From IMG/VR virus record IMGVR_UViG_3300029585_000107, positions 729 through 64,728 of that record: a DNA stretch of 64,000 nt, one strand, 5' to 3'. Positions 1 to 64,000 of this stretch are shown here, one piece after another; positions within the stretch are counted from its first letter, which is position 1, and every line of letters starts with the position of its first letter. The DNA comes from a virus. The notes beneath the pieces are model-generated. The model ran no database searches and had not been told where the DNA came from. It saw only the letters and a program-made list of their open reading frames with translations. The position numbers and the translations under genes are program-made.

Positions 1-1065
1 GCATTCGTCTCCGGCACCTCTGGCTCCAACGGTGGCTTCGCGATCCGCGAGGATAACCGGCTCTACCTGGACAACGATCGTGACACCTTTTTCGAAGCAC
101 CCAATGGCGGCGACCGCATCAACTTCAACGTCGGCAGCGCGGGCGCGGAGCGAATGCGTCTCCTGCCGAACCAGTTCATCGTGGTTCCCGTCGGAACCTC
201 GGCCGTCCCGTCCTTTGTTCCTGCGCGCGAGGACACCGACACCGGGTTCTACAGCGACGCCGCGAACACTCTGAGCATCTCAACTGGAGCCACGGAGGCT
301 GTCACCTGGAATGCTTCACAGCAAACGGTCCTGCCCGAGGGCTCGGAGAGCGCGCCCTCCTTGACCTTCTCCGAGGACAACTCGGACGGTATCTACCATT
401 CCTCAAACAACCTCTACATCACAATCGGCGGCAATGCAGTTGCCAGGTTTTCGTCGAATTCGATCCGCTTCTGGGAGTACCTATCCCCTATTTCGAACTA
501 CAGCGTCTCGCTCGGGACCGCGTCCATTCACTGGAATCAGATCTACGTGGGAGAGGCCATTATCGAGCCTCAGGCGAACACCAGCGGAAGCCTCAACGAT
601 ATCTACTACGAGGCCCCCGGGCACACCGGTCTTACTGCCAGTACAGAGGTCGAGAGCGTTCACTTCGACATGAGCGCCACAAAGCAATGGGCGGCCGGCG
701 CCCTTGCCACACAGCGATTCTTCCGCGTCGACGCGCCTACGGTCGCGTTCGCCGGAGCCTCGACGCTCACCGACGCAGCGACGATGTACATCGGGGGAGC
801 ACCCGCCGAGGGGACCAACGCCACGATCACCAACGCCTACGCATTGTGGGTGGACGACGGCGCCGCGCGCCTCGACGGCGACCTCGACCACCGCGGCTCC
901 AACGTCGGGTTCTACGGAGCAACCCCCGTTGCTCAGTCTGCCCCGTACTCCACGCTAGGCAGCACAGACAGGTCGTTCTCCAGTAGCAACTTGTCTACCA
1001 CCGAGTTGACGGATATCCTGGGCACGCTTATCGGAGACCTGCAGGCTGTGGGGATCATCGGGTAG
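1..1065 (+). CDS. Tail fibre-like protein, 5'-truncated by the window edge
   Basis: The frame of ORF 154..1065 is open back to base 1. Gly/Ser/Thr/Ala-rich beta-repeat sequence, located upstream of the baseplate wedge genes. Confidence 0.65.
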   Translation, partial: AFVSGTSGSNGGFAIREDNRLYLDNDRDTFFEAPNGGDRINFNVGSAGAERMRLLPNQFIVVPVGTSAVPSFVPAREDTDTGFYSDAANTLSISTGATEAVTWNASQQTVLPEGSESAPSLTFSEDNSDGIYHSSNNLYITIGGNAVARFSSNSIRFWEYLSPISNYSVSLGTASIHWNQIYVGEAIIEPQANTSGSLNDIYYEAPGHTGLTASTEVESVHFDMSATKQWAAGALATQRFFRVDAPTVAFAGASTLTDAATMYIGGAPAEGTNATITNAYALWVDDGAARLDGDLDHRGSNVGFYGATPVAQSAPYSTLGSTDRSFSSSNLSTTELTDILGTLIGDLQAVGIIG

Positions 1066-1079
1066 GCCGAAGGAGAGCC

Positions 1080-1487
1080 ATGGCTAGAAGAAAGGTACTG
1101 TCGGTTTCGAACATGGAGAACGGGAGGATCGCCAGCGGCACCCGGTTCTCTATCACCGTGTTTGAGAGCGCATTTGTGGCCTCGATGCTCGAGGAGTACG
1201 AGGCCGACAACGCGCTCCCTCTCGTGGCAGTCGAGACGCCTGGCTCCCCGACGATGAGAGAGAGGCTCTTCGTTCAGATCACCTTCCGGGTCGACAATGA
1301 CCAGGATTCCAGGAAGGAGAACCTGGTCGACCGTTGGGTACAGCTGAATTCGACCAACTTCCCAGGACTCAACGCGCAGTTCTTCGCCAACCTCAAGCGC
1401 CTGTTTGACAGGCGAAGAACTGCTCAGGACATGGACCCCGACCAAGGGGCAGAACCCGCAACGGCAAGGACAAGGGCAAGACAGTGA
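1080..1487 (+). CDS. Hypothetical protein (tail-fibre-associated, possible chaperone)
   Basis: GAAGGAG RBS before ATG; stop overlaps the next start (GTGA). Confidence 0.6.
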   Translation: MARRKVLSVSNMENGRIASGTRFSITVFESAFVASMLEEYEADNALPLVAVETPGSPTMRERLFVQITFRVDNDQDSRKENLVDRWVQLNSTNFPGLNAQFFANLKRLFDRRRTAQDMDPDQGAEPATARTRARQ

Positions 1488-1957
1488 GCGACAGATACAT
1501 CATCATTCCACCAGACGCTAAGTTTATCGATCCCTACACGCGAGAACCCGTCAAGGTCCCCGGCGAGAACGGCGAGGTCGTTGACCACCCCGATCGAAGC
1601 TTCGACTGGTTCATGCATGTGCACATCCTTACGCACCTGCAGTTCTCCATGGAGGTTGGCGGCTATGACGCCGTGAAGGCAGCCAAGCAAATCGCAAAGG
1701 ATATGGAGAAGGCGATCGAAAGCGGATACGGCTACTTTGCCGTCTCCGCCGACAATTGGCGACGCCTAAACCGAACCATCTCGCGCGCCGAGGCGGCAGA
1801 CGCGGATGAGCCTCTGAAGGACCGCCCCAACACGAGGGTCTTGGCCAAGTCGAGTCACGGCATGACGCGGCCGATGACCAACTTCACGGCTCTCTGCTTC
1901 ATGGAGCACCTGGACGCCATCGCGAACGCTTCCACCAACAAGCCGGAAGATCTCTAG
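1484..1957 (+). CDS. Hypothetical protein
   Basis: Translationally coupled on both sides within the tail operon. Confidence 0.6.
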   Translation: MSDRYIIIPPDAKFIDPYTREPVKVPGENGEVVDHPDRSFDWFMHVHILTHLQFSMEVGGYDAVKAAKQIAKDMEKAIESGYGYFAVSADNWRRLNRTISRAEAADADEPLKDRPNTRVLAKSSHGMTRPMTNFTALCFMEHLDAIANASTNKPEDL

Positions 1958-2461
1958 ATGGCGGTTTGGGGCACTTCTTCGCCGTGGGGGATTACTTCGT
2001 GGTCCTCTGGCGGCGTCGTCGCGTCCCTGCCATCGTCCGTTAGCTCGGTCGGCGCGGAGGCGCAAGAGAGCGCGCTGGGTGTCGATATCTTCTTCAACGG
2101 CGACTACGAGACCACCGCAGCCGGCGACCTTGCGTTGGTTCGGGGATTCGCAGCGCTGAACCAGGCGATTTACCACCGACTCATCACGAAGCCCGGGAGC
2201 TTTGCCCTCCGTCCTGGCTACGGCGTCGGCATCCAGCGCTGGGCAAAGCGCAGGAACCGGCTCTCGGATATGCACGAGCTTGAGCAGGTTGTGGAAGATC
2301 AGCTCTCGTTCGAGAAGAGGATTTCCCGAGTGAGGAAGGTGTTCGTCGCACCGCTCATCAACGGCCCAGGCGTGCAGCTCGGGTTCGACATCGAGGCCTA
2401 CGGCGACACGGCCAGTTTCAAGCCTCTAAACTTCTCGGCCGACGGAGTCACGAATGCCTGA
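1958..2461 (+). CDS. Baseplate wedge subunit, gp25/gpW-like
   Basis: GDLALVRG..ALNQAIYHRLITKPGS...PGYGVGI and EKRISRV fit the gp25 family; directly precedes a baseplate J gene. Confidence 0.8.
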   Translation: MAVWGTSSPWGITSWSSGGVVASLPSSVSSVGAEAQESALGVDIFFNGDYETTAAGDLALVRGFAALNQAIYHRLITKPGSFALRPGYGVGIQRWAKRRNRLSDMHELEQVVEDQLSFEKRISRVRKVFVAPLINGPGVQLGFDIEAYGDTASFKPLNFSADGVTNA

Positions 2462-3575
2462 TACCTCTCTCTACGATTTCTACCAGCTCGGTTTGGCAGC
2501 CGCCACGGGCGCAAATTCCAAGCTTGCGGTCAACGAGGGCGACGTCGTTGATTTTTTGCTTTCGGCCGGAGCTGCGATGGCCGACTTCTGCGACCAGAAG
2601 CGCGCTGCAGACCACCTCTCCACGAGCGTGGATGGCGCCGAGGGCGATGACCTCACTGAGCTCGCGGATGACCACTTCACGACCGACCGGCAGCCAGCGA
2701 CGGCAGCATCGGTGACGCTTCAGTTCTCCAGGCCATCCGCAGGCGGCGGCGAGCCCGCGGGCACCCTTTCTGCGGGATTTGAGGTGTCGACCCCGGTCGA
2801 CAGGGTCGGCAACGAAGTTCGCTTCGTCACCGACGCCGACGTTAACTTTCCCACAAGCGGGCTAGGCCCGTACACAGTCCAAGCCACAGCGATCGTCGAA
2901 GGCCCGGACGGCAACGTCGAGGATCTTGGAAAGGTGAGCCGCCTTATCGACACAGCATTCGACAGCAGCATTTCCGTCACGAATACGACGTCGGCTGCTG
3001 GCGGCAACCTCGAGGAAACCGACGAGGAGCTCCGCAAGCGCATCCGCGACCGTCCTCTCAGCCTTCGCAGGGCGACAAAGGCAGCCCTGGAGAGCGGCGC
3101 CCTCGAGGTCGACGAGGTTCGCGTCTCCTCCGCCAGCGAGGACACCGCCAACGGCACTGTGACTGTCGCTGTGTCCGACGCCGACGGAAATTCGAACGCG
3201 GAGATGCAGAACAATGTCCTCATCGAGATGGAGAACTGGCGAGCATTCGGCATCCCAGTGGGGATCACGGGCGGCGCCCGAGTCCTTGTGGACATGAACA
3301 TCCAGATCACCCTTCGAGAGGGGGCCTCCCTGGCGAATCTGTCCACCCCGATCATCGCAGCGGTCGGCGGCGACATTAACAAGCTCGTGCAGGGCGAGTT
3401 CCTCTACGACACCCTGTGGATCACGGCTACGAAGAACGTGGCCCCGAATCTCATCCAGGACGTCAACCTAACCTCCCTTTCCGTGGGAGGAGTTGCACAG
3501 CCGATCGGCGACTACCTCGGGACGGCGAGCAACGAGCTCCTCCGCGCTGGCACCATCACGGTTACAATCGCGTAA
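2454..3575 (+). CDS. Baseplate J-like wedge protein
   Basis: RQPATAA..TLQFSR, A...GPDGNV, AAGGNLEETDEELRKRI are typical Baseplate_J motifs. Confidence 0.88.
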   Translation: MPDTSLYDFYQLGLAAATGANSKLAVNEGDVVDFLLSAGAAMADFCDQKRAADHLSTSVDGAEGDDLTELADDHFTTDRQPATAASVTLQFSRPSAGGGEPAGTLSAGFEVSTPVDRVGNEVRFVTDADVNFPTSGLGPYTVQATAIVEGPDGNVEDLGKVSRLIDTAFDSSISVTNTTSAAGGNLEETDEELRKRIRDRPLSLRRATKAALESGALEVDEVRVSSASEDTANGTVTVAVSDADGNSNAEMQNNVLIEMENWRAFGIPVGITGGARVLVDMNIQITLREGASLANLSTPIIAAVGGDINKLVQGEFLYDTLWITATKNVAPNLIQDVNLTSLSVGGVAQPIGDYLGTASNELLRAGTITVTIA

Positions 3576-4441
3576 TGGCACTCACGGCATCAGAGCAAGA
3601 GCTTTACGACTTCGCCAGAGGAGCCATCCCAGGATGGCTCTTTCAGGTTCCGAGGTCGGAAGAAATCCTGCTGGCTTTCGTCAAAATGTTCGACCGGGTT
3701 CGGACGAACATGGACGAGTCGAAGGCGAGGACCCTCATCCTGAACAGCACTGGCGTATGGCTGGACCTCCACGCCGCCGATCGCGGGACCCAGCGCCAGG
3801 ACGGCGAGAGCAACGAGGCCCTCGCTGCGAGGATTCGCAACGTCGAGGATGCGGTCACTCGGCCAGCCCTCATCGCAGCGGCCCAAGCAATTGTTGACGC
3901 AGAGGGTGTCGTCGGGACTGTCTTCGGCGTCGATTTGAAGCGAGACAAAGCGTTCTTCGGGGACAACGTCACCAGAACAGGGACTGGCGGAGAATTCGTC
4001 GACGCCGGCGACGGCGTGTTTGAGTTCACCCCCGACGTTCTCTACGCAACACCCCTGGAGATCTTCGAGAGGAGCGGCGAGCAGGGCAACCCGCGAGTGA
4101 CATTCTCGGGCTCAGCTTCTCCTGGCAACGACGGGACCTTTGAGGTGACCGGCCTCAACGGGAACGCCTTGCAGTTCACCAGCGGTAGCGGCGTCGAGGA
4201 AGTGGATGCGACTACAAGCTGGAGCATCGCGCAGTACGACATCGAAGGAAACGACCGCACGGGGCGCAGGAAGGCCTACTTCGGTCGCGGTTACCGCATG
4301 AGCGGAAAGCTTCCGCTCAGCTTCATCGTCATACTGCCGTACGGCTGCACAGCCGGAACCCAAGCGTCCGTCGCAGAGATGCTGCGGCAGAAAAAAGCTT
4401 ACGGGGTCGCCTCTCATGTAGAGTTCCGGGCGAACCCATAG
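3575..4441 (+). CDS. Baseplate wedge protein (gpI/gp48-like)
   Basis: TAATG overlap with the J gene puts the start at 3575, not 3416. STGVWLDLHAADRG..RQDGESNEALAARI is a typical gpI-like N-terminus. Confidence 0.7.
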   Translation: MALTASEQELYDFARGAIPGWLFQVPRSEEILLAFVKMFDRVRTNMDESKARTLILNSTGVWLDLHAADRGTQRQDGESNEALAARIRNVEDAVTRPALIAAAQAIVDAEGVVGTVFGVDLKRDKAFFGDNVTRTGTGGEFVDAGDGVFEFTPDVLYATPLEIFERSGEQGNPRVTFSGSASPGNDGTFEVTGLNGNALQFTSGSGVEEVDATTSWSIAQYDIEGNDRTGRRKAYFGRGYRMSGKLPLSFIVILPYGCTAGTQASVAEMLRQKKAYGVASHVEFRANP

Positions 4442-4453
4442 AAGGAGAACCCC

Positions 4454-5683
4454 ATGCCAGATCACCTGCCACAAGTAAATTTCAGCGACGGAGAAGGCGT
4501 CGAAGAGGACGACTTCAACCGCCTGCAAAGCCTGCTCGACGCCAAGACCTTAGAGCGCGCTTTCCGGGTCGGAGGCCTGGCAGGGACATTCCTCTTGGAC
4601 GGAGCGAGCTCGGGAAACCCCAACGGGCCACTTTCCGACGCCAGGCCCATCGGGCTAAGCGCCTCCAGGATCATCACGCCAGATCCTCTCACCTTCACGC
4701 TCAATGACTTCAGCATCTCCGGCGCCGGCGAGCTCACGATCGACACCGGGAATTTCCTTCTCGTGCAGCGAGCCGGTGCAGCGGCGGGAACAGCCCCAAG
4801 CGGCTTCGCAGAGTCGTTCGGAGGACTACTCAGCTACGTCCCGGACGATGGAGAGGTTGTCGAAGCCGGCAACGCTAGGCCGTCCACCAATCCGCGCTGG
4901 GACTCTCTCGACCTGGCACTCTCTCACTCTCAGGGCGGTTCGGAGTCTAGAGACCACGAGGATGCGGCGACGAGAGCCCTCACAACGGTCGCCCAGGACA
5001 AAGACCAGGAGCGCACTCTTCTCATCGAGTACAACGAGGGGACAGAGGCGGCAACGCCCACCTACCCTGCTCTAACATCCGGGTACGGGCGCTACATCAC
5101 GGTCCTCAGAGGGACTGCGGAAACCTCCCTAACCCAGAACAACGTCCGGCTACACGCCTTCCCCGGGAAGCTCAAGATCGAACGAGTTCACGGCCACAAC
5201 GCCTGGCACGACAGCACCACAAACTACGGCCACAACGCTTCTCGGTTCGGGTCTCTTACGAGGATCGCTACGGGCGGCGGCGGCGGGACTGTCATCTTTG
5301 CCCCGAACAACATCCACGAAGGTTGCAGGCTGGTCGGGGTCGGGGCTTCCTTCCTCAACTTCAGCAATGACTTGGATGTTGACCTGGTGCGCCTGAGCGA
5401 AGCTGCCGGCGTGATCAGCGTGGACTCGATTTTCACCCTGACCTCGATCGACACGAGTACCCCTGGCTACCAGTTCGAGGGACTAGCCGACTTCGAAGAT
5501 GCAGCCGGCCTCGAGCAACCTATTTGGGGCAACGGGCGAACCTACGGCCCGCTATTCTCGAACAAGGAAGCCTCCCCTGTGTCCGGCGTCAACGTCGATC
5601 GACTGGCACTCCGCATCAACGATGCGAGCGATTGGGTTTCCGGCGACGTCATGAACTACGTCGAGTTCTACTACCTGGAGTAG
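4454..5683 (+). CDS. Tail fibre/baseplate-attached structural protein
   Basis: AAGGAG RBS; 409 aa; follows the wedge genes; PRWDSLDL motif seen in fibre-proximal proteins. Confidence 0.55.
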   Translation: MPDHLPQVNFSDGEGVEEDDFNRLQSLLDAKTLERAFRVGGLAGTFLLDGASSGNPNGPLSDARPIGLSASRIITPDPLTFTLNDFSISGAGELTIDTGNFLLVQRAGAAAGTAPSGFAESFGGLLSYVPDDGEVVEAGNARPSTNPRWDSLDLALSHSQGGSESRDHEDAATRALTTVAQDKDQERTLLIEYNEGTEAATPTYPALTSGYGRYITVLRGTAETSLTQNNVRLHAFPGKLKIERVHGHNAWHDSTTNYGHNASRFGSLTRIATGGGGGTVIFAPNNIHEGCRLVGVGASFLNFSNDLDVDLVRLSEAAGVISVDSIFTLTSIDTSTPGYQFEGLADFEDAAGLEQPIWGNGRTYGPLFSNKEASPVSGVNVDRLALRINDASDWVSGDVMNYVEFYYLE

Positions 5684-5704
5684 CCATCGCTTAGAATCGG
5701 CGTC

Positions 5705-6058
5705 ATGGAGGACGACGATTTCATCACCGGGCACCTTGTCCAGAGCGCAGGAACCGGCTCAATGTCGGAGTCTTCCATTGCAGCCGGCGAGCTCGTGGAC
5801 AGGGCGATAGCCGGATCCCTCGTTCCAGACATGGGGTCCGGTTTTTGCGTTTCGGAGGCCTTTGCCGGATCCATCGTTGGCGATGCATTCGCCGGCACTC
5901 TCGTCGAGAACGCCGTTGCAGGCGGTAGCAGCGGAGGGGAGCTTTCGGATGGAGGGCTCGCGCCCGTGATACCATCCTCCGGCATAATGACCCGCGAAAC
6001 CGCGGTTGGGGAGATGCCCGAATCGACCCCTTCCGCAGGCACGACAAAGGACTCATAA
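5705..6058 (+). CDS. Small acidic protein with repeated AG(S/E/T)(L/I)V motifs
   Basis: Fills the gap exactly to the ATG at 6059; TAGAAT lies 7 nt upstream of the ATG. Confidence 0.45.
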   Translation: MEDDDFITGHLVQSAGTGSMSESSIAAGELVDRAIAGSLVPDMGSGFCVSEAFAGSIVGDAFAGTLVENAVAGGSSGGELSDGGLAPVIPSSGIMTRETAVGEMPESTPSAGTTKDS

Positions 6059-8617
6059 ATGGCCAACGGAGATCTAGGAATCCTCAAAGACGAGCCCGTT
6101 CGGGTTGCCCAGTACTCGGACACCGAGTTCACCCTCTACGCCTACGATGTTTCCCTTGACGAGAACAGGCGAGAGACGGGCCGAAGCCGAATGGACCTTA
6201 CCAGTCGGCGCCTCGTTGTGCAGGTCCGCGACGAGAACGACAATATCCTCCTCACTAAGACCTCCGACAGCGATGCGGAGATCGAAAAAGACTCAGACCA
6301 GGTCAACGAGCTTCCAACCTCCGGGAAGGGCACCGCAACTGTCAAGCTCTCCCCCGTAGACACCGCGGTCATGCCCCCTGGCGGCACCTACTACTACGAC
6401 GCATGGGCGGACGGGAAGCGCTTCATCAAGAAGTCCCGATTTCACGTCGAGGATGGCGTCTACGAGCCGGGTGTTACCGACGGCGTCCTCTCAGCGGACT
6501 TCACCTGGGCCGAAGGCGACGGATTCGAGGTCACCTTCACCGCTGTCACCACCGGAGCGCCCGTTGTCTACATCTGGGACTTCGGAGACGGCAGTTCGTC
6601 CACTGAGCAGAGCCCCGTCCACACCTACGCCCCGCACTACAACCTGCCCGAGGTCGGGAACTACAGCGTAGTTAAGCTCACCGTCGTCGACGCCACGGGC
6701 GAGACCGCCTCAAAGGAGGAGGCAATCTGGCCAGGCGCCACCAAGATCGAACTCGGAGAGCGCATCGGCCCGTTCTCCGTAGGAGGCGTAGGGGAGGGCG
6801 TGAACTACGGCGGGAATTTCTGGTCCGAGCACCCCGACGAGGTCGTTGACATTACCTACGAAGGGCAGGCCTCGAGAGCAAGCTGGAGAATGTACTCCTA
6901 TGTCTCCTCTGGCAACCTTTCGAGCAGCGACGCCCAGAGCAACTTAGCAGACTCCGAAGGGCGCCTTGACCCGGTCGACGACCTCATAAGCTCCACTCTC
7001 GACGCCGGCGCGTACCTTCACAGGGCCTACACCAACAACAACGACGGCATGGACGTCGACTACCTTATCGTTGGCCCCCAATGGGTCTACGCGAGGTTCT
7101 CGCTGGAATCGGACCGCCTCGTGGTCTCCATCGACGACAGGTCTCTCCCCGGGACAGACGAGGCGATCGAATCCTACTCATGGGACATGGGCGACGGGAT
7201 GACGGTCGAAGGGCCTATCTCCAGCTACCTCTACGGAGCCGCTGGGACCTACACGGTCACGCTTACCCTCACAGGGGTCGACGGATACGTGTCCACCTGG
7301 TCCGAGGAGGTGACGGTCACAGCCGCGCGAACGGCCACCCCGAATTTCGAGTACAACTGGGACTCCTGGACAGCAGCCTCCGTCGACGTCTCTTTCCGAG
7401 ACAAGACCGTGGCCCCGGAGGTTCCGATCGTAGCCTGGGAATGGGACTTTGGTGACGGCTCCCCAGTCGACAACACGCAGAGCCCGGTCCACACCTACAC
7501 TACCGAAGGGGCATTCGACGTCACCCTTACGACGACAGACCTCTACGGTGACCAGCAAAGCGTCACCCTGGAGGTCTACACGACCTACGCGTTCGACTAC
7601 GACACCGACAGGATCGACGGCGGGGAGTTCCTCGACGGCGTCGTGTTCGCCGAATCGCAGTCTGTCATGCGCTACTACTACGCGGAGATTCCGGCCGGCG
7701 CATTCCACGCCGCGCTAAGGTGCGTCCGACCGAGCACGTCGGGGAGCTTCTTTGGTAACCAGGCCTTCGGACAAGGGACCTACCTGGAGGGCAGCTACAG
7801 CTGGTCCAGCGAGCTCGATCCCGGATTCTCCTACCCGAATCCCGACGAGGGGTTCTGCCACTTCAGGCTCGGATACAACTTTGGCGCCTGGGCTTGCGAC
7901 TTCTACTGGGACATCAACTCCCCTCTTGTCGACTTCTCCGAGTCGATGACGATCGACATCGACAACACCGACGACTCCCAAGTCACCTACGACGTCAACG
8001 GGGTCGTCCAGGTCGAGAGCGGGCGCTCGGCATCATCTTGGCTTTGGGATTGGGACGACGGCACGACCCTGGCATCACAGACTGGCTCCAAGACCTTCAC
8101 GTCGAGCGGCACACGCCGCCTCGAGGCCCTGGTAACGGACGACACCGGAGTCGTTGGATACTCTCGACGAGAGGACCAGGTATCCCCCACCGACCGCTAC
8201 AAGGCGTTCCCCGTTCAGATCCCGCGAACCAGCCTATTTACGGAGCTCAACAACGGCGAAGAGCACGTCGAGGCGACGATCGGCGGGGACTCCGACTCCG
8301 ACTTCCACTACTACTACTTCGACGTTCCGTCGGGCATGGAGGTGCTTCGGATTGCAATGGGCGAAGGGACCCTCGTTGGCGGCACAAACATCGGCGTGTC
8401 TCTCAGGCGAGAGAGCATTCCGACCGACAACAACACGTCCTGGGCGGCCTACGCAAACGACTACATCGACCCGCCCTACCAGGCGGCGGACAACATCGAC
8501 CCCGCCCGTGACTTCACCATCGAGAACCCGCAAGCGGGGAAGTACGTCATGGCGGTCTGGGTCGAGGACTCCTCCGCTGTTCTCTCAGGACAGGCTATAA
8601 CGGCCTACTGGTTCTAG
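6059..8617 (+). CDS. Virion-associated protein: BppU-like N-terminus, several PKD domains and PPC-like domains
   Basis: PKD signatures WDFGDGSSSTEQSPVHTY, SYSWDMGDG, WEWDFGDGS..QSPVHTY and WDWDDG. PPC-like segments YYYAEIPAG and HYYYFDVPSGMEVLRI. Confidence 0.78.
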   Translation: MANGDLGILKDEPVRVAQYSDTEFTLYAYDVSLDENRRETGRSRMDLTSRRLVVQVRDENDNILLTKTSDSDAEIEKDSDQVNELPTSGKGTATVKLSPVDTAVMPPGGTYYYDAWADGKRFIKKSRFHVEDGVYEPGVTDGVLSADFTWAEGDGFEVTFTAVTTGAPVVYIWDFGDGSSSTEQSPVHTYAPHYNLPEVGNYSVVKLTVVDATGETASKEEAIWPGATKIELGERIGPFSVGGVGEGVNYGGNFWSEHPDEVVDITYEGQASRASWRMYSYVSSGNLSSSDAQSNLADSEGRLDPVDDLISSTLDAGAYLHRAYTNNNDGMDVDYLIVGPQWVYARFSLESDRLVVSIDDRSLPGTDEAIESYSWDMGDGMTVEGPISSYLYGAAGTYTVTLTLTGVDGYVSTWSEEVTVTAARTATPNFEYNWDSWTAASVDVSFRDKTVAPEVPIVAWEWDFGDGSPVDNTQSPVHTYTTEGAFDVTLTTTDLYGDQQSVTLEVYTTYAFDYDTDRIDGGEFLDGVVFAESQSVMRYYYAEIPAGAFHAALRCVRPSTSGSFFGNQAFGQGTYLEGSYSWSSELDPGFSYPNPDEGFCHFRLGYNFGAWACDFYWDINSPLVDFSESMTIDIDNTDDSQVTYDVNGVVQVESGRSASSWLWDWDDGTTLASQTGSKTFTSSGTRRLEALVTDDTGVVGYSRREDQVSPTDRYKAFPVQIPRTSLFTELNNGEEHVEATIGGDSDSDFHYYYFDVPSGMEVLRIAMGEGTLVGGTNIGVSLRRESIPTDNNTSWAAYANDYIDPPYQAADNIDPARDFTIENPQAGKYVMAVWVEDSSAVLSGQAITAYWF

Positions 8618-8950
8618 ATGGAGACGATCGCAATCCTCGCCCTTGCCCTTGCGAGCCTCGGATTCGCCGGGGTAGCCGTTGGGCTCGCTGTTCGCAACGG
8701 ATCCCTCGAGGCCGCACTCGGGCGAGCTCGCAGGGACCGAGACAGCTCCGAGAAGGAGCATGCGGAGACCCGCGACGAGTTCGAGCGCTACCGACAGCGC
8801 ACCCTAAAACAACTGGAGGGCCTACGAGATGAAATCAGTGATCACGAAGATATGCTTGCCGCTTGCAGCGACCCTGCCGTTATCCATGAGCAGCTCGATC
8901 GGCTGCTGCAAAAAGCCACCGGTGGTCTCGGTGGCGAGGATACCGACTAG
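8618..8950 (+). CDS. Inner-membrane spanin (Rz-like)
   Basis: One N-terminal TM helix then a coiled coil; overlapped by a lipoprotein ORF; start of the lysis cassette. Confidence 0.7.
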   Translation: METIAILALALASLGFAGVAVGLAVRNGSLEAALGRARRDRDSSEKEHAETRDEFERYRQRTLKQLEGLRDEISDHEDMLAACSDPAVIHEQLDRLLQKATGGLGGEDTD

Positions 8951-9134
8951 CTGCCTAGAGGCCGTGGGCGATCGGCCGGCGCTGAAGTTCAAGCCGAACA
9001 CTCGGCCACCGGGTTGCCCCGCGGCGATGGCCTGCTTCGACGTTGAGGCGATGATTGCTCTTTCTCGCTGGATGCGAGAGACTCTGCTCTGGATGGAGCA
9101 GGTGGAGCTCTCTTGCTCGGAGGAAATCAAATGA
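8829..9134 (+). CDS. Outer-membrane lipoprotein spanin (Rz1-like), overlapping
   Basis: Starts inside the 3' end of the Rz-like gene in another frame; candidate lipobox SIG-C; Pro/Cys-rich mature part. Confidence 0.62.
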   Translation: MKSVITKICLPLAATLPLSMSSSIGCCKKPPVVSVARIPTSCLEAVGDRPALKFKPNTRPPGCPAAMACFDVEAMIALSRWMRETLLWMEQVELSCSEEIK

Positions 9135-9709
9135 AGATCGTAAGCAAAACAAAGGCACTCATCGCAACGGCAATCATCGGGCTCGTCATGTCCTTCGCCT
9201 CCGTCTCAAGCGGACAGCCGGTGGCCGACGCAGGCGCCCTCTCAGCCCCTCTCGCCGACGCAGGCGCAAACCGGGCGAGCATGCCGGACGCAGAGCCAAC
9301 GGGCGCCAGCGAGCCCGTTTCTGGCCCGGAGAGCCCAGTTCTTGCTTCCGATGACGAACCTGCCGCCAGCGAGCCGAGCGAACCCGCACCCAGCGAGGCT
9401 GAACTGAGCGTCCCCGAACAAGGTGCCGGCCTTTTCTCTTCGGTCAAGGGAGGTCACTGGCTTGCCGCGTTTGGCTTCCTGGCGATGCTCTTCGGTTCAG
9501 CAGTTCGGTGGGGAATGTCTCAGAAGTGGGAGTTCTGGAAATCGAAGGCGGGCGGATACGTGACGGCGGCATCTGCGGGACTCACCCTTCTTGGCGCTGG
9601 AATAGTCACCTCGGGAAGCCTCTCGTTTGAGCTCCTCGCCAATGCTCTTGTCGCAACGCTAGCTGCGATGGGCCTCTACAGCTCCGCGAAGGACGTCAAG
9701 AAGGCGTAG
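9131..9709 (+). CDS. Holin-like membrane protein with N-terminal signal-like segment and acidic linker
   Basis: ATG at 9131 overlaps the spanin stop. C-terminal hydrophobic helices end in AAMGLYSSAKDVKKA. Lies directly upstream of the endolysin. Confidence 0.55.
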   Translation: MKIVSKTKALIATAIIGLVMSFASVSSGQPVADAGALSAPLADAGANRASMPDAEPTGASEPVSGPESPVLASDDEPAASEPSEPAPSEAELSVPEQGAGLFSSVKGGHWLAAFGFLAMLFGSAVRWGMSQKWEFWKSKAGGYVTAASAGLTLLGAGIVTSGSLSFELLANALVATLAAMGLYSSAKDVKKA

Positions 9710-9789
9710 GCCTACCGACCATTCCCCAGAGCCAGGGCTGCCTCTATCGACAGGGGCGGCCCTAAGTTTTTTCGGTGTATGCTCGGAGC

Positions 9790-10449
9790 ATGAAGAACCG
9801 ATCTCCATTGGCGAATTGGAGCCCAGCGAAGCGCAAGCGCAGGGCCACGACCCCCTGGGGCCTCATGTTCCACACCAGCGGAAGGGGCATCGTTAAGCGG
9901 GCGGAGCGCGAGAGCGTCCCACCGATCGTAATGGCCCTCGCTTGGTATCGGCGAAAGAGCGGCGTCCACTACGTAATCGGCTACGACGGGACCATCTACC
10001 AGATGCTCGAGGACGATCGCCGCGGCGCCCATGTCGGCGTCTCCTTGCTCGATCGCGCTAGCTATCTGAGCGGACGCTGGCTTCGGTCAAAGAAGATTCA
10101 AAGCCGCGTCGTGGCGCTTTGGAGGAAGCGATGGAGCGGGTACAAAAGCCCGCAACACCTCTACCCCACGAGGAGCCCAAACTCTTGCTACATCGGGGTC
10201 GAGATGATTCCCCTGCCACACCTGAGCGACGACAACCTCTGGTTCACCGAAGAGCAGCACGTTGCCGCAGCCGCCCTCGCCCGAGACATCGCAAGGCGCC
10301 ACGGATGGCCCGAGAACTGGATGAACACCCCACGCCTCGTCGGGCATGAGGATATCTCCCCGCTCACCAGGTGGGACCGGAACGGAGGATGGGACCCCGG
10401 AGCGCTAAGGACCACTCCGAGGTTCTCTTGGGCTAAGATCACTCGTTGA
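9790..10449 (+). CDS. Endolysin, N-acetylmuramoyl-L-alanine amidase (Amidase_2-like)
   Basis: LMFHTSG, HYVIGYDGTIYQ, GAHVG, NSCYIGVEM and LVGHEDI Zn-amidase motifs. Start placed at ATG 9790. Confidence 0.88.
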   Translation: MKNRSPLANWSPAKRKRRATTPWGLMFHTSGRGIVKRAERESVPPIVMALAWYRRKSGVHYVIGYDGTIYQMLEDDRRGAHVGVSLLDRASYLSGRWLRSKKIQSRVVALWRKRWSGYKSPQHLYPTRSPNSCYIGVEMIPLPHLSDDNLWFTEEQHVAAAALARDIARRHGWPENWMNTPRLVGHEDISPLTRWDRNGGWDPGALRTTPRFSWAKITR

Positions 10450-10915
10450 GCTTGGCAGCCTTCAGGCGCGCTCTTCGCTCCCTGTTGGCGATTCGGGAGC
10501 ACTCGCGACATTGCCGCTTCCCGCTCTTCCGCACGTAGGCGTCTGCAAGCGAGTGCCCCCATTTGCAGTGGGTCTGCTTGAGTGCGGCGATCGAACGAAC
10601 GAGAGGGTTGCTACCCCTCTTGCACGCCTCGGACCTCGTAATCAGCTCCAGGTGCGAAGGCTCGCAGCACCTTGCCACACGGCATGTCTGCCCGACGACC
10701 ATGTCGAGAGGGATGCCGCCGAAGGCGAGCTCGTACGCAACCCTGTGAGCTTGACGAACCACGTCTCTGGACACGCCGAACTGCCCGTGCCCAGACGCCG
10801 CTCTCTGCCTTCCGCTCCAAAGAAGGCATTCGCCCGACCGAAGGAGCTTGGCGTCGAAGCGAGCGATTTCGGAGGCCGAGTACAGGCCATCGGGGTTCTC
10901 CCAGCTCGGGATCAT
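10439..10915 (-). CDS. HNH homing-endonuclease-like protein with degenerate active site and C-terminal Zn module
   Basis: CLLW...AHRVAYELAFGGIP..TCRVARCCEPSHLELIT, then THCKWGH..RQCREC. Start set by the ATGA overlap at 10912-10915. Confidence 0.75.
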   Translation of the reverse strand: MIPSWENPDGLYSASEIARFDAKLLRSGECLLWSGRQRAASGHGQFGVSRDVVRQAHRVAYELAFGGIPLDMVVGQTCRVARCCEPSHLELITRSEACKRGSNPLVRSIAALKQTHCKWGHSLADAYVRKSGKRQCRECSRIANRERRARLKAAKLNE

Positions 10916-11388
10916 GATTCCACCCTGAAGAGCGGGATGCAGTTGACCACGCGAGAGGGCACAACCTTCTCGGTGCGAAACTCCTCGTCGTGCGAAGCAT
11001 CGTTGCACGCCACCAGGTACCCATCCCGTTCGAGCTCACGGCGAACACGAGACAGCAGGGAGTTGCACACGCCCAAGGCGTCCGACAGCACTTGCACGTT
11101 CAGACATCCGTTTCCGATGGCTCCACCGACGCCCTGAAGCTGCGTCTCCCTCGTATCTCCGTTCTCGAACATGAGCACGAAGGCGTACCCGACGATCGCC
11201 TCCCCGGTAACATCCAGGAGAAGATCCTCGCACTGCGGCACGGGCGGGTTGCCGTCGTCGATGTCCCACGAGACGAGCAAGACGTTGCTGCTCACGCGGC
11301 CGACAACGGAGCCACGCATCACTCGGTAAGCACCGACTATCGAGGCGTCGGCGTCGATCCTTTTCACACGAGCGCCTACAGCGATCAC
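10912..11388 (-). CDS. Hypothetical protein
   Basis: GTG start overlaps the ATPase stop; GGAGG upstream. Confidence 0.55.
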   Translation of the reverse strand: MIAVGARVKRIDADASIVGAYRVMRGSVVGRVSSNVLLVSWDIDDGNPPVPQCEDLLLDVTGEAIVGYAFVLMFENGDTRETQLQGVGGAIGNGCLNVQVLSDALGVCNSLLSRVRRELERDGYLVACNDASHDEEFRTEKVVPSRVVNCIPLFRVES

Positions 11389-12671
11389 GACACTACCTCC
11401 CCGTCGCGCATGATGATGGCCCCCTTGTCGTTTTCGCCGACCCTCTCGACCCAGATTCGAAGGCCGGAGTCGATTGCATACTGGCGGACGAGCTCCAGCG
11501 AATTCTCGTCGAGGAGCGCGCCGTCTTCTACCCATACATCGCAAAGCTCTGGACTCAGAGCCCAAGCGATCGCGATAGATGCGCGAAGGCGCTCTGCACC
11601 GGAGGCTTGCCCGAAAGGCGAGCCGTTGAGGATGAGGCCGTCGTCCCCAAAGGAAAGGCCCTCAATCGGCATGTCGGCAGCGGCAAGCGCCTGGACTCTG
11701 AGCTCCTTCTCGGTCTCGATCTTGTCGGTGAGCTTGGCGACCTTCATGCGAAGCCCGTCCAGCTCCTCTTCCAGAGCCTCAGCCTGCTCCTTCTCAGCTG
11801 TAAGCCGGACGACCTCGGCATTGTGGTCCGAGCAACGGACAAGCTCCTCGCGAGCCCTCTCAAGCCCCTCAGGGTTCGGCGCGGGGATGGACTCTAGAGC
11901 CTCCACCTCGGCCTCAAGCTCTGGGATCTTTTCGGCGGCCTCCTGCTTGGCAGCCTTCAGAGCTTCCCGGGCGGCCACGAAAGCCTCCTTGGCATCCTCA
12001 ACCGACTGCTTCAGCTTGTGGATTCTACCCACGCGAGAGGCGATCTTTGCCCCCGCCTCGGAGTGGGCCCGCTCTTGGTTCTGCAGGTCTTCCAAGTCCT
12101 TCAGAAGGGAAGTTTGGTCTTTCATCTCCGGGACGGGCTTCTCCGAGAAGTAGGAGAGTTTCGCCTCGAGCCTCTTGATGTCGCGATTCACGTCGCGCCG
12201 CTCATCGTAGGCCGCCCTCTCCGCTACCACGGATGCGTCAAAATCGAGGTCCAGGTCGACGCACCCCATGAGGACCTTTCTCTGCTCGGCGCCGGACAGT
12301 CGCGAGAACTTCATTGGGTCTATGAAGCGCTTTCCGACGAGCGCATCGAGCATCTTCTGGGGCGAGGACACCTTGCCGTCCGCGTTGGTGACCTCAAGGG
12401 TGCTGCCTTTGGCAGTGAAACGGCGCCGCACGATGAGCTCTCCGTCGTCAAACACCACCCGTATGGATGCCTTCTTGGCGCCATGCCGAATTGGGTCTTC
12501 GGGGAGCTCGCGACCGCCACCGATCGCCGCGGACATTGCCCCGAGGAGGGAGGACTTGCCCTCTGTGTTGTTTCCCCCGATGAGCATGAGGGAGGACTTG
12601 CCCGGCTCGATTATCACCGAGCGAAGCTTCTTGTAGTCGTTGATCTCTAGAGAAGTGATTTTCTTTGCCAT
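11385..12671 (-). CDS. SMC/Rad50-like AAA ATPase with coiled coil
   Basis: Walker A GGNNTEGKSS, central coiled coil, ABC signature ASGAERLR, Walker B VWVEDG. Confidence 0.85.
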   Translation of the reverse strand: MAKKITSLEINDYKKLRSVIIEPGKSSLMLIGGNNTEGKSSLLGAMSAAIGGGRELPEDPIRHGAKKASIRVVFDDGELIVRRRFTAKGSTLEVTNADGKVSSPQKMLDALVGKRFIDPMKFSRLSGAEQRKVLMGCVDLDLDFDASVVAERAAYDERRDVNRDIKRLEAKLSYFSEKPVPEMKDQTSLLKDLEDLQNQERAHSEAGAKIASRVGRIHKLKQSVEDAKEAFVAAREALKAAKQEAAEKIPELEAEVEALESIPAPNPEGLERAREELVRCSDHNAEVVRLTAEKEQAEALEEELDGLRMKVAKLTDKIETEKELRVQALAAADMPIEGLSFGDDGLILNGSPFGQASGAERLRASIAIAWALSPELCDVWVEDGALLDENSLELVRQYAIDSGLRIWVERVGENDKGAIIMRDGEVVS

Positions 12672-12684
12672 TGGAGTGTCTTTC

Positions 12685-12873
12685 TCACTTGTTGAATTCG
12701 GACCAAGAGACGATCTGCATCTTGGTCATGTTGCTGGGTTCGTCCAAGAGGATCAGCGTCGAGCCTTCAGACGGGTGACTGTACGGAGCGACCGAGGGGC
12801 GAGGCCGCCTAGGGCTTCGTTCTCGGAACTCCGACATGGCCTTCTCGGTGAGCCATGGCGCGATGCTGCTCAT
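12685..12873 (-). CDS. Small hypothetical protein
   Basis: ATGA-coupled to the GroES-like gene; fills the gap. Confidence 0.4.
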   Translation of the reverse strand: MSSIAPWLTEKAMSEFRERSPRRPRPSVAPYSHPSEGSTLILLDEPSNMTKMQIVSWSEFNK

Positions 12874-13259
12874 CGAGACATCGCCTCGACGTTTGCATCC
12901 TTCGAGAGGAGGAGAGCCGCGTCCTCACCTTCGAGCACGTGGTAGAGGCGCCCTTCCCACTCGAACGGCTCTCCTGCCCACGAGACCTGGAAGAAGACGC
13001 GATCGCCGACTTCGAACGACGGAGGGGACATGTACTCGCGAGGTGCCCCCACTCCGTCATGATGCGCAGCGTTGCGCGGCGACGAGTAGAAGTCCTTGTC
13101 GATTGCCACGACCTTGCCTACTCGGTCGCGCCCCTCACCTATTTTTTCAGCCCTCTTCGAGTCCAGGCGGACTACGAGACCGGACTCCGATTCAACTTCT
13201 TTCGTCTCTTCGATTTCGATGATGATGCGGCCGAGGATCGGCCGAATTGGGAATGGCAT
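12870..13259 (-). CDS. groES: GroES/Cpn10-like co-chaperonin
   Basis: IRPILGRIII..ETKEVESESGLV..GKVVAI..FEVGDRVFF..WEGRLYHVLEGEDAALL follows the Cpn10 pattern. Confidence 0.8.
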   Translation of the reverse strand: MPFPIRPILGRIIIEIEETKEVESESGLVVRLDSKRAEKIGEGRDRVGKVVAIDKDFYSSPRNAAHHDGVGAPREYMSPPSFEVGDRVFFQVSWAGEPFEWEGRLYHVLEGEDAALLLSKDANVEAMSR

Positions 13260-13464
13260 TGCGATATTCTTTCTGTGTTAGAGTGTTGGCGCTTCTGTCG
13301 CCATTGGAGCACCTCTGGAGGCCCGGACGATGCTCACGCAATCCGGGCCTCCACTTTTTCGGTGAAAAAAGGAGCGGCAGGGAGCCTACTTGGGCACTGC
13401 CCCTCTCGGGGCGGGCTGTTGACACCGTGAAGAAGACCGAGAGTCTCCCCACCGCTCACTAAAA

Positions 13465-13617
13465 CTACTCGGACTCGTCGTCCGACTTTGGGCGCTCTTC
13501 TTCTCCGCGTCGAAAGCGGAGCTCGCGCTCGTGGTCAAATTTCCAGCATGACGGACCCATCTGGACCATCGGGACCGAGCCCGACATCACATGCTTTGGT
13601 TTGAACTTCTCAGCCAC
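13465..13617 (-). CDS. Small hypothetical protein
   Basis: GTG start overlaps the upstream stop at 13610. Confidence 0.35.
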   Translation of the reverse strand: MAEKFKPKHVMSGSVPMVQMGPSCWKFDHERELRFRRGEEERPKSDDESE

Positions 13618-14179
13618 GTTCCACCCCCTCTTTAGCACACCCCTCCGGCAGAGCGCACCCAAAGTGCTCTGCGAGGTACTCGCACTCAGCAAAAAACGAC
13701 CCCTGGCACGGGCACCACGCCAGGTACGTATCGCCCTCCACGAAGGCGAAGATCTGCCGGAGGCCAGGGTTGACCCAGTAGCCAAAGTGGGAGAAGTCGC
13801 TCTTGGTGTTCAGAGCCGCCCACCCCTTGGAGTACAGGCCGGGACCGTTCTGCCAGTGAGAAACATCTCGCCCCTCCCCTGGGCTCACGAAGCCGATGAC
13901 TACCTTCGCCCCGCTCTCCTCTTCGTACGTGCCCCGCTGTTCACCGATGTAGACGCCGAGGCGCCGGTTCATCCCCCAGTACGCCTCCAGCTCCGCTTCG
14001 AGCCGCTCGCGCTCCATGCCGAACGTCTCTTCCTCGTCGGCCCGACGCCGCGCGCAGAACTTCGCGAAAGCCACCAAGGCAGCCCAAGCGGGATCATGGT
14101 AGGTCTCTCCCTCGTTCACCGCCCTGGTGAACAGGGCCTGGCGAAACTCGTCGTTATCCATGATCTCGACAGACACTAG
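13610..14179 (-). CDS. Hypothetical protein
   Basis: GTGA coupling to the helicase stop. Confidence 0.55.
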   Translation of the reverse strand, partial: LVSVEIMDNDEFRQALFTRAVNEGETYHDPAWAALVAFAKFCARRRADEEETFGMERERLEAELEAYWGMNRRLGVYIGEQRGTYEEESGAKVVIGFVSPGEGRDVSHWQNGPGLYSKGWAALNTKSDFSHFGYWVNPGLRQIFAFVEGDTYLAWCPCQGSFFAECEYLAEHFGCALPEGCAKEGVERG

Positions 14180-15687
14180 AGTTTGCCCTCCACCCAAACG
14201 AGCTCGGACTTGGCCCGGGTCACGGCGACGTACTCAATGTTCGCCTCCTCCGACTTGTTGCACCACGGCGGGCAGTCTTTTCGCTTGGAGAAGAATGTGT
14301 CCTCCAGGAGCCATACGCGGTCTGCCTCCAGCCCCTTCGACTTGTGCACGGAGGAGAGGATCACGCGGTTCCCCTTGCCCTTCGTGTCCGCAAAGAGGTC
14401 GTCTATGCGAGCGAGTAGCTCGCTGCCGGAAGCAAGACCATCTGAGAGGTAGACGAGCGTTTCGTGCTGGTCGAGGAGCTTTGCGATCGTCGCCTCCCCC
14501 TTCTCCCCACGAAGCTGCGCCTTCTTCACGGCTTCGTCGAGCCAGACATCCAGCCTGGCCAGGAATTTCTTGAACGATGACCTCGCCGGCCCGTTGTTCA
14601 GCTTCTTCACCACAGCGGCGAGGCCGCGGCCGACGTCGCGACCTTCGATGTTTGCGCGCTTCCCATCCCGGAGGAGCTTCAGACAGACCGACACAAGCGG
14701 CGCGTTCGTCCGAGACAGGATGAAGTCCTTTGGCTTCACACCTTCGAGGCAAAGGCCGATGTTTGTCTTGCGCACAATCCCCTGCGGGTTTGACGAGTGG
14801 GCGACAAAGTCGGGTACGAGCCTCTTCGCCTCTTGAACGATCTTGCTGCCACACCGATACGTCGTATTTAGCCCCATCTCCTGCGCTTTGAGAGCCTTCA
14901 GGAGGCGGTCGATCGACCCCGAGTCGGCGCCGCGGAAGCCGTAGATGGCCTGCCGATCGTCGCCGACGACGCAGATACGACCGCTGGCGCGCTTGACCAA
15001 CATTGCCAGCTCAATCTGTGAAGCGTTCATGTCTTGGGCCTCGTCAATCACCACGAGGTCGAAGCGTGGGCGAGCCCATCCGTTGCGGACGGGGAGCCAC
15101 ACCATGTCATCAAAATCCACGGTCCCGTCGCGGTACGAGGCGCCGATCCAGAGCATCTGGACCGCGGCAGAGGCTAGGTACTCCACCGTGTACCCATCCT
15201 CTTCCCAGTCTTCGTCCATGTTGATGCCGAAGCGGTCGGCGATGGCGACGGCCCTGCGGATGTCCTTGGGCTCCGGCGTAGCCATAGGGAGGATCGCCTT
15301 GAGCTTTGATGCGAGCTTACACACTTCCGCCCGGACGTCGTCCGGCGCCCCGGGGCACGCCTTTTCCGAGATTGCCCACGAACGCTTGTTTGCCGAATCG
15401 ATTCGGACCCCATTCCAGTGCGAGCGAACGAACCCGTAGCCGAGCGAGTGCAGTGTCTTTGCCTCCGCGCCAACAGGCAGTCGCTCATTGAGCTCCTCCG
15501 CGATCTTCTTGTTGAATGCAGCGAGAAGGACCTTCCCCGTCTCGACGCCGAGGTACCTGCCAACTGCTTCGACGATTGTTGTCGTCTTCCCTGTCCCCGC
15601 TCGTGCGCGGACTACAAGGTTTCCATCACCGGAGATGAACCACGAGAAAATCGAGTTCTGCTGCTCCGACCATTTTTTGTCACCCAT
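14176..15687 (-). CDS. SF1 (UvrD/Rep-like) DNA helicase
   Basis: Motifs ARAGTGKT, VIDEAQD, VGDDRQAIYGFRGA, TYRC, VHKSKGLE, YVAVTRAK. Confidence 0.93.
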   Translation of the reverse strand: MGDKKWSEQQNSIFSWFISGDGNLVVRARAGTGKTTTIVEAVGRYLGVETGKVLLAAFNKKIAEELNERLPVGAEAKTLHSLGYGFVRSHWNGVRIDSANKRSWAISEKACPGAPDDVRAEVCKLASKLKAILPMATPEPKDIRRAVAIADRFGINMDEDWEEDGYTVEYLASAAVQMLWIGASYRDGTVDFDDMVWLPVRNGWARPRFDLVVIDEAQDMNASQIELAMLVKRASGRICVVGDDRQAIYGFRGADSGSIDRLLKALKAQEMGLNTTYRCGSKIVQEAKRLVPDFVAHSSNPQGIVRKTNIGLCLEGVKPKDFILSRTNAPLVSVCLKLLRDGKRANIEGRDVGRGLAAVVKKLNNGPARSSFKKFLARLDVWLDEAVKKAQLRGEKGEATIAKLLDQHETLVYLSDGLASGSELLARIDDLFADTKGKGNRVILSSVHKSKGLEADRVWLLEDTFFSKRKDCPPWCNKSEEANIEYVAVTRAKSELVWVEGKL

Positions 15688-15735
15688 ACCAGCCTTCTTC
15701 CTGCCCCCCAGGGGCGATGTGTCAACAGAGCTAAG
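15685..15735 (-). promoter_or_regulatory. Leftward cassette, copy A (CTTAG..TGTTGACA..GC hairpin..purine RBS..ATG)
   Basis: Plus strand: TGTCAAC 15720-15726, CTAAG 15731-15735, hairpin GCCCC-cca-GGGGC 15703-15715. Confidence 0.6.
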
Positions 15736-15913
15736 AGATTAGCGTGTCCCCGAGGCGCCTCACCAGCGCCCGATAGTCCTTCTCGGGGAGCATCCCCCGG
15801 AGAGCCTCGCAGGCGAGAAAACCCTCAACCGGAGTCCGAATCTCGCGGATCGCATCGATGACCGAGTTGCGGTTGCCGTTGATCCAGTTTGTGGCCATTT
15901 CAGACGGGCTCAT
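15731..15913 (-). CDS. Small hypothetical protein
   Basis: Member of a chain of translationally coupled ORFs. Confidence 0.5.
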   Translation of the reverse strand: MSPSEMATNWINGNRNSVIDAIREIRTPVEGFLACEALRGMLPEKDYRALVRRLGDTLIS

Positions 15914-16128
15914 GAGTTCATCCCATGGACAACGATTTCCAAAAGACGAGCCTCCACGAGGCTCCTGGTTTGCTTGCAGCGCCTTAGCGCCATCGAGAGG
16001 ATTGCCTTCTTCCCGATGCCAACGGCCTCCGACTGCTCAAGCATCAGAGCCCATTCCCCCGCGGCAAGGCGGGAGTTGAGCTTTACGAGCTGGTGGAAGC
16101 GACGAATTGTTCTGTAGCGACCGATCAA
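15910..16128 (-). CDS. Small hypothetical protein
   Basis: 4-nt overlaps on both sides. Confidence 0.5.
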   Translation of the reverse strand: MIGRYRTIRRFHQLVKLNSRLAAGEWALMLEQSEAVGIGKKAILSMALRRCKQTRSLVEARLLEIVVHGMNS

Positions 16129-16325
16129 AGCTCTACTCCCCTTCTCCTTGCGATCATCGCGAGGGACTCGCAGATCGCACCCTCCATTGATTTAGATGCG
16201 TGATGAAGGCTTCCGCCGTTCCATGACATGAAGACGGACCACCTTCCGGCGCCCGGAAGGCGAGAACACGAGATCCCAGTTACGCCCAGCTTGCCAACCA
16301 TCGATTCAAACTTCTCGAAGTCCAC
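16125..16325 (-). CDS. Small hypothetical protein
   Basis: Coupled chain. Confidence 0.5.
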   Translation of the reverse strand: MDFEKFESMVGKLGVTGISCSRLPGAGRWSVFMSWNGGSLHHASKSMEGAICESLAMIARRRGVEL

Positions 16326-16553
16326 TTACGCCTCCTCGAACCGTAGGAGGCCGATGAACAAGGACTCGTAGTCCGGGCTTACGACGTCGATCGCCATTAC
16401 GCCGCGGTCCAGGGACCGAACCCAGATGTTTCCATCATCGTCCACGGCGATCTTGGCGCCAGGAGCCGCCCCCGCGAAGGCCTTGTAGCCTTCATCATCC
16501 AGAGGCTCCCACGAGAGCCCAAAGACGGCTTCATAAACCTCTTCGTGGCTCAC
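16326..16553 (-). CDS. Small hypothetical protein
   Basis: Coupled chain; GGAGG upstream. Confidence 0.55.
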   Translation of the reverse strand: MSHEEVYEAVFGLSWEPLDDEGYKAFAGAAPGAKIAVDDDGNIWVRSLDRGVMAIDVVSPDYESLFIGLLRFEEA

Positions 16554-16969
16554 TGGTTCGCCTCCAGTTCGCGCTTGGCGCGCTTAGCGGCAGCTTCTTT
16601 CTTGCTGCGGCGAGAAAGCTGCTCACGGGTTAGCGGGCGAAGCTTAGCTAGAAAGCGGTGGGACTCCACGGAGTTTGCGTGGAACGCGTACGTCAAACCG
16701 TACTTGGTGTTGCCGCCGGCGATGTAGTCGTTGTGAATCTTGCCGCCGGCGATGTAGTCGTTGTGAATCTTGGCAGCGTCCATGTGGTCCTCGCGGGTCC
16801 AGGTAGAGAAGTGCGCGCCGGCGATCTGAGCATCGACGTCGGTCCCTTCGGTGTCCCGGATGTAGGGGCCGAGGATGCCGTAGACGAGGCAGCCATTGCG
16901 TGTGCGGCCGATTACTTCGCCATTGCGAACCGGGCCATACTGGGGTGCTTTGTCTTCTTTGTTAGCCAT
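16550..16969 (-). CDS. Hypothetical protein containing a 10-aa tandem duplication
   Basis: First gene after cassette copy B; KIHNDYIAGG occurs twice. Confidence 0.6.
   Translation of the reverse strand: MANKEDKAPQYGPVRNGEVIGRTRNGCLVYGILGPYIRDTEGTDVDAQIAGAHFSTWTREDHMDAAKIHNDYIAGGKIHNDYIAGGNTKYGLTYAFHANSVESHRFLAKLRPLTREQLSRRSKKEAAAKRAKRELEANQ
16710..16769. repeat. Perfect 30-bp tandem duplication
   Basis: ttgccgccggcgatgtagtcgttgtgaatc at 16710-16739 and 16740-16769. Confidence 0.95.
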
Positions 16970-17031
16970 ATCAGTCTTCTTTCCAGCCCCCCCGTTCGAG
17001 GAGCCAAGGTGTCAACAGGTTCTAAGCTAAG
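16967..17031 (-). promoter_or_regulatory. Leftward cassette, copy B
   Basis: Plus strand TGTCAAC 17010-17016, CTAAG 17022-17026 and 17027-17031; minus-strand GGAAAGAAGA before the ATG. Confidence 0.6.
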
Positions 17032-17096
17032 TGGAATTGAACTGCCACGCAAGTTAAAACGGTAGAAAAGGCAAAAAAAAAGAGCTAGGGTGCAGC

Positions 17097-17741
17097 ATGG
17101 CAAAGAAACCAGCGCCCAAACTGTCGATTCAATACATGCCGATTAGCGAGCTCGTTTCGGCGAAACGGAACCCAAAGCGACACCGCCTTGACGAGATATC
17201 CGGCTCGATAGAGCGCCATGGCTACACACGGCCACTCCTCATCAACGAGAAGACGGGACGACTTGTCGCAGGGCACGGCCGACTGAAGGCCCTGTGCAAG
17301 ATGCGCGACGAGGGAAGGCCGGCGCCGAGGAGAATCAGGGTCGACGGCGACGAGTGGCTAGTTCCAGTTGTCCGAGGCGTCACGTTCAAGAGCGAGAAGG
17401 AAGCCGAGGCTTACCTGCTCGCCGACAACCGAGTCGGTGAGCTTGGAGGCTACGACGACAGCGCGTTGCAAGCGATGCTCGCAGAGATCGACAGCCTGGA
17501 CGGGACCGGCTTCGACGAGGGCTTCTTCGAAGATCTCACTTACAAGCTGGAGAGCAAGGAAGGCCCCAAAGAGCCGGAGCCATCGTTCATGGACGGGCAG
17601 CTCAAGCAACTCATCTGCCTCTTCAGTACCGAGGAGTACGACGAGGTCACAGATCGTATGGAGGCTGTCGCCGAGGCCGAGGGGCTCGAGACCAACACCG
17701 CTGTGCTTCTGCATTTGCTAGACACCTACGCCGCGGGCTAG
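17097..17741 (+). CDS. ParB/Srx-like N-terminal domain protein 1
   Basis: RNPKRH, GYTRPLLINEKTGRLVAGHGRLKAL and AYLLADNR. Confidence 0.85.
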   Translation: MAKKPAPKLSIQYMPISELVSAKRNPKRHRLDEISGSIERHGYTRPLLINEKTGRLVAGHGRLKALCKMRDEGRPAPRRIRVDGDEWLVPVVRGVTFKSEKEAEAYLLADNRVGELGGYDDSALQAMLAEIDSLDGTGFDEGFFEDLTYKLESKEGPKEPEPSFMDGQLKQLICLFSTEEYDEVTDRMEAVAEAEGLETNTAVLLHLLDTYAAG

Positions 17742-17750
17742 TCTCAGGGC

Positions 17751-18413
17751 ATGGCAAAGGCAAAGGCGCCGACCGAGGCGACGATCGAATACATGCCCCT
17801 TGAGACGTTGGTGGCGGCGAAGCGGAACCCGAAGCGGCACAACATGGCTGCCATCAGCGATGCTATCGACCGGCATGGCTACGTTCGCCCGGTAATGCTC
17901 AACGAGAAGACTGGGCGCCTTGTCGCCGGCCACGGGCGAGTCTCCGCGCTTCGAGAGATGAAGCTTAGCGGCAGCAAGCCACCGGCGCGCGTCGAGCTCA
18001 ACGGCGACGGCGATTGGCTCATCCCCGTGGTTCGCGGCATCAGCTTCAAGACCGAGGCGGAGGCGGAGGCCTACCTCCTGGCGGACAACCGTGTTGGCGA
18101 GCTTGGAGGGTATGACGAGGACGAACTCCGTCGAATCCTGAACGACACCGACGAGATTTCGGGCACGGGGTTCACGGAGGAGTTTCGCGACCGACTCGAC
18201 GCGAAGCTCAGCGGCGAAGGTGGGCGAGCCAAGAACCCCGAGGAGCTCTACTCCGGGTTCGTGAACGCGAGCATTAAGCAGCTCGTCTTTCTCTTCAAAG
18301 CGGCGGAGATGGAACATGTCACGAAAAAACTCGACACCATTGCGTCTGAACACGAGCTGGAGTCGCACGGAGACGTGCTCGTACATCTCCTCGATTCCTA
18401 CGAGAACAGTTAG
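17751..18413 (+). CDS. ParB/Srx-like N-terminal domain protein 2 (paralogue of 17097)
   Basis: Same motifs, including an identical EAEAYLLADNRVGELGGYD block. Confidence 0.85.
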   Translation: MAKAKAPTEATIEYMPLETLVAAKRNPKRHNMAAISDAIDRHGYVRPVMLNEKTGRLVAGHGRVSALREMKLSGSKPPARVELNGDGDWLIPVVRGISFKTEAEAEAYLLADNRVGELGGYDEDELRRILNDTDEISGTGFTEEFRDRLDAKLSGEGGRAKNPEELYSGFVNASIKQLVFLFKAAEMEHVTKKLDTIASEHELESHGDVLVHLLDSYENS

Positions 18414-19212
18414 CCTCCGCCCTCTTCCCGAGGGCGTAGAGGTCGGGGCTGTGGCGACCGACGCCCACTACGACACCGTCATCGACAGCGCCTGCATCCT
18501 CAAGACGGAGGACGGCGAGACGATCGGAGCCTACATTCCTGTTGACCGTGGATGCATTTCCGACCTGGAGAGGCACCTGGACACCATCAAGTTCACGACC
18601 TCTTCGAGGACGTCGGGAATGAAGGCCAAGGCGATGATCTTCGGAGCGCAGCCGCGGAGTACGCTTCGGCGGGACTACTGCACCATGGCAGGGATGAGCT
18701 GGAACTACCCCGAGCCGCACCGCGCGCTCGTGGAGACCGGGGCATTCATGTCCGAGGTTCTGAAGGCGATATCGCCAGACACCTGGCGCGCGCAAAGGGC
18801 CCAGGTCGAGGGCATCCTTCCCGTCTGGCGCTTTGGAGACGACAGCGTGTTCACGTCTGGCATTGCAAACCTGAGCACGGCGCACACCTACCACCGGGAC
18901 AAGGGCAACTTCCCGGGGAGCTGGAACTGCATGCTCGCATGGCTCCGAGAGGCCGACGGCGGCAGAACCGTGTTCCCCGCGATCGGCGCCGCGTTCGACT
19001 TCAGCCAGCCAGCCCTTACGAGCTTTCACGCAGAGCAGTACCTACACGGCGTTACCCGAATCCGACGCCGGCCAGGAGGCAAGCGCTACAGCGTCGTCTA
19101 CTACGCGATGAAAGGCCTCACCCAATGCGGGACCCCCGACGAAGAGATTGAGCGATTCCGTCGAGTGAGGACAGAGCGCGAGCGCAAGCGGCGCTCAGGC
19201 AAGAAAGGCTGA
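18316..19212 (+). CDS. 2OG-Fe(II) dioxygenase, TET/JBP-like
   Basis: FTSGIAN..HTYHRDKGN (HxD), LHGVT (distal His), RYSVVYY (2OG-binding Arg); adjacent to ParB-like genes as in known phage TET/JBP loci. Start uncertain. Confidence 0.78.
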   Translation: MSRKNSTPLRLNTSWSRTETCSYISSIPTRTVSLRPLPEGVEVGAVATDAHYDTVIDSACILKTEDGETIGAYIPVDRGCISDLERHLDTIKFTTSSRTSGMKAKAMIFGAQPRSTLRRDYCTMAGMSWNYPEPHRALVETGAFMSEVLKAISPDTWRAQRAQVEGILPVWRFGDDSVFTSGIANLSTAHTYHRDKGNFPGSWNCMLAWLREADGGRTVFPAIGAAFDFSQPALTSFHAEQYLHGVTRIRRRPGGKRYSVVYYAMKGLTQCGTPDEEIERFRRVRTERERKRRSGKKG

Positions 19213-19734
19213 GATCTTCTCAGCCACGGCCCTGGCATCGAGGCGCTCTGAGATTTCAATCTCCAGGCGCTTGCCTTCGAACTCCGACAGCTCGTAGAAG
19301 CGGCGACTCTTTGTGACTCGCCCCTTCACCCACGCTGGGTTCTGCTTCGACCCGCGGGCGGCCCTGCGACTTGCGGCAATCTCCGAGCCGTGCAGAAGTA
19401 CGCAGCGGAGTTCCGCCCCCTGGGAGGCGAGCCACGAGACGACCTTCTGGTTCGAGAAGCGATCGCCATCAAAGAAGGTTCTCTCGTAGCGGCTCAGAGC
19501 CGAGCCCCAGAATGCCAGCGCGGCCTCGACTCCGTTGTACGGCACCGTGTCGGCACCATCGAATTTCGTCCCCGTGTAGTGCCCTGCCGCAGCGACCTTG
19601 CCGCGACCACCCATTGTCCACTTGGGGCTCTTGTTCATCGCATTCTCGTGCTCGAGGAGAAGGCGCACTGCAGAGGTCTTCCCGGTTCCAGGCTCCCCTA
19701 CGACAAAGATTGCTATCGGTGCTTTTCGTTCCAT
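19195..19734 (-). CDS. P-loop nucleotide/DNA kinase of phage base-modification type
   Basis: Walker A GEPGTGKT; GHY..FDGAD, FFDGDRF and RRAARGSKQNPAWVKGRVTK; overlaps the aGPT-Pplase-like gene. Confidence 0.72.
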   Translation of the reverse strand: MERKAPIAIFVVGEPGTGKTSAVRLLLEHENAMNKSPKWTMGGRGKVAAAGHYTGTKFDGADTVPYNGVEAALAFWGSALSRYERTFFDGDRFSNQKVVSWLASQGAELRCVLLHGSEIAASRRAARGSKQNPAWVKGRVTKSRRFYELSEFEGKRLEIEISERLDARAVAEKISAFLA

Positions 19735-20825
19735 TGGTTTCCAAACTCCGGCCATTCCACATCCATCATGATGACTTCGCCGGTATTCAAGTAGTGGTTT
19801 TGCTTCTCTGGGACAAGGCCCGGGTCCAAGGGACACTCCTCGACGAGGAGCCGCGCTGGCAGCTCTGCGCTACGAGCTCCCCAGAAGACATCCGCGATGT
19901 CCTGCGAGAGGCGCCCCTCGGCCTTCTTGATGCGGTTGTAGAGCATGTCGTTGTAGACGTTCGGGTAGCGACGGTTCGGCTTATGCCACGACTTGTACGT
20001 GCAGAACGCCGACTCCAGGGTGAAGAGTGAGACGGTATCGTCGCCAGGCATTCGCGCTCGCGCCTCAGAGAGCAACTCCTCCGCCTCTTCGGCCAGCCAC
20101 CCGATCATGTTTGCGGAGTAGCGCCCATCAAAGCCGGGGTTCGACTTGTCCCAATACAGGTCATCTCTTCCGAGCACTTTGCAGAGACCGTTCCTGTGGG
20201 ACTTCGACCCCGAGCGGTCTCCGAGGAAAAGACTAGAGCACTCCAGGGGAACCCCGGCGATCTTCAGGTACTCCAGATAGCTGAAGGTGGACAGGCGGCC
20301 AAACGAGTAGAAGTGGCCGCTCACGAGACCCCAGATGGCCTCGAAGTTCTTCTTCTCATCCGAGGCCCGGTCGAAGAGCTTCTCCTGCGTCCCGCCGATC
20401 GAACGCACGACTTCCGCGTATCGCTCCACGCTCTGCAGGAAGTTCTTCTTGTGGTAGCGGCGGTCGGTGTCGAATTCGAGACGCTCGTACTCGGCATTGA
20501 ACCAGGCCCCCAGGGCCGCTTGGTTCAGGCCACGGAGCTCTGGGAATTTCTCGAAGATCGCGAGGCTCGTTATCGGGTTCTGCGTGTTGCCGTTGAGGAA
20601 CGCAAACCAGAGCCTCTCCTCCATCCCCCACCCGTAAAGGCCCGCGAGATGGGGGAGCAAGTAGTAGACACACCCGGGGTGACTCCGGTGGCGAGTATGG
20701 AACTCGTAGAACCGGAGGAAAACCTCCCTCCGGTACTCAGGGAGCCGAAAGTCCATACCCCGCTCAAGCTTCCCGGTCTCGGCCACCCCATGGAGGTGAG
20801 ACCAGCGGCCGGGACGACGAATCAC
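19713..20825 (-). CDS. aGPT-pyrophosphorylase / amino acid:DNA transferase (AADT)-like protein (HhH-glycosylase fold)
   Basis: FDTDRRYHK, SFGRLSTFSYLE and TLESAFCTYK (ExxxCxxK). Alternative start at ATG 20756 (MDFRLPEYRRE). Confidence 0.68.
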   Translation of the reverse strand: MIRRPGRWSHLHGVAETGKLERGMDFRLPEYRREVFLRFYEFHTRHRSHPGCVYYLLPHLAGLYGWGMEERLWFAFLNGNTQNPITSLAIFEKFPELRGLNQAALGAWFNAEYERLEFDTDRRYHKKNFLQSVERYAEVVRSIGGTQEKLFDRASDEKKNFEAIWGLVSGHFYSFGRLSTFSYLEYLKIAGVPLECSSLFLGDRSGSKSHRNGLCKVLGRDDLYWDKSNPGFDGRYSANMIGWLAEEAEELLSEARARMPGDDTVSLFTLESAFCTYKSWHKPNRRYPNVYNDMLYNRIKKAEGRLSQDIADVFWGARSAELPARLLVEECPLDPGLVPEKQNHYLNTGEVIMMDVEWPEFGNQWNEKHR

Positions 20826-21898
20826 TCTCCAGCCTCAGTGCACTCTGCGCAGAGATCATCGTCGGAGGGAACGCCGCAGAGCTCGCAGAGTTTGAACTCC
20901 TCCGCAGCCTTCTCAACGGCCTCTTCCTCTTCTGCTTGCTCAGCGGCTTTCTTCTTGGCCGCCTTGGCCGCGCGAGCTTTTGCAGCTCGCTCCTTGGCCG
21001 CCTCTGCTTTCGCCTCCTCAGCGGCCTGTTTGGCGCTTTTCCCGGTGGCTGCCTTCTTGCGCGCCGCCGACTTGGCTGCGAGCTTTCCGGCAAGACCGGA
21101 TTCCAGCTTAGGCTTCTCCGGGGCATCTACGATTTGATGGTCGGCGTCGATGATGGCGCGAGCGTCGGCTGCTGCGTCGTCCGACGCAATGTTGTCGATC
21201 GCAACAGCAAGCGCGGCCGGCTCTTCCAGCGGCAGCTGGTTCGAGTGGCGCTTGATGATGAACTTCCGCGCCATCTGCTCAGGCCACTTATCCCACGCGG
21301 GCGACTTGCCCTTCGCAGACGACCTGGCTTTCTCAACTTCGTTCCAGTTCGCGTACTCGCAGTCATGCGTCCCATCGGTGTAGGTGACCCTTGAATAGAC
21401 GCCCACGGCAGGCCCACGCTCGGTGCCAACCTTCACCCGGTGGTAGTTCGACGATGGCGAGTCCGGGTCCATGAGGTCCATTGAGAACTCATCATTCTCG
21501 TGGACCACCTGCGAGCGTATCGACTTCACGATCGGCGAGTTGGTGACCAGCCGCATGAGCCCTCGGTAGCCAGGCATGAGCTGCACACACTCGCAGCCGA
21601 GGTTCTTGTCCCAGTACGGGATGAGGTACGCCTCACCACGAGGCCCCTCAGGCTCCAGCCCGAGCTGCGCAGCGGTGATGAGCGCCATGTAGAGCGACGG
21701 CCACGTCCTCGGGTCCTGAAACTTCGGCTCCTGCGCCACGAGGCGAGTGCCAACGCGGATCAGCGTCACGGGGTCGATCGACTCAGTGCACCATTCTGCG
21801 AGTGTATCGGACCTTTGCGAGAGCCAGTGCTTCACCTGCACCGAGGGGTGCGGCCCGTTGGGTTTCTTTTCGATTGCTTCGTTCTTTTTCGTTGCCAT
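20822..21898 (-). CDS. recT: RecT-family ssDNA annealing protein
   Basis: AAQLGLEP..EAYLIPY, QLMPGYRGL, SQVVHENDEF, SPAWDKWPEQMARKFIIKR. Confidence 0.92.
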   Translation of the reverse strand: MATKKNEAIEKKPNGPHPSVQVKHWLSQRSDTLAEWCTESIDPVTLIRVGTRLVAQEPKFQDPRTWPSLYMALITAAQLGLEPEGPRGEAYLIPYWDKNLGCECVQLMPGYRGLMRLVTNSPIVKSIRSQVVHENDEFSMDLMDPDSPSSNYHRVKVGTERGPAVGVYSRVTYTDGTHDCEYANWNEVEKARSSAKGKSPAWDKWPEQMARKFIIKRHSNQLPLEEPAALAVAIDNIASDDAAADARAIIDADHQIVDAPEKPKLESGLAGKLAAKSAARKKAATGKSAKQAAEEAKAEAAKERAAKARAAKAAKKKAAEQAEEEEAVEKAAEEFKLCELCGVPSDDDLCAECTEAGE

Positions 21899-21946
21899 TG
21901 GTATTTTCCTGTCTGATTTCAGATCGTTCTTATTTCAGCGTTAGCG

Positions 21947-22990
21947 CTACTTGACCAGGAAGTTCCTGGTTGGTTCACCGGTGAACTCTTCCTTGAGCTC
22001 TTCGAACCGGCGATCGGAGACGCCAAACTCATCACGCAGATGCTCGACGAATTTTGCGTATGACGTGGACCCGCGAGCCTTCCGCTTCCATGTAACAGCG
22101 GGCTTTCCGGTTGGGAGGAGTAGCCCCTGGTGGTGCCCGATCGCAAGCTGGATGCGCTGCTTAGCCAGCTCCATTCTTCCGTCTGCCGCCTTCTTGTCGG
22201 CGCGGGCTGCCTTGTAGGCTGCGATGTCGGAGAGGGTTTCGACCTCAATGTCGATCATATCCTCAGTGTGCTTTTTGAAGCGCCCCTTGAGGTACTCCGA
22301 GAACATTTCCGTCCCATCTGGCTCCGGCTCGACCCCCTCTTCGACCTTCTTCCAGAAGAGTTCCGCCTCCTCCAGGAGGTAGTCCTCGACAGCTTGGTCG
22401 TGAGGGATGTGAAAGACGCGGTAGATGTGGGTGTCGATGAGCGCCGAGAGCTGCGCCTCCTTCACCCCCAGGAGCGCGCGGTACCACGCTACCTGAATCT
22501 TCTTATCGTCCGGGACCTCCATGTTCTCGAGGTCGTACTTCTTGGCCGCCATCATCCCGTGCGACTTGGCCTCCCAGATGCGAAACGGGTCGCCAAGGTG
22601 GACCACTTCGCCGGTCTCAGAGTTCAGGGCGACGACGCCGCCTTCTGGCTCCAACTGCGGAGGCTCCCTGTAGCAGAGGCGATCAGGCGTGCCCAGCATC
22701 CAGTGGTACTTCGGGCTCCGATACGTGACCGCGGGCTCCACTAGGCTAAGCCCTGTATCGTCCGCATAACGCTTGGCGAGCACGGGCTCCAATATGTGCC
22801 CCCACTCCGTCCTCTCATTGCCCTCGAAGGGTTTGGGCGGAGCGGTGTCGATCGGCAGCCCAAGGCCATGACGCTTCTCCAAGTAGATATCTATGGGCCC
22901 TCTGTACGGAGACTCCCCGCAGATCGCTACCATGTCGGTGCCTCCGAGGCCGGAGGCGCGAGCGCGAAGCTGTTCGGCTGAGAGGGCCAC
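21947..22990 (-). CDS. YqaJ-like viral recombinase exonuclease
   Basis: RASGLGGTDM, EWGHILEP, MLGTPDRL, IWEAKS, QVAWY; adjacent to RecT. Confidence 0.9.
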   Translation of the reverse strand: MALSAEQLRARASGLGGTDMVAICGESPYRGPIDIYLEKRHGLGLPIDTAPPKPFEGNERTEWGHILEPVLAKRYADDTGLSLVEPAVTYRSPKYHWMLGTPDRLCYREPPQLEPEGGVVALNSETGEVVHLGDPFRIWEAKSHGMMAAKKYDLENMEVPDDKKIQVAWYRALLGVKEAQLSALIDTHIYRVFHIPHDQAVEDYLLEEAELFWKKVEEGVEPEPDGTEMFSEYLKGRFKKHTEDMIDIEVETLSDIAAYKAARADKKAADGRMELAKQRIQLAIGHHQGLLLPTGKPAVTWKRKARGSTSYAKFVEHLRDEFGVSDRRFEELKEEFTGEPTRNFLVK

Positions 22991-23217
22991 CTAGCAGCCC
23001 TCCACCTTCATCGCCATCTCACGGGAAGCTTGACCATGTCTTCTCGGACGATGTTGGAGAGGTACGCGGAGTTCCCGCCTCCCCCCAGGTCGGTGAGGAT
23101 GAATGCGAAGCCGACCCCACCGGGGACGAAGTCGCCAATAACCTTGCCGAGGGCAGCACAGCATTACTCGATCTCCGTGCGGGTAAGCCCGCTCTTCCCT
23201 ATCACTTCTCTTGCCAT
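22991..23217 (-). pseudogene. Small gene broken by an in-frame TAA and a 1-nt frameshift
   Basis: GGAAAGAA RBS and ATG 23217 give MAREVIGKSGLTRTEIE*. The same frame continues CCAALGKVIGDFVPGGVGFAFILTDLGGGGNSAYLSNIVREDMVKL, and the natural-looking end REMAMKVEGC* lies in another frame. Confidence 0.6.
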
Positions 23218-23242
23218 TGGTTTTCTTTCCGGTCTCCGAGGT

Positions 23243-23274
23243 TGCCAAATGGAGCCCTTAAGGGCATATTGACG
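23243..23274. promoter_or_regulatory. Divergent control region: palindrome GCCCTTAAGGGC flanked by TTGACG (+) and TTGGCA (-)
   Basis: Palindrome 23254-23265; TTGACG 23269-23274; minus-strand TTGGCA 23243-23248. Confidence 0.5.
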
Positions 23275-23320
23275 GAGAGGCCAGGAAAAGGCAATGGCCT
23301 CTTTGCTAGAAAGGACACAG

Positions 23321-23587
23321 ATGGCAGATAAGAAAACCGACAGCAAACTCTCTAGAGGGCGCGGGCGTCCACGTTCCCCCGCGAGGACCGAGTTCGGGCG
23401 ATGGATGGATAGAAACGGCATTTCTGCCGAGGTATTGGCTACTGTAGGCGGCTGCTCGCAGACGAGCGTAAACACGATACGGAGGGGGATGCAGCTGCCA
23501 AGCTTGACCGTCGCCAGCCGGTTCATCGTGTTCAGTAGGACGCAGGGCGACCCTATCGACATCCTTGCGTTCTTTCCGAAGAAGTAG
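23321..23587 (+). CDS. Cro/XRE-like HTH regulator with AT-hook-like RGRGRPR
   Basis: ISAEVLATVGGCSQTSVNTIRRG..PSL; GAAAGGA RBS before ATG 23321. Confidence 0.72.
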   Translation: MADKKTDSKLSRGRGRPRSPARTEFGRWMDRNGISAEVLATVGGCSQTSVNTIRRGMQLPSLTVASRFIVFSRTQGDPIDILAFFPKK

Positions 23588-23827
23588 CAGCAAAAGAGCC
23601 AGCTCTCACGAAAAGACAGGCCACGCCGAGAAAAAAACTTTTGGAGAGGAGTTGCCTTCCGGGGGAAACCCGGGCATAACCGAGGGGCACCACTTCCCTT
23701 GCCAGGAGACAGCAATTCCGCTGACAGTAGATTTCGAGACCACCAGCCCCGACGCACGACCCCCTCTCCTGGGCGGAAGTGGTGCAACGTCGGAGGCAGG
23801 TGGTCTCTTTTTTTGCAAGGGGGAGCG

Positions 23828-24685
23828 TTGAGCAGTTCGGGCTACATCAAGCTCTACAGGGAGTTCGTAGGGTCCTCGGTTTGGACCATGAGCGACTCAG
23901 ATCTGCGGCTGGCGATTTACTGCCTATGCCAAGCGAATTGGAAGGACGGACTCTTCCAGGGAGCTGAGATCCCTAGGGGTTCGTTCGCAACTTCCATCGA
24001 CAGCATTTGCCGGGACCTCGGCAAAACCGCGACACCCAAGAAGGTACGCGGAGGCCTAGCCAGACTTGAGCGAGATAATTTCATCCAGGTTTCGGCAAAA
24101 AGGGGCATTCGGTTCACGGTGATAACCGTAGTGAATTACGAAGCTTTTCAGGACGAGGACGACGAGAAGGGCGAACAAAGGGCGAACAAAGGGCGAACAA
24201 AGGGCGACAATAGAAGAAGGGAAGAAGGGAAGAAGGAAACTATGTCCGAGGTCGAGACCCCGGACAGGAAGTCACCTTCCAAACCCAAGCCCCCACCCCC
24301 AGAGCAGGCGATACGATGCGCAAGCTACCTGCAGCGCCATATCGTCAAAATGGACCCTGGGCACCGGCTAGCCAAGACCTTCACCGACAGCCAGCGCACG
24401 AAGTGGGCTGCCACACTAGAGCTAGCACACCGCATCGACGGTCGAAGCTGGGGCGAGATCAAAGCCACGATCGAATGGCTGCACTCGAATCGAGACCGGG
24501 TGCAAAGGGGCGGCTTCGTCGTCTTCTCAGCCCAGGCGCTTCGAGAAAAATTCGATTCCATCCGGGCGGCCCGCAACCGTGACCAGACGGCAAACCTGCC
24601 AGCCGGCACCATTGCTGCGGCACCCAAGAAACTCAAACCATCCGAGATTGACGCCGCCAGAAGAGCGGCAGAGGAGCAAGCATGA
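23828..24685 (+). CDS. Phage replication initiator (replisome organiser)
   Basis: SGYIKLYRE, RGSFATS and TVITVVNYEAFQ; internal iterons; followed by DnaB. TTG start after GGGAG. Confidence 0.82.
   Translation: MSSSGYIKLYREFVGSSVWTMSDSDLRLAIYCLCQANWKDGLFQGAEIPRGSFATSIDSICRDLGKTATPKKVRGGLARLERDNFIQVSAKRGIRFTVITVVNYEAFQDEDDEKGEQRANKGRTKGDNRRREEGKKETMSEVETPDRKSPSKPKPPPPEQAIRCASYLQRHIVKMDPGHRLAKTFTDSQRTKWAATLELAHRIDGRSWGEIKATIEWLHSNRDRVQRGGFVVFSAQALREKFDSIRAARNRDQTANLPAGTIAAAPKKLKPSEIDAARRAAEEQA
24167..24236 (+). repeat. Iteron array, probable replication origin
   Basis: AAGGGCGAACA x3 (24167-24199), a fourth partial copy, then GAAGAAGG x3. Confidence 0.8.
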
Positions 24686-25977
24686 GCGACGAGAGAAGAG
24701 CGTATCGAGCCCTAGCGGCCGAGGACGCCGAGAGGGCCACGATTGGAGCCCTAGTCATGAACCCCGGTGCACTTGGCTGGGTGGACCTGCGAACGGCCCA
24801 TTTCTCACTACCCCTTCACCAGCACACCTTCGAGGCAATGAGGGGGCTTTGGGACGAAGACCGGGCTATCGACGAGATCACGATCTTGGACGCCCTGGAG
24901 CGAGAGATTCCGAACGTGAGCCTTTCGGAAATCTCTAAGCTCATCACCACCACAGCCACCGGCGACAACATCGAGCACTGGGCCGCAATCCTCGAAGAGC
25001 ACCGGCGCAAGCGCGTGCTGCACTCCGTCGCCAGTTCTGCAAACACCGAGCTTCTCGCAGGCAAAGCCTCCAGCGAGGTTTTCGACCAGATGATCGAGTC
25101 TCTCACGGAGATCTCCAGCGAGACCAAGGCCGTTTCTGAGACGATGGAGGAGGTGGGGCACCGCGTCGAGGAAGTGCTTCGGCGGGCGTGGGAGGGCGGC
25201 GAGACGAGCCGCCTGCCAAGCGGCATCGTCGACCTCGACAAAGAGATCGGAGGATTCCCAGTTGGCGTCCCAACGGCGATCGGAGCTCGTCCCGGAGTGG
25301 GCAAGTCTCTTACGCTCTGGAACATTGTCCACGCAGCCTGCCTGCGAGGAGAGAACGTCGTCGTTCTCACCAACGAGGACAATGCCGACCGAACCTACAA
25401 GGTGGGCCTCGCGTACTACAGCGGAGTTGAACGGCGACGGCTCGAATCTAGCTCCCTATCTCCCCTTGAGAGGGCCAGGATCACCCAGGCCTTTGCGGAC
25501 ACCGCCGAGGCGAATTCTCGGTACCACACGGTTCCCATCCACGGGAAGAAGATGATCGAGGTCTGTCGAATCGCACGGGCCATGTGCCGACGATACAGCC
25601 CCACGATCCTCGCTCTCGACTACATCCAGAACGTCCCCAACCCGGAGCCGGGTATGACTCGAAACTACGGCATCGAGGAAAACCTCACACACTGGGATGC
25701 ATTGGTCGCCGAGGAGAACGTCGTCGGGATTCTCATGGGGCAGCTCAAGCGCCTCGAGCCCGGCGCTATCCCCACGATGAGCGACTTCAAGGACTCGGGC
25801 AGCATTGAGCAGAAGGCGAAGTGCATGCTCACCTTGAGTGACCTTCCCACCCGCAACGAGGGCTACCAGTTCAGCACTGAGCCGAATTTCAGCATCGGAG
25901 TCGTTAAGAATTCCGAGGGGCTCAGCGACTTCGCTGTTGACTGCATCGTCGACAAAGGTCTGGGCAAATTCAAATGA
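24682..25977 (+). CDS. dnaB: DnaB-like replicative helicase
   Basis: DAERATIGAL N-domain; Walker A GARPGVGKS; ALDYIQ; GQLKR; SDFKDSGSIEQ. Confidence 0.9.
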   Translation: MSDERRAYRALAAEDAERATIGALVMNPGALGWVDLRTAHFSLPLHQHTFEAMRGLWDEDRAIDEITILDALEREIPNVSLSEISKLITTTATGDNIEHWAAILEEHRRKRVLHSVASSANTELLAGKASSEVFDQMIESLTEISSETKAVSETMEEVGHRVEEVLRRAWEGGETSRLPSGIVDLDKEIGGFPVGVPTAIGARPGVGKSLTLWNIVHAACLRGENVVVLTNEDNADRTYKVGLAYYSGVERRRLESSSLSPLERARITQAFADTAEANSRYHTVPIHGKKMIEVCRIARAMCRRYSPTILALDYIQNVPNPEPGMTRNYGIEENLTHWDALVAEENVVGILMGQLKRLEPGAIPTMSDFKDSGSIEQKAKCMLTLSDLPTRNEGYQFSTEPNFSIGVVKNSEGLSDFAVDCIVDKGLGKFK

Positions 25978-26372
25978 CCGAGTTTCCAGAGGGCAAGCGC
26001 CCCGAGTTCAGCAAGCGCTCCCCAGGTCGCATGCGCAGCGCCGACATCGAGCGAAGCAAGAGGTTTGATCAGCATCTCTTGCAGCGCTACAACAGCGAAC
26101 AGCTCACCTACGCCGACCTTGCGAAGCTCTACAGGATGGGTACGAGCACGATTCGCGACCGGATCGACAACGCGCGACGCGAGAACCTCCCAAAGACAGC
26201 CAAGGTCGGCGCGGAGGCGCGGAGGCGCCAGGCCAAGGCATGGCGCAAGGCTGCTGTCCTTCTCGACGCTGTCCAGCTCACTTCGCCAGGGCGCAAGGAT
26301 GAGATGCAGGATCTTGCCATGGAGGCTCTACAGCGAGCTCGCGCGATCGACGACGAGGTTGGTGAGCCATGA
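25974..26372 (+). CDS. Hypothetical HTH protein
   Basis: LTYADLAKLYRMGTSTIRDRI; coupled on both sides. Confidence 0.55.
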   Translation: MTEFPEGKRPEFSKRSPGRMRSADIERSKRFDQHLLQRYNSEQLTYADLAKLYRMGTSTIRDRIDNARRENLPKTAKVGAEARRRQAKAWRKAAVLLDAVQLTSPGRKDEMQDLAMEALQRARAIDDEVGEP

Positions 26373-26983
26373 GCCGAACGAAACAGCAAGACCACGGGTT
26401 CGAGTTCTTCCCCACCGAGAGGGCGGTGGTCCACGCCCTGCTAGAGTGCCCAGAACTGGAGCTCAGCGGCGGGATATGGATCGACCCTTGCGCTGGGAGT
26501 GGGCGCATCATCGAGGCCACCAGGGAGCGCAGAGACGACGTCTCGTGGTTCGTCTGCGAGCTCGACCCTCGGTTCGACGGCATGCTCTCAAGAGTCCTGG
26601 ACGCTGAGAGGGACCACCAGGAACCCTACCAGGATTTCGTCTCGGCACCCTGGAACCTACCCAGGGCCAAGGTCGCAATCTTCAACCCGCCGTTCAGCCA
26701 CACGACCGACTTTGTCGAGGCGGCTATGGAGCGGGCGGAAACAGTGATCTGCTTGCAGCGGCAGGCATGGTTCGGCAGCCAGAAGCGCGCGGGCTGGCTC
26801 AGAGAGCACTGCCCGGACACCTACGATCTGCCCTGGCGTCCAAGCTTCCGCCCGGACGGGAAAACCGACAATTGCGAGTACTCGTGGTACGTCTGGCCGA
26901 ATGGCGAGTTCAACCGGCGAAGCGGGCGAAGAATGATGCTCGACGCGCCCGACAACCGGCAGAGAGAAATTTTCGGGGAATAG
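26369..26983 (+). CDS. DNA N6-adenine (amino) methyltransferase
   Basis: FFPT, IDPCAGSG (motif I), FNPPFS (motif IV). Confidence 0.85.
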   Translation: MSRTKQQDHGFEFFPTERAVVHALLECPELELSGGIWIDPCAGSGRIIEATRERRDDVSWFVCELDPRFDGMLSRVLDAERDHQEPYQDFVSAPWNLPRAKVAIFNPPFSHTTDFVEAAMERAETVICLQRQAWFGSQKRAGWLREHCPDTYDLPWRPSFRPDGKTDNCEYSWYVWPNGEFNRRSGRRMMLDAPDNRQREIFGE

Positions 26984-27005
26984 CCCCACAACCAAGGAAA
27001 AACAG

Positions 27006-27341
27006 ATGGCAAAGACCAAACGACAACGTAGACAACAGCAAATCTCCGGCACTGAGCGGAAGGAGATTGAACACCTCACCGACGCCGCCGAGGCCTACCG
27101 CAAGACCGTGGCGGAGCGCATGGCTCTCCAGAAGGTTGAGGCCGACCAGAAGGCTCACCTTCTGAACACCATCCACAGGTGCATCCACGACAAGGACATC
27201 GAGGCGCCTCCTACGGACAAAAGCACGCCCACGATCGTCTACAAGTACGAGGACGACGATGGCGTCGAGCGGGACGTGAAGTTCCAGTACGGCAAGGAAA
27301 CCATCAAGGTGAACAAGGCAGAAGGGCAGGGAAGTGAATAG
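27006..27341 (+). CDS. Hypothetical protein
   Basis: AAGGAAAA RBS; overlaps the RusA start. Confidence 0.6.
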   Translation: MAKTKRQRRQQQISGTERKEIEHLTDAAEAYRKTVAERMALQKVEADQKAHLLNTIHRCIHDKDIEAPPTDKSTPTIVYKYEDDDGVERDVKFQYGKETIKVNKAEGQGSE

Positions 27342-27888
27342 CTTCTTTGTGCACGGAGTTCCTACCCCGAAGGGCTCAGCTCGAGCTCTTCGGGGTACTC
27401 CCTACGGGCCCCCTTGCCCCAGCTGCAAACAGCGCAAGACGGGGCACCCGCGAGTCTTCAGCGACAACGCGAACCTCAAGGGCTGGGAGCAAGCAATCCG
27501 TGGCACCGCGAGGGCTTCGCGCGCAGAGAAGATCACTGGCCCGGTCGAGGTCGACCTTGAGTTCCACATGCCACGCCCCAAGGGACACTGGGGAACCGGC
27601 AGGAACGCCCACAAGCTGAAGCCAAGCGCTCCGCTCTTCCACTACGTCAAGCCCGACTTGGACAAGTTGGAGCGCGCCGTGCTGGACGGCCTGGCCCAGA
27701 TCTGCTTCGGCGACGACACGTTCGTCGTGAGGCTCAATGGCAGCAAATTCTACAGCAGCACCCCAGGGGTGCATATCTACTACCGAGAGGCGACAGTATG
27801 GACACCGAGGTCAATGAAGCAAGAGAGTCCTTCACAGGGCGAATTGCCGCTGGCAGCTGGTACAAGGACAGCAAAAGAGTCTACGTGA
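27334..27888 (+). CDS. rusA: RusA-like Holliday junction resolvase
   Basis: GVPTPKGS, V.LEFHMPRPK, KPDLDKLERAVLDGL, GDDTFV. Confidence 0.9.
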   Translation: MNSFFVHGVPTPKGSARALRGTPYGPPCPSCKQRKTGHPRVFSDNANLKGWEQAIRGTARASRAEKITGPVEVDLEFHMPRPKGHWGTGRNAHKLKPSAPLFHYVKPDLDKLERAVLDGLAQICFGDDTFVVRLNGSKFYSSTPGVHIYYREATVWTPRSMKQESPSQGELPLAAGTRTAKEST

Positions 27889-28049
27889 CTCTGAACTGCA
27901 AGAAGACCGGGGCGACAACCCGCTCCAAGGCGGAGGCCGTGGCTCGACGAGCCACCGACGCTAGAGGCTTCCCGGCCTGGGACTGCATCCGCGTCGAGCG
28001 AACGCGGAGCACCCCGGATATCTGCTTGGTCATCGGAGCCGTGAAATGA
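27798..28049 (+). CDS. Hypothetical protein
   Basis: ATGA-coupled to the next ORF. Confidence 0.45.
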   Translation: MDTEVNEARESFTGRIAAGSWYKDSKRVYVTLNCKKTGATTRSKAEAVARRATDARGFPAWDCIRVERTRSTPDICLVIGAVK

Positions 28050-28336
28050 AGTCGGTGCACCAAGCGGCAATCGACCGTGGCCTGGAAATGACGGCAAAGG
28101 ACGAGGAGCGCGCGCGGCAGATCTTCGAGATCGTGCGCAAGGCCCTGTTCCCCTACAACGTGGACTTCAGGACGGTCGCGGACATCGTAGAGAACACTCT
28201 CAGCGTGGGGCGCCTCATTGGCGCGGACCAGGAACACCGGCGTCTCGCGAAGATCGAAGCCGACGAGGAGGCGAAGGTGAAGGAATTCATCAAGCGTACT
28301 CGAAAGTTCCGCGACCCGAAGGAGTTGGGAAATTGA
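28046..28336 (+). CDS. Hypothetical protein
   Basis: Coupled chain. Confidence 0.55.
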   Translation: MKSVHQAAIDRGLEMTAKDEERARQIFEIVRKALFPYNVDFRTVADIVENTLSVGRLIGADQEHRRLAKIEADEEAKVKEFIKRTRKFRDPKELGN

Positions 28337-28524
28337 GGTCGAAGAACACAGGAATCGGGCGCCTGCACAAGCTCTTGGACAGGAACCCCAACGCAGCAAA
28401 CCTAAAGGTCCCAAGGGATGTCGCCGAGCGCGTCATCCTCGAGATGATGGCAGCGGCTTCCAAGGTGGAGCTCCTGCGTCAAGAGAACCTTTATTTGAAG
28501 AAAGAACTCGAGGCGTTAAGGTGA
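28333..28524 (+). CDS. Hypothetical protein
   Basis: Coupled chain. Confidence 0.5.
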   Translation: MRSKNTGIGRLHKLLDRNPNAANLKVPRDVAERVILEMMAAASKVELLRQENLYLKKELEALR

Positions 28525-29057
28525 GGTACTCAGACATCCCCATGCTCACGAGCGAGTCGCCATACTCCGTCGACGTCTCCTGGAGCTACCTAGAGAGCTG
28601 GATTGCATCCCAGGAAAGAGACTGCGTGAAGTTTGAGCTCGACCCGGACTTTCAGCGGTACCACGTCTGGGACGACGTCAAGCGCACGCGTTACGTGGAA
28701 TTCATCCTCCGAGGCGGTCGCTCATCTCGCGCTCTATACTTCAACTGCGCGGGCTACCTCGGACCCGACGACGAGGGCCCAATGCAGCTCGTCGACGGCA
28801 AGCAGCGCCTTACCGCCGTTCGGCGATGGCTCCGCGACGAGGTGAGAGCCTTTGGAGTTTTTCACAGCGACATGGTGGGCCGCATGGGACTCGGCGGCCC
28901 AGGGTTCAAGGTTCACGTGAACAACCTTCCCAGAAGGGCGGACGTTCTGCGCTGGTACCTCGAACTCAACGCCGGAGGCGTCGCCCATACCCCCGAGGAG
29001 ATCGCGAGAGTGCAGGCGCTCCTGGACCGCGAGCCCCTTGGTAAAAACACCCCATGA
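28521..29057 (+). CDS. DUF262 (GmrS-like ParB/Srx fold) protein
   Basis: LDPDFQRYHVWD and LVDGKQRLTA, the QR and DGxQR signatures. Confidence 0.8.
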   Translation: MRYSDIPMLTSESPYSVDVSWSYLESWIASQERDCVKFELDPDFQRYHVWDDVKRTRYVEFILRGGRSSRALYFNCAGYLGPDDEGPMQLVDGKQRLTAVRRWLRDEVRAFGVFHSDMVGRMGLGGPGFKVHVNNLPRRADVLRWYLELNAGGVAHTPEEIARVQALLDREPLGKNTP

Positions 29058-29534
29058 CCAAAGCACAGAGAACACAGCGAGAGCAGCTTGCGGAGGCCCA
29101 GGCGAAGTTGCGGGCAGTAGAGGCTCTCATCCCAGAGCTAGAGCGCAATCGCAGCACCGGAGCCGTCGCAAAGCGGCTTCGAGCGATACTCGGCCTCGCA
29201 GAGCAGAAGAAGCTCTTTCAGTGACGGACACCTTTGCGACCTGCATACGCTGCCGGCAGCGCTACTCCGAAGCTGACCACGAATGCCTTGAGGAGATGAC
29301 ACTGGACGAGCTTTTCGCCCATGGCGAGGAACTAGTCCACCTGGAAACACACCCGACACCCGAGGAAAACCAATGAGCGACGAACACGAAATCATCAAAC
29401 GTGCCAGGAGCGCGACTAGGGAAGAGGGCCCTCTGAGAGACTTCATCTCACTGGTCTTCGTCCTAGGCGTAACCCCCTTGGTCATTAGCGCCTACGCCTC
29501 ATTCTGCGGATGGGCATGGAGGCTGATCCCATGA
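29054..29534 (+). CDS. Three short coupled hypothetical ORFs (29054-29224, 29221-29376, 29373-29534)
   Basis: Consecutive ATGA/GTGA overlaps. Confidence 0.45.
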
Positions 29535-29956
29535 GCGAGTTTGCAGAAGATCTCCCCTACTGGAAAACCTCAAGCTCCGGCCCGGACGCATGGCTAGAGA
29601 AGGCATCTCGGGAAATCGGCAAGGCCGGGGGGAATATCCTCGCGGAGGGATTCGGGAACTCCAACGGCGATGCCGCCTACATGCTTCGCTTCGAGATGGA
29701 CGGCTCCACCTACCGGATCGTCTGGCCATGCGCCAAGAGCAAGCGCGGGGACACCGACAACGCCTTCACAAAGGCATCGCGCCGACAGGCTGCCACAATG
29801 CTCTTTCACGACGTGAAGGCGATGTGCGTTAAGGCCAGAGCCCTAGGCTCCGAGACCGCCTTCTTCTCACACCTCGAGCTCCCAGGCGGCAAGGTCGCGA
29901 GCGAGATGGTCGGGGCCACTGGCGATCTTCCGAAGCTACTCGGAGCACCCCAGTGA
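29531..29956 (+). CDS. Hypothetical protein
   Basis: Coupled chain; probable start MSEFAEDLPYW. Confidence 0.6.
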   Translation: MSEFAEDLPYWKTSSSGPDAWLEKASREIGKAGGNILAEGFGNSNGDAAYMLRFEMDGSTYRIVWPCAKSKRGDTDNAFTKASRRQAATMLFHDVKAMCVKARALGSETAFFSHLELPGGKVASEMVGATGDLPKLLGAPQ

Positions 29957-30186
29957 TCGGCATCTGCGGGCACCAGCAAACCCCGGACAGCACCGTCATG
30001 GGGGATTGGCTCAACAGGATGCCGTGCCCATGGCCGAAATGCCCCCTTGGGCACCGCGAGACGAGGTACCGCGTTGCCCTCGAAGACCACGGAAGAGAGC
30101 TCGTATACCGACGAGAAGAGAGCTGCATGGCAACACCAGGAAGAGACCGATCCGAGTCACTGTTCCGCTGGGTGCTCGAACAATGA
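29953..30186 (+). CDS. Small Cys-containing hypothetical protein
   Basis: GTGA/ATGA overlaps. Confidence 0.45.
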   Translation: MIGICGHQQTPDSTVMGDWLNRMPCPWPKCPLGHRETRYRVALEDHGRELVYRREESCMATPGRDRSESLFRWVLEQ

Positions 30187-31226
30187 CGCTCGGGCTCACA
30201 AGAACACCAGAGAACGACTGGTCGAAAACGCTCTACGACCTCACACCAGTGGAGTTGCTCAAGGACAGTCGCATGGCGCACACCGGGGCAACCGGCACGT
30301 CCATGCACTTTAAGCGCGAAGACAAGTACGCACCCCTCGGCCAGGGCGGCATCAACGGAAGCAAGCTGCGCCAGTGCATTTGGCTCGCGAGCGAAGCCAG
30401 CAAGGCCGGCTACACGGCGATGGTGAACGGGACCGTCGTGGGGAGCCCTCAGAGCCCGATGGGGGCAGCCGTCTTCCGACACTTCGGGATGCGTTGCGTT
30501 ACGGTCCTTGGGGCGACCAAAGCGCGAACCTGCGTGAAACACCCCATGATCCGCATGGCGTCTTGGTTCGGGAGCGAATTCGCATTCGTCGGCAGCGGGT
30601 ACAACAGCACCATCCAGCCCCGCTGCAGGCAGATCCGCGACGCGGAGGGCGCCTTCTACTTGGAATACGGCATCACGCTCGACCACGCCGACAACCGGCG
30701 AGAGGATGTCGCAGATTTCCACATCCTCGGAGGCGAACAGGCCGCCAACATCCCCGAAGGGGTGAAGCGCCTGGTGATTCCATTCGGCTCGGCAAACTCC
30801 GCCACAAGCGTCCTCACGGGCCTCCTCGAGCACGGGTTCAAAGACCTTGAGGAGATTCACCTCATTGGAATCGGCCCCCACCGGATGCGCTACCTCCAAG
30901 AGCGCGTCGACATCGCCGGCGACCTCTACGGCGGCATCGAGGAGGTGAGCAGGAACGTCACGATCTGCCACTACGACCTCCACGGCACCAACTGGGTCCG
31001 CTACAACGATTTGATGCCCGAGACCTACGCCGGCGTCGCGTTGCACCCGCGGTACGAGGGCAAGGTCATGCGATACCTGAAGGCCGAGCTCCCGCACCTA
31101 CTCAACCCAGAAACCCTGTTTTGGATCGTGGGCTCAGCCCCATCGATCGAAGCCATGGCTCCCCACTGCCCCGAGCTCGGGCCACCTGGGCAGCCGATCA
31201 AACTCTACGAAGGAGAGCACCCATGA
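30183..31226 (+). CDS. PLP-dependent enzyme, fold type II (cysteine synthase/ACC deaminase-like), of the kind found in phage thymidine-hypermodification loci
   Basis: LTPV..FKREDK..GGINGSKLRQ (Schiff-base Lys), SPQ, VIPFGSANS, LHPRYEGK. Start by ATGA overlap at 30183. Confidence 0.8.
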   Translation: MTLGLTRTPENDWSKTLYDLTPVELLKDSRMAHTGATGTSMHFKREDKYAPLGQGGINGSKLRQCIWLASEASKAGYTAMVNGTVVGSPQSPMGAAVFRHFGMRCVTVLGATKARTCVKHPMIRMASWFGSEFAFVGSGYNSTIQPRCRQIRDAEGAFYLEYGITLDHADNRREDVADFHILGGEQAANIPEGVKRLVIPFGSANSATSVLTGLLEHGFKDLEEIHLIGIGPHRMRYLQERVDIAGDLYGGIEEVSRNVTICHYDLHGTNWVRYNDLMPETYAGVALHPRYEGKVMRYLKAELPHLLNPETLFWIVGSAPSIEAMAPHCPELGPPGQPIKLYEGEHP

Positions 31227-31389
31227 GCGCAGTTAACCACCCATCCCACTACAACGCCGGCGACATCGAGGTGATCGATGCTGTCGAGGACTGGAATCTC
31301 GGATTCCACGAGGCGAACGTCGTGAAGGGTACCTGAGGCGCCGCATCGAGATGCTCAAGAAGGCTGCGAAAGGCCCCGGTGAGCTGTGA
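31223..31389 (+). pseudogene. DUF3310 gene with an internal frameshifting deletion
   Basis: MSAVNHPSHYNAGDIEVIDAVEDWNLGFHEANVVK stops at 31336. The family C-terminus (YLRRRIEMLKK..) continues in another frame to TGA 31387-31389, which overlaps the next GTG. Confidence 0.75.
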
Positions 31390-31823
31390 AGCGAACACCC
31401 CTGAAACGCAAGAGCCCGATGAGGCGAAAGGCGAAGCCGAAAGGACCCGATTCGATGTCGAAAAAGCGGAAGTCACCCAAGCGCAAGACGAAATACGCGC
31501 GCCGCGAGCGAGACCTCGAATTCATGCGCTTCGTTAAGACTCTCCCTTGCCTCCTTGCTGGAGTCGAAGGCGCAGGCCCATGCGCAGGCCCCACCGAGGC
31601 GGATCATGCTGGCCTCGACGCCGGGCTGAACCAGAAGGCGCCCGACAGCACCTGCATTCCCCTCTGTAGCCAACACCACTTCGACCGGCACGCCTGCATG
31701 CGGTTCTTCCGCGGAGTGCCAAAGCAAGAGAAGCGAGAGTGGCGCCTCGCAGCGATCGAAAAGACTCAGGCCGAGTACCTAGCCCAAGGCGGGACATTCA
31801 TCCCAGAACACGCAACCCCCTAA
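31386..31823 (+). CDS. DUF968-like Zn-binding HNH-type protein
   Basis: FMRFVKTLPC, ADHAG..QKAPDSTCIPLCSQHH. Confidence 0.65.
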   Translation: MKRTPLKRKSPMRRKAKPKGPDSMSKKRKSPKRKTKYARRERDLEFMRFVKTLPCLLAGVEGAGPCAGPTEADHAGLDAGLNQKAPDSTCIPLCSQHHFDRHACMRFFRGVPKQEKREWRLAAIEKTQAEYLAQGGTFIPEHATP

Positions 31824-31838
31824 CCCACGAGATAACCA

Positions 31839-32117
31839 ATGGCAACGGAAGACACAGAACGCACCCGAGAGCAGCTGCTTCGGGAGAACGCAAGACTGAG
31901 AGCAGAAATTTTGGTCTCAAGAACGGAGGTCGCAGCGGCGGAAGCCAAGGCCTCCAGGAGCTACATCTACGCAGCACAGTCGCGCGACGACCTAGGTCGC
32001 ATGGCACAGAGGTGCAAGACGCTCGAAAAGCGCATCGCCGAGCTCGAAAACCCCGAGGGGTGCCCCGAGTACCCGAATCCCTGCACCTGCCCACAGCTTC
32101 ACGAGGTGGCCCGATGA
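31839..32117 (+). CDS. Hypothetical coiled-coil protein
   Basis: ATGA-coupled to the next ORF. Confidence 0.5.
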   Translation: MATEDTERTREQLLRENARLRAEILVSRTEVAAAEAKASRSYIYAAQSRDDLGRMAQRCKTLEKRIAELENPEGCPEYPNPCTCPQLHEVAR

Positions 32118-32440
32118 GCGACCTCTCAATATCTGAAGGCATGACCGCAACCCTCCTCGGCCTTTGCAGCCTCGACGACGACGGGCCAAAGCTCTCCGAG
32201 ACTCACGTATTCGTCATGCACCCGGCCCTCTTCTTCGACTTCGTTTGCGAGATGGAGGAGGACGACACCGGCCTATGGGAGGACACCTCTCACGAAGGCG
32301 CAGTAGAATTCGGCGCAAGAGTCTGCGGCAAGTTCTCTGGCACCACGGTACTGGAGAGCGCGAACGCGCCGATCTTCAAAGTTCACTTCCTGGCCCGACG
32401 AGACATCGAGGCCTACGTCAACGAGGGGAGGCCGTTTTGA
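32114..32440 (+). CDS. Hypothetical protein
   Basis: Coupled chain (MSDLSISEG). Confidence 0.5.
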   Translation: MSDLSISEGMTATLLGLCSLDDDGPKLSETHVFVMHPALFFDFVCEMEEDDTGLWEDTSHEGAVEFGARVCGKFSGTTVLESANAPIFKVHFLARRDIEAYVNEGRPF

Positions 32441-32898
32441 CAGCAATTCAAACAGAGGACGTCCTAGCGCTCCTTCGCGAAGAGCACCGAGGGCAAATCT
32501 ACGTAGAGGAACTGCGAGCTGGCAGCGGATACGGAGGAGGCTCAGAGAGCAGGATCGACGCTTGGGCGATGCACCCGTACCCCTCGAAGGCGAACTGCCG
32601 ATTCGCTTACGAGGTGAAGGTTTCGCGCTCGGATTTCCTACGCGACATCAAGCAACCTCTGAAGCACCGAGCGGCCCTAGCGCTCTCCAACTGCTTCTAC
32701 TTCGTCGCCCCGGAAGGGACGATTGGGCTGCACGAGCTCCCCATCCACGCTGGCCTCATAGAGGTGATGCCGGCACGGCCCATGTACCTCTCAAGGAAGG
32801 TCGATGCACCATGGCGCGACACCAGGCCCCCGAGCTGGCGATTCGTCGTGAGCCTTTGCAGGTCCGTCGAAAAAGAGGCCAAGGGAGGCGGACGATGA
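32437..32898 (+). CDS. MmcB-like PD-(D/E)XK nuclease
   Basis: RIDAW, YEVKVSRSDFLRD, FYFVAPEG, ELP..AGLIEV; TTGA overlap start. Confidence 0.75.
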   Translation: MTAIQTEDVLALLREEHRGQIYVEELRAGSGYGGGSESRIDAWAMHPYPSKANCRFAYEVKVSRSDFLRDIKQPLKHRAALALSNCFYFVAPEGTIGLHELPIHAGLIEVMPARPMYLSRKVDAPWRDTRPPSWRFVVSLCRSVEKEAKGGGR

Positions 32899-33104
32899 CC
32901 ATCCGCATCGGCCATTCCTTCCCGCCACGCCACGGCAAGATCAACCGTGTCCGCGAGGCGAACGAGAGACTGAAGCGAACCAGGATTTGCCTGGCCTGCG
33001 CCGGCCCATGCAGGTGCTTCAGGGGAATCGACAGAACGACTTACCGCGAGCCAATCGACATGGTCGAAGTGTCCCCGGGGAAGTTCGAGCGCAAGCCCGA
33101 CTAG
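32895..33104 (+). CDS. Small hypothetical protein
   Basis: ATGA-coupled; ends converging on 33101. Confidence 0.45.
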   Translation: MTIRIGHSFPPRHGKINRVREANERLKRTRICLACAGPCRCFRGIDRTTYREPIDMVEVSPGKFERKPD

Positions 33105-33682
33105 CGCTTCAGCAGCTTTGCGATCTTGGTGACGCTCGTGGACGCCGTCACCCGAAACGCGGCGTCGAATTCGGGTTCCTTGTCGAACGTCATCACGAGG
33201 TAGAAGAACGACTTCTCCCCCACGAGGACCTTGTAGACATGCGAGCCCGCGAGCCCGCGAGAGGTGTAGGCATCGCGAAGCTCCCCCGGCGCAAACTCCT
33301 CGATGTCGAGCCAGAGATTCCCCTTCTCGGCGAGCTCAGCCAACATGGCAACATGCGGCCCCTCAAGCAATCGGTTCTGCCAGTCCGCCCGGAAGGGGTC
33401 CTCCCCTACCGACATCTCGTAGATCACCGAGGTGTACAGGTGGTTGCCAACGCGCGGGATGCCGCCCCCGTTTGTCGCCTTCACGAGAATCGCGTGTTTT
33501 GCCCCCAGGTCCTTGAGCAAGCCATTGAGGACACCATAAACCCGGTGGACCTTCTCTATGACGTTGGGCACGTTCTCCTTGGCTCTCTTGTCTCTGCGGT
33601 CAATCCACCACTGGATGGCCTTGAGCATCGCAGCCACCGAGCCGCCCCCGAAGAATGCAACCAACACGGATTCGATATCCAT
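33101..33682 (-). CDS. Single-TM protein with a GAF-like C-terminal domain (possible T4 T-like holin)
   Basis: N-terminal hydrophobic helix followed by a basic patch; TNGGG; TAGACT 7 nt upstream of the ATG. Confidence 0.5.
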   Translation of the reverse strand: MDIESVLVAFFGGGSVAAMLKAIQWWIDRRDKRAKENVPNVIEKVHRVYGVLNGLLKDLGAKHAILVKATNGGGIPRVGNHLYTSVIYEMSVGEDPFRADWQNRLLEGPHVAMLAELAEKGNLWLDIEEFAPGELRDAYTSRGLAGSHVYKVLVGEKSFFYLVMTFDKEPEFDAAFRVTASTSVTKIAKLLKR

Positions 33683-33969
33683 GAACTGGAGTCTACAGGA
33701 ACTCGCACGGGGCGAGAGAATAGCGACAGCTTAGTTCGAAAACCGAAACGACGCCCCCGAAGCGCCAAGCGCGACGGCGCCAGACGACGGAGACAGCCAA
33801 ATGACGACTACGAAGAAACCGAATCCTCGCGCATTAAACGCGGAGGACTGCCGAATTACGATTGTCCAGGACGGGGAGGTGGCCGGAACCTACGCCCAAC
33901 TATGGCCCGATTGGAGCGTCCTTATTTCGCCCTCCTTGCGCAAATCAGAGCAGATCGGTAGCCTAGGGC

Positions 33970-34551
33970 ATGGCCAAGGCAAAGGCGAGCACCCCGGAGG
34001 CGAAGGCCCCAGCGACGAAAACCAAGGCGAGAGCCCGGAAACCGAGGGGTAAGAACAAGCCTCGCGCAACCAAACGAAGCCCCATCGACGGCGGCAGCAA
34101 GATAGACCCCGAGCGCCTTCAGATGGTCGAGAAGATGATGGTGTCCCGCTACAGCCAGCGAGACATCGTTCGCAACGTCATGGAGCAATTCGGGGTCACT
34201 CGGCCGACGGCGAACAACTACTACCAGATCGTCGAGCGCGAGTGGCGCGACACTCACAAAGAGAAGCGCGCCTACATCCGATTCAAGGCCATCAAGACCC
34301 TAGAGCGCGCCATCACCGGCGCCGTGGCAGATCGAAAGTGGAGCGCGGTCGCACGACTCATCGAGGTTGAGGCAAAGCTCTGCGGCCTCAACGAGCCCGA
34401 CGAGGTCGTTGTGCACACCGAGAAGGTTCACCCGACCGAAGCCATGACCAGCGCCCAGCGCCGTGCCTACATCAATGACGCACGGCGAAAGCGCGAAGAG
34501 CTCCTATCCCAAGTCGTGGCCGAGGCACCAAAGCCGAGCTCGGTGCACTAG
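33970..34551 (+). CDS. Terminase small subunit
   Basis: HTH (YSQRDIVRNVMEQFGVTRPTANNY), AKLCGLNEP; directly upstream of TerL. Confidence 0.75.
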   Translation: MAKAKASTPEAKAPATKTKARARKPRGKNKPRATKRSPIDGGSKIDPERLQMVEKMMVSRYSQRDIVRNVMEQFGVTRPTANNYYQIVEREWRDTHKEKRAYIRFKAIKTLERAITGAVADRKWSAVARLIEVEAKLCGLNEPDEVVVHTEKVHPTEAMTSAQRRAYINDARRKREELLSQVVAEAPKPSSVH

Positions 34552-34564
34552 TCCGTGCACCATC

Positions 34565-36004
34565 ATGACCAACGCTGAAGCCTACGATCGGCTCATCGAA
34601 GCTGAGAAAGATCTGGCTCTCGCAGAGGCAAGCCTCGAGGGCGAGGCGAGCCTGCTGGAGTATATCCAGGCGATGTCCCCGGAGTTCGGGCCGCCGGACT
34701 GGACGAAGAACAGCATCATCAAGGCGTTCGAGGCCTGCCGCCACGGCCCCCAGAGAATCTGCATCTCGGTCCCACCGCGCCACGGCAAGACCTACACGGT
34801 TCTCCACGCGATCGCGAAGTGGATCAAAGACTTCCCGCAAGACACCTGCGCCTACGCCACCTACAACTCCAGCAAGGGGCGCTCCAAGAGCAAGCTCATC
34901 CGCAAGTTCGCGCGCCTCTCCGGCGTCGAGTTCGACCCGAGCATGGCGAACCTGGATGAGTGGCGAACCACCTCAGAGGGCGGCCTCTTGGCAGGCGGTC
35001 TCAGTGGCGGCGGCCTCACCGGCGAGGGCATCCAGGGAATCCTGTGCGTTGACGACCCGATCCCAACGGCGAAGAAGGCCGAGTCCAAGGCCTACCGGGA
35101 TGAGATATTCGACAACTTCCAGGCGGTAGCTCAGACCCGAATGGAGGGCGGCAGCATCATCGTCATCCAGACCCGATGGCATGAGGACGACCTCATTGGG
35201 CGGCTGGAGAAGATGGGCGGCTGGACCATCATCAATCTACCTGCAAAGGCCGAGGCGAACGATCCTCTCGGTCGCGAGGTGGGCGCCCCGCTCGACCCGG
35301 TGCGTTTCCCCCTCAAGCTCGCCGACAGCACCCAAGCGCTCGGAGCGCTCAACCAGATCGAAGGTGCCCTCGGTCCCTACGTCTGGAGCGCGCTCTTTCA
35401 GGGGCAGCCGAGGAGCAAGGGGCGCAAGCTCTTTGGGGCGCCCCACTACTACGACCCGGAAACCTTCAAGATCGACGGCTGCAGGGTGGTCATCGGCGCC
35501 GACCCCGCGGCAAGCGATAAAACCGAGGCCGACCATTCCGCGCTCGTGGTGATGGCGATGAAGGGGAGCTGGAAGAATCCGACGTTCTACATCCTAGACG
35601 TCTGGCGCGGACAGGTGCAGATTCCCGACTTCATCAACGTGCTCTATGCAAAACAGCTCAAGTACTACGGCGCCTACATCATCATCGAGGCCGTCGCGGG
35701 CTTCAAAGGCGTGGCCCAAGGCCTGGTGAGGATCGCAAAGCAGCAAAACAAGGTACTCAACGTCCACGAGCTCTCCCCGCGAGAGAACAAGTTCATGCGA
35801 GCCCAGCCCTTTGCAGCGGCCTGGAACGCCGGCGAGGTTTTGGTCCCCCTTGGTGCCGAGTGGCTACCCGACTTCTACTCCGAGTTGGACAAGTTCACTG
35901 GTGTCGACGATGCAGAGGACGACCAGGTCGACGCCGGCGCGCACGCCTTCAACGTCTTCGACGCCGAGCGCCCGGTTGAGCGCGGAAGCGTACCGAGCCC
36001 GTGA
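34565..36004 (+). CDS. Terminase large subunit
   Basis: VPPRHGKT Walker A, CVDDP, QTRWHEDDL, GADPA, DDQVDA. Confidence 0.93.
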   Translation: MTNAEAYDRLIEAEKDLALAEASLEGEASLLEYIQAMSPEFGPPDWTKNSIIKAFEACRHGPQRICISVPPRHGKTYTVLHAIAKWIKDFPQDTCAYATYNSSKGRSKSKLIRKFARLSGVEFDPSMANLDEWRTTSEGGLLAGGLSGGGLTGEGIQGILCVDDPIPTAKKAESKAYRDEIFDNFQAVAQTRMEGGSIIVIQTRWHEDDLIGRLEKMGGWTIINLPAKAEANDPLGREVGAPLDPVRFPLKLADSTQALGALNQIEGALGPYVWSALFQGQPRSKGRKLFGAPHYYDPETFKIDGCRVVIGADPAASDKTEADHSALVVMAMKGSWKNPTFYILDVWRGQVQIPDFINVLYAKQLKYYGAYIIIEAVAGFKGVAQGLVRIAKQQNKVLNVHELSPRENKFMRAQPFAAAWNAGEVLVPLGAEWLPDFYSELDKFTGVDDAEDDQVDAGAHAFNVFDAERPVERGSVPSP

Positions 36005-36077
36005 TACCGTCGAGCCATGGCGTCTCGGTGACAAAGGAGCTGCGCATTCAGGGTAGGCTGCGTGCTACCATCTGCGC

Positions 36078-36473
36078 ATGAGCGACCTGCCCCGACGAAT
36101 TCACAGCGAGAAGCGAACCCCCGCCGAGAAGGCCATCACTAACGCGATGATCGCAGTCGAGGAGGCCGGAGGCGACCCTCTCCTCACCGAGGCAGTGAGC
36201 CTCCTCTCCACGGCCAGAGACAAGGTTTCCGACTTTGTGGACAGGGAGCTCGCAAAGGGGAAGTCCGAGCCCAAGAGGATCACGCAAACCGTCGTTCTCA
36301 ACACGCGCTCGGGCCACTTCGTCGCCATGGCCGAGATCCTCCCGTTCAACACCAGGCCGAAGGCTGTCTTCTGGGGCGTTCGGCTCTTCCTGGACACTGG
36401 GCTAGAAGACTCAGGTGGCCGCCCTGTCTACGCCGAGGACTTCGTGGCTTCGGCGATTCCAGACGGCTCGTAG
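36078..36473 (+). CDS. Hypothetical protein
   Basis: TGcTACCAT 6 nt upstream of the ATG. Confidence 0.55.
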
Positions 36474-36517
36474 AGCGGCTTCCAATTGTCGCACCCCACT
36501 GCTACGTTCAGGGCACA

Positions 36518-36928
36518 ATGGCACTGAACAGAGCAGAGATCATCGGGAATCTAGGTAGCGACCCGGAGCTAAGGAGCACTCCAGGAGGGAACTCCGTTTG
36601 CAACTTCTCCATCGCGACAAACGAGAGTTGGGTCGACAAAGCCGGCACGAAACACGACGAGACCGAGTGGCACCGGATCGTCGTCTGGGGGAAGATGGCG
36701 GAGACCTGCGCAAAGTTCCTCTCCAAGGGGCGCCAGGTCTTCGTCGAGGGCAAGCTCAAGACGCGCTCGTGGGAGGACAAAGAGGGGCGCAAGTGCTACA
36801 CGACGGAGATTGTGGCTCGGAACGTCCAGTTCCTCGGCTCGAAGGACGGAGGAGGGGGAAGCCGGCCACCGGCACCCTCGGACGCCGACGCTCCTCCGAT
36901 GGACATGGACGGCGACATCCCATTCTAG
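36518..36928 (+). CDS. ssb: Single-stranded DNA-binding protein
   Basis: [43 protein letters not shown]; C-terminal DIPF. Confidence 0.96.
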
Positions 36929-36931
36929 GCC

Positions 36932-37324
36932 ATGTTTCGCTGGAAGATGCTTAGCAAGGCCCTCGGCCGGGTTCCCCTTAAAGACCTTGAGAACGACGCA
37001 GATCGCTTCTGCCTCAGGCTCCTCGAGGATGCCGCGGCACGGCGCATCGCCGACTCGATGGGCAACGCCACCATCGAGTCAATCAGGCGCCATAAGAGCC
37101 GCGCACTCAGGTGCAGTCACACGGCGGTCGTCAACGGCAAGGTCTACCGCTGCGCTCACAGGAACGGGCACGCCGGCGATCACGAGAGATGGTCCCCAGA
37201 ACGGCATGGTCACTGGCCCTATGGCCCGAGCGACTTCCACGAGGAGTCCTGCTCCCTTCAGCCTTCCGGCGTGGGGCAGTGCGACTGCCGGACCTCCGAC
37301 ACCGAGCGGGGACTCGGGTCGTGA
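36932..37324 (+). CDS. Hypothetical Cys/His-rich protein
   Basis: Follows ssb by 3 nt; coupled to a GTG ORF at 37321-37524. Confidence 0.45.
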   Translation: MFRWKMLSKALGRVPLKDLENDADRFCLRLLEDAAARRIADSMGNATIESIRRHKSRALRCSHTAVVNGKVYRCAHRNGHAGDHERWSPERHGHWPYGPSDFHEESCSLQPSGVGQCDCRTSDTERGLGS

Positions 37325-37557
37325 AGCGGAAGTATCCAAGTCTAGGCAGGTGCTCGCGCGACGGCTGTCCTGGCAAGAACAACCGCATCTACCACGGCAC
37401 CTGCCCCGACCTTGTGCACCCTGTGACGGTATGCCTCTGCGAAGATCACGCTGCCGAGTCCGTCGAGGACGGGTGGGAGCTTGAGCTCGCCGAGGATGCC
37501 CACGGGACTTGCAAAGCCTCATAGGTTTATTGCAGACTGGTGCCGTGAGGTACCGCC

Positions 37558-37770
37558 ATGCAGAATCAACTACAGAAACTGAAGCGGGAGCAGGCGCTCC
37601 TTAAGTCCGAGTACAAGGCAGCCGAGCGCGGCGAAGAGGAAGCGAAGAACGCAGCCCCGACGCCAGACATCGAGCGCGCGATCATGGAGTCGCCGCTCGT
37701 CGCGGCAGCGCACACGGCGGTCGAGTTCGACGTCGTGTCGGAATTCTGGACCGGCAAGAAGGCCGCCTAG
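37558..37770 (+). CDS. Small hypothetical protein
   Basis: Ends just before a hairpin. Confidence 0.5.
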   Translation: MQNQLQKLKREQALLKSEYKAAERGEEEAKNAAPTPDIERAIMESPLVAAAHTAVEFDVVSEFWTGKKAA

Positions 37771-37784
37771 TCGCACTTGCTGGG

Positions 37785-37815
37785 TACTTGACGAGCTAGC
37801 GCTGCTAATCAAGTA
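37785..37815. terminator. Hairpin between convergent transcription units
   Basis: TACTTGA 37785-37791 pairs with TCAAGTA 37809-37815; inner TAGC-gct-GCTA. Confidence 0.55.
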
Positions 37816-37825
37816 AGGTCGCGAC

Positions 37826-37915
37826 ACCAGCGAGCGGGATTCGAACCCGCATCGTCCACGCCGGGGAGCGACCCCGGAGACGCGAACCGTGTTGCCGTTT
37901 ACAACGCACCGCTGG
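37826..37915 (-). ncRNA. tRNA-like RNA with canonical acceptor and T arms and an abnormal, extended central arm; no encoded CCA
   Basis: Acceptor CCAGCGG/TCGCTGG; T arm GCGGG-TTCGAAT-CCCGC; D-like GTT..AAC; apical hairpin CCGGGG-TCGCT-CCCCGG. Confidence 0.6.
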
Positions 37916-37926
37916 CCGCGAAATCT

Positions 37927-38226
37927 TCACTCTTCCGGCTTGAACCTGTCGTAGGCGCCAGAGTGCGCCTCCTCGGTTCGCCATGCGCGCACGCGCTTCA
38001 CACCGTCCTCCTCGACGATCCTCAGAACGAACGCGCCGCCGTACTTCTCGGTGTGCTGTTTGAAGGCTGCACGAAGCATGTTTATCCGCTTTCGTGGAGT
38101 CTGCCCGTTCAGCGCTAGCGAAATGCTGTCGCCAACCTCCATCTCGATGTAGGGGTAGACGAACCGACGCCCTCGAAGCTCGCTGCGAGGAGGGATGGGG
38201 ATGTTCTTTTCGATCTTGTAGCTCAA
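37927..38226 (-). CDS. Conserved small phage protein (KIEKNIPIP..YP..EMEVGDS type)
   Basis: Recognisable motif ending RVRAWR; coupled start. Confidence 0.65.
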   Translation of the reverse strand: MSYKIEKNIPIPPRSELRGRRFVYPYIEMEVGDSISLALNGQTPRKRINMLRAAFKQHTEKYGGAFVLRIVEEDGVKRVRAWRTEEAHSGAYDRFKPEE

Positions 38227-38507
38227 TGGCAGGGTTCCCCCGCCCTACAGGTCCCGCAAGACGCGTCATCGCACCACTCCACCGCCTCAGGTATCGGGGC
38301 GACCCGCGGAAGCCCATGATTCTTGTACGCCATGCGCGAGCCAGCCCGATCCCACTCCTCGATGCTCACCTCTCCGTCCAGAACAACCCACAGAGGGACG
38401 GGGACGACCGCATACGGCACAGTCGAGAGAAACCCCTTCCTTGTCTTTGGAGGTTCGTCGAACACGAGGATTTCGCCGTCGACAGAGAGCAGTAGCCAGA
38501 CTTTCAC
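38223..38507 (-). CDS. Hypothetical protein
   Basis: Coupled chain. Confidence 0.5.
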   Translation of the reverse strand: MKVWLLLSVDGEILVFDEPPKTRKGFLSTVPYAVVPVPLWVVLDGEVSIEEWDRAGSRMAYKNHGLPRVAPIPEAVEWCDDASCGTCRAGEPCH

Positions 38508-38995
38508 GGCTCACCTCCTGGCCGACCCATCCTCCGGGTTCTTGCATGACGCGCCTGCTCCATCCCGATTTCGTTCGCCATCGACTCATATCCGTACTCA
38601 GTGACCACGATCGAATCCACAACATCGATCCCAAGGATCTTCCCAGACTCCACGAGTCGCTCGAAGAGAGCTATGTCGTCCGACGAGTGTTTGACGTTGC
38701 CACTGGGATGGTTGTGGGCAACGATGATGGCGGCGGAGCCGGCGAGGATGGCGGCTCGGAAAACCTCGCGAGGGTGCACTTCGACCGAGCTCAGCCCCCC
38801 TACTGCGACAACCTCGAAGCCGATGATCTTGGCATTCACGTCTAGGTGTAGTGTGTAGAAGGTTTCGCGGTCGAGTCCCTTCGCGAGTTCGCGGAGAAAC
38901 GAGAAGGCGGCCCCAGGTTCACCTGCTCGGTTGCCCTCCTGGGGAAAGGAGCGCCGATGCCGCCGAATGCGGAATTCGTAGAGGTACCCCATCAC
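38504..38995 (-). CDS. RadC-like JAB/MPN domain protein
   Basis: RETFYTLHLD, VHPREVFRAAI, IIVAHNHPSG..SSDD. Confidence 0.88.
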   Translation of the reverse strand: MMGYLYEFRIRRHRRSFPQEGNRAGEPGAAFSFLRELAKGLDRETFYTLHLDVNAKIIGFEVVAVGGLSSVEVHPREVFRAAILAGSAAIIVAHNHPSGNVKHSSDDIALFERLVESGKILGIDVVDSIVVTEYGYESMANEIGMEQARHARTRRMGRPGGEP

Positions 38996-39369
38996 TCTTC
39001 CCCTGGGTGGCTAGGCGTTGGAGGCATGCAGGCGAAGGTCAAGAAGGCGACTGAGAGACAGCGGTACCCGTCGCGACACTGGTCGTCCGGCCCGTCGTAT
39101 TCGCAGGCCTGGTAGCAGTGCGACTCTTCGGTTGCGATGTACGTGAGACAGTGCTCCTCGCCCTCGATGCAGCCGCCACCCGCGAGCCCGTCGCACTCCG
39201 CAGAACACATGCCACCCTCGAATTGCACGACCCCATCCTGTGTGGCCGTAAGACACGTTCCACCCTCACACTCGTCCGCAGCCTCGCACGGGGCGCCGGT
39301 GCGATAGACGTTCCCGCCATCGCCGACACACGACGCCGCGAACAGCAGCGAAATCAGAATTTTCTTCAT
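38992..39369 (-). CDS. Cys-rich lipoprotein
   Basis: MKKILISLLFAAS-C lipobox; many Cys in GAPC..C..GGTC / GGMCSAEC / CYQAC..CRDGYRC pattern; AGGAG RBS. Confidence 0.75.
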   Translation of the reverse strand: MKKILISLLFAASCVGDGGNVYRTGAPCEAADECEGGTCLTATQDGVVQFEGGMCSAECDGLAGGGCIEGEEHCLTYIATEESHCYQACEYDGPDDQCRDGYRCLSVAFLTFACMPPTPSHPGEE

Positions 39370-40020
39370 CTCGTTCTCCTTTGCTTGAACCCAAGCTCTC
39401 CATAGAAGCGCTCCTCCGCGAGCGATACGACGAGCTTCGCGGAGATCCACCAGTGGCTGCCAAGGACGAAAACCTCCAAGTCTTCGGCGGAGCCACCGGT
39501 TACGCGACCAACACAATTGTCCGTGCACTGAGGATGCACCCCGGGGAGGATCTTCACCTCTGTTCCGATTGGATACTTCACGCCCACTCCCCCCGGCAGC
39601 TTGCGCATTCGCACTCCCAGCTGAACTCGGCATTCCCGAGCTCAACCTGGCATTTCACACCGGGGCACGGGCAAGGCTCAAAGGAGGTGCAGCCGCCAGA
39701 GAAGCCGTCACACGAGCACCCCATGGCGAATGGTCCACACGAATCCACCTCGACCGCGCCGCGACCTTCGCAAAGCTCGCATTCGCCAGGCATCAGCTTG
39801 CCACCCTCACGAAGGAGGCTCCGCAGTCCTTGCACTTGCAGAATTGCCGCTCAGGCAGTTGCAGGAAGTGCGCTGTGCGGTAGTGCTCATGCGAGCAACG
39901 CGCTTGCGCCTCGTGCTTGCGCACTAGCTCTTCAAGCTGCTCAACCTTCCGCTCTCGGTCACGACAACCTCCGGCGAGCTCGCGCTTGAGCGCTACGATC
40001 GTTCGTTTCAAATTTGTCAT
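39366..40020 (-). CDS. Three short coupled ORFs (39366-39581, 39578-39793 Cys-rich, 39793-40020)
   Basis: GTGA and TGATG overlaps. Confidence 0.45.
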
Positions 40021-40067
40021 TACCCCTCCTGGGGCGCCGCCCGTATTGAGCGGCGCTTCATTAGCCT

Positions 40068-40508
40068 CTACTTGAGCGGGCTCATTACGAGCTGGTAGTA
40101 GGCGCTCCCGTTGGCATTCTCGTCGGCGACCGCAGCAAGCCAGGCCTGGCACGCGTCAAAGATGCGCTTGGCCTCTTCGTCGCTGAGGTCGATGTCCATT
40201 GCGCCATCGGCGTATTGCTTTACGGCGTCAACGCTCGCAGCATTCTCGTCGCGGTAGCCCTTGTCGTCGAGGATTGCGTCGGCGACCGAGAAGAGACAAC
40301 CAGCGCGAAGACCATCGCGGTACGCGGCCTTCGCTTGCTCTTCGCCGATAACGTTGAGCACGTCGGCCCAATCGCCGTGCGCCATTTCCGTCTCCCAAAG
40401 AGAGTCAAGGGAGGAGAGGAGACCACCTTGCGCGGCAGCGGTGCGGCCGTTTTCGGTGGCGATCGCGATGGCCTGCATTCCAAACTCGTTTGTCACTGCA
40501 GCGCCCAT
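40068..40508 (-). CDS. Hypothetical protein
   Basis: TAATG coupling to the upstream small ORF. Confidence 0.55.
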   Translation of the reverse strand: MGAAVTNEFGMQAIAIATENGRTAAAQGGLLSSLDSLWETEMAHGDWADVLNVIGEEQAKAAYRDGLRAGCLFSVADAILDDKGYRDENAASVDAVKQYADGAMDIDLSDEEAKRIFDACQAWLAAVADENANGSAYYQLVMSPLK

Positions 40509-40636
40509 TATCGGCGCCCCGCGCGAGTTACGATCGAAGCCACCCAGGAGTAGTCGCGGCCGAGCACGTCGGCAATGGTGCCGATGGCGTACCCGTTGGC
40601 GTAGAGGTGCTGAGCGTATTCTTTATCAGTCTTCAT
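40508..40636 (-). CDS. 42-aa HTH-like protein (below the ORF-track cutoff)
   Basis: MKTDKEYAQHLYANGYAIGTIADVLGRDYSWVASIVTRAGRR; first ORF after cassette copy C. Confidence 0.55.
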   Translation of the reverse strand: MKTDKEYAQHLYANGYAIGTIADVLGRDYSWVASIVTRAGRR

Positions 40637-40700
40637 ATCGGTTCTTCTTTCTTGGCGGCCCGGAGCGGGCGGCCAGCGATGTCAACAAGAAGAACCTAAG
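40634..40700 (-). promoter_or_regulatory. Leftward cassette, copy C
   Basis: Plus strand TGTCAAC 40680-40686 and CTAAG 40696-40700; hairpin GCCCG-3nt-CGGGC. Confidence 0.55.
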
Positions 40701-40741
40701 CCCTTTTTACACGTCAGGCAAGTAAAATAGCGACCAGGCCG

Positions 40742-41077
40742 TTAAATATTTTCCAGGGGTATGCCAAGCCCTCGAACCGCTTCGGCAAAGTCTTCGGAAA
40801 ATCGGAGGCGATCTTCTGCCTCCGACGCATCCTTGGCCGAAGTGGCACCCTGCTGCTCAGCGATACGCTCGCGCTCGGCCCGAGCGAAGGCCACGGCTTC
40901 GAGGCGAAGGCACCCGCACGACTTCACCTTCCCGGAGCGTAGGCTAGACGTGTCCACGAGCGCCCGCCCACCGCACTTGCAGAAGCAATACCAGCGGTCG
41001 CCCTTCGGGGTCTTCACCCGGCGCAGCGCAAACAGCCGGCAGAACGTCTGCCCCCTCAGATCTAACGGTTTCGCCAT
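40742..41077 (-). CDS. N-terminal Zn-binding module of an HNH/AP2-type homing endonuclease, no nuclease domain
   Basis: DLRGQTFCRL..WYCFCKCG..SLRSGKVKSCGC. Confidence 0.65.
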   Translation of the reverse strand: MAKPLDLRGQTFCRLFALRRVKTPKGDRWYCFCKCGGRALVDTSSLRSGKVKSCGCLRLEAVAFARAERERIAEQQGATSAKDASEAEDRLRFSEDFAEAVRGLGIPLENI

Positions 41078-41111
41078 TGCCCACGAGCCTAACGCGCAGT
41101 GAGTAGGATTC

Positions 41112-41411
41112 CTAATCCTTGCGGTTGTGAGCCTCGATCTCTTCCTGGGTGCAGATGCAGGTGAAGTTGAAGTCCGCTTTGCAGGGGCAGCAATTCGAGC
41201 TCCCACGATCCCCGAAGGGGAACTCGCGCCTGGCGTTCAGCTCGCCCAGAACCCAGAGTTCGGCAGCCCGCGCGTCGCCGAGTTGGCGAGCCGTAAGCTT
41301 GGTTTCCTCCCTGCGCACCTTGCCGGTGAGCACGGCGGCGACGCTGTCGTCGTTGCACAGCAGGTAGAGCCCGCGGCGCACCTTGCCGGTGAATTTCTTT
41401 CTAGCTGCCAT
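41112..41411 (-). CDS. Hypothetical protein, Cys-rich C-terminus
   Basis: Start MAARKKFTG with a purine-rich RBS. Confidence 0.45.
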   Translation of the reverse strand: MAARKKFTGKVRRGLYLLCNDDSVAAVLTGKVRREETKLTARQLGDARAAELWVLGELNARREFPFGDRGSSNCCPCKADFNFTCICTQEEIEAHNRKD

Positions 41412-41724
41412 GATGAACCCCTTCGCTCGCTTTCCTTCTTTCGTAGTGGGTTCCTGCGCATTCGCCAGTGGACGATATGCAGAGCTCGCCCACCGGGGCG
41501 CGGCAGACCGAGCAAGGGACGAGCACCACCGAGCGGTGAGTCCTCGCATAGAGCACCTTGCGCCCATCCCCTGGATGCCGGGTCGGGATGAAGACCTCGT
41601 TCCCGACGAACACCGGAGACGACCGCTCAGCCTTGCCCACGGCGCCCCCTGTAAGACGCGAGCAGTCGCTCCTCCATCTCGACCCAGTAGCAATGCGCGC
41701 AAGGCCCGGGGTTGCTCCGCCCAT
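41401..41724 (-). CDS. Possible Zn-finger protein
   Basis: VPCSVCRAPVGELC..GTHYERR; start uncertain. Confidence 0.4.
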   Translation of the reverse strand: MGGATPGLARIATGSRWRSDCSRLTGGAVGKAERSSPVFVGNEVFIPTRHPGDGRKVLYARTHRSVVLVPCSVCRAPVGELCISSTGECAGTHYERRKASEGVHHGS

Positions 41725-41795
41725 TGCAGCCTACCCCGCTAGCAACCTTCCTTGCGCCCGCTGCGGCAACCATGGCAAAGAAGGCCGCCCCAGCC

Positions 41796-42215
41796 CTACC
41801 CATCTGCCACCTCCGCGAGGCGAAAGAGGACCGGGGCCACAAGAGTGTGCTCGACCCTGCCAGCTGTCACGAGCTCCCAGAGCGCGTTGTCCGGGGCCTT
41901 CCCGAAGGCAGCATCGGCAGTGTAGACGCCGCCCGACACCTCAAGAACGATCGCATTGAAGGTGCGCGGCTTCCCATCCCCGAGGAGTTCAGGGATGCGC
42001 TCCAGCCACTCTGGCTTAGCGGACGCCTTCATGTCGCCACACCACGAGACAGGGCCCTTGCCGAGATCCTTTCGTGCTGCACGTGAGATGCGCTGAGGAT
42101 CGTCCGGGGAGCGAACAAGGTGTACGTACGCAGCGGGCCCCGAGCGATCAACAGGGCCCGAGGTCCAGACGGCTTCACCAACGTACTCCGTGGGAATCTT
42201 CGGCACCGCCATCAC
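41796..42215 (-). CDS. Hypothetical protein
   Basis: Coupled to the DUF3850 gene. Confidence 0.5.
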   Translation of the reverse strand: MMAVPKIPTEYVGEAVWTSGPVDRSGPAAYVHLVRSPDDPQRISRAARKDLGKGPVSWCGDMKASAKPEWLERIPELLGDGKPRTFNAIVLEVSGGVYTADAAFGKAPDNALWELVTAGRVEHTLVAPVLFRLAEVADG

Positions 42216-42622
42216 CGTCCCTCCAGGCGGTCGGCCTCATTGTCGAGGTCTTCGGCATCCCTCATGAGCTTCTCGCTGCATCGGCGGTCGTTCATCTCAG
42301 AAGCAAGCTCACGAGTCTCGCGGGCTTCTTCGCGAAGGCCAAGCCCACGCATGTGCTCTGGGGGATGAGGCGGGTACGGATCGACCGTCGACAGCACGAC
42401 GTAGCCAGGCGCAAGCCCTGCGACACCCCTGAGCACGTGGGTCACCTCGCGAATTATGAGTGCGCCCGTGTACCCCGTTTCCTCGCTCCATTCCCGGAGG
42501 TGGAGATGCTGGCCGACATCGAAGCGAACAGCTCTATCGTCTCGTCGCAGTTCGTAGTTCTTAAGCCCAGCTTCCTGTGCAGCGAAGTGCCTGGGCAAGA
42601 TCTTCAGTTCGTGGATGAACAT
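42212..42622 (-). CDS. DUF3850 (ASCH/PUA-like) protein
   Basis: HELKILP.HF..GLKNYELRRDDR..FDVG..LHLREW..YTG..GYVVLS. Confidence 0.85.
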   Translation of the reverse strand: MFIHELKILPRHFAAQEAGLKNYELRRDDRAVRFDVGQHLHLREWSEETGYTGALIIREVTHVLRGVAGLAPGYVVLSTVDPYPPHPPEHMRGLGLREEARETRELASEMNDRRCSEKLMRDAEDLDNEADRLEGR

Positions 42623-42623
42623 G

Positions 42624-43042
42624 CTATTCCTTTCTGAGGTCGCCGAGGCGGATTAGCTCCGCCCAGCTTTCTTCTGTGTGTTGTGCGAAGCAAAACTTCG
42701 CCTGGTGTTCGATTTGGGCAACGGTGGCAAGCGAAAGGCCGCCAAGCCCCTCGGAGCCTTCGAGCGAGTCGGTGCACCCGAAAGCCTCGACCCACTGCCC
42801 TTTGCTGTGCTCGAGCTCCCCTGGGAACGCGTAGAGCAGGTAATCGACGGCAGCTTTCATCCTCTCGATCAAACCAGGTCCCCCTCGCAGAGGTCGCCAG
42901 CGGCTACGGATTCGGCGACACACTCCACCAAGTCCTCAACAGGCTCGTCGTCGTAAGCGGCAGCCCCGACCGACTCGATGAGCTCCACAAGCCGAGCCCG
43001 AGGAAGGCGTCGAATCGCATCGTAAATCTTTCTCTCGTTCAT
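42624..43042 (-). CDS. Two short hypothetical ORFs (42624-42860; 42869-43042)
   Basis: RBS-preceded ATGs at 42860 and 43042, downstream of cassette copy D. Confidence 0.5.
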
Positions 43043-43092
43043 CAATCTTCTTTCCGCCCCCTAGGAGGGGCAAAGTGTCAACGAGGACTAAG
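43040..43092 (-). promoter_or_regulatory. Leftward cassette, copy D
   Basis: Plus strand TGTCAAC 43076-43082, CTAAG 43088-43092; GCCCC..GGGGC hairpin; minus-strand GGAAAGAAGA. Confidence 0.6.
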
Positions 43093-43133
43093 TTAGATTG
43101 CTTTTAACGGCGGCGCAAGCTAAAACAGCAGGC

Positions 43134-43910
43134 ATGGCAAAAGAGAACCTAGAGCTAGAGAATCAGACCCTGCGAGGAATCATCGCCGACAGAGACAAGG
43201 CGCTGGCAAAACTGCGCGCAGAGCTAGAGGAAACGGCTGCAGAGCTTCAGGCGGCACGGGGAAAGCTAGAATCAGCGCACTTCATACCTGTCTATGTAGG
43301 AGACGAGAATCCAGAGACGGGCTTGAGGTTCAGCGCAAACATCGAGGGCGAGAACCCCGACGCCACGACAAAGGCGATCACTGAAGAGCTTGGAAAGGCG
43401 GCGGAGGAGCCGCCCGTGTTCGTTCATCGCGAAGGCGCCGTAGTGGAGACCACCTTAGACCAGCTCTCCCCCTACGAGCTTTCCAGGCTCGCATTCAACG
43501 ACTACGCAACAATGGACGGCGAAGATCTGCCGGTGAACCCGGTGAGCGCCTTGCAGACGATTCTCCACCGCTGGGAGGCCAGAGAGTTCCAAGGCGGAGG
43601 CAGCGCCACCGATGCAACGTTGGGGACCAACGAGGAAACGGGAGAACTCTCAGAGGCGTTCATCATGCTGGCGGCAATGCAGTGCGGAGCGGGGAGAATG
43701 TGCCATGCGATCTTGAAGAGGAAGCAAGGCATTCGCGGGTTCGACGACCCCGAGGTCTACAAGCAACACGCTGCCGACGCCATCGCCGATGTCGCGATCT
43801 TCGCAATGCAGTGCAGCACCAAGCTCCGCCTCGATTTTTGGAAGATCGTCGAGGCGACCGCTTACGAGGTCATGGAGCGCGACTGGAGCAAGAACCCAAG
43901 CGGCTCGTGA
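43134..43910 (+). CDS. MazG-like NTP pyrophosphohydrolase (C-terminal domain) with N-terminal coiled coil
   Basis: EETGEL..HAILKRKQGIRG..ADAIADVAIF..LDF..EVMERDW. Confidence 0.75.
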   Translation: MAKENLELENQTLRGIIADRDKALAKLRAELEETAAELQAARGKLESAHFIPVYVGDENPETGLRFSANIEGENPDATTKAITEELGKAAEEPPVFVHREGAVVETTLDQLSPYELSRLAFNDYATMDGEDLPVNPVSALQTILHRWEAREFQGGGSATDATLGTNEETGELSEAFIMLAAMQCGAGRMCHAILKRKQGIRGFDDPEVYKQHAADAIADVAIFAMQCSTKLRLDFWKIVEATAYEVMERDWSKNPSGS

Positions 43911-43923
43911 TAGCCTAGGTGCC

Positions 43924-44406
43924 ATGGCAAGGAAATTCGCGGCGCTCACCCTGGCAACCCTCTTCGCAGCGCTCTCTTGCAGAGTGAGAGCGCCTAGGAC
44001 GGTCGTCACGGTGGAGTCTCGAGACTTCCCTGGACCGACGAAAGCTGCCGTGAAGATCATCAATGGCTACGTCGGGTGTGGCTTCCTGGAGTACAAGAGC
44101 GGCGGTGCGGAGATTTCGGTCGAAGGGGACGACGGAGCGCCCTGCGGTCTCCCTTTTCACCCCGGAATCGAGAGCGGTCACTCGGCCGTGGCCTACGCTT
44201 GCCCAAGGACCAACCCGCGGTACCAGGTCCGAATCAGCCTGCCCGGGGATATTCACACGCAAGCCTGCATCGTGGCACACGAGCTCGGGCACGCCTTGGG
44301 ACTCCAGGACGGCGGCCGAGGGATCATGAACCAGCGCACCTGTCCCGAGAGGATTCGCTTGAGCGACCTTGAGACGGACACGCTCAGGCGGCGCTACTGC
44401 GACTAG
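43924..44406 (+). CDS. Lipoprotein zinc metallopeptidase (matrixin-like)
   Basis: Lipobox LFAALS-C; HELGHALGLQD; Met-turn GIMN. Confidence 0.72.
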   Translation: MARKFAALTLATLFAALSCRVRAPRTVVTVESRDFPGPTKAAVKIINGYVGCGFLEYKSGGAEISVEGDDGAPCGLPFHPGIESGHSAVAYACPRTNPRYQVRISLPGDIHTQACIVAHELGHALGLQDGGRGIMNQRTCPERIRLSDLETDTLRRRYCD

Positions 44407-44427
44407 CCTCGTGCTACCTTCGTACCC

Positions 44428-44676
44428 GTGAGCGACACACCGAAACTCGACATCGCGCCAGTTCCGAGCTTTGAGCAGGAAGTCAACGAGGACACGATTC
44501 AAATCCTCGAGGAATACTTGGAGGCCGCCAGGAGCGGCGACATCACAGAGGTTGTTGTCGTCGGGATCGGTGGGGGCATCATCCGCACTAGCTGCTCCAT
44601 GACGACCTCGCTCATCACTCAGCTCGGAGCCCTCGCGATCGCGAAGGAGAACGTCATCCGCTCCTCCTCCGAGTAG
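44428..44676 (+). CDS. Small hypothetical protein
   Basis: TGcTACCTT 7 nt upstream of the GTG. Confidence 0.55.
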   Translation: MSDTPKLDIAPVPSFEQEVNEDTIQILEEYLEAARSGDITEVVVVGIGGGIIRTSCSMTTSLITQLGALAIAKENVIRSSSE

Positions 44677-44715
44677 AGCTAGAGCCATACGGCCGCTTCT
44701 GGTACCGTCGAGAGC

Positions 44716-45132
44716 GTGAGCATCTTAGACAACCCCGAGCTAGAGGCGATGGCTAGCAAACTGGGGATGGGGAAGGCCGACCTTGAGCCCCTTATCCATT
44801 CCCCGCACCACGAGGCCCAGAGAATGCTGGATTCGATGAAGGGGCGCCTTAGGCACCTCTATCGCCAGGCCGCATTCGACATCCACCCCGATCGAAACCC
44901 GGACGACCCGGACGCCGCTCGGAAGTTCGGGCAGCTCAGACGCGTCTACGAGATTCTCCTGGACGTCACGGTTCACCCCGCGCGCCGCGAGGCAGCAAGA
45001 GCACAGCGAAGCCAACCCGCTCGCCCCGCTCGAAGCCAGCCCCGCCGGACAGACTTCGCCGAAGCCATGCGCTACGCCAAATACACTGTGAGTTACACTG
45101 GCGCGGGGATTAGCTTCATCACCGACGTCTAG
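44716..45132 (+). CDS. J-domain (DnaJ-like) protein
   Basis: LRHLYRQAAFDIHPDRNPDDPDAARKFGQLRRVYEIL with the HPD motif. Confidence 0.8.
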   Translation: MSILDNPELEAMASKLGMGKADLEPLIHSPHHEAQRMLDSMKGRLRHLYRQAAFDIHPDRNPDDPDAARKFGQLRRVYEILLDVTVHPARREAARAQRSQPARPARSQPRRTDFAEAMRYAKYTVSYTGAGISFITDV

Positions 45133-45140
45133 GAGGCCCC

Positions 45141-45299
45141 ATGTCACGAAGAAATATCGAAGTCACAGTCACCGGAGGCCCTTCGAGCGCGGTCCCCGAC
45201 CGCATCACAAAACCCCGCAAGCCGCGCCCCACCCCTGTCCCATCTAAGGTGGAGCCGGAGGTGACAGAGGTCTTCGAGACGGCAGAGGAGAGCGAGTAG
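45141..45299 (+). CDS. 52-aa hypothetical protein
   Basis: AGGAGG RBS; TAG overlaps the portal GTG. Confidence 0.5.
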   Translation: MSRRNIEVTVTGGPSSAVPDRITKPRKPRPTPVPSKVEPEVTEVFETAEESE

Positions 45300-46966
45300 T
45301 GGCTAGGTACAAGATCACGGCAAAAGAGGCCGAAGCGGGCGACAGCAAGAACGGCGGGTTCGCAACGGCGACTTACTCGAAGTTCGAGCCGCGGCACCCC
45401 TCCTACGACCCCGACTACTGGGAGCGCCTCAATTGCCTCTACAGGGGCGGGAAAGACCTCCTGGAGAACAAGAACGTCATGGCCGACCTGTTCCCTGCTC
45501 ACCGCGGCGAGCACAGGCTGGTCTACGAAGAGCGCCTAAAGTGCGCCCACTACATTCCATTTGCTGGGGAGATCGTGGCGAACACGGTGATGGGCGTCTT
45601 TAGCGACCCCATGGAAGTCACAACGGGTGGAGAGAGCCCTCTCCCAGACTTCTACCAGGACTTCATCAAAGACACCTCTCGCCCGGGCAAGAAGACGAAG
45701 TGCAGCCTTCGCGAGTTTGTCGCCAAGTCCCTGCTCAGCGCTCTCATCAAGCGCACCGCGTGGGCCCAGGTCGACCTACCCAGAGTGAACGGCCGGTTCG
45801 AGAACGCCCTAGAGGAGGAGAAGGCAGGGGCTCAGCGGGCCTACCTCATCTACGTCGACCCCGAGAACGTGCTGGACTGGGAGGAGGACGAGGACGGCGA
45901 CTTGACTTGGGCGATGACTCGAAAGTTCATCAATCGCCGCTCCAGCCCGGATGACTCTCGCTCTAAGATCACAGAGGAGTTCACCGTCTTCGATCGCGAG
46001 GGGTTTCAGGTCTTCGAGATCACCTACGACAAAGACAAGCCCCCCGAGTCGAAGGATGCGGTCCGCCTTGTGGACGAGGGCGAACACAGCTTCGGGCAGG
46101 TCCCTCTCAAGCGCCTCGAGCTCCCCCACGCCCTCTGGTCGATGAACAAGCTGGAGAGCTCGTGCCGCGCGCTACTTCGCGATCTCAACGCCCTTGAGTG
46201 GGCTGTTCGGCAGCACCTGCACGCCGAGCTCTACGAGTTCCTGGGCGCAGAGAGCAGCTTCCTGCGACCCGTCGGGGAGGCCCAGGAGGACAGCAAGCGC
46301 GCGGTGAACCAGCGGCGCGGTCCTGGCTACGTTCAGCAGCGCGGCTCCGACGACGATGCGAAGTACGTGGCACCGCCTGCAGAGGGGTTCGAGTTCGCCC
46401 TGAAGATGGTCTTGATGCACCGCGACGAAATGCATCGCGTCAACAACCAGAGCGGCGTCAACACCGACGTCACGGCCTCCTCTAGGCAGCAATCGGCCGA
46501 GTCCAAGCGCGAGGAAACCGCGAGCGCCGAGAATCTCTACCGAGAGATTGGCAAGTTCGTCGCGGAGTTCGCTAAGGAGCTGATCGAAACTGCAGCCGAG
46601 GGGCGAAAGGACCCCCTGAACGAGGTTGTCGTCTCCGGCATGTCGAAGTTCAACAAGCGCTCTACGGATGGGCACCTGGAGAACAGCATGCTGGTGCAGA
46701 GCATGAACATCGAGAGTCCGACTCTGAACCGCAAGCTCAAGCTAGATGTGGCCATGGTTCATATGGGCGACGTCCTCAGCGATGAGGAACTCGCGATCAT
46801 CGAGCAAGAGCTTGAGGACAACATCCGAGAAGAGGACTTCGACCCCGACATCCTCAGCCCCGAGGAAGAGCTCATGGCCGAGCGTCTCCGAGCTCGCGAG
46901 CTCGCGAAAGCCGACGAAGGCGAAGGCACCTGGGGAGACGATGATGACGATGACGACAGGGGATAA
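45299..46966 (+). CDS. Portal protein
   Basis: 555 aa, first head gene; YLIYVDPENVLDW, FGQVP, QSAESKR. Confidence 0.8.
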   Translation: MARYKITAKEAEAGDSKNGGFATATYSKFEPRHPSYDPDYWERLNCLYRGGKDLLENKNVMADLFPAHRGEHRLVYEERLKCAHYIPFAGEIVANTVMGVFSDPMEVTTGGESPLPDFYQDFIKDTSRPGKKTKCSLREFVAKSLLSALIKRTAWAQVDLPRVNGRFENALEEEKAGAQRAYLIYVDPENVLDWEEDEDGDLTWAMTRKFINRRSSPDDSRSKITEEFTVFDREGFQVFEITYDKDKPPESKDAVRLVDEGEHSFGQVPLKRLELPHALWSMNKLESSCRALLRDLNALEWAVRQHLHAELYEFLGAESSFLRPVGEAQEDSKRAVNQRRGPGYVQQRGSDDDAKYVAPPAEGFEFALKMVLMHRDEMHRVNNQSGVNTDVTASSRQQSAESKREETASAENLYREIGKFVAEFAKELIETAAEGRKDPLNEVVVSGMSKFNKRSTDGHLENSMLVQSMNIESPTLNRKLKLDVAMVHMGDVLSDEELAIIEQELEDNIREEDFDPDILSPEEELMAERLRARELAKADEGEGTWGDDDDDDDRG

Positions 46967-46969
46967 CCG

Positions 46970-49492
46970 GTGGAGATCTCCAAGCGGCAAGAGGAGATCG
47001 TTCAGCAGACTCTCCAGCATGCAGTCGAGGCGGTTCGCTCCATCCCAAACAGCGCGCTCGCCTCATTCCTTCCACACCTAAAGCTCGCCCAGGAGGCCCT
47101 CATCAAGGACCTCAAAGCGTGGGAGATGAAGCAAGACGGCGCGGCGCGATACACGGCCCACGTGAAGCGCTCGGCACTTGCACAGCTCGAGGCTGCGATG
47201 GCGGAGATCGAAGCCCTCGCCCCGACCATGTACAACACCCTGCTCTCCTCTGGGATGAAGGCAGGGGAGGCCGGCCTCACGGCCATGGAAAAGCAACTCT
47301 CTAGCCTCAACGCGATGTTCGAGGGCTCGATGGTGCCAGTTAGCTTCGACCGGGCGGCCATCCTCTCCGGTGGCGAGAAGCTCCTACTGAACAAGTACCC
47401 AAGTAGCGCGGCTCGCTACGCCGGGAAGATTCGCGACGATGTTCGCCGGCACCTGGCAGTTGGCACCCTTCAGCAGAAGTCCATCAGCGAGATGGCGACA
47501 AAGATGTACGAGGAGATTCCTCACGTCTTCAAGAACGCCAAGTTCAACGCCATGCGGCTTGTTCGCACAGAGGTGATGAACTCCTACAACGAGATGCACC
47601 TTCAGGGCCTCCAGGAGGCCCACGAGGAGGACAGCGACGTCAAGATGCGCTGGGACGCGAGCTACGACTTTCGCCGGTGCCCAGAGTGCGGCTCTCTCGA
47701 CGGCAAGATCGTCGAGGTGGACAAGGAATTCACCGCGAGCTGGAGCACGGCCAGCGGCGCGGCCAAGCAACGCACCCACAGGCGTCCACCGGCACACCCT
47801 CAGTGCCGCTGTGTGCTTGTTCCGTGGATCGATGACTGGCCGGACACGGACTGGAACACGGAGCCGCCAGAGGACGGCGTTGCGCCCGATGCGACCTACG
47901 TTTTCGGCAAAGGGGCACACGAGGTCCCTAAGAGCATCCTAGAGCAAGAGAAGAAGGAGGAGGAGGCGAAGAAACTCGCTGCCAAGAAGGCTGCCGAAGC
48001 GAAGGCAAAGCAACTTGCCGAGGCCAAGGCCAAGAAGCTGGCGGCGGAGAAGGCGGCGGCGGAGAAGGCAGCCACCGAGAAGGCCAAGGCGGAGGCTTTG
48101 GCGAAGAAGAAGGCCGCCGAGGAGAAGGCTAAGGCAAAGAAGAAAGCCGCTGCGCTTGCTGCCAAGAAGGCAGCTGAAGCTGCTGCGAAGAAAGCTGCCG
48201 CAGAAGCAAAGAAGAAGGCTGAGGCTGCCAAGAAGAAAGCTGCCGCGGCGCTGGCGAAGGCCAAGAAGGCCGAGGAGGCCGCTGCCAAGAAGAAGGCCGC
48301 TGCCGAGGCCAAGGCAAAGCTGGAAGCCGAGAAGGCCGCTGCTGCCAAGAAAGCGAAGCTCTCAGCCGCTGCCAAGAAGGCTGCCGCAACCAAGGCCGCT
48401 GCCAAGAAATCCATGGAGGCGGCGGACAAGAACCTTGCGAAGATGGGCGCCCCAGCCCTGAAGGGGAAGATCACGGTCGGCAAGAAGAAGATCGCCGAGC
48501 TCGAGGCCAAGATTGCCGGCAAGGGCGGGAACAAGTACGAGCTGAACAAGGCCCTGAAGAAGGAGGTCGAGCTCAAGGCTCTCGCCGAGAAGCATCTCGC
48601 GGTCAAGCTTGCGGCGAAGGCCGACGCCAAACCGAAGCCAAAATCCAAGGCTAAGCCCGCGGTCGCCCCTTCTAGCTGGTCGCCCAAGAAGGTCGAGGGC
48701 ATGAAGCAATTCGTCGAGGCCGGCAAGAGCTATCAGCAGAAGAGCGAATACCTCTCCTACTGGCCTACCGGCGACGAGGTCAACAAGGCCTACGAGATCT
48801 GGGGTAACGGCAAGAAGCCCCCCGGGTACAAGGCAGAGCTCGTTGGCAAGGGGCCCACCGGCTCATACAAGAAGACCGGCCCATACACACCGCCCGATGG
48901 CAAGAAGGTCGCCTACGACGACGGCAAGAAGCGTCTCAAACAGGCTAACGCCATCGGATTGCGCGACCTGAAGAGCGACAGCCGCAAAATGATTAACGCT
49001 GCTTCAGTGCAGCAGCAAGGCTCCCTGCGGGCCTACACCGGCGCCGCCTACAGGCCAATCAACCAGGGCCTGCGAAATGGCACTCTCGACCAAAACGATA
49101 CCGCCAAAAGGCACGTCAAAAAGCTCGATGAGTTCTACAAGACGGCGCGCCTCAAGGAGGACCATGTCGTCTACCGAGGCGTGAGCTTTCGCGGGGATTT
49201 CAAGGCGCCCGAAGTTGGGGCTCTCTGGGAGGAGAAGGGCTACAGCTCGACTTCGATCTCGAAGGCCGGCAAGTTTGGGGGCAACGGCTACCTCACGATC
49301 GAACTGCCGACAGGAACCCCCGGGGTCTACGTAGAGAGCATCTCTTCTTATACGAGCGAGAAGGAGCTTCTCCTTGACCGAGGTGCCCGATTTCGCGTAA
49401 TCAGCAAGGAAGTGAAAGGCGGCGTCACCCATATCCGCCTCCGCGTTGAGAGCACGGAGACGACCAGGAAGCTCAAAGAGGAGCTGCCTTGA
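46970..49492 (+). CDS. MuF (SPP1 gp7-like) head protein fused via a Lys/Ala-rich linker to a C-terminal ADP-ribosyltransferase domain
   Basis: RLVRTEVM, CPEC..DG and PPAHPQCRC (MuF); AYTG..Y..IN..LR, VYRG, YSSTS and EKELLL (R-S-E ART). Confidence 0.88.
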   Translation: MEISKRQEEIVQQTLQHAVEAVRSIPNSALASFLPHLKLAQEALIKDLKAWEMKQDGAARYTAHVKRSALAQLEAAMAEIEALAPTMYNTLLSSGMKAGEAGLTAMEKQLSSLNAMFEGSMVPVSFDRAAILSGGEKLLLNKYPSSAARYAGKIRDDVRRHLAVGTLQQKSISEMATKMYEEIPHVFKNAKFNAMRLVRTEVMNSYNEMHLQGLQEAHEEDSDVKMRWDASYDFRRCPECGSLDGKIVEVDKEFTASWSTASGAAKQRTHRRPPAHPQCRCVLVPWIDDWPDTDWNTEPPEDGVAPDATYVFGKGAHEVPKSILEQEKKEEEAKKLAAKKAAEAKAKQLAEAKAKKLAAEKAAAEKAATEKAKAEALAKKKAAEEKAKAKKKAAALAAKKAAEAAAKKAAAEAKKKAEAAKKKAAAALAKAKKAEEAAAKKKAAAEAKAKLEAEKAAAAKKAKLSAAAKKAAATKAAAKKSMEAADKNLAKMGAPALKGKITVGKKKIAELEAKIAGKGGNKYELNKALKKEVELKALAEKHLAVKLAAKADAKPKPKSKAKPAVAPSSWSPKKVEGMKQFVEAGKSYQQKSEYLSYWPTGDEVNKAYEIWGNGKKPPGYKAELVGKGPTGSYKKTGPYTPPDGKKVAYDDGKKRLKQANAIGLRDLKSDSRKMINAASVQQQGSLRAYTGAAYRPINQGLRNGTLDQNDTAKRHVKKLDEFYKTARLKEDHVVYRGVSFRGDFKAPEVGALWEEKGYSSTSISKAGKFGGNGYLTIELPTGTPGVYVESISSYTSEKELLLDRGARFRVISKEVKGGVTHIRLRVESTETTRKLKEELP

Positions 49493-49653
49493 GCAAGCGT
49501 CCCAAGATGCGCGAGCGCTTTACCGCCAGGAAGGGCTCTCTCACGGTCATCGAGGAAGGCAACGACTACGGCGACCGCGTGAAGGTCGTTGATGGCGACT
49601 GGGACGAGAACGGCAACCCGAGGACCACCGAGGCAGAGAACACTCCCAGCTAG
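49489..49653 (+). CDS. 54-aa protein coupled to the MuF-ART stop (candidate immunity protein)
   Basis: TTGA overlap; LSKRPKMRERFTARKGSLTVIEEG... Confidence 0.4.
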   Translation: MSKRPKMRERFTARKGSLTVIEEGNDYGDRVKVVDGDWDENGNPRTTEAENTPS

Positions 49654-49677
49654 CCTCTCCTGTGGTACTCATTGCCA

Positions 49678-49980
49678 ATGAGCAACTGGAAGATCGTAAT
49701 CGAGGGCGTCGGGCCATGCCTGGACGGAGATGAGAACGCGGCGGACAACGGAGCAAAGATGCTCGTCCACGCTCTCAGGGAGCACGGCCACGAGGTCACC
49801 CGCGCAGAGTTCTCCGGCGCAGGAAAGCTTCCCGCCGACATACGGGCGGCTGTCGTTCTACCAAAGGCCTACGAGGATGCGGAGAGCGAAGGCGAGCCCG
49901 CCACTGAGGTAGAAGCGGCCACCGAGGCCTCCGATCCCGCCACCGAACCGGCAAATGGGGACACCGCCACCGACGACTAG
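49678..49980 (+). CDS. Hypothetical acidic protein
   Basis: ATG at 49678; compact ORF before the scaffold gene. Confidence 0.5.
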   Translation: MSNWKIVIEGVGPCLDGDENAADNGAKMLVHALREHGHEVTRAEFSGAGKLPADIRAAVVLPKAYEDAESEGEPATEVEAATEASDPATEPANGDTATDD

Positions 49981-50106
49981 GCGCCCCCGAGGTACCGTCA
50001 CCGGGAGCGACGGAGTTAGGCGCGAGGCAGACACCGCATCGGGCGAGATACGCGCGAGCGTGACACAACCCCTCGCCTCATGTAGCCTTGCCGAGAGAAC
50101 TCAACC

Positions 50107-50949
50107 ATGCGCAGGAGCAAAGGAATGAACCACCCACTTTTTCGGCCGATTACCAACGGCCAGTACAAGATCTTCGTGCCGAAGTTCATCGCCCACGAGG
50201 GTGAGGACGGGGACGACGACAAAGACGAAGGGGACGAGGCCCCCTTCACCCATGAGCAGATGTCCAAGATGAGCAAGGTCATCCACAAGGCTATCGGGAC
50301 TCGCCTTAACTCGCAGAGCTTCAAAGACAACATCGGCGCGATCGCAGGGGAGGCGGCGGCAGCGGCGGTCGGCGCAGCCACCGAAGGACTCACGGCCAAG
50401 ATGGAGGAACTCCTGTCCGCCAACCCGGGTGGCAACGGAAATGGCGGGGACAAGGATGAGAGCAAGGCTCAGTCCTGGAAGGACTCCCCGGAGTACAAGG
50501 CGATGATCCAGCGCGACAAAGACCGCGATGCCGAGATTGAGCGCATGAAGCAGGAGCGCGAGGACGAGAAGAATGCCGCGGATCGCAAGGAAGAGCGCGC
50601 CACCCTCGAGGCCGCCCTTCGCAAGGCGGGTATCGAGGAGTTGAAGCTTCGAAGCTGCGTCGCCACCCTAATCCACGAGGACAAAGTCATGCAGCGCGAC
50701 AGTAACGGGCAGATGGTCTACCGGGTCAATCGAGGCGAGTACAACGAGGATATGACGGTCTCAGAGGGCGTCTCGGAGTTCATCACGACCGATGAGGGCA
50801 AGGCCTTCCTGCCGGCGAAAGGCGCAACGGGAACGGGCGCGGTCGGCGATTCTACGAGCGAGGGCACAAAAAACTCTCGAAAAGGCGCCAGCCAGACAAA
50901 AGAAGAGGCTGCAGGCGTAGTTACGGCCTGGCTCTCCGGCGCAGGCTGA
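50107..50949 (+). CDS. Capsid scaffolding protein
   Basis: Coiled coil, charged, GKAFLPAKGATGTG C-terminal motif; precedes the capsid gene. Confidence 0.72.
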   Translation: MRRSKGMNHPLFRPITNGQYKIFVPKFIAHEGEDGDDDKDEGDEAPFTHEQMSKMSKVIHKAIGTRLNSQSFKDNIGAIAGEAAAAAVGAATEGLTAKMEELLSANPGGNGNGGDKDESKAQSWKDSPEYKAMIQRDKDRDAEIERMKQEREDEKNAADRKEERATLEAALRKAGIEELKLRSCVATLIHEDKVMQRDSNGQMVYRVNRGEYNEDMTVSEGVSEFITTDEGKAFLPAKGATGTGAVGDSTSEGTKNSRKGASQTKEEAAGVVTAWLSGAG

Positions 50950-50977
50950 GAAACATCCCACCAAAGATCGATCACTT

Positions 50978-51008
50978 AGAGGGCTCCGCTGGGGCCCTCT
51001 CTCCTTTT
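50978..51008 (+). terminator. Intrinsic terminator-like hairpin after the scaffold gene
   Basis: AGAGGGCTCC-gct-GGGGCCCTCT followed by CTCCTTTT. Confidence 0.5.
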
Positions 51009-51080
51009 CGGATTTGACACTGGGATTTCAACCCCCTAGCCTGATCAGTAATTGGACTCCCTCACGGGATGAAGAGGTTT

Positions 51081-51166
51081 GCCCCGAGAGGGGAGTTTGC
51101 CCCGCGCTGGCAATACAGCGCACCAAGGCCCCGAGAGGGGAGTTTGCAGGTGCGGCAACACAGCAC
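51081..51166 (+). repeat. Two copies of a two-hairpin unit in the capsid leader
   Basis: GCCCCGAGAGGGGAGTTTGC at 51081-51100 and 51128-51147, each followed by a related second hairpin. Confidence 0.85.
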
Positions 51167-51209
51167 GGGTGGGACATCAAACCAATTTCAAACTTGTGAG
51201 GTAGAGACT

Positions 51210-52247
51210 ATGGCTCTCGTTGGAGTATCAGCAATCACGGGCGCGCTTGCGACCCTTCTCGACGACGATGTCGTCTCCCAGATTAACCGCGCAGTCGTAC
51301 TGAGCCAGATCCTCGACGTAGGAACCGGCTCCGGCAAGGACATCTCTTGGGACGTCTCGACCGGCGACGCTCTCCCCGGCACTGCTGTCATCGCAGACGG
51401 AGCGGATGTCACCGACTTCAACAACGACAACAAAGCGCCCGCGACGCTTGATTTCGGCACCTACCACGATGCATTCGGCATCAGCGGTAAGGCGATGGCA
51501 ACCGCGAAGAACTCCGGTAACCCCATCCAGCTCGCAAACCTCTTCGCTGAGTACATGGCCGACTCGATGGAGCGACTCGCCTTTGGCGTTGCGGACGGCG
51601 TCTACAACGGCGACGGCTCGACCAACACGATTCACGGCCTGCATGACTCAAGCATCCCGGCCATCGGCGATACCGGCATCTACGCCGGCATCAACCGCGC
51701 TTCCGTCTCCCAATGGCAGGGCAACGTCGTCGACGCTGCCGGCGCCGAGGTGAGCCGTCGCATGCTCAACCAGCTGAGCCGCGACATCTACATCGCTTGC
51801 GGTCGCCGCCCAGATCTCTACATCACCGACCCCATTCAGCACGAGAAGATCGCTGCTACCACGGAGCAAGAGCGCCGCTTTGTGGACGAGGTCCGCACCG
51901 CGAAGGGCATCATCAAGCTCGACGGCGGCTACAACGTCATCTACCACGGTGGCGCAGCCATCCTGGAGGACATCCAGCACCCGGCGTCGATCATCTCCGC
52001 CCTCAACACGATGTACCACAAGCTTCACCAGCTTCCCGATGCCGCCGATGAGATCAACGGCGCCCTCGGCATGGTGACCCTTGGCGGCACTCCTGAAGAT
52101 CAGATGGAGAGCGGCAAAACCAAGCTCGTGGCGCGCATCCAGCCTCTCGCGAAGCTCGGTGACAGCCACAAGTTCGCCCTCTACTGCTACCCACAGCAGC
52201 AAATCAAGAAGCCGCAAGCGTTCGGTTACTTGGAGAACCTCGGCTAA
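51210..52247 (+). CDS. Major capsid protein (HK97 fold)
   Basis: 345 aa after the scaffold gene; YNGDG, IYAGINRAS..WQGN, PDLYIT; GAGG RBS. Confidence 0.85.
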   Translation: MALVGVSAITGALATLLDDDVVSQINRAVVLSQILDVGTGSGKDISWDVSTGDALPGTAVIADGADVTDFNNDNKAPATLDFGTYHDAFGISGKAMATAKNSGNPIQLANLFAEYMADSMERLAFGVADGVYNGDGSTNTIHGLHDSSIPAIGDTGIYAGINRASVSQWQGNVVDAAGAEVSRRMLNQLSRDIYIACGRRPDLYITDPIQHEKIAATTEQERRFVDEVRTAKGIIKLDGGYNVIYHGGAAILEDIQHPASIISALNTMYHKLHQLPDAADEINGALGMVTLGGTPEDQMESGKTKLVARIQPLAKLGDSHKFALYCYPQQQIKKPQAFGYLENLG

Positions 52248-52332
52248 CCACGCCACCTCAGAACCGGGCGAGGTGCTTACGAAGTAGGCCCTCGCCTTCA
52301 TCTCAGGGCACAACTCCAGCAAGGGAAACACT

Positions 52333-52629
52333 ATGAAACTCCAAGAAGGAAACATCGGCTCTCTAGCCTCAGCCACTTCCACCCCAGCGAAGAACATCAG
52401 CCAGCTCCAGGACGTCTACGTCCACGTGAGCGGTACCTTTGTCGCCGATATCGACATCGAGGTGTCGTTCGACGAGGGCTCAAGCTGGGTCCTCTTCCAG
52501 CAGCTCACCGCTGCCGGCCTCTCGAACAAGCTCCCTCCTTGCGGCCGAGTCCGCGCGACGGCGAGCGCTTACACCAGCGGCACGGCCGGCGTAAACTTCG
52601 GCGGCCACAACCCGAATCTCCGGGGCTAG
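52333..52629 (+). CDS. Small beta-sandwich protein (possible head decoration)
   Basis: Directly after the capsid gene; resembles the C-terminus of the 53739 protein. Confidence 0.55.
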   Translation: MKLQEGNIGSLASATSTPAKNISQLQDVYVHVSGTFVADIDIEVSFDEGSSWVLFQQLTAAGLSNKLPPCGRVRATASAYTSGTAGVNFGGHNPNLRG

Positions 52630-52668
52630 CCCCGAGACGGAGGCACCGGGAATTCCCCCGGTGTCTCC
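52621..52668 (+). terminator. Palindrome plus a 12-bp hairpin, no U tract
   Basis: CGGGGCTAGCCCCG 52621-52634; GGAGGCACCGGG/CCCGGTGTCTCC 52639-52668. Confidence 0.4.
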
Positions 52669-52708
52669 ACCCACCTAGAACTACAGCAGGCGTGAAAGAG
52701 AGCAGAGA

Positions 52709-53227
52709 ATGGCTAAGAACGTAATCGAGAGAACCGACTACCACAACGCAGGGCTTACGCCGATCGTCTTCGATCAGGGTACGAGCCCGAACGACGCCGC
52801 GGAGCGTGTAACAGTCTTGCCCGGCGAGACCTACAAAGGTTACTCCAACTACAAGAAATTCTACCTCCGCAAGGGGCTCTCCCTCGGCCCCAGCCCAACA
52901 GCCCAAAGGGTTCGCGAGGACGCTGCAGCTGCCGCTTCGGAGGCCGCGCAAATGAAGGCCGAGGCTGAAGAGGCGAAACTCGCAGCCCTGGAGGCAAAGC
53001 GAGAGGCTGAGGCAATCCGAGCCGAGGCGGAGCTCGCCATGGCCGAGGCGGAGGCCGCGCGCGCCAAGGCAGCCCTCACCGAGCAAATCGACGACGAGGA
53101 CGATGGCAGCGAAGAGGACGCCGAAGAGGACGCCGGAGAGGACGCCGGGCCCCTAGCCCCAGTGAAGGCTCCCAAGGCAACGAAGCGCGCTACGAAGAAG
53201 GGCTCCGCTAAGGAGAAAGCGAAGTAG
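52709..53227 (+). CDS. Hypothetical protein with Ala/Glu coiled coil and Lys-rich tail
   Basis: ORF in the head-neck region. Confidence 0.55.
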   Translation: MAKNVIERTDYHNAGLTPIVFDQGTSPNDAAERVTVLPGETYKGYSNYKKFYLRKGLSLGPSPTAQRVREDAAAAASEAAQMKAEAEEAKLAALEAKREAEAIRAEAELAMAEAEAARAKAALTEQIDDEDDGSEEDAEEDAGEDAGPLAPVKAPKATKRATKKGSAKEKAK

Positions 53228-53229
53228 TC

Positions 53230-53643
53230 TTGGCTCTCACCGGACCACAGAAAGCCAAGATTCGCCAGTACCTTGGTTGGTCGTTCGGCTTTGCAGACCG
53301 CGATTCGCTCCTCGAACAGGCGTTCTCAGGCTTGGAGACGAAGCCCGACGAGGAGCTACTCATCACCGACACACTGGCAAACGGCGGAGTTCTCGCATCC
53401 ATCGAGGACATCGACAGCAAGATCGTACTCGCCCACAAGCGCCTGAAGGCCAGCAAGGTTGGCGACATCGCTCTCAACTCCATGGAGATCAAACAGCTCT
53501 GCAAAGAGGGCGACCGGTTCGTTGGTCGTCTTGCTCGCATGCTGGGGGTCGAGGTGAGAGAGGGCGGAGGTTTCAGCAGCTCTCTCCCAAGCGGGCGCAC
53601 GGAGCGAGGCGGCTACTACCCCGACAACTACATCGGGAAATAA
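53230..53643 (+). CDS. Head-tail adaptor-like protein
   Basis: LTGPQKAKIRQYLG N-terminus; position. Confidence 0.6.
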   Translation: MALTGPQKAKIRQYLGWSFGFADRDSLLEQAFSGLETKPDEELLITDTLANGGVLASIEDIDSKIVLAHKRLKASKVGDIALNSMEIKQLCKEGDRFVGRLARMLGVEVREGGGFSSSLPSGRTERGGYYPDNYIGK

Positions 53644-53738
53644 CAATTCTCGAAGGGGCATCCCCATTCCAGCTCTCCTTTGCCTGCGCGGGTTCGAGGG
53701 TGCCCCCTAGAGACCTAATCAGCGAGACGGAGCAACGA

Positions 53739-54368
53739 ATGTCAAGATCTGCACTACCGATGACCACCCCGCCACTCTTGGCAGACGTAGCGGCCCTCAC
53801 TGTCGTCCCCCAGGGCGCCTCCGGTTCTACCGGCTACACCTACGGGATCGTCGGAGTAACCGCGGAGGGGCGCAAATCCCTCGTGGTCACAGATGTCGAG
53901 GCCGCTGGCAATGCGGTTCTTGATGAGACCAACTTCAACCGGATGACCTGGAGCGACATCGCCGGCTACGTAAGGTACGAGCTCTGGCGCATCGCTTCCG
54001 CAGGTACCCCGTCCGACACGGGCCTCATTGGCACTGTTCTCGCCGGCGTCGAGACCTTCGACGACACGGGCCTCGAGGCTACAGCCGGAACGGCAAGCGC
54101 GGTCAACGAGACTGGAATCGGAAGCGAGGTCTCACAGCTTCATTACGAGGGCTCGGTAGACGTTGCGATTCAGAACATCGGCACTGGCACCTACCAAGTC
54201 GAAGGCTCCTACGGCGGTTCTCCTGCCGTCTGGTGGACCGAGGGAGCCGCCCTCACGGCCGACGGCGTCGTTGTTGTGACGCGGAACTACGGAAAGCTCC
54301 GAATCCGAAACACCGCTTTCACCTCTGGCACCCCGCAAGCGTTCTGCGCTGGAGAGTGCACCGACTAG
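53739..54368 (+). CDS. Structural protein, beta-rich
   Basis: ATG 53739 after GGAG; TYTYGIV..YELWR..GTVL..TFDDTG. Confidence 0.55.
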   Translation: MSRSALPMTTPPLLADVAALTVVPQGASGSTGYTYGIVGVTAEGRKSLVVTDVEAAGNAVLDETNFNRMTWSDIAGYVRYELWRIASAGTPSDTGLIGTVLAGVETFDDTGLEATAGTASAVNETGIGSEVSQLHYEGSVDVAIQNIGTGTYQVEGSYGGSPAVWWTEGAALTADGVVVVTRNYGKLRIRNTAFTSGTPQAFCAGECTD

Positions 54369-54371
54369 ACC

Positions 54372-54878
54372 ATGCCCGGCTCCGCCACACTCGACCCGGA
54401 CATCCTCCTCGACGATCTTGTCGAGCTGGTGGATGAGCTTCGCGAGGACCTGCACACCGACTTTGGTGTGCGGGCATTTCGCGTTTTTACGGTGAGAGAG
54501 GTTTGGGCAAGCGGGCGAATCGGAGAGGGGTCGTCAACGATCACGGAGACCGAGCTCACACCCCAGCCCCTGGTTAAGCCGTACGCCCCGAGCGGGCTCA
54601 ACAGCCAACTTACGCCTTGCGGCCTGGACGAGGCAGGGTTCGTCGACCTGGAGCAAATCTCCATCACCTACACGGAGGCCGAGCTAACGGGACGCGCCGT
54701 CGTGGACGGCGTTGCGCAGGACATCCCCTCTGGTACGAAGTGGTGGTACCGAATCCGTGAGGCCCACGGCCAGGCGCAGAGCTACCGCGACTTCAAGCTC
54801 AGCGGACCACCGTTCCCCGATCGAACGAAGTCCATTGGCTGGAAAGCCCGCCTCGTCAAAATCGAGGAGACGCTTTGA
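54372..54878 (+). CDS. Head closure/neck protein
   Basis: Position and size; beta-strand pattern. Confidence 0.55.
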   Translation: MPGSATLDPDILLDDLVELVDELREDLHTDFGVRAFRVFTVREVWASGRIGEGSSTITETELTPQPLVKPYAPSGLNSQLTPCGLDEAGFVDLEQISITYTEAELTGRAVVDGVAQDIPSGTKWWYRIREAHGQAQSYRDFKLSGPPFPDRTKSIGWKARLVKIEETL

Positions 54879-55471
54879 GCGTAATCAAGATCGGCGCCAA
54901 CCAGATTGGCGGAGAGCTCAAAGCGAGGGCGCGAAAGACCCCCGGCGAGCTCCAGAAGGCTATGAAGCGCGCGGCTCTCCGAGCCCAGGCCGTTCTCGTT
55001 CGCCGCACGCCCAAGGACCTCGGGCAAGCCAAGGCCGGCTGGCGCATCTCGGAGTTCGTCAAGGGCACGAAAGGTGCGCGCGTCGACGTCTACAACGACG
55101 TCCCCTACGTCGGCGTCCTGGAGCGCGGAGCGCGCCCCCACAAAGTGAGCATGGAGGGGCGCATGGCCATTTACGAGTGGGTCATGCGCAACATTCCACC
55201 CGCGATGCATGGGCCTGTGCAGAAGTACAGCCGAAAGACGCAAACGGGTGGCAAGAAGGCATTCAAGGCCTACGCCCAGGAGGGCGTCGAAGCCGCTGCC
55301 ATGCAGATCACCGACGCGATCGTCTGGAAGCTTCGCAAGAAGGGGCAGAAGCCGACGTTCTTCGTGCGTAAGTCCATGGACGAGCTCAACCGAGACTTCG
55401 GCCTGCAGCTCCAGAAGCAAATCCAGGCCTACGCAAAGCGGCGCGCCGCGCGCGGGAAGGGTGCAAAGTGA
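54875..55471 (+). CDS. HK97 gp10-like tail completion protein
   Basis: RTPKDLGQAKAGW, NDVPYVGVLERG, QKPTFFVRKS. Confidence 0.75.
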   Translation: MSVIKIGANQIGGELKARARKTPGELQKAMKRAALRAQAVLVRRTPKDLGQAKAGWRISEFVKGTKGARVDVYNDVPYVGVLERGARPHKVSMEGRMAIYEWVMRNIPPAMHGPVQKYSRKTQTGGKKAFKAYAQEGVEAAAMQITDAIVWKLRKKGQKPTFFVRKSMDELNRDFGLQLQKQIQAYAKRRAARGKGAK

Positions 55472-56088
55472 GCCTGATACGAATCCGAGCTGCCGAGGTC
55501 TTGGGCGCGATTATCGCGGGCTACTACCCGGAGATCGCGGACAGCATCTGCGGCGGCCCAGCGGAGGACGGCCACAAGCGCCGCCTTCCTAGCATCGCAA
55601 TCCAGCCGATCAATTGGAAATTCACTCCAGACCAGGAAAGCGAGTGGAAGGAACTCGGACTCAACCGAGTCGTCCTCAACGCGGGTCGCTACGACGCCTT
55701 CTTCCGCGTCCAAGTCGGCTCAAAGAGCCCCTATGTGCGTGCAAAGCTCGAGCAGGCGGTCCTGGACACCTTCTTTCAGCAAGAGGGGCGCCCCGGAATC
55801 ACCGTCGTGGAGATCGCCGACTGCAACGACGCCATCGTGGCCTACGAGCTTGAGCAGTCCTCTTGGCAAGACGAGGCCGGCTTCAGCGACAAATGGTTCT
55901 CCACGATCAACGTGAATGTAGTCATGCCGGTCCTCATTGAGAGAGGATCTGTTTTCTCGATGGATGAGATCAGGTTCTGCCTGCGTGCAGACACCGCGGC
56001 CTCTTTCGATACCATCTCAGAATCCGTTTTGGAGTGCATCGCCGTAGACGAAAACGGGAATGTGACTCTTTCGACACTGCCAACCTAG
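55468..56088 (+). CDS. Tail terminator-like protein
   Basis: Directly before the sheath gene. Confidence 0.55.
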   Translation: MSLIRIRAAEVLGAIIAGYYPEIADSICGGPAEDGHKRRLPSIAIQPINWKFTPDQESEWKELGLNRVVLNAGRYDAFFRVQVGSKSPYVRAKLEQAVLDTFFQQEGRPGITVVEIADCNDAIVAYELEQSSWQDEAGFSDKWFSTINVNVVMPVLIERGSVFSMDEIRFCLRADTAASFDTISESVLECIAVDENGNVTLSTLPT

Positions 56089-56102
56089 AAGGAACCTAGA
56101 AC

Positions 56103-57653
56103 ATGCCCGAGCCACTGGTCACTACGAACCCTGCCGAGTACACCCAGCTAGAGGGTGTGTACATTTCCCCCAAAGACCCTCCACCCTTCGTCCAGGAGGT
56201 CGGATTCGCCAACGTCGGAATCTTTGGCACCTGCGTCAAAGGCCCGACCGACAAAGCCGTCACGATTCGCAGCCCCCGCGAGATGAAGAACATCTTCGGC
56301 CTCGATCGCCACGATGCAGGCGGAGCTACGATCAACTCCGAGGTCTGGAAGGCCATTATGAACAAGAAGTTCGGCACCCTGGTCATCTACCGGGTTGCGG
56401 CCAGCGACGCGGTCAAGGCCAGCTTCACCCTGGAGGACACCGCTGGTGGCGGAGGCACTGCGATCGCACGCGTCGACGCGAGCGCCGTGGGAGTCTACGG
56501 GAACGATGTCTACTGGAAGGTAGAGGACGCCTCCGACGAGGATGCGACCCACTGGAACCTGCGCATCAAGTACAAGGGCGAGGAAACCCTCTACGAGAAC
56601 CTCGACACAACCACCGGGAACGACAACCTCGCGACCGTTGTTGGTACCGGAGACGCGCGCAACATCGACATCACGAAGCTAGCGGATGGTCGCCCGAACA
56701 ACTCTGCTGCTAGCACCGACGGCGCCGACGCCGACGGCTACACCGCTTTGGGCCAGACGGTCGCTTCCTACACGTCTGTCGCCGGCTCGGACGGCACCAT
56801 CGCCGCGAGCGACTACATCGCGTCGGGCGGCCCACTAGACACCCTGGCGGCCTACAAGGGCGTCGGAGTCCTCTTCTGTGCAAACGAGGACGGCACGATC
56901 ACCGCTACCGTCAACGCGAGCATGAAGACGGCTGCCGCCGCGAGCCCCGATCGAATCTTCGTGATTCACGAGGGCGAGCTCACTGGGGCAAATGTCGCTG
57001 TGTCGGCGGTTGTGACGGACGTGGCAAGCTTCCGCGACGGCAGAGTCGTTTACGCGCACAATGCCGCCTACACCATCGACCCTCAGACTGGCCTCGAGGT
57101 CCTCACGAGCCCGGCGTCCTGGATGGCCTGCATCCTCTCGAACACCGACGTCGACATCCACCCCGGCGAGGAGGACACGATCAAGCTGCTCGCTGGAATC
57201 ACCCGCCTGAACGACGACAGCCTCGGCCGCGAAGACTACAAGGCTCTCAGGGCTGCGGGAATCTCCAGCCTGGAGCGCAACGAGGACGGAGAGCACCTTT
57301 TCGTCTCTGGCGTCGTAACGCTCCTCACTTCCGGGCAGACGGAGATTACCTACCGGCGAATGCGCGACTTCATCCAGCTCAGCGCGGCGAAGTTCGGGCG
57401 CCCATTCGTAAAGAAGCGCGGCCGGCAGGAAACCCAGGACCTCTTCCAGAGCGGCCTAGAGTCGTGGCTTGAGGGTCTCAAGAAGCGCGGCCGGGTCGTC
57501 GACGACTACTCGGTCGACATGGAGAGCGTCAACGACGACGCCACCGAGGCGCAGGGCCTGAAGTACGTCGGCCTCAACGTCAAACTCATCAACCACTGGC
57601 TCCACATCGTGTTCCTTACGGACATCGGAACCGGCACCGTCATCGAGCAGTAG
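56103..57653 (+). CDS. Contractile tail sheath protein
   Basis: LEGVYI, GIFGTCVKGP, GVYGN, EITYRRMRDFI; 516 aa. Confidence 0.9.
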   Translation: MPEPLVTTNPAEYTQLEGVYISPKDPPPFVQEVGFANVGIFGTCVKGPTDKAVTIRSPREMKNIFGLDRHDAGGATINSEVWKAIMNKKFGTLVIYRVAASDAVKASFTLEDTAGGGGTAIARVDASAVGVYGNDVYWKVEDASDEDATHWNLRIKYKGEETLYENLDTTTGNDNLATVVGTGDARNIDITKLADGRPNNSAASTDGADADGYTALGQTVASYTSVAGSDGTIAASDYIASGGPLDTLAAYKGVGVLFCANEDGTITATVNASMKTAAAASPDRIFVIHEGELTGANVAVSAVVTDVASFRDGRVVYAHNAAYTIDPQTGLEVLTSPASWMACILSNTDVDIHPGEEDTIKLLAGITRLNDDSLGREDYKALRAAGISSLERNEDGEHLFVSGVVTLLTSGQTEITYRRMRDFIQLSAAKFGRPFVKKRGRQETQDLFQSGLESWLEGLKKRGRVVDDYSVDMESVNDDATEAQGLKYVGLNVKLINHWLHIVFLTDIGTGTVIEQ

Positions 57654-57679
57654 GCTCCACCTAGGAAAGGAACAGCAGC

Positions 57680-58135
57680 ATGGCAAGACTACAGAGAATC
57701 CGCGGCCAGGAGGCTACGATCCGCATCGCCGTCGTAGACAGCCTTGGCGTCAACCTCCCTCTAGAAGGGAGCTTCTTCAAGGTTCGCGACTTCACCTGGA
57801 ACCCGAACGGCGAAATTACCGCCGACGGCTTCGTGGGCGAAGTTGCCGACGACCTGGATCACCAGAATCACGGCTTCACAGGCTCGTTCAGCATCGACAA
57901 GGCCGACTCGGCTGCGACCGAGTACACCAAGCGGCTCATCGCCGCCGATCTGAACAGCCAGGCGCCGCCGATCGCCACCATCATGGTGACCTACAAGTTC
58001 CGAGACCTGGGAGTCCCCAGGGAGCGTCTCGTATTCGCAGAGGGCATCCTCATGATGGCCAGCGAGTCCATCGCGGGACGGAAGGAATTCGTCAACAACG
58101 CGTTCGAGTGGCAGGCCAAGTACCTGCTACCGTAA
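57680..58135 (+). CDS. Tail tube protein
   Basis: 151 aa directly after the sheath; RIRGQE; AAGGA RBS. Confidence 0.8.
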   Translation: MARLQRIRGQEATIRIAVVDSLGVNLPLEGSFFKVRDFTWNPNGEITADGFVGEVADDLDHQNHGFTGSFSIDKADSAATEYTKRLIAADLNSQAPPIATIMVTYKFRDLGVPRERLVFAEGILMMASESIAGRKEFVNNAFEWQAKYLLP

Positions 58136-58173
58136 CCACCCATGGCTAGAGAGCAGAAAGCGCAGGCAAGCAA

Positions 58174-58881
58174 ATGATCACGTTCACACTCCCAGCGAAG
58201 TGCCGAGTTGGCACTGTCACCATTCGCAAGACCTTTGGCCGCGACGAGGCCGAGGCGTCCCTTGCGGCAGAAAACAACGGCAGCGATGCCAGGGACGAGC
58301 TCATCGACCTTTCGATCGTCAAGGTGGACGGGGAGCCGTGCCTCCCTGGCAACAGCGGCTACGCCGACTGGCCATCCAAGACGCGCTCTGTCGTTTCCCG
58401 GTTCTTCAAGACTGTCAACGACACCAACGGCAGGGAACTCCTCGAGCTCATCCGCACCGCAGAGGATGAGGGGACCACGATCAACCCCGACGGGAACGTC
58501 GAGACCCGCTACGAGTTCCCCGAGAACTGCGACCTCGAATACGTTGTCCTCCGGGAGATGATGGAGGCCGACGAGAGGGCTGCTGCTGCCAGCGGCAAGA
58601 ACATCTCCGAGGCCATGGTCTCCCTCTGCGTCGTCGAGACGAACCTAGGCAAGTCCTTCAAGATCGAAGATCTAACCGCCCTGGGGACCCGAACCCGCAA
58701 CATCATATCCACCTACTGGACGGGGATGAACATCGTCCCAGAGGACGAACTCGCCCCTTTAATTCGGGCGGCAATGGCAGTGAACGAAGCGGCGAGTCCG
58801 CTGGAAGCCAGCGCCGCCAATACCGCAGAGGACTCATCGCAGAGTGGGTCTGGCTCTCAAGCTCCAGCGGGTGCGGCCTAA
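58174..58881 (+). CDS. Tail assembly chaperone (gpG-like), two internal repeats
   Basis: Between the tube and tape measure genes; contains a -1 slippery site. Confidence 0.75.
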   Translation: MITFTLPAKCRVGTVTIRKTFGRDEAEASLAAENNGSDARDELIDLSIVKVDGEPCLPGNSGYADWPSKTRSVVSRFFKTVNDTNGRELLELIRTAEDEGTTINPDGNVETRYEFPENCDLEYVVLREMMEADERAAAASGKNISEAMVSLCVVETNLGKSFKIEDLTALGTRTRNIISTYWTGMNIVPEDELAPLIRAAMAVNEAASPLEASAANTAEDSSQSGSGSQAPAGAA

Positions 58882-58997
58882 CCCTTTCCCTGAGCGACTT
58901 CAGGGGGCTCAGCAGGGTAGACCGAGAGCTCATACTTCTTGAAGCGGGAGCACTACTCAACAGAGCAAACGAACCAACGACAGAAACGGAGACCTGA
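58755..58997 (+). other. Programmed -1 frameshift site (C CCT TTA) and gpGT-like extension
   Basis: Heptamer 58755-58761 is in X XXY YYZ phase; the -1 frame is open to TGA 58995-58997, 3 nt before the tape-measure ATG. Confidence 0.8.
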
Positions 58998-59000
58998 CGC

Positions 59001-60845
59001 ATGTCCGCCACCACGACCTACGACATCAACGTCCGCTACAAGCTAGAGGACAAGGCTACGAAGGGGGCGGAGAAGATCGGGACAGAACTCCAGAAGACCG
59101 AAAGGCACGGGCGCAGCCTCCTTAGCACGATGAAACTCGTCGCTACGGGGGCTGCAATCGGTTTCGGCTTCCGAGCCGGGAAGAAGTGGCTCATCGACTA
59201 CAACTCCGAGATGGATGCGGCGAACATCAAGATGCAAACGCTGCTGTCCCTCGGCACCGACACGGCGTTCGCAGACAACCAGGAGCGCGCAGCCAAGGCC
59301 GTCCACCAGATGACCAAGGATGCCGCGGCCGGTGTGGGCACGACCCGAGACTATGTCGAGTTCGCGGGCGAGATCACGAAGCCGCTCCTCGACGCCGGCG
59401 CCTCGATGAAGGACCTCACCGACATCACGAAGCTCGGTGTTACAGCCGCCAAGGCCTTCGGGATGGAGGGCGAAGTCGCGGGTCGAGACATCCAGCAAAT
59501 GCTCATGGGCAACATCAAGAGCGTGGACAAGCTCCCCAAGCTCCTCGGTGTGGCGGCAGACGAGTGGAATGAGATGTTCCGCGAAAAAGGCCCCGAGGAG
59601 GCCCTCAAACGCCTCAAAGAGGCGCTGGACACGCAGCAAATGAGAGACGCGGCCGAGGCCTACGGCAACAGCTGGGACGGCGTCACCTCGACTCTCGAGG
59701 ACAACCTGCAGAGGACCCTCGGCAAGATCGGTCTTCCTCTCATGAGAGAGCTCACCAAGGAAGTCCGTTCTATGAACGAGTACTTCGACAAGAACCCGAA
59801 GAAGGTGGAGAAGTTCATCAAGACAGCCGGCAAGGCGATCGTCGACGGGTTCGGCATGGTGAAGGATGTCGTCCAATTCATGGTCGACAACAGCAGCACC
59901 CTTCTGGGGCTTGCGAAGGCCTTCGTTGGCTTCAAGCTCGCCCGAGGGGTGGGCGGCCTACTTTCCGGCCCATTCGACATGCTTGCCGGCATGGGGAAGA
60001 GCGCGAGCTCGAATAAAAAGCTCCTCGACGCACACGGCAAGAGCATCGCTGGGGCCTCGGCTCAGACGATGACGTTCTCCGACAAAATGACGTCTGCGGC
60101 AAACAAGCTCCAGTCGTTTGGAACGGCCGTCGGCGTGGGAATCGCCGCCATCAAGCTCATGGAGGGCTACATGGCCAATCGCCAGGAGAAGGCGATCAAG
60201 GGCAAGGTGAAGACGGCGACGATCCGAGAGACCGTTCGGAACATCGACTACGCGGAGCAAATGAGCATCGAGGATGCCACGATCACGGGAAAGTTCGACC
60301 CGAAGGACAGGTCCGAATTCCGGTCTCGTCTCATCCTGAACAGCGCCCGCGAGCACGGCTTCCTATCCGAGGGGAGCACCAAGATGACCAAACAGCAGAT
60401 CGAAAAGCTTCGAGTGCAGTCTGGCATTGGGCTGGCCTACAAAGACGGAACGCTGCACCATCGCCAGAACTACAAGAAGCTGGACAAGCTCACCAGCATG
60501 ATCGAACTGAGCGCCAAGGCGCAGATGCAGGCAGCCATCGTCTCGGGGCGTATGGGAGCCATGGTCTTTGGCGCCTACGGCGGCCAGTTGGCAGCCATCG
60601 GCAAAGGGACCTTGGGCAGCATCGGCTCGTTCACGGGCATTTCAGGGATGCTCCAGCGAAAAGGCGACGACGAGGACAGACCTACGAAGCGCCCCGGGGA
60701 TACGAAGGTCTACATCAACACCATCAAAGTAGCTGCAGACGACCCCGACCGATTCGCAATGCGTATGATCGGAGCGTTCAAGAAGGCGTCCACGAAGCCC
60801 GTGGCGTCCCGGCTTAGCTCTACCGTAGGAGGACGACCGCGATGA
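59001..60845 (+). CDS. Tape measure protein
   Basis: 614 aa, helical; WDGVTSTLEDN..LGKIG motif; position. Confidence 0.88.
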   Translation: MSATTTYDINVRYKLEDKATKGAEKIGTELQKTERHGRSLLSTMKLVATGAAIGFGFRAGKKWLIDYNSEMDAANIKMQTLLSLGTDTAFADNQERAAKAVHQMTKDAAAGVGTTRDYVEFAGEITKPLLDAGASMKDLTDITKLGVTAAKAFGMEGEVAGRDIQQMLMGNIKSVDKLPKLLGVAADEWNEMFREKGPEEALKRLKEALDTQQMRDAAEAYGNSWDGVTSTLEDNLQRTLGKIGLPLMRELTKEVRSMNEYFDKNPKKVEKFIKTAGKAIVDGFGMVKDVVQFMVDNSSTLLGLAKAFVGFKLARGVGGLLSGPFDMLAGMGKSASSNKKLLDAHGKSIAGASAQTMTFSDKMTSAANKLQSFGTAVGVGIAAIKLMEGYMANRQEKAIKGKVKTATIRETVRNIDYAEQMSIEDATITGKFDPKDRSEFRSRLILNSAREHGFLSEGSTKMTKQQIEKLRVQSGIGLAYKDGTLHHRQNYKKLDKLTSMIELSAKAQMQAAIVSGRMGAMVFGAYGGQLAAIGKGTLGSIGSFTGISGMLQRKGDDEDRPTKRPGDTKVYINTIKVAADDPDRFAMRMIGAFKKASTKPVASRLSSTVGGRPR

Positions 60846-61963
60846 CACTTATCCGACACACCCTTGGCGGAAGCGCCAATCTCATCGAGCCGGACTTCAG
60901 CCCACCAACACAAGCGGCATTCATCCTAGAGACGATCGGAAAGCCGCCAGACTTCGAGGAAAACCGGAGATTTGAGTTCACAGCCGCCAAGCGCAATATG
61001 CCGAGGCGGCCTTGGTCTTTCGGGCTCGAAGTGAAAACCAACCGAGTCGACTACCCCGGAACGGTTCACAGCCCGACCGAACAAGTTCTCTCGGTCGGCT
61101 TCACAGACTTCACCCTGAACGGCACCTTCAAGGACAAGTTCAACTACCCCGGCTACGCCACCGAGGCATGGCGCGGGCTGGAGCGCGTCGCCGAATACGG
61201 GCAGATGGTCCGAGCTTCTTACCGCTCTGTCTACGCCGACGGCATCATCACCGGGGTCAACTTCCAGTACCACCACGAGGCGAAGATCGACTACTCGATC
61301 ACGATCTCACCGCACAACCGTGAGCCCGGGAAGCGCAGCAAGGCGAGCCCGAGGACGGTCCTCAGCGCCACTCAGCTGCTCGAAGAGGTTGCGGCAGTGC
61401 GAGACCAGCTCGCAGCGGTCCACGCCGGGGCCCCCCGCTTCTTTGTCGCCGGAACCCTCTGGGACGACGTCAACGACATCGTCGAGGAGTGGACCCTCAC
61501 AATCCAGACGCTGGAGAACATCATCGACCAGCGCGTTCTCCTGCCAGGGGTCGAGCCAGGGCTGGCCCTGCAACGAATTGCAGCGATGTTCCGCCTCATT
61601 CGCAGCAACGCCGAGGCGATGCTGGACCTCCTCGAGGAATCGCGCAGCGACAACGACCTCACCTACGCCGGCGCCATTCAGACTCTGCGGTTCCAGACCT
61701 GGGTCAAGGGCATCCTTTCCGGTAGCAGCGTCCTTGCTGTCGCCGCGGAGCGCGCGAGCCGAGAGATGCTGGCGCGCGCCAAGCCTGGCATCATGGTCGT
61801 CTACAGGCCAAAGGCCGGCGAGCACCTCATGAAAATCTCAAACCAGTTCTACGAGACCCCGTTCAACTGGCGGCGAATCGCCACTCGCAACGCCCTCGGC
61901 AGCTCTCTCGTGCTTACCGGCGAGGAGCTTCTGATCATCCCCGAAGCGGTGGCCCGCCAGTAA
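60842..61963 (+). CDS. Tail tube initiator with C-terminal LysM-like domain
   Basis: FTLNGTF; YRPKAGEHLMKISNQFYETPFNWRRIATRN..LIIP. Confidence 0.72.
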   Translation: MTLIRHTLGGSANLIEPDFSPPTQAAFILETIGKPPDFEENRRFEFTAAKRNMPRRPWSFGLEVKTNRVDYPGTVHSPTEQVLSVGFTDFTLNGTFKDKFNYPGYATEAWRGLERVAEYGQMVRASYRSVYADGIITGVNFQYHHEAKIDYSITISPHNREPGKRSKASPRTVLSATQLLEEVAAVRDQLAAVHAGAPRFFVAGTLWDDVNDIVEEWTLTIQTLENIIDQRVLLPGVEPGLALQRIAAMFRLIRSNAEAMLDLLEESRSDNDLTYAGAIQTLRFQTWVKGILSGSSVLAVAAERASREMLARAKPGIMVVYRPKAGEHLMKISNQFYETPFNWRRIATRNALGSSLVLTGEELLIIPEAVARQ

Positions 61964-63462
61964 TGCCGCTCTATCATCCAGACGCGCGTGTAACCCTAGG
62001 GGTCGTGCTCGAGAGCATCCGGGAGGACAACCGCCCTTTTGCCTTCCCCGTGCGCCCACAGGAAATTTCGATCTTCCGAAACCCCTACATCGAGGCCGAC
62101 ACGTTCTCGGTGATGTTCAATGCGAGCGACCTCCCATTGACGCCCGAGGTCGTGCGAGCGGCGAGCGCCGAGGTCTACCTCTTCAACAAGCGGGCACTCT
62201 TCGAGGAGCCCGAGAGCATCGCCAAGGGCGAAGACGAGCAGCTCGCCATAGACGGCCAGGAGATCAAGCCGAGCATCGTGGGCATCGTAGATGACGCCCA
62301 GATGGACTACGACGACACGGGGCGATTCATCACCCTCATCGGGCGAGACTACACCGCGCTCTACTTGGACGAGGATTGGGACCCGCGATTCCGCGTCCAG
62401 TACAAAGGGCGTCTCGACCGGGTCATCCAGCGCCTTGCGGACGACGTCCCGAGCTCGGCTGGGATCATGAAGGTCCGAGTGGAACTCGGCACCGGGGTTG
62501 ACCGGGACACAGCCATCACCGGCTTCCGCAGCGTCAACGACTTCCTGGCAAGCCAGCGCAGAGGAGGGCACTCGGAAGCATTCCTCGACGCCAATCTTCC
62601 CTTCGTGGGCAGGAACGAGGGGCGAGCCAACCGGAAGGGGCTCACCTTCCCAAACAAGGCCAACTTCTGGGAGGTGATGCTAAGCATCGCCATTCGCTAC
62701 GGGTTCATCATCTTCGTCAAGGGGACCGACATCATCCTGACGACACCGAAGGCCTACATCGAAGGGAAAACGGGGGTGGTCACCATGGCTTGGGGGCGAA
62801 ACCTCCACGACATTCACATGAGCCGCAAGCTCGGGAAAGAGCGCGTCCCTACTATCGAGTGCATCTCCTGGGACGAAGCAAAGCAGCAAGTCGTTCGTGG
62901 ACAGTACCCGGACAAAGCCGACACCAGAAAGAAGCTTGTTGCCGACCGCGTTGCGAAAAAACAGCAGAGCAAGAGCAGGAACGCGAAGCCAACGAAGCGC
63001 AAGCCAGGGAAGAACTCAAACGCCCTAGGGACAGTGAAGGACGAGGTTCAGCAGTACACGATCCCAGGAATCACCTCGTCCGCTCAGCTGCGAGACATCG
63101 CCCGACAGACCTACGAAGTGAAGGGGCGCGCCGAGATGACAGTGCAGCTCTCGACGAGCGACCTCTTCGACCTCGACGGGGCCCCTCTCTTGGACATCAG
63201 CAGCGGCGACGCTATGGCAGTGAAGTTCGAGCCTTTCAACTCAGACCTTACGAAGGAGCGCATCGAGCAGCAAATGATCGAACGCGGGTACGACCCGGAT
63301 GTGGCAGCCAAGCTAAGCGCAGCAACGGAGGAGATGAATCAGCTCCGCCAGCCCATGCGAGTCGACGATGCGACCATCGACTACGACACTGAGAACGGCA
63401 TCACAATCACCGCAAGTATCCGCCAGTTCGTGAACCTGGTGGTCCAAGGGGAGAAGGCATGA
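61963..63462 (+). CDS. Baseplate hub protein (gpD/gp44-like)
   Basis: ADTFSV, ITLIGRDYT; position before the spike gene. Confidence 0.72.
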   Translation: MPLYHPDARVTLGVVLESIREDNRPFAFPVRPQEISIFRNPYIEADTFSVMFNASDLPLTPEVVRAASAEVYLFNKRALFEEPESIAKGEDEQLAIDGQEIKPSIVGIVDDAQMDYDDTGRFITLIGRDYTALYLDEDWDPRFRVQYKGRLDRVIQRLADDVPSSAGIMKVRVELGTGVDRDTAITGFRSVNDFLASQRRGGHSEAFLDANLPFVGRNEGRANRKGLTFPNKANFWEVMLSIAIRYGFIIFVKGTDIILTTPKAYIEGKTGVVTMAWGRNLHDIHMSRKLGKERVPTIECISWDEAKQQVVRGQYPDKADTRKKLVADRVAKKQQSKSRNAKPTKRKPGKNSNALGTVKDEVQQYTIPGITSSAQLRDIARQTYEVKGRAEMTVQLSTSDLFDLDGAPLLDISSGDAMAVKFEPFNSDLTKERIEQQMIERGYDPDVAAKLSAATEEMNQLRQPMRVDDATIDYDTENGITITASIRQFVNLVVQGEKA

Positions 63463-63971
63463 AGAAGAACCGCATGATGAAAGACAACGGGGCGCGAGGG
63501 ATCAACTTCCAAGGCGCCGCGGAGGCCACCGACGACTTGCGCCAGTACTTCGAGGTCGGAGTCGTTCGCGGCGATGGCGGTGATAACTTCGAGATCTTGG
63601 ACGGCCAGGTCTGGGTCGACGTCGTGATCATGCCGACCGAGGCGCCGATGACCTGCCGCCTCTCCACCGTAGCGGGGGCCCCAGGGAACGGCGTCTGGAT
63701 GGTACCCCCGGAGGGCACCGAGGTCGCGATCGCGTTCCCCGGTGGGAGCGTCGAGAACGGCGGCATCATCATCGGCATCCTTAGCGCCGCGCCAGGAGGG
63801 ACAGCGGAGGGGCGAATCGTGATCGTCGCGGACGAGGTCATCCTCGGCAACCCGTCGGGGCAGAACGCCCTACAGAACGGCGTCGTCGTCGGCGGCGGAA
63901 TCGACCCCTTTACAGGGCAGACCTACGCTACCCTTCAGAATGCATCCTCCAAGGTACTCGCCGAGAAGTAG
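63459..63971 (+). CDS. Baseplate spike (gpV-like)
   Basis: OB-fold N-terminus, VWMVPPEGTEVAIAFPGG. Confidence 0.8.
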   Translation: MKKNRMMKDNGARGINFQGAAEATDDLRQYFEVGVVRGDGGDNFEILDGQVWVDVVIMPTEAPMTCRLSTVAGAPGNGVWMVPPEGTEVAIAFPGGSVENGGIIIGILSAAPGGTAEGRIVIVADEVILGNPSGQNALQNGVVVGGGIDPFTGQTYATLQNASSKVLAEK

Positions 63972-63977
63972 CCAGCC

Positions 63978-64000
63978 ATGCCGCTAAGCAAGATTCTACT
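63978..64000 (+). CDS. Start of the next tail gene, truncated by the window edge
   Basis: ATG 63978, MPLSKIL..., open to the end of the window. Confidence 0.35.

Follow-up and report, generated by a model that had tools for sequence, protein, structure and literature searches.

The stretch of viral DNA analysed here (the window; 64,000 nucleotides, positions 729 to 64,728 of IMG/VR record IMGVR_UViG_3300029585_000107) carries six genes which, judged from their sequences, most likely turn some thymines of finished phage DNA into a bulky amino-ether base. We hold it to be probable that the locus encodes a pathway for thymidine hypermodification which is ParB-dependent, is fed by a dioxygenase and acts on finished DNA. 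A pathway of this type has already been described and partly tested; since TET-fed clusters have been published, the dioxygenase step has been characterised and actinophages carry the module, the locus is a good new example and not a new kind of system. Such a pathway has so far been characterised in pieces only, viz. oxidation from 5mYOX/ParB pairs, and transfer and decarboxylation from phage ViI, where the 5hmU is nucleotide-derived; this genome, compact and complete in this respect, offers a test case for the whole. If the reading is correct, a fully post-replicative route to a ViI-type base on any DNA would be useful for enzymatic DNA labelling.

The proposed route would lead, on the DNA polymer, from T through 5hmU, 5-phosphomethyl-U and O-seryl-T to 5-aminoethoxymethyl-U. 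The phage would replicate by means of the host polymerase with ordinary dTTP, and the TET/JBP enzyme, activated by the ParB-like pair encoded upstream, would draw on Fe(II), 2-oxoglutarate and O2 to convert part of the thymines into 5-hydroxymethyluracil by hydroxylation. The P-loop kinase would phosphorylate the new hydroxyl to give 5-phosphomethyl-dU, after which the amino-acid:DNA transferase (AADT) would flip the base out and activate it via a conserved Cys, so that an amino acid, most likely serine by its side-chain oxygen, could displace the phosphate. The PLP enzyme, of the ViI gp226 type, would then remove the carboxylate to leave 5-(2-aminoethoxy)methyl-dU or a close analogue. Such a change would probably serve to shield phage DNA from host nucleases.

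Gene content and arrangement

The first-pass annotation had reported a TET/JBP-like enzyme with HRD, LHGVT and RYS motifs, a P-loop kinase and an AADT-like gene lying side by side, together with a fold-type II PLP enzyme at 30183. All of these genes are present and intact, the first three are adjoining, and the three motifs are all found in the dioxygenase translation (Table 1). The pathway logic put forward there is also the best-supported reading and fits the gene content, but it left out a tandem pair of ParB-like genes that occupies the first 1.3 kb (17097-18413) of the same interval.

Table 1. Predicted genes of the hypermodification pathway, with their positions in the window.
Feature	Position	Strand	Family and remarks
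ParB-like protein A, 214 aa	17097..17741	+	phrog_620, phrog_723; distal copy of tandem pair
ParB-like protein B, 220 aa	17751..18413	+	phrog_620; proximal copy, directly upstream of dioxygenase
TET/JBP-family 5-methylpyrimidine dioxygenase (5mYOX), predicted thymine dioxygenase, 253 aa	18451..19212	+	PF12851; ORF open from 18316
P-loop kinase, predicted 5hmU-DNA kinase, ~178 aa	19195..19731	-	PF18751 (Ploopntkinase3); ORF open to 19836
Amino-acid:DNA transferase (AADT, formerly aGPT-Pplase clade 2), 347 aa	19713..20756	-	PF18724; ORF open to 20825
Fold-type II PLP enzyme, predicted ViI gp226-type decarboxylase, 347 aa	30183..31226	+	gp226 homology; ORF open from 30006

Profile searches at E ≤ 1 across the whole record (65,628 bp, with a 59-bp terminal repeat at its ends) found no match to DNA_methylase (C5, PF00145), Thymidylat_synt, dCMP_cyt_deam_1, Radical_SAM, DNA_pol_A or DNA_pol_B, and the lack of a dCMP deaminase, a dUMP hydroxymethylase and a DNA polymerase that had been noted earlier therefore holds for the entire record. 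As there is no thymidylate-synthase homologue, the genome has no nucleotide-level source of 5hmU, and as there is no C5-methylase, it provides no phage-made 5mC substrate. The replication genes (a DnaD/O-like loader, a DnaB helicase and RusA) are of the type that relies upon the host polymerase.

In the 80 closest AADT loci from IMG/VR, a TET gene was found in 60, a gp226-like PLP gene likewise in 60 and the same kind of kinase in 59, mostly within one co-directional operon; TET-PLP-AADT-kinase is hence a common metaviromic operon. The order ParB-ParB-TET-kinase-PLP-AADT is seen, for example, in two of the surveyed loci (L020 and L021). In the present genome, the two ParB-like genes and the TET gene are on the plus strand, the kinase and AADT genes are convergent to them, and the PLP gene lies about 9.4 kb off. 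Because the operon is split in this manner into three pieces, the gene set may be decayed or only partly functional, in which case modification might end with 5hmU or the amino-acid adduct, or might not take place at all. The departure from the co-directional layout of the relatives is consistent with such decay, as is the near inactivity of many homologous enzymes in E. coli, where many ParB-dependent enzymes in the published screen gave <5% 5hmU (O'Toole preprint, Table S2). We nevertheless consider this improbable: all six ORFs are of full length with coding-type GC3 (0.75-0.80), every invariant catalytic residue that was checked is kept, and in phage ViI, whose modification genes are also scattered over the genome, gp226, gp243 and gp247 are functional while lying 8-10 kb apart.

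The predicted thymine dioxygenase and the ParB-like pair

The open frame at 18316-19212 matched PF12851 (E 1.7e-10; 40.8 bits against a cut-off of 34.9), and its start is placed at the GTG at 18451, which is preceded by an AGAGG ribosome-binding site and agrees with a 253-aa database gene call. The family profile also matches CMD1 and TET2 chains in the PDB. The search for homologues gave 873 representatives, of which the closest is 43% identical. In a set of 40 homologues, H148, D150, H199 and R212, which correspond to the HxD...H iron triad and the 2OG-binding arginine, are invariant and C226 is conserved in at least 90%. Beyond C226 there is a basic C-terminal extension of 27 residues with conserved E232, R235, T241 and R247, a feature reported solely in ParB-dependent dioxygenases (PMC13229309).

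[quoted passage not shown] The characterised enzymes convert 25-35% of T and show sequence preference (PMC13229309). An adjacent ParB gene, the C-terminal extension and the lack of a C5-methyltransferase, which define the subclass (5mYOX clade C1), are all found here, and the TET/JBP enzyme is accordingly predicted from its sequence to act on thymine as a member of this subclass, its oxidation of T and its dependence upon ParB being carried over from the published relatives. The resemblance to clade C1 (e.g. 5mYOX176/ParB176; PMC13229309) extends to a short ParB encoded directly upstream of the Tet_JBP gene, to linked P-loop kinase and AADT genes, and to the absence of a C5-methylase nearby. 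In contrast to the single ParB of that clade, two paralogues are present here; moreover, the clade C1 study characterised the oxidation step only, and the phage considered here is an uncultivated virus of metagenomic origin.

It is very improbable, in our view, that the dioxygenase instead targets 5-methylcytosine made by a host methylase, with the downstream enzymes decorating 5hmC. The characterised phage TETs of clades A and B are reported to be 5mC dioxygenases (PMC8256090), and 5mYOX97 and 5mYOX176 reportedly also oxidise 5mC iteratively to some degree in vitro. However, the phage has no C5-methylase of its own, and both the ParB linkage and the C-terminal extension are traits of the thymine dioxygenases. 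To our knowledge, the substrates of every characterised AADT and of its kinase are 5hmU derivatives. Further, four loci of the AADT subfamily carry a thymidylate-synthase homologue in place of TET, a substitution that suggests 5hmU as the common intermediate.

Thymine thus remains the favoured substrate, and the ParB-like pair, which ends 38 nt before the TET start, is the predicted activator of the enzyme. This role is assigned by analogy: ParB-like proteins are activators of the phage thymine dioxygenase subclass, which is marked by a ParB gene just upstream, and they are short, with an N-terminal nucleotide-binding domain, a C-terminal domain and no obvious DNA-binding domain (PMC13229309). 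Copy A matched phrog_620 (E 3e-33) and phrog_723 (E 3.8e-28); copy B, whose plus-strand frame is backed by the GC3 frame profile, matched phrog_620 (E 2.3e-29). Both retain box II-like GHGR and box III-like ADNR motifs. In the AF2 model of copy A (pLDDT 92), an N-terminal ParB/Srx domain (residues ~10-115) is followed by two helices and, beyond a flexible linker, by a C-terminal domain made up of two helices (178-213); the best PDB matches over the N-terminal domain are Noc, ParB-CDP, PadC and KorB. A full HTH domain was not found in this model, only two helices being present between the terminal domains, and the ParB/Srx fold, the C-terminal domain and the lack of an HTH agree with what is seen in 5mYOX-associated ParBs. 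A ParB gene is located upstream of TET in 72 of 89 related TET loci. The two copies are 52% identical and branch as sisters (SH-aLRT 99), and duplication of this gene recurs among the related loci. The sole two-ParB locus that has been assayed with both copies gave 0.7% 5hmU (O'Toole preprint, Table S2).

Predicted phosphorylation and amino-acid transfer, and the PLP enzyme

Of the profile checks that had been suggested for these genes, those with Tet_JBP, Ploopntkinase3 and ADDT gave scores above the curated cut-offs, whereas that with PALP did not. The kinase frame (19195-19836, minus strand) matched PF18751 with E 2.4e-10 (40.7 bits against a cut-off of 27); its most likely start is M36 (19731) and its Walker A motif is GEPGTGKT. 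By profile search, M6 gp54 belongs to PF18748 (HMUDK_HMUD1) and ViI gp243 to PF18747 (HMUD2), whereas gp4 of Mycobacterium phage Prince, like the present protein, belongs to PF18751 (243 bits). The kinase matched PF18751 only and is outside both experimentally characterised 5-hmdU DNA kinase families, and no PF18748 match was found in the genome. Because it falls outside these two families, its substrate is suggested solely by synteny, from which it may work like a 5-HMUDK. A further suggestion, which we regard as doubtful, is that PF18751 represents a third 5hmU-DNA kinase family tied to dioxygenase-fed and not nucleotide-fed pathways, and that the dioxygenase is activated by an obligate heterodimer of the two ParB paralogues, the paired arrangement having arisen independently on at least five occasions in related loci, with both copies retained each time; together these would set the system apart, in its regulation and its enzymes, as a variant of thymidine hypermodification whose final base may be uncatalogued.

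The AADT frame (19713-20825, minus strand; most likely start M24 at 20756) matched the ADDT profile PF18724 with E 2.9e-18 (66.9 bits against a cut-off of 26.2). Loss of the HhH-glycosylase fold had been named beforehand as a finding that would speak against the pathway, but the AF2 model (pLDDT 94.5, pTM 0.92) has a PUGT/HhH-type helical fold. Its top PDB match is 8z2m, the 5-PmdU glycinyltransferase PaMx11 gp46/PUGT (probability 1.00, TM 0.57/0.67), followed by weak matches to HhH glycosylases. C252 and D180 are invariant across this protein, ViI gp247, M6 gp51 and Prince gp3, and they align with Cys247 and Asp175, the residues implicated in catalysis (PMC11472151). The profile match, the fold and the Cys and Asp residues characteristic of PF18724 are hence all observed, and the chemistry of the transfer is carried over from the characterised members. 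The protein is 46% identical to the AADT of Prince-like mycobacteriophages and 26% identical to ViI gp247 (E 5e-23). In BLAST comparisons, neither the AADT nor the PLP enzyme matched M6 proteins (including gp51), both matching those of ViI only.

The PLP gene (most likely start ATG 30183) matched phrog_3650 with E 8e-121. Its PALP match is weak (E 7e-4) and below the cut-off, as is that of gp226 itself. The protein is 48% identical to gp226 of Salmonella phage ViI (E 2e-113), a proven O-seryl-thymidine decarboxylase (PMC8989533), and in the phylogenetic tree it forms a clade with gp226 and phiA8-29 gp019 (SH-aLRT 100). The lysine at ORF residue 120 aligns with K92, the Schiff-base lysine of gp226. 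Based upon this identity, the kept lysine and the homologues found inside the cluster in relatives, the distant PLP gene belongs to the pathway, and by analogy it is predicted to catalyse decarboxylation. The in-cluster PLP genes of the metagenomic relatives are 33-42% identical to it, and it is closer to Ackermannviridae genes; as it is also unlinked, it may represent a separate acquisition.

As the AADT is 26% identical to the serine-transferring gp247, the amino-acid donor is not readable from its sequence, although serine, joined via its side-chain oxygen, is the most likely candidate. A lesser but real possibility is that the first steps are as proposed and the final base is different and uncatalogued, owing to another nucleophile on the AADT (e.g. 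threonine, homoserine, cysteine, glycine or a polyamine) or to PLP chemistry besides decarboxylation. The AADT belongs to a large separate metaviromic subfamily (at least 160 loci at 50-59% identity) without a characterised member; characterised PF18724 enzymes use Ser, Gly or putrescine (PMC8989533), and the PDB sequence search with the PLP enzyme returned D-cysteine desulfhydrase and ACC deaminase. Against this, the PLP enzyme groups with the proven decarboxylase, and the ORFs scanned yielded no enzyme for additional tailoring (acetyltransferase, FAD lyase, amidotransferase or glycosyltransferase). Additionally, PLP decarboxylation requires a free alpha-amine, which an N-linked adduct lacks, and the M6 route proceeds via a radical SAM isomerase (Lee et al., PMC8989533), no isomerase being encoded here. 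These points favour the O-seryl-T route.

Relationship to known systems

Contigs with TET_JBP, 5-HMUDK and AADT genes have been described previously (Lee et al., NAR 2021, PMC8989533), the metavirome contigs that combine TET_JBP, 5-HMUDK and aGPT-Pplase2 being sequences 22-25 in Fig. 2 of that work. The same module also appears in the annotation of cultured actinophages, viz. as the 'THM' modules of Mycobacterium phage Prince (genes 1-4) and Rhodococcus phage Tonitrus (PMC11955845). These modules and the metavirome contigs share with the present locus the ParB, TET, AADT and PF18751 kinase set, but Prince has a single ParB and no PLP gene in its first 8.8 kb. The structural genes of our phage are unrelated to those of Prince-type phages, and its terminase is ~30% identical to those of the nearest cultured phages.

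The 5-NeOmdU pathway of ViI and CBA120 involves the gp67/gp243 kinases, the serine:DNA transferase gp247 and the PLP decarboxylase gp226 (Lee et al. 2018, 2021; PMC8989533). Its AADT is of the same Pfam family as ours, but 5hmU is supplied there by a dUMP hydroxymethylase together with a phage-encoded polymerase, whereas a dioxygenase acting on DNA is predicted here, and the kinases are of PF18747/PF18748 and not PF18751. In trypanosomes, JBP1/2 similarly convert T to 5hmU after replication in the synthesis of base J, and the hydroxyl is then decorated; in contrast to the present enzyme, however, JBP acts alone and its product is glucosylated, not phosphorylated and aminoacylated.

The labels "queuine tRNA-ribosyltransferase", "terminase small subunit" and "DNA glycosylase", which public records attach to these pathway genes, are misnomers.

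Composition of the predicted modification cluster

Side-by-side genes for a TET-like enzyme, a P-loop kinase and an AADT-like protein had been described in the first-pass annotation, and this observation is confirmed: Pfam places all three above its curated cut-offs, and the HRD, LHGVT and RYS motifs are found in the Tet_JBP translation. The same interval holds tandem ParB-like ORFs (ParB-A, distal to the dioxygenase gene, and ParB-B, proximal to it), which had not been named earlier. These have no Pfam match; both match the ParB-like PHROG families 620 and 723 (E values of 1e-28 to 3e-33), and their plus-strand frames are backed by the codon-position G+C profile. The GTG start of the dioxygenase has AGAGG eight bases ahead of it and agrees with the 253-aa gene call on the record.

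Features of the window and its parent record
Feature	Position	Strand	Remarks
Parent IMG/VR record	65,628 bp		window = bases 729-64728; G+C about 61%
ParB-A	17097-17741	plus	first ORF of the interval
ParB-B	17751-18413	plus	second ORF of the interval
Tet_JBP dioxygenase	ORF 18316-19212	plus	Pfam E 1.7e-10; start GTG 18451
Kinase (Ploopntkinase3)	19195-19836	minus	Pfam E 2.4e-10; most likely start M36 (19731)
AADT (Pfam ADDT, amino-acid:DNA transferase family, formerly aGPT-Pplase clade 2)	19713-20825	minus	Pfam E 2.9e-18; most likely start M24 (20756)
RecT and YqaJ exonuclease	downstream	minus
204-aa ORF	26369-26983		phrog_799 match
178-aa ORF	28521-29057		GmrSD_N-like match
PLP enzyme	30183-31226	plus	most likely start ATG 30183
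MuF-like head protein	46970-49492		840 aa
Tandem ParB loci	window 17097-18413; L005; L008/9; L020/21; L055-L111		L numbers are related IMG/VR loci

Searches of the genome detected neither a homologue of thymidylate synthase, nor a dCMP deaminase, nor a DNA polymerase of family A or B; the first-pass annotation had likewise recognised no dCMP deaminase, dUMP hydroxymethylase or DNA polymerase. The replication genes are those for a loader of the DnaD/O-like kind, a DnaB helicase and RusA. The absence of these enzymes, taken together with this gene set, favours a phage copied by the host polymerase from normal dTTP, with modification following on the polymer.

The parent record carries an exact 59-bp repeat at both ends. 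When the cluster was compared by megablast with 50,697 phage records, nothing matched, and the phage therefore has no close cultured relative. Public sequencing runs were searched as well, with no run listed. Elsewhere in the window, the MuF-like head protein bears a C-terminal ADP-ribosyltransferase toxin domain (ADPrib_exo_Tox, E 9e-24); such MuF-toxin fusions are a known type, and this protein is presumably injected along with the DNA.

The dioxygenase and its tandem ParB-like neighbours

A ParB-dependent subclass (clade C1) of the TET/JBP 5-methylpyrimidine dioxygenases (5mYOX) has been described, whose members are encoded beside a short ParB homologue; this homologue has retained the nucleotide-binding domain and the C-terminal one but has no obvious DNA-binding domain (O'Toole et al., PMC13229309). 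These enzymes possess a C-terminal extension missing from the ParB-independent enzymes, have no adjoining C5-methyltransferase, and are "consistently linked" with glutamine amidotransferases, P-loop kinases and AADTs (PMC13229309). One of them, 5mYOX176, turned about 35% of T into 5hmU in E. coli DNA when paired with ParB176; on double-stranded DNA it depended on ParB, and it favoured NTR sites (PMC13229309). At the level of sequence, the window enzyme appears to fit this clade in each feature compared. Like clade C1 members, it has ParB genes directly upstream and 27 residues past the last conserved cysteine (C226), among which E232, R235, T241 and R247 are conserved, and the genome has no C5-methyltransferase (zero PF00145 matches). 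The 204-aa ORF, which matches the middle of the phrog_799 "DNA methyltransferase" profile (E 8e-30), was considered as a C5-methylase and source of 5mC and was rejected on this ground and for having no Pfam match.

In the AlphaFold model of ParB-A (pLDDT 92), the N-terminal domain is of the ParB/Srx type and, among solved structures, comes closest to Noc, ParB-CDP, PadC and KorB; after it come two helices, a disordered linker and a C-terminal two-helix domain. The model contains no full helix-turn-helix DNA-binding domain. ParB-A and ParB-B are 52% identical, and both keep a GHGR motif like box II and an ADNR motif like box III, so neither looks degenerate. In 89 related loci, many of whose contigs are near-copies of one another, iterative searching detected a ParB gene upstream of the TET gene in 72 and a tandem pair in 32. 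The ParB tree joins ParB-A and ParB-B as nearest relatives (SH-aLRT 99) and does likewise with the copies of L005 and with those of L020/L021; within two larger groups, distal copies and proximal copies make up reciprocal sister clades. This topology indicates that ParB was duplicated independently at least five times, with both copies kept. Loci with two ParB genes are not discussed in the main text of the 2026 5mYOX paper (PMC13229309); Table S2 of the preprint of that work has one such entry, 5mYOX196 with ParB196_1 and ParB196_2, which gave 0.7% 5hmU. As a reasonable hypothesis, the pair might act as a hetero-dimeric activator of the dioxygenase. The predicted complex of ParB-A, ParB-B and TET, scored on TET, reached 0.08 where the mark was 0.32, a result that speaks neither for nor against the hypothesis.

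The third ParB-fold gene of the genome, the 178-aa ORF, resembles the GmrSD-type enzymes that restrict modified DNA in their N-terminal ParB/Srx-fold domain only, and this GmrSD_N-like match (E 1.4e-7) is just under the cut-off. It was rejected as the activator of the dioxygenase, the adjacent ParB pair being the syntenic one.

Downstream enzymes and the likely product

The kinase is the weakest step of the pathway. It belongs to PF18751, a family for which our literature search found no paper that names it; the characterised 5-hmdU DNA kinases M6 gp54 and ViI gp243 belong to PF18748 and PF18747, respectively, and PF18748 had no match in this genome. In a small sample of loci (L034-L113), kinases of the PF18751 type occur in TET-fed clusters, and M6 gp54-like kinases occur in four loci with a thymidylate-synthase homologue (L044, which is PF18748 in Pfam, L045, L052 and L054). 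It seems that the kinase family tracks where the 5hmU comes from.

The 19713 protein had been expected to adopt the HhH-glycosylase fold, and its model (pLDDT 94.5) is in line with this, matching first PaMx11 gp46 (8z2m), a solved 5-PmdU glycinyltransferase, and weakly HhH glycosylases. Residues Cys247 and Asp175 have been implicated in gp46 (PMC11472151), and the Cys and Asp aligned with them are invariant in the window protein, ViI gp247, M6 gp51 and a mycobacteriophage homologue. In pairwise BLAST the window AADT matches ViI gp247 (26% identity, E 5e-23) and gives no match with M6 gp51; likewise, the PLP enzyme matches gp226 of Salmonella phage ViI (48% identity, E 2e-113) and gives none with M6 gp52. 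The window PLP lysine aligns with gp226 K92, the internal-aldimine residue proposed by Lee et al. (PMC8989533). A 60-member tree of the PLP enzyme family places the window protein with gp226 and Aeromonas phage phiA8-29 gp019 in one clade (SH-aLRT 100), nested among members that for the most part derive from TET-containing loci. The PLP gene is part of the pathway. It is unlinked from the cluster, and shares 48-51% identity with Ackermannviridae gp226 versus 33-42% with in-cluster metaviromic genes; hence it may have arrived separately or been relocated.

Purified ViI gp226 decarboxylates O-seryl-thymidine in DNA to 5-aminoethoxymethyl-dU (5-NeOmdU), and PLP decarboxylation requires a free alpha-amine (Lee et al., PMC8989533). 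The serine of ViI is joined via oxygen, hence no extra step is needed; the glycine of M6 is joined via nitrogen, and a radical SAM isomerase must act first (PMC8989533). A radical SAM search of the window phage's genome gave no match. Because the AADT and PLP matches are of the ViI type and no radical SAM gene was found, the product is most likely 5-NeOmdU or a close analogue, the chances that it is 5-NeOmdU itself being roughly even. The AADT, only 26% identical to gp247, would probably use serine as its donor.

Related loci and distribution

The AADT survey covered the 80 closest IMG/VR loci (50-59% identical, the best 80 of at least 160 matches), where TET and a gp226-like PLP enzyme were each present in 60 and a window-like kinase in 59; a thymidylate-synthase homologue replaces TET in only four. 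The gene set of these loci is usually one co-directional operon, with the order ParB-ParB-TET-kinase-PLP-AADT in L020/L021, whereas in the window it is broken into three pieces. The related-locus search for TET was seeded with an alignment of eight sequences; exhaustive searching yielded 873 representative homologues, the nearest 43% identical, compared with three from a word-indexed protein search. The AADT alignment, searched against 185,579 species genomes, found only three MAG contigs (Actinomycetota, Bacteroidota and Victivallaceae), which give no clue to the host, and the cassette looks essentially viral.

Among cultured phages, 96 records contain TET homologues, and almost all of these are actinophages. 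Genes 1 and 2 of Mycobacterium phage Prince are annotated as ParB-like and thymidine hydroxylase; its gene 3 "DNA glycosylase" is an AADT, 46% identical to that of the window, and its gene 4 "adenylate kinase" belongs to PF18751 (243 bits). For Rhodococcus phage Tonitrus, a "thymidine hypermodification system" of five genes with this same composition has been published (PMC11955845), and TET_JBP-containing hypermodification contigs were shown by Lee et al. in 2021, who proposed in situ formation of 5hmU (PMC8989533). In view of these annotated actinophage modules and earlier contigs, the pathway type was already known, and it is partly tested. The first-pass interpretation of the pathway was largely right; its remark that it knew of no biochemical characterisation of such a combination has been overtaken by published work.

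Two related loci (L002, positions 1376-3547, and L003) carry, in this order, ParB, TET, an FkbM-type methyltransferase, SSB and terminase, with no kinase or AADT, and their product may be O-methylated 5hmU. In public phage records, homologues of these genes bear names that mislead: "queuine tRNA-ribosyltransferase" often stands for TET, "terminase small subunit" for the M6 gp54 kinase, and "DNA glycosylase" or "nucleotide pyrophosphohydrolase" for AADT.
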